From Capsulimonadales bacterium (GTDB lineage: Bacteria; Armatimonadota; Armatimonadia; Armatimonadales; Armatimonadaceae), in assembly GCA_033762295.1 (NCBI GenBank), contig JANRLW010000066.1, positions 1-12,892 on the forward strand: a stretch of DNA of 12,892 nucleotides, given 5' to 3'. The translations under genes were made by a program, and so were the position numbers. The notes under the pieces are model-generated. The model had not been told where the DNA came from. It did not search any database and saw nothing but the letters and a program-made list of their open reading frames with translations. Below are positions 1 to 12,892 of the stretch, in pieces. The first letter of the stretch is position 1; each line of letters begins with the position of its first letter.

Positions 1-2
1 CC

Positions 3-407
3 GGTGGTAAAGACGCCCGTGCCGACGCGCAGTACCTTCCGGATCGGATCACCGTCACTCCATACCATGTTTCGCAGAGCCGGTTGTGACCAGTACTGAT
101 TTTGCCCTGCGTACTTCAGAGGGCCGATCGTTTCGATCGGATGCGATTTGCCGATCGGCAGCATCGGGTTCGCGTTCTCGCCGGACGGGCTGACGCCCCA
201 GACCTTCCAGTCCAGAATGCCTTCCGATGTCAGGTCGATCACGGGCACGGAAAGAACCGGCGCCGGGGTTGCGGCGACGGCGGCGGGACGTGTCGCCGGT
301 CGTTCCCGGTTCGACGCCGGACGTAAATTCTGGGTAATGGTCACTCCGAAGATACCGGTCAGCAAAAGCACGGTGAAGATGCCCCCCGGTTTGACCACGA
401 TTTTCAT
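3..407 (-). CDS. Exported/membrane-anchored hypothetical protein (3'-truncated at window edge), paralog of 426..1109
   Basis: Not in the ORF track because it runs off the window. Hand translation from ATG 407: MKIVVKPGGIFTVLLLTGIFGVTITQNLRPASNRERPATRPAVAATPAPVLSVPVIDLTSEGILDWKVWGVSPSG...MVWSDGDPIRKVLRVGTGVFTT, with no stop. AGGA RBS upstream, hydrophobic N-terminal helix, Pro/Ala/Thr linker. Clear similarity to the adjacent gene. Confidence 0.85.
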   Translation of the reverse strand, partial: MKIVVKPGGIFTVLLLTGIFGVTITQNLRPASNRERPATRPAAVAATPAPVLSVPVIDLTSEGILDWKVWGVSPSGENANPMLPIGKSHPIETIGPLKYAGQNQYWSQPALRNMVWSDGDPIRKVLRVGTGVFTT

Positions 408-425
408 AATGGTTTTCCTGCCCTT

Positions 426-1109
426 TTATTCCAGCGCGGCGGCCTGAAGAGTGACGTACCCATCGCCGTTGCCGCCGCCCATGGTCCAGGTGACCTGAAG
501 GCTGCCCTCCGGTTTTTCGGATCTGTAGCGGACGGTGTAGAGACGCATCGTATGCCCTCCCGCGCCGATGACCTCCGCCGTATCGATGCGTTCGGGTTCG
601 GAACCGTCGGTCAGTTTCGCGGAAAACGTGCCTCCGGCATGGAAGCTGCCGACATAGATCCGCACGGTTCGAACCGAATCGCGGGAGGCGGGAATCGAGA
701 AGCGAAAACCGTTCCCCACGCCGCTCACCTGCAAACCGGACCCGACATTCCTTCCGGTCGCCTCCGGCTTTCCGCCGGACCAACTGAAGCCACGCACCGA
801 CGTGACATAGGGGCGGCTCTGACCGGCGACGATTTCCAGGTCTCCGATGATCGGACGGGCGATATTCTTTCGGACAGGGTTTCCGGGCGTGCGCCAGAGA
901 ACCCAGTCGCGTCCGCCCACCGCATCCAGATTGACAAAGACCGTGCGCGTCTCCGTGGGTTCGGACGAGGGGGTGTCCGGAGGTGGAGCCGTCTCAACCG
1001 GAATCTCGGGCGAAATGCCGGTACCGATTCGACTGACCGCCAGAATGGCGAGCAGGGAAAGCGTCAACGCCATCAGGATCGCGCCACCCGGTTTCAGTAC
1101 TACCTTCAT
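426..1109 (-). CDS. Exported/membrane-anchored hypothetical protein with a beta-rich domain (227 aa)
   Basis: ATG with GGAG RBS. MKVVLKPGG leader, hydrophobic helix, Pro/Thr-rich linker, then a Gly/aromatic beta-rich domain (NLDAVGGRDWVLW, FSWSGGKP, GVGNGFRFSIPA, RTVRIYVG, AKLTDGS). 18 nt gap to the downstream paralog. Confidence 0.85.
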   Translation of the reverse strand: MKVVLKPGGAILMALTLSLLAILAVSRIGTGISPEIPVETAPPPDTPSSEPTETRTVFVNLDAVGGRDWVLWRTPGNPVRKNIARPIIGDLEIVAGQSRPYVTSVRGFSWSGGKPEATGRNVGSGLQVSGVGNGFRFSIPASRDSVRTVRIYVGSFHAGGTFSAKLTDGSEPERIDTAEVIGAGGHTMRLYTVRYRSEKPEGSLQVTWTMGGGNGDGYVTLQAAALE

Positions 1110-1131
1110 TGGTTATCTCCCCGAACAGGCC

Positions 1132-1398
1132 CTAGCGGACCGACGACGACTGCAGAGCGGAAGGCGCTTCCTTGCCGCGCATCTTGTAACTGGCCCGCAT
1201 ATTGGCCAGGGCGGCCTGTTTCGCCTCGGGCGGCATGTTCGGGTTGTTTTCGATGCGCTTGATCTGATCCTCCACCGACGGAGGCTTTTTTCCGGCGGCC
1301 GTCGCCGAACCACCGGGGCCGCCATCCGGCGAGGCGCATCCGGCAAGTCCGACGAGCAGCGGAGCGACCAGCAGACAGCCGAGTACGGGTTGTTTCAT
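1132..1398 (-). CDS. Small lipoprotein (88 aa) with IENNPNMPPEAK motif
   Basis: Start assigned to ATG 1398 (AAGGAG RBS 6 nt upstream) within track ORF 1132..1812. Signal peptide ends in lipobox LAG|C, followed by a Gly-rich linker and a helical motif shared with 1458..1736. Confidence 0.85.
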   Translation of the reverse strand: MKQPVLGCLLVAPLLVGLAGCASPDGGPGGSATAAGKKPPSVEDQIKRIENNPNMPPEAKQAALANMRASYKMRGKEAPSALQSSSVR

Positions 1399-1430
1399 TA
1401 GTTTCTCCTTTGAAGATCCGGGAAGGGAGC

Positions 1431-1449
1431 GGAACCCCCGGAGGGTTCC
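1431..1449. other. Intergenic hairpin GGAACCC-N5-GGGTTCC
   Basis: 7-bp perfect inverted repeat between the two small paralogous genes. No U-tract. Confidence 0.4.
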
Positions 1450-1457
1450 AATGGTTC

Positions 1458-1736
1458 CTACGGGTTCGATCGCTTGCCACCCATATGCGCCATGATCTGG
1501 GCGATGGCCATACGTTTGGCCTGGGGCGGCATACGGGGATTGTCCTCGATCTCCTTGACGCGCTGCGCCATGGAAATCGGTCCGCGCTTCGCCCAGTAGG
1601 CCGCGCCCTCGCCGCGATCGGTCGCCATCATCTGAATGCGAACGCAGATAAAGACCGACCAGACGGTAATCAGGACGCAGGTGCCACTGACCAGAGAGCG
1701 AGTTACCGGGGTATCCGTTACGGAAAGTTCCGCCAC
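1458..1736 (-). CDS. Small single-pass membrane protein (92 aa) with IEDNPRMPPQAK motif
   Basis: GTG start with AAGGAG RBS. One hydrophobic segment (LVSGTCVLITVWSVFICV). The C-terminal motif matches 1132..1398. Confidence 0.8.
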   Translation of the reverse strand: MAELSVTDTPVTRSLVSGTCVLITVWSVFICVRIQMMATDRGEGAAYWAKRGPISMAQRVKEIEDNPRMPPQAKRMAIAQIMAHMGGKRSNP

Positions 1737-1758
1737 TAAGGTTCTCCTTGACAGACCG

Positions 1759-1784
1759 GGGCAAAGGAGTCTCCTCCTTTGCCC
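1759..1784 (-). promoter_or_regulatory. Stem-loop downstream of the prepilin gene (mRNA stabiliser, partial terminator or translational element)
   Basis: Minus strand GGGCAAAGGAG-GAGA-CTCCTTTGCCC: perfect 11-bp stem with a GNRA tetraloop, 24 nt after the prepilin stop. No poly-U tail. Confidence 0.65.
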
Positions 1785-1808
1785 GAAGACCGATAAGATA
1801 ACGAACGA

Positions 1809-2669
1809 TCAATAGGGATACCAGGCGCTCCGATCACGGACAAACCCGGCATTAATGTAGATGTTCTTATACCAGTTGACGCTTCGCAGAGCCATCGCCT
1901 TGACATGACCGTCGGCGAACAGCATGTTGGACGTCCGATTGTGGCGATATCGGGGCATGACCGAACAAACCGGCCAGCCGGTGAAGGTCAGATCGCAGTC
2001 GTACTGCCAGTCGAACTGCTCGGCATTGGTCGCCCCCTTCCACGGGGTCCAGCACCACTCGTCGGCACAGAACGCCAGCTGGGCGAAGTCCTGCAACTCT
2101 TCCGCGTCGGGTCGGTCATTTTCCAGTTCGACACCCTTTTCGGCGACGAGCACCTTATCCGCCGGGGTATCGATCTCGAAGGAGTGTACGACCGGAGTGC
2201 CGGTCGCCTGATACTGAGCGTCCAGCCACGGGGCCGGTCCGGAACCGAGAACCGAATTGACACCGTAGGTCCGGCTCTGTTCCTTGACGATCGACGGACA
2301 GCGCCAGACACCGCCCGCGCCGTCGGAGAACCCCGCGCCGGTCATCTCGCCATTCTTGACATAGGGGTAAACCATCCGGTACCAGCCCCACATGCCGCTT
2401 TTCGTCGACCAGGTCGGGTCCAGATTGTACTGCGTATACGGATAGGTATCATCGTAATCCTGAGCGTACATCAGGATCGCCAGACCGATCTGCTTCAGGT
2501 TGCTCTGACAGGTCGCCTGTCGGGCTTTCTCCCGTGCCTGGGCGAACACCGGGAAAAGGATGGCTGCCAGAATGGCGATTATGGCGATAACCACCAAGAG
2601 TTCGATCAGTGTGAACGCTCGCGAATTTCCTCGCCGAAGTGCGGAACCGGCTTCGTGTTCCTTGGTCAT
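1809..2669 (-). CDS. Prepilin-type N-terminal cleavage/methylation protein with DUF1559-like region and H-X9-DG motif (286 aa)
   Basis: Start assigned to ATG 2669 (purine-rich GAGGAAAGGA upstream). [48 protein letters not shown] is a class III signal with Glu+5. C-terminal [16 protein letters not shown] is an exact H-X9-DG. Confidence 0.95.
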
Positions 2670-2770
2670 TTGCGCTTTCCTTTCCTCTCTGAGGCGCAGG
2701 ACACGACATTCGTGCCGATGGGTTTGCCTGAGAGAATCTAATGGCATTATTGCCGCCCGACACCGGAATC

Positions 2771-2787
2771 TGCAGAATTCATGCCAG
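2771..2787 (-). promoter_or_regulatory. Candidate sigma-54 (-24/-12) promoter for the prepilin cluster
   Basis: Minus strand CTGGCATGAATTCTGCA versus consensus YTGGCACGNNNNTTGCW: exact GG-N10-GC spacing, two mismatches, about 100 nt upstream of the start codon. An AT-rich tract lies upstream at about 2810-2840. Confidence 0.6.
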
Positions 2788-2922
2788 TAAAGCGAAGAAA
2801 TTCCGTAGACAAATATAAAATAAAGCATTTTTACTTGCATTCTTCGGGAACCATCCGGCGAAGGAATTTGCGGCTCGCAGGCGGAACCGGAACGCAAGAG
2901 TCGGATCGGAGGAGTACGGACG

Positions 2923-4803
2923 ATGAAAGAGCGGTGGCGGATCGAAGGCGACGGCGTCGTCTGGGACGTCGCGACGGAACCTCGGCTTCCCCATGAGGAT
3001 CATGTCGAAATGAGCGGGCGAAAGGTCAGTGTGATCGTCCGTTACCGGGTCGATGAGAATCGCCATCTCCGGCTTACCCGTGAAGTGATCTGGCCGATGC
3101 TCCGTCTGCGCGAGGGCGATGTCCGCGGGTATCTGCGCCGCACCGTTCATGGGCTTCCGGTGGTCGCCACGGATGGCCGACTCTGGGAGGCCGGAACCGT
3201 CCGCCGCGTCTTCTTCGACGGACGGCTGACCGTCGACTTCGATCCTCAGGACGGCCTCGCCGCTCGTTTGACCCTCAGCGTTCAGGGCGACTACGTGGAA
3301 GCGACGCTGACGTTCTCCGCCGAACAGGGACCGTCGCCGTCGCTCTCCTGCCCGGAGACCGGCATCGAGATGGAGACAGGTGTCTATGGCGAGTATGAGA
3401 TCCGGCGATGGTGCGCGATTCGGGGGAACGAGGCCCGGGAGATGATCCTGGCGACCCTCTCCCGACCGGGCCTGCAACCTTTCTCCTCGCGGGATCGAAC
3501 CTGGCTGATTCGGGAGGTCCGCGACGAAAAACTGGTCCTCGAAACGCCCGATCCGGTCCTTAACACCGCGTTCTCCTTCGCCAAACTGCGGGCCGCCGAA
3601 TCGCTGTTCGAGACGAAAATGGGATTGGTCCACTCGCCGGGCGGGGGGCGGTACTATGGCGGCGTCTGGAACAACGATCAGTGCGAATATGCCAATCCCT
3701 TCTTCGCCTACCTCGGCGAGGAGGATGCCCGTCTGGCCGCTCTGACCGCCTTTCGCAACTTCGTTCCTTATATGACGACCGATTACACGCCCATTCCCTC
3801 GTCTCTGGAGATGGAAGGAACGATCGCCTGGTGCGGGGCGCGGGATCGCGGTGACGCGGCGATGTACGCCTCCGGCGCGACCCGGTACGCGCTGGCCCTC
3901 GGAGACCGCGCGATTGCCGAGGAACTCTACACGCCGATCGCCTGGTGTCTGGAGTACTGTCGTCGAAAGGTGAACGACCGGGGAGTGGTGGCGTCCGATA
4001 GTGATGAACTGGAGAACCGTTTTCCGTCGGGCGATGCCAACCTTTCCACCGCCTGTCTCTACTACGACGGGCTGCGTCGCGCCGCCGACCTGGCCGCCGA
4101 TCTGAACCGGGCGGAGGACGCCGCGAACTACGATCATCGGGCGTCGGAACTGGCCGGGGCGATCGAGGCGCATTTCGGGGCGACGGTCGAAGGGTTCGAA
4201 ACCTACCGGTACTACGACGGGAACACGACCCTGCGCGCCTGGATCTGTCTGCCGCTGGCGTTCGGCGTCGGTGGCGCTCCCGAACGAACGGCGGGAACGC
4301 TCGATGCGCTCTTCTCCCCGAAACTGTGGAGCGTCGACGGGCTGGCGACCGAGTCCGGAAAGCCCGACTTCTGGGATCGTTCCACCCTGTACGCCCTGCG
4401 CGGCGCGTTTTTCGCGGGCGACACCGAACGGGCGTTCGCCCACCTGACGGCCTATTCGCGTCGCCGCCTGCTCGGAGAGCATATTCCGTACGCGGTCGAA
4501 GCGTCTCCGGAGGGAGGACAGGCGCATCTCTCGGCGGAATCCGCTCTCTACGCACGGGTGATCGTCGAGGGAATGTTCGGTTTCGTCCCGATCGGCCTGC
4601 GCTCGTTCATTCTGACGCCGCGCCTTCCCGACGGCTGGAACCGCATGGCGCTCCGTCGATTCGACGCTTTCGGCCACCGCTTCGATATCGAGGTCGAACG
4701 CCGCTCCGATAAGGTGTCCGTCCGGATTACGGACACCGCCGGAGCGGTCCTATCCGAGATGACGGGGGATTTCGGTCGGGCCTTCGGATTCCGTCTACCC
4801 TGA
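2923..4803 (+). CDS. Six-hairpin (alpha/alpha)6 glycosidase-like protein, specificity unknown (626 aa)
   Basis: GGAGGAG RBS. Motifs [67 protein letters not shown], and a C-terminal PRLPDGW beta-domain typical of six-hairpin glycosidases. No signal peptide. Confidence 0.8.
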
Positions 4804-4951
4804 CACCGACAAAAAGCAAAAATACCGTTTCCGCCCTTTTTTCGCCGTCCGGAGTACAAAAGCGGTTGAGGAAAACGGGCCCAATCCTCTCCAAATACCC
4901 AAAAACAGCCAAAAATCAAATCAATTGGGATTATTTCGGAGGATCGGAACG

Positions 4952-6253
4952 ATGTCCGCCACTGCTGTTACAAATGCCGTCGTAAAAGAAGCGCGTTATG
5001 TCCTGACCAATATTGGGAATAACAACAATAAGTTCTGGAATATCCGGCTTTTTGCCGATGGTTCCTGTGAAACGCACTGGGGACGGGTCGGCGAGGAAGG
5101 CCAGCGCAAGTCGGTAACCGGCGCGGGCGAGGGTTTCTTCGATACCAAATGCCGCGAAAAGGCGAACAAAGGATACCAACCGCAGAAAACCCTGGCCAAT
5201 ACCGCCGAATCCGCGAAATCCATGGCAGGCGATCAACTGGCGAAGGTCGCCGCCGAACAGATCGTTACCAACTCCCCCGAAACGCTGAAACTGGTCACCT
5301 ACCTGGCGAAGGTGAACGTCCATCGGATTCTGGAAGCCACCACGCTCACCTATGACGAGTCGAAAGGAACGTTCTCCACTCCTCTGGGAATCGTCACCGG
5401 CGAAGGAATCAATGAAGCGCGAACCCTTCTTGCCGAAATCTCCGATCTCGTGGTCGTCGGGAACTACACCGACCACGCGTTCATCTCCCGACTTAACCAG
5501 TATCTGATGTTGATCCCCCAGAACATCGGCCGCGCCAAACCCGATCCGAAAGCGCTTTTCCCCGATGTCGCCGCCGTCCAAAAGCAGAACGGTATTCTCG
5601 ACTCCCTGGAGGCCAGCCTGCAGAACGTTCTTGCCGCCGCCAACGGCGAGGAGAAAAAGGAAGTCGCCGCCCCGAAACTGTTCGCCGCCCGACTGGAACT
5701 GGTGGAGGACCCGAAAGAGATCGATCGTATCCGCCGCAAGTACCGCTCCACCCAGCAATCGATGCACGCCTGCGCCCACCTGGATGTCAAGCGCGTCTTC
5801 CGGGTGAGAATCGACGCGATGAACGACGCCTTCGAAAAGGAGGGCGCGGCGATCGGCAATGTGCAGGAACTCTGGCACGGCACCCGCGCCTCCAACCTCC
5901 TGTCGATCCTTCGCTCCGGATTCGTCATCCCCGCCGCCAACGCGCCCCACTGCACCGGCCGGATGTTCGGCAATGGCGTCTACTTCTCCGACCAGTCGAC
6001 CAAGTCGCTGAACTACGCCTACGGCTACTGGCAGGGACAGGCGGACGATCACTGCTTCATGTTCCTGGTCGATGTGGCGATGGGCCGCTCCTACACCCCG
6101 AAATCCTGGCAGGAACGCCTTCCGCTGGCGGGTTACGACAGCACGTTCGCCAAAGCCGGTCACTCCGGGGTCGGGAATAACGAAATGATCGTTTATCGAA
6201 CCTGTCAGATCAACCCCCGTTTCCTGGTCGAATTCGGCCGCTCCGGAAAGTAA
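4952..6253 (+). CDS. Bacterial poly(ADP-ribose) polymerase-like protein: WGR + PARP regulatory (helical) + catalytic domain (433 aa)
   Basis: Start assigned to ATG 4952 (GGAGG RBS). WGR domain: NNNNKFW...HWGRVGEEGQ. Helical domain: TPLGIVT...LNQYLMLIPQNIG. Catalytic motifs LWHGT (H309), TGRMFGNGVYFSDQSTKSLNY (Y344), FMFLVDVAMG, YDS and NNEMIVY (E411) give an intact H-Y-E triad. Confidence 0.95.
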   Translation: MSATAVTNAVVKEARYVLTNIGNNNNKFWNIRLFADGSCETHWGRVGEEGQRKSVTGAGEGFFDTKCREKANKGYQPQKTLANTAESAKSMAGDQLAKVAAEQIVTNSPETLKLVTYLAKVNVHRILEATTLTYDESKGTFSTPLGIVTGEGINEARTLLAEISDLVVVGNYTDHAFISRLNQYLMLIPQNIGRAKPDPKALFPDVAAVQKQNGILDSLEASLQNVLAAANGEEKKEVAAPKLFAARLELVEDPKEIDRIRRKYRSTQQSMHACAHLDVKRVFRVRIDAMNDAFEKEGAAIGNVQELWHGTRASNLLSILRSGFVIPAANAPHCTGRMFGNGVYFSDQSTKSLNYAYGYWQGQADDHCFMFLVDVAMGRSYTPKSWQERLPLAGYDSTFAKAGHSGVGNNEMIVYRTCQINPRFLVEFGRSGK

Positions 6254-6286
6254 CGTCGGAATTTACGAAATTACAAAGAGGCAAAT

Positions 6287-6967
6287 ATGTTCAACGTTCA
6301 GCCCGATCCCGGAAGTCACGGTCCCGGTTTCCAACAATCCCTGATCGATGAAGTCGAGGCGGAGGTGAACCGCCGGATCGATGCCGGAGAGTCGTTTACG
6401 GCGTTCGATATCAGTCGCGCGGTTCAGGCGGCCGGTGTCCGCGAGCGGCACCGGAACCTGAAGGTGATTGTCCATGATATGTTCGAACGCGGCGATATGC
6501 CCGGATATACACGGACGCAGATCACGCTGCCGGGAGGCGAGCAGCCGTTGCTCTACCATCCGGACAACACGGCCCCGGCCGGGAATCGGTTCGCCGTCGC
6601 CAGCAACGCGCCGTCGCGGGCGGCCGGTATCGCCCGTCACATCGCCACCATGTTCGGACAGCGGTCCGCGGGGCCGACGCCACGGACCGGCAGTCCGGAC
6701 GGTGCGAACCGGCTCCGTCTCCCCCTCTCGGTGTTGCGGACGGCCGGGTTCCTGCCGGGAGACACCGTGCATATCGCCCGGGACCGCAAAACCCGCTCCC
6801 TGACGATCAGCGCGCGCCCGGCCAACGCCCCGGATACCCGCCCGACCCGTGCCCATCGCCTCGGTAACGGAAACCTTCGTCTCACGGTCGATGCGGCCAT
6901 CGCGGGTATTTCGCTCCGGATTACCGTCGTCGCGCCGGGACGGATCGAAGTCACCCCTCTGTCCTAG
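6287..6967 (+). CDS. Hypothetical protein: possible winged-helix-like N-terminal domain plus AbrB/SpoVT/MraZ-like C-terminal region (226 aa)
   Basis: ATG with GAGG RBS, 33 nt after the PARP stop. N-terminal FTAFDISRAV...RHRNLKVIVHDMF...YTRT...LYHP. C-terminal DGANRLRLPLSVLRTAGFLPGDTVHI fits the AbrB swapped-hairpin pattern. The CDS is solid; the domain calls are tentative. Confidence 0.75.
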   Translation: MFNVQPDPGSHGPGFQQSLIDEVEAEVNRRIDAGESFTAFDISRAVQAAGVRERHRNLKVIVHDMFERGDMPGYTRTQITLPGGEQPLLYHPDNTAPAGNRFAVASNAPSRAAGIARHIATMFGQRSAGPTPRTGSPDGANRLRLPLSVLRTAGFLPGDTVHIARDRKTRSLTISARPANAPDTRPTRAHRLGNGNLRLTVDAAIAGISLRITVVAPGRIEVTPLS

Positions 6968-7014
6968 CCGATATCCTGGCTCTCCGGGCGGACGACGGAG
7001 GAATCGTACGGTCG

Positions 7015-7043
7015 GACAGGGAACCCTAGGGTTCAACCCTGTC
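7015..7043. promoter_or_regulatory. Intergenic palindrome / extended inverted repeat
   Basis: GACAGG-[GAACCCTAGGGTTC]-AAC-CCTGTC: perfect 14-bp palindrome (7021-7034) flanked by a further 6-bp inverted repeat, ending 15 nt before the ATG at 7059. Confidence 0.5.
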
Positions 7044-7058
7044 AGTGAAAAGTCCGAC

Positions 7059-10000
7059 ATGAAACGCGTTCTGCTCGCCACTCTCTGCGCCTTGCTTCCG
7101 ATCGCGGGCAGCGTCCTCGCCCAGGTAAGGATCGCTGCCCCGTCCGCCGCTCCCGCCGCCACCCCGGAAAACCTCGAGTTCTTCGAAAAGCGCGTCCGAC
7201 CCCTCCTTCTGGAAAACTGCGCGTCCTGTCACAGCGGGAACCAGCCCCTCGGCGGATTTCGCCTCGATCCGATCGCGGATATCCTTAAAGGAGGGACCCA
7301 CGGTCCGGTCCTCGTCGGACGAGACCCCGAGAAAAGTCGCCTGATCCGCGCGATCCGTCATCTTCCCGGTGTCGCCGCCATGCCCCCGTCCGGCAAACTC
7401 TCCCCCGATCAGATCACCGTACTGACGGAGTGGGTCCGGCGCGGCGCGCCCCTTCCGGCTCCGGCGGCGCGAAAAGCCGCAAACGCCAAAACCTCCGGCG
7501 GGTTTCCGCTGGAACTGCGCCGGCAGCACTGGGCTTACCGACCGATGCGTCGTCCCGCCGTTCCCCCGGTCAAAAATCGGGCGGTCATTCGCAACCCCAT
7601 CGACGCGTTTCTCCAGGCTCGACGGGAATCCGCCGGAATCCGCCCCGCCCCGCCGACCGACCGGCGAACCCTTTTGCGGCGGGTCACCTACGACCTGATC
7701 GGGCTGCCGCCCACCCCCGCCGAGATCAACGCCTTCCTTGCCGATCGCTCGCCGAACGCCTACGAAAAGGTGGTCGAGCGACTCCTCGCCTCGCCCCATT
7801 ACGGCGAACGCTGGGCGCGCCACTGGCTGGACCTCGTTCGCTATGCCGAATCGCTCGGCCATGAGTTCGATTACACCATTTTCAACGCCTGGCGGTATCG
7901 CGACTACGTCATCCGCGCGTTCAATGCCGACGTTCCCTACGACCGGTTTGTCACCGAACATCTGGCGGGTGACCTGTTGCCCGATCCGCGCTACGATCGG
8001 GTGACCGGCGAGAACGAATCGATTCAGGCGACCGGTTTCTTCTGGCTCGGGGAGGGGAAACACTCGCCGGTCGATGTGCGTCAGGAGCAGGCCGACCGGA
8101 TCGATAACCAGATCGACGTGATCGGCAAGGCGTTCCTCGCCCAGACGGTCGCCTGCGCCCGCTGTCACGATCACAAGTTCGATCCGATCCCGACCCGCGA
8201 CTATTATGCGCTCTACGGCATCCTGAAAAGCTCCCGATTCCAGCAGGCGATCCTCGACGCCCCCACCCGCTTCAATCCGGTTCGTTCCGAAATCGCCGCC
8301 GAGTTACGGACCGTCGACCGTGTCGAACTCGCCGACCGCTGGAAGGAGAATCTGACACGGATCGACGAAAAGCGGCTGGAATCCCTGCTGCCCCCCGGCC
8401 CGACCACCGAAAAGCCGATCGCTCCGATCAACGAATGGAAGGGAACGGGACCGGCCTTCGCCGCACTGGCACGGACCGGCGACCTGATCGTCAGTCGTGA
8501 CGCTCACCATCTGCCGCCGACCCTCATCGCCCGTCCGACCGCGCATTCCGCCCTGCACACCCGACGGTTCGCCGGTATCCTTCGCTCCCCGACGTTCACC
8601 ATAGACCGTGACTACCTGCATCTTCGGGTCGCCGGGAAGAACACCCGGGTCTATATCATTGTCGATAACTTCCTCATGATCCGCGACCCTCTTTACGGCC
8701 CGCTGATCCAATCCGTCGATGATCCGCGCCCGCACCGCCGGTCGGTCGATCTGCGTCGCTGGAAGGGACATGAAGCCTATATCGAAGTCGCCGACTCCCC
8801 GGTGCCGCATCCGGGCACGATCGACGCGCCCGTTCTGCCCGAATCGGCCGGGCAACCGAGCGACGCCTGGATCGCCCTCCACGACGCCTTTCTCTCCGAC
8901 ACGGACGAACCGGCCGTATCGGCCCATCCGCTGACCGGTCTCGCTCCCGCCGACCGTCGGCAGGCGATGGTCGCCGCCCTGGAGCGATGGGTCCTCCGGG
9001 AAACCGCCGAAAGTGATACGCCCGCCCTCGAACTGTGGGACGCCCTGCTGCAGGCCGGACTGCTCGATGTCTCCTCGCTCGGGCCGACGATCGAGCGAGT
9101 GACCGCCCTGGAGGCGACCATTCCCGTTCCCCGCCTCAGTCTGGCGATGACCGAAGGCACCGGCCGGAACGAGCGTGTCTTCGTCCGGGGCAGTCACCGG
9201 ACGCGGGGTGAGGAAGCCCCCCGTCTGCGCCTTGCCGTCTGCTTCAACGAAACGGATCGCACCCCGACTCCGACCGGCAGCGGACGCCGGGAACTGGCGG
9301 CCCGAATCGCGTCCCCGCGCCACCCGTTGACCGCGCGCGTCCTGGTGAACCGTCTCTGGAAGCATCACTTCGGCGTGGGGATCGTTCCCTCCGTCGATGA
9401 TTTCGGCCATATGGGCGAGAAACCGAGCCATCCCGAACTGCTCGACTGGCTGGCCGGCGAGTTAGTCCGCCAGCGGTGGAGCATCAAACGGATGCACCGG
9501 TTGATGGTGCTGTCGAACACTTATCGCATGAGCAGTCGGGCGTCGGACCCGGTCGCCGAGCGCAAAGACCCGAAGAACGTCCTGCTGCACCGGATGTCGG
9601 TGCGTCGCCCGGAAGCGGAGGTCATTCGCGACTCGTTGCTCGCGGTATCCGGTCGTCTGAATCGAACCCTTTTCGGCCCCGGCGTCGCGCCGTTTCTCCA
9701 GCAGCAGGACGGACGCGGCTTTCCGCCGACCGGGCCTCCGGATGGCGACGGTCGCCGGACCCTTTACCTGCAGATCCGGCGCAACTTCCCGTCGCTGTTC
9801 CTGACCGCGTTCGACTTTCCGACGCCGTTCACGACCATCGGGCGACGCAGCGTTTCCAACGTCCCGGCGCAGGCGCTGACCATGATGAACAGCGACCTGG
9901 TCTGGCAGCAGGCCGAATTCTGGGCGAAACGCGTTCTGGCGGAGAGAAACGGCGCGCCCGCGTCCGCCGTGATCCGCTCCCTGTACGAGTCCGCCTACGG

Positions 10001-10127
10001 TCGTCCGCCCACGTCCGTCGAAACCGCCGCCCTCCTTCGCTATGTGGAAGGGCGCGACGACCCGGAGATCTGGTCGCAGGTCTGCCACGCCCTCTACAAC
10101 GCCAAAGAGTTTATCTACGTGTTCTGA
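7059..10127 (+). CDS. Planctomycete-type cytochrome c / DUF1549 (PSCyt2) / DUF1553 (PSD1) protein (1022 aa)
   Basis: Start assigned to ATG 7059 (Sec signal MKRVLLATLCALLPIAGSVLAQ). Motifs FFEKRVRPLLLENCASCH (heme c CxxCH), NPIDAF, LLRRVTYDLIGLPPT, YGERWARHWLDLVRYA, CARCHDHKFDPI, PLTARVLVNRLWKHHFG, PSHPELLDWLA, SNVPAQAL and terminal KEFIYV. Confidence 0.95.
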   Translation: MKRVLLATLCALLPIAGSVLAQVRIAAPSAAPAATPENLEFFEKRVRPLLLENCASCHSGNQPLGGFRLDPIADILKGGTHGPVLVGRDPEKSRLIRAIRHLPGVAAMPPSGKLSPDQITVLTEWVRRGAPLPAPAARKAANAKTSGGFPLELRRQHWAYRPMRRPAVPPVKNRAVIRNPIDAFLQARRESAGIRPAPPTDRRTLLRRVTYDLIGLPPTPAEINAFLADRSPNAYEKVVERLLASPHYGERWARHWLDLVRYAESLGHEFDYTIFNAWRYRDYVIRAFNADVPYDRFVTEHLAGDLLPDPRYDRVTGENESIQATGFFWLGEGKHSPVDVRQEQADRIDNQIDVIGKAFLAQTVACARCHDHKFDPIPTRDYYALYGILKSSRFQQAILDAPTRFNPVRSEIAAELRTVDRVELADRWKENLTRIDEKRLESLLPPGPTTEKPIAPINEWKGTGPAFAALARTGDLIVSRDAHHLPPTLIARPTAHSALHTRRFAGILRSPTFTIDRDYLHLRVAGKNTRVYIIVDNFLMIRDPLYGPLIQSVDDPRPHRRSVDLRRWKGHEAYIEVADSPVPHPGTIDAPVLPESAGQPSDAWIALHDAFLSDTDEPAVSAHPLTGLAPADRRQAMVAALERWVLRETAESDTPALELWDALLQAGLLDVSSLGPTIERVTALEATIPVPRLSLAMTEGTGRNERVFVRGSHRTRGEEAPRLRLAVCFNETDRTPTPTGSGRRELAARIASPRHPLTARVLVNRLWKHHFGVGIVPSVDDFGHMGEKPSHPELLDWLAGELVRQRWSIKRMHRLMVLSNTYRMSSRASDPVAERKDPKNVLLHRMSVRRPEAEVIRDSLLAVSGRLNRTLFGPGVAPFLQQQDGRGFPPTGPPDGDGRRTLYLQIRRNFPSLFLTAFDFPTPFTTIGRRSVSNVPAQALTMMNSDLVWQQAEFWAKRVLAERNGAPASAVIRSLYESAYGRPPTSVETAALLRYVEGRDDPEIWSQVCHALYNAKEFIYVF

Positions 10128-11689
10128 CGGCGGCGAACGGCGGCCAGTCCGAAGATTGGCAGCAGAAGGGCAAGCGCCGTGGGTTCGGGAGCGGCCAACG
10201 AACCCATCGCCATCGCGCCGTTGAAGTAGAGCGAACCGTTGCCGACGACGCCGACTTCGGTGCCGCCCAGATAGTCGAACAGGTGAACCCCGCTGACACT
10301 CTGGCCGCCGAGCAGCAGACCGTTCAGGGTGAACTGACGATAGCTGCCGTAGGCATCCGAACCGAGGATCGCCGAGGAGAGAGTGAGATTCGATCCCAGA
10401 AGGTTGAGCGTACTGTTGTCGAACAGGCGGATCGTGAACGGGGAGATCGCGCCGCCGGACCAGGTAGTCGCCGAGTTGCCGCGTCCGAACAGATCCTGAA
10501 TCGTCCCTCCGGAGATCGTCAGAACCGACGACCCGTTGGCCGTCAGGCTGTTGACCGCCGCCGTTCCGCTCACCGTGACGTTTCCGCCGACCGCCGCGAC
10601 CGTCGTGATAGTCCCGCCCGAAAGGTCGGTCTGTCCCCTGAAGACGGTGATTCCGTTGACACTGCCGCCGGCGATTTCGACCGTGCCACCGGTAGTCACC
10701 GTGTTCTGGCTGCTGCCGTTCATCCGAAAAACGCCCGTTCCGGACGTCGAAACGTTGCCGTTGATCGTGCTGCCGTCGTTCATCGTGACGTTGCCGGACG
10801 TGATCGTGAGCCCCTGGTCGACCGTCGTGCCGTTATTGAGGACGATGTCGCCGCCGTTCAGGGACAGGGAGGAGATCGAGGACCCGGTGAACGTCGTCAC
10901 GGACCCCGCCGCCACATCGATCGAGGAGAAGGTTCCATTGCCGACGCTGCCGGTCCCGGATGTTCGGAACGCCGTCGCCGTCAACGAGAAATCATCGACC
11001 GCCAGACCATCGTCCGCGTTGAAGACATTGAAATCGTTCCACCGGATTTTGAAATTGCCCTGATCGGCCCAATTCAGGTCCTCAAGGCGTTGACCGATCG
11101 ATATTCGGTACAAGTTGCCATCGAGCGCGCCGATCGTTCCCGTTCTAATCAGAGAGCTAAAATCCAATGCATTGACACCGGTCCAGTTCGGCGATGTCGT
11201 GGCATCGCTCAACGCGGCTCCGGGCGCCAGGGAGTACTGAAATTCCAGGCGATCCGCATCACGGTTGAGGGTGCCCAAACGCCACTGTTCGCCGAGATAG
11301 TTGATTTGCAGGGCGGTCACGGTCAGGCCGCTGCTGTTGGTAAACTGCGCCCCGATCGTCGGAGTCAGTGTGCCGGAGAGCAGCGTACCCAACGCGCGCT
11401 CGGTCGATCCGGAATAACCGAAACTGTAGGTATTCCCGGCGTTTGCGCTGCCCGTGCCGGCGGCATAGGTGGTGTTCGCGTTGGTGCCGGTTTCGAAAAG
11501 GAGCCAACCCTGCGGCAGAAACGAGCTGGTTCCGATGTTGGCGAGCGTGTCGAAGTTTTGCGTATACCCGATCGAGTCAGTGATCGTGATGCCTGTCTGC
11601 GCGTGAGCGGCGGACGCTGCCAGCGTGACACCGAATGAAAGGGCGACGCTCGCGGCAAGGCGAGCGGAAGGTCGGACGAGGAACGGCAT
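10115..11689 (-). CDS. PEP-CTERM sorting-domain surface protein (524 aa)
   Basis: GGAG RBS and Sec signal ending AHA|Q. N-terminal YTQNFDTL...GEQWRLG...DDGLAVDDFSLT domain, then G/T/N/S-rich beta-helix-like repeats. C-terminal APEP + hydrophobic helix + RRR. Overlaps the convergent gene by 13 nt. Confidence 0.92.
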   Translation of the reverse strand: MPFLVRPSARLAASVALSFGVTLAASAAHAQTGITITDSIGYTQNFDTLANIGTSSFLPQGWLLFETGTNANTTYAAGTGSANAGNTYSFGYSGSTERALGTLLSGTLTPTIGAQFTNSSGLTVTALQINYLGEQWRLGTLNRDADRLEFQYSLAPGAALSDATTSPNWTGVNALDFSSLIRTGTIGALDGNLYRISIGQRLEDLNWADQGNFKIRWNDFNVFNADDGLAVDDFSLTATAFRTSGTGSVGNGTFSSIDVAAGSVTTFTGSSISSLSLNGGDIVLNNGTTVDQGLTITSGNVTMNDGSTINGNVSTSGTGVFRMNGSSQNTVTTGGTVEIAGGSVNGITVFRGQTDLSGGTITTVAAVGGNVTVSGTAAVNSLTANGSSVLTISGGTIQDLFGRGNSATTWSGGAISPFTIRLFDNSTLNLLGSNLTLSSAILGSDAYGSYRQFTLNGLLLGGQSVSGVHLFDYLGGTEVGVVGNGSLYFNGAMAMGSLAAPEPTALALLLPIFGLAAVRRRQNT

Positions 11690-11743
11690 GATTTTCTCCC
11701 TGAAGAGGCGGCGGAGTTCCGAAAACCCGCACAGTGATTGCCG

Positions 11744-11749
11744 ATTATA
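11744..11749 (-). promoter_or_regulatory. Candidate sigma-70 -10 box for the PEP-CTERM gene
   Basis: Perfect TATAAT on the minus strand about 55 nt upstream of the ATG in a GC-rich context. No convincing -35; upstream sequence is AT-rich. Confidence 0.45.
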
Positions 11750-11847
11750 CCGATCGTCCGTGTTTTAAAATAGACGAAAACGTTGTACTGAAAGATAGAA
11801 GTCAAAATTTGACGGCTTCGCGAAGGAGAAACTCTTCGCAGTGGTTT

Positions 11848-11877
11848 TGGACGGATGCCTGCCCAAGAGGGTATAAC
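11848..11877 (+). promoter_or_regulatory. Candidate sigma-70 promoter for the DUF1501 gene
   Basis: TGGACG-N18-TATAAC directly upstream of the GGAGG RBS. It would give a very short leader. Confidence 0.3.
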
Positions 11878-11893
11878 GGAGGGGAGGTTCGCC

Positions 11894-12892
11894 ATGTTCT
11901 TTGAGCTGCCGCCGTGCGGTCGAGTGCGCCGCCCCCTGTCCCGTCGTGAACTGCTCGCTCGCGCCGCCAACGGATTCGGCGGCCTGAGCCTGCTGGCGCT
12001 GCTGTCCGAGGAGGCGCGCGCCGCCGACGGACGACCGCCGGTTCCCGGTCTGACCGGCCTGCACCACCCGGCGCGGGCCAAAGCGGTCATCTTTCTCTAT
12101 ATGGATGGCGGTCCGTCCCAGATGGATACCTTCGATCCGAAACCCCGACTGGCGCAGGATCACGGTAAAACGCCCCCGTTCGCCGTCCCCGCCACCCAGT
12201 TCAACAACAACGGCCTCATTCTCAAAAGCCCCTGGGAGTTCCGGCAGTACGGCCAAAGCGGCCTGCCGGTCAGCGAACTGTTCCCGCACGTCGCCACCTG
12301 CGCCGACGACCTCTGTGTCATCCGCTCGATGACCAGCAACTTCTCCGAACATACCAACGCCAACTACTTCCTGCACACCGGGAGCGGACAGCAGGGCAGG
12401 CCGTCGATGGGCGCATGGATCACCTACGGTCTGGGCAGCGAAAGCCGGAATCTACCCGGTTTTGTCGTGCTGAACGGTGGCCTGACCCCGCCGGGCGGCG
12501 CGGACTGCTTCGGCAGCGGGTTCCTGCCGCCGGATTTCCAGGGATCGGTCTTTCAAAAGGGGCCGGTTCCGATTCCCAACCTGAGCCGCCGCGAGCGGGA
12601 GGAGGCGGAACAGGCGCGTCATCTGAATCTGGTCCGGCAGCTGGACCGAAGCCTGCTCGGGCGGGTCGGCGCGGACCCGGCGCTGGAATCGGCGATCGCC
12701 AACCAGGAACTGGCCTTCCGGATGCAGCGAACCGTCCCCGAACTGACCGACCTGCGAGGCGAGTCCGAAGCCACGAAAAAACTCTACGGCATCGACAGCG
12801 ATTTCGAACCGACCAGTGTCTACGGGACACAGTGCCTGCTGGCGCGTCGCCTGGTGGAACGAGGGGTTCGCTTTGTCGAGATCACCTGCACC
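11894..12892 (+). CDS. DUF1501 family protein with Tat-like leader (3'-truncated at window edge)
   Basis: Not in the ORF track (open end). Hand translation: MFFELPPCGRVRRPLSRRELLARAANGFGGLSLLALL...HHPARAKAVIFLYMDGGPSQMDTFDPKP...SELFPHVATCADDLCVIRSM...RPSMGAWITYGLGSESRNLPGFVVL...QCLLARRLVERGVRFVEI. These are classic DUF1501 motifs. GGAGG RBS. Confidence 0.95.
   Translation, partial: MFFELPPCGRVRRPLSRRELLARAANGFGGLSLLALLSEEARAADGRPPVPGLTGLHHPARAKAVIFLYMDGGPSQMDTFDPKPRLAQDHGKTPPFAVPATQFNNNGLILKSPWEFRQYGQSGLPVSELFPHVATCADDLCVIRSMTSNFSEHTNANYFLHTGSGQQGRPSMGAWITYGLGSESRNLPGFVVLNGGLTPPGGADCFGSGFLPPDFQGSVFQKGPVPIPNLSRREREEAEQARHLNLVRQLDRSLLGRVGADPALESAIANQELAFRMQRTVPELTDLRGESEATKKLYGIDSDFEPTSVYGTQCLLARRLVERGVRFVEITCT

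Follow-up and report, generated by a model that had tools for sequence, protein, structure and literature searches.

Catalogues of PARPs from bacteria and phages go back more than 10 years, to our knowledge without a known inducer, target or pathway. A contig of a Capsulimonadales bacterium, on which a PARP gene is followed at once by a second, uncharacterised gene, raises the question of whether the two genes belong together and which process they serve. We analysed the window, that is, the whole stretch of 12,892 nucleotides, together with related loci from genomes, metagenomes, plasmids and phages. A preliminary description of this DNA had proposed a two-gene ADP-ribosylation cassette acting in defence or in the response to DNA damage, in which the partner would be a substrate, regulator or antitoxin.

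By its sequence, the first gene encodes an intact PARP, as first proposed, with a WGR, a probable helical and a catalytic domain, an enzyme of an already known kind (Table 1). Pfam models matched the WGR domain (E = 1e-9, 38.7 bits against a cut-off of 22) and the PARP catalytic domain (residues 255–381; E = 4e-29, 102 bits against a cut-off of 26.7), and the PARP_reg model matched residues 142–220 below its cut-off (E = 1e-4, 22.8 bits against 26.8). This region aligns to the helical domain of PARP1 and is helical in the predicted model too. H309, Y344 and E411 showed no variation across 11 aligned relatives, and the closest solved structures in a PDB sequence search were PARP1, PARP2 and PARP3 (E = 5e-22 to 3e-17). 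The nearest named locus bearing the same pair is that of Armatimonas, whose PARP is 68% identical, which makes Armatimonadota the probable phylum of the host. Human PARP3 and PARP2 have the domain layout in common with the window PARP, which differs from them in having no zinc fingers, BRCT domain or basic N terminus and in its shorter catalytic C-terminal part. Human PARPs act with histones and HPF1; the window PARP instead has a dedicated winged-helix partner. Bacterial PARPs described in the available parts of earlier reports share its domain layout, its H-Y-E triad and the presence of erasers in the same genome. Those parts catalogue 28 to 72 bacterial PARPs, describe the Herpetosiphon enzyme as DNA-dependent and name no target (PMC8120803, PMC4245714, PMC5966428); one published account, in its accessible portion, calls the role in vivo unknown. 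The same portions mention no partner gene, regulon or retron link.

Much of the layout first reported for the locus was confirmed. The partner has its own ribosome-binding site and starts 33 nt after the PARP gene (6254–6286, up to the partner ATG), the DNA upstream of PARP is AT-richer (GC 0.50 at 4801–5200 versus about 0.62), a palindrome bounds the pair, and Pfam identified the unrelated flanks as a glycosidase-like gene and a PSCyt/DUF1549/DUF1553 gene. A scan for sigma-70 promoters and terminators gave no signal over chance and no terminator-like site 3′ of the pair, and repeats within 4700–7100 belonged to chance-level families only. The further statement that the window has no eraser or TROVE gene was correct for the six window proteins scanned with Pfam; elsewhere, the genome encodes one bacterial PARG, three macrodomain proteins and four ARH proteins. 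Neighbours of viral and metagenome loci included genes for ARH (12 of 37), Nudix (7 of 37) and RNA ligase (7 of 37).

Table 1. Coordinates of the features of the PARP–partner locus in the window
Feature	Coordinates	Strand	Basis
Bipartite promoter-like motif TTTCCG-N17-GGAGTA, 95 nt before the PARP start; putative ECF-type -35/-10	4828-4856	+	motif placement
PARP ribosome-binding site GGAGG	4938-4942	+	sequence
PARP ORF, 433 aa	4952-6253	+	ORF call, Pfam scan, alignment, structure model
PARP domains: WGR aa 18-79; probable helical ~142-230; catalytic with H309-Y344-E411	within 4952-6253	+	
Partner ribosome-binding site AAAGAGG	6275-6281	+	sequence
Partner ORF, 226 aa, without Pfam or PADLOC match	6287-6967	+	
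PARP-associated winged-helix domain, aa 14-95	6326-6571	+	conservation, structure model, fold matches
Tandem AbrB/MraZ-like swapped-hairpin domain, aa 122-226	6650-6964	+	profile matches, fold matches
Perfect 14-bp palindrome, not terminator-like, may be part of the next gene	7021-7034	.	sequence

The partner is a member of a large undescribed family, built of a winged helix and an optional tandem AbrB/MraZ-like domain. No Pfam model matched the protein, and the family profile matched 1,045 clusters (50% identity) at E ≤ 0.001. A structure model built from a 134-sequence alignment (pLDDT 84) shows two domains with a loose linker between them: a Fur/PadR-like winged helix, with a middling best fold match (Z 8.1, rmsd 4.2, 80 residues aligned), and the AbrB/MraZ-like domain (Z 7.5, rmsd 2.8, 93 residues aligned), the second repeat of which is degenerate relative to the family consensus. 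Fold matches of this order (Z 7–8) are middling and give no function, and structure comparison revealed no distinct PDB family specific to the winged helix. Conservation in the family centres on the winged helix (F37, T38, A39, D41, H55, K59, H63, Y74, R76 and Y90), and numerous partners consist of a winged helix without the AbrB part. The preliminary description had pointed to a putative DNA-binding protein and to AbrB folds; the AbrB-type fold held up (MazE_antitoxin is matched by 21 of 134 family members, and the family profile matches AbrB at E = 1.6e-4), but this part is optional and the conserved, PARP-linked part is the N-terminal winged helix. The tandem swapped-hairpin fold is shared with MraZ/AbrB regulators, from which the partner differs in carrying it behind a winged helix and in being tied to PARP, not to a division cluster. 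Co-folding of the PARP, entered without an alignment, with winged-helix residues 10–105 gave a score of 0.00, which speaks neither for nor against an interaction.

The link between PARP and partner is strong, even where the genes are apart. In a phylum sample of 401 genomes, with PARP counted if it scored over the cut-off, the partner was present in 32, PARP in 32 and both in 30; in a thirty-first partner genome the PARP is split at contig ends, so that 31 of the 32 partner genomes have one. The exceptions in this sample were G268, with a partner and no PARP, and G026 and G234, with a PARP and no detectable partner. PARP lay no more than 1.5 kb upstream of the partner at 22 of the 30 loci first retrieved, and in 25 of the 32 partner genomes it lay upstream at a distance of about 2 kb or less; in six further partner genomes the two genes lie apart and both are retained. 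Distribution within families is patchy (9 of 23, 9 of 29, 7 of 27 and 5 of 32 genomes, kin not being independent). Outside the phylum, metagenome partner loci, counted without dereplication, had a same-strand PARP upstream in 35 of 54 cases; in 14 of the remaining 19 the upstream DNA is shorter than 1.6 kb. Three distant PARP clades have the partner, and PARP and partner tree distances correlate moderately (Mantel rho 0.42, n = 54, again with kin that are not independent). Together with 56 of 91 viral loci (see below), these counts bear out the linkage on which the idea of a two-gene cassette depended.

A promoter-like motif upstream of PARP also occurs ahead of other genes. The search covered the upstream regions of 26 PARP loci and of 8 partner genes not directly behind PARP. 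In the form TTCCG-N17-nnAGT, the motif precedes 12 PARP genes (families f1 and f8) and all 7 separated partner genes tested (L038 left out), against a shuffled rate of 1.1%, as counted in the same upstream regions in which it had been spotted by eye; it is absent at 14 of the 26 PARP loci (genera g13, g15, g20, g70 and g173). Total matches in this genome are not enriched. Their placement is: 27 of 67 matches with the 17-nt spacer lie in sense orientation within 250 nt of a gene start, versus 26 of 263 with spacers of 15, 16, 18 or 19 nt (Fisher p = 3e-8). Among twenty downstream genes of this genome, hand-picked from the 70 top sites and not annotated blind, family scans identified uvrB, gyrA, ssb, radA, recR, mutS and ruvB, as well as genes for ERF, SRAP, YjbR, a GIY-YIG protein, a Nudix hydrolase and a DNA methylase. 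The gene behind another site we take to be uvrA, and that behind one control-spacer match is presumably RecJ-like. A further site lies about 400 nt ahead of recA, inside the preceding gene. In relatives, the motif preceded uvrB at none of 25 usable loci (of 30) and radA at just 5 of 25, so membership of the regulon is not conserved at the level of single genes.

One motif target (G000:C9:23227-23997, L275) encodes a weakly ECF-sigma-like protein (Sigma70_r4_2, E = 1.5e-6; CnrH, E = 0.024 over residues 81–249). Genes of this type are present in 13 of 13 f1, 5 of 5 f8, 3 of 8 f2 and 0 of 4 f5 genomes, and the motif precedes them at 15 of 22 loci (from the set of L275 and L340–L361), compared with 0–2 for control spacers. 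The hallmark of an ECF regulon, an oriented bipartite motif with a fixed spacer that also lies ahead of the sigma gene, is thus found here. The genome also encodes LexA, and the ECF-sigma-like gene may run an undescribed DNA-damage regulon beside it. In G381 and G040, an ECF-sigma-like gene comes first in a cluster that also contains an HTH-like gene, a UvrD helicase-nuclease and the partner. Loci L048:3496-9341 and L037:1621-9235 have a sigma-like gene, an HTH-like gene, a UvrD–PD-(D/E)XK fusion and a partner; the fusion has an IrrE-like N terminus in L048, and L037 additionally has PARP and a PolX-type helix-hairpin-helix gene. At G000:C6:94900-95230 (L279), lexA and a small membrane-anchored gene, the latter under the motif, point away from each other, and the AAACAAAA-type repeats between them are a possible LexA box. 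The small gene resembles yneA-type division inhibitors. Eight f2 loci (L052–L059) lack the sigma-type motif upstream of PARP and have there a conserved palindrome, TTCTCA-N5-TGAGAA, a candidate operator.

Because the motif is common to the operon, to separated PARP and partner genes, to the sigma-like gene and to repair genes, a DNA-damage regulon is favoured over a toxin–antitoxin or defence cassette, and of the two roles first offered for the pair it is the DNA-damage option that gains support. We give roughly even odds (about 0.5) to the reading that the pair is a DNA-damage-inducible ADP-ribosylation module, which a sigma-like factor would induce and DNA breaks would activate and in which the winged helix would be the acceptor or targeting subunit. 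Judging from motif placement, the ECF-type sigma factor would transcribe the operon from TTTCCG-N17-GGAGTA along with the DNA-repair genes. As in PARP1–3 and the Herpetosiphon PARP, binding of DNA breaks by the WGR domain would release the helical domain and render the PARP active. The winged-helix protein, linked to PARP as described, would serve as its dedicated co-factor on DNA, with a role as acceptor or targeting subunit the most likely; the DNA binding of this protein would change once it is ADP-ribosylated, and the AbrB/MraZ-like half may add a second DNA-binding or oligomerization surface. The PARG, macrodomain and ARH enzymes encoded in the genome would undo the mark.

The best-surviving alternative, which we regard as unlikely, is an anti-phage or toxin–antitoxin system in which the winged helix restrains the PARP until phage DNA ends or a retron sensor free it to deplete NAD+ or modify a host target. 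The patchy distribution (32 of 401 genomes) would suit such a system, and DNA-damage promoters can drive defence genes. Type XIII retrons also speak for it. At metagenome locus L116 (5978–12054), HEAT-ARM_XIII and SWIM_XIII genes precede a fusion of the winged helix to RT_XIII; an ARH-like gene lies upstream, and the PARP gene downstream is truncated to its first 86 codons; 16 of 17 relatives of the N terminus of this fusion carry an RT domain. In genus g70, a 1,260–1,330-residue protein encoded between PARP and the SWIM_XIII/RT_XIII genes begins with the winged helix. L116 and L032, L033, L034, L049 and L050 are type XIII retron loci with a fused winged helix beside a PARP gene, and because such fusions occur in other lineages a defence role retains some probability. 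The available part of the type XIII retron description (PMC7736814) has the RT_XIII, SWIM_XIII and HEAT/ARM genes that related loci combine with a fused winged helix, and PARP does not occur in its main text as available; the window has no retron.

Several observations weigh against a defence role at the locus itself. RT_XIII, SWIM and HEAT/ARM genes, present at L116 and the g70 loci, are absent from the window, and the SWIM and RT genes of this genome sit on other contigs than the PARP pair. An obligate tie of the pair to type XIII retrons was rejected, as SWIM_XIII occurs in 65 of the 401 genomes yet in just 22 of the 32 PARP genomes. PADLOC HMMs matched neither protein (0 families at E ≤ 1) and the flanks are non-defence genes. 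PARP precedes the partner, exists alone and can be far from it, and erasers are encoded in the genome. The stand-alone defence cassette and the antitoxin role that had been suggested for the partner are both unsupported, in view of PARPs without a detectable partner, the six genomes in which the genes are apart, the lack of PADLOC matches and the erasers elsewhere in the genome. DarTG likewise pairs an ADP-ribosyltransferase with a second gene, but the transferase in the window is PARP-type and its partner has a winged helix and an AbrB-like domain, not a macrodomain or NADAR hydrolase. The AbrB-type DNA-binding domain of the partner family is shared with type II toxin–antitoxin systems that have AbrB antitoxins; unlike these, window-type PARPs are also found without a detectable partner, where distant partners may be missed.

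A second alternative, that the partner does no more than regulate transcription of the PARP gene or its regulon, without contact with the enzyme, appears quite unlikely. Both of its domains are regulator-like (PadR/Fur and AbrB/MraZ) and a conserved palindrome lies before PARP in the eight f2 loci, but the clade of the window showed no such palindrome upstream of PARP, and the retron RT/ARM fusions, the many winged-helix-only partners and the downstream position of the gene are hard to fit with autoregulation alone.

The pair also occurs in viruses. The partner family is found in phages of 395–595 kb, and in a reverse test from the PARP 42 of 91 viral loci encoded the winged helix, in every case downstream of PARP and on its strand, rising after three iterations to 56 of 91, 54 of them downstream. 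Single-protein viral scans using the close partner family gave no match, and whole-record searches did not detect the partner in 8 of 10 phage records negative at the PARP locus. It was also not detected in 4 of 5 PARP-bearing plasmid or phage records, among which distant partners may be missed, and two queries gave no match in plasmids. The PARPs of phages XacN1, Xoo-sp13 and phi4:1 are three-domain proteins 33–36% identical to that of the window, from large phages according to the accessible parts of their reports (PMC7824862, PMC9503650); Xoo-sp13, 05F01 and phi4:1 have no detectable partner-family member, unlike the window pair. A complete 395-kb phage (G401; L088, L165) carries the partner gene twice, first 4.8 kb after PARP and again about 240 kb away, and the partner gene of a 595-kb phage (LR756511.1:184211-184915, L149) contains a TAG that may be a recoded stop. 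A distinct 530-residue huge-phage PARP clade (L090:8376-9968 and relatives) has a long cysteine-containing N terminus and is often followed by the partner, an AAA ATPase, ARH and an uncharacterised 300-residue gene. Three-domain PARPs recur on 0.1–1.2-Mb plasmids of Pseudomonas, Variovorax, Vibrio and Bacillales, where most are annotated simply as WGR proteins; three of these plasmids were searched whole and yielded no partner. Small genes that look winged-helix-like and gave no match to the partner family directly follow PARP on a Bacteroidota plasmid (L163:6122-6400) and in phage phi4:1 (L160:4659-5123), and a link of the Bacteroidota-type gene (phi4:1 gp030, Chondrinema) to the family was not borne out (hhalign probability 0.4%, no HMM match).

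That the module is phage-derived, serving host take-over or protection of phage DNA and of little benefit to the chromosomes that acquired it, would agree with its presence in 395–595-kb phages, the many phage-like metagenome loci and the ease with which 91 viral PARP loci were found, but is similarly improbable given that chromosomal copies are intact, under a host promoter motif and kept across families and that both genes persist after separation. Under the DNA-damage-inducible reading, huge phages would keep the same PARP–partner module for their own use.

The enzyme is thus a known one, and the partner family and its context are undescribed in the literature searched: the full texts, as far as available, describe neither the partner nor the motif nor the retron fusion, and the supplementary neighbourhood tables of PMC9503650 and PMC7824862 may list the pair.

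We tentatively propose a broader interpretation, which is probably too wide as a whole: the winged helix of the partner would be a portable PARP-docking and acceptor domain, a prokaryotic counterpart of the chromatin targets of PARP1–3. In bacteria, PARP would be part of an undescribed DNA-damage response under an ECF sigma factor; huge phages would also have the module, and certain type XIII retrons would have the domain fused to their RT or ARM scaffold so as to recruit PARP as an effector, forming an undescribed retron–PARP defence subtype. The locus supplies a candidate inducer (the promoter and sigma factor), a candidate acceptor (the conserved partner) and candidate erasers for bacterial PARPs. 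It is relevant to the question of whether DNA-break PARP signalling is older than eukaryotes. It also suggests that some type XIII retrons may have an effector in PARP and that a sigma-driven response to DNA damage may operate alongside LexA.
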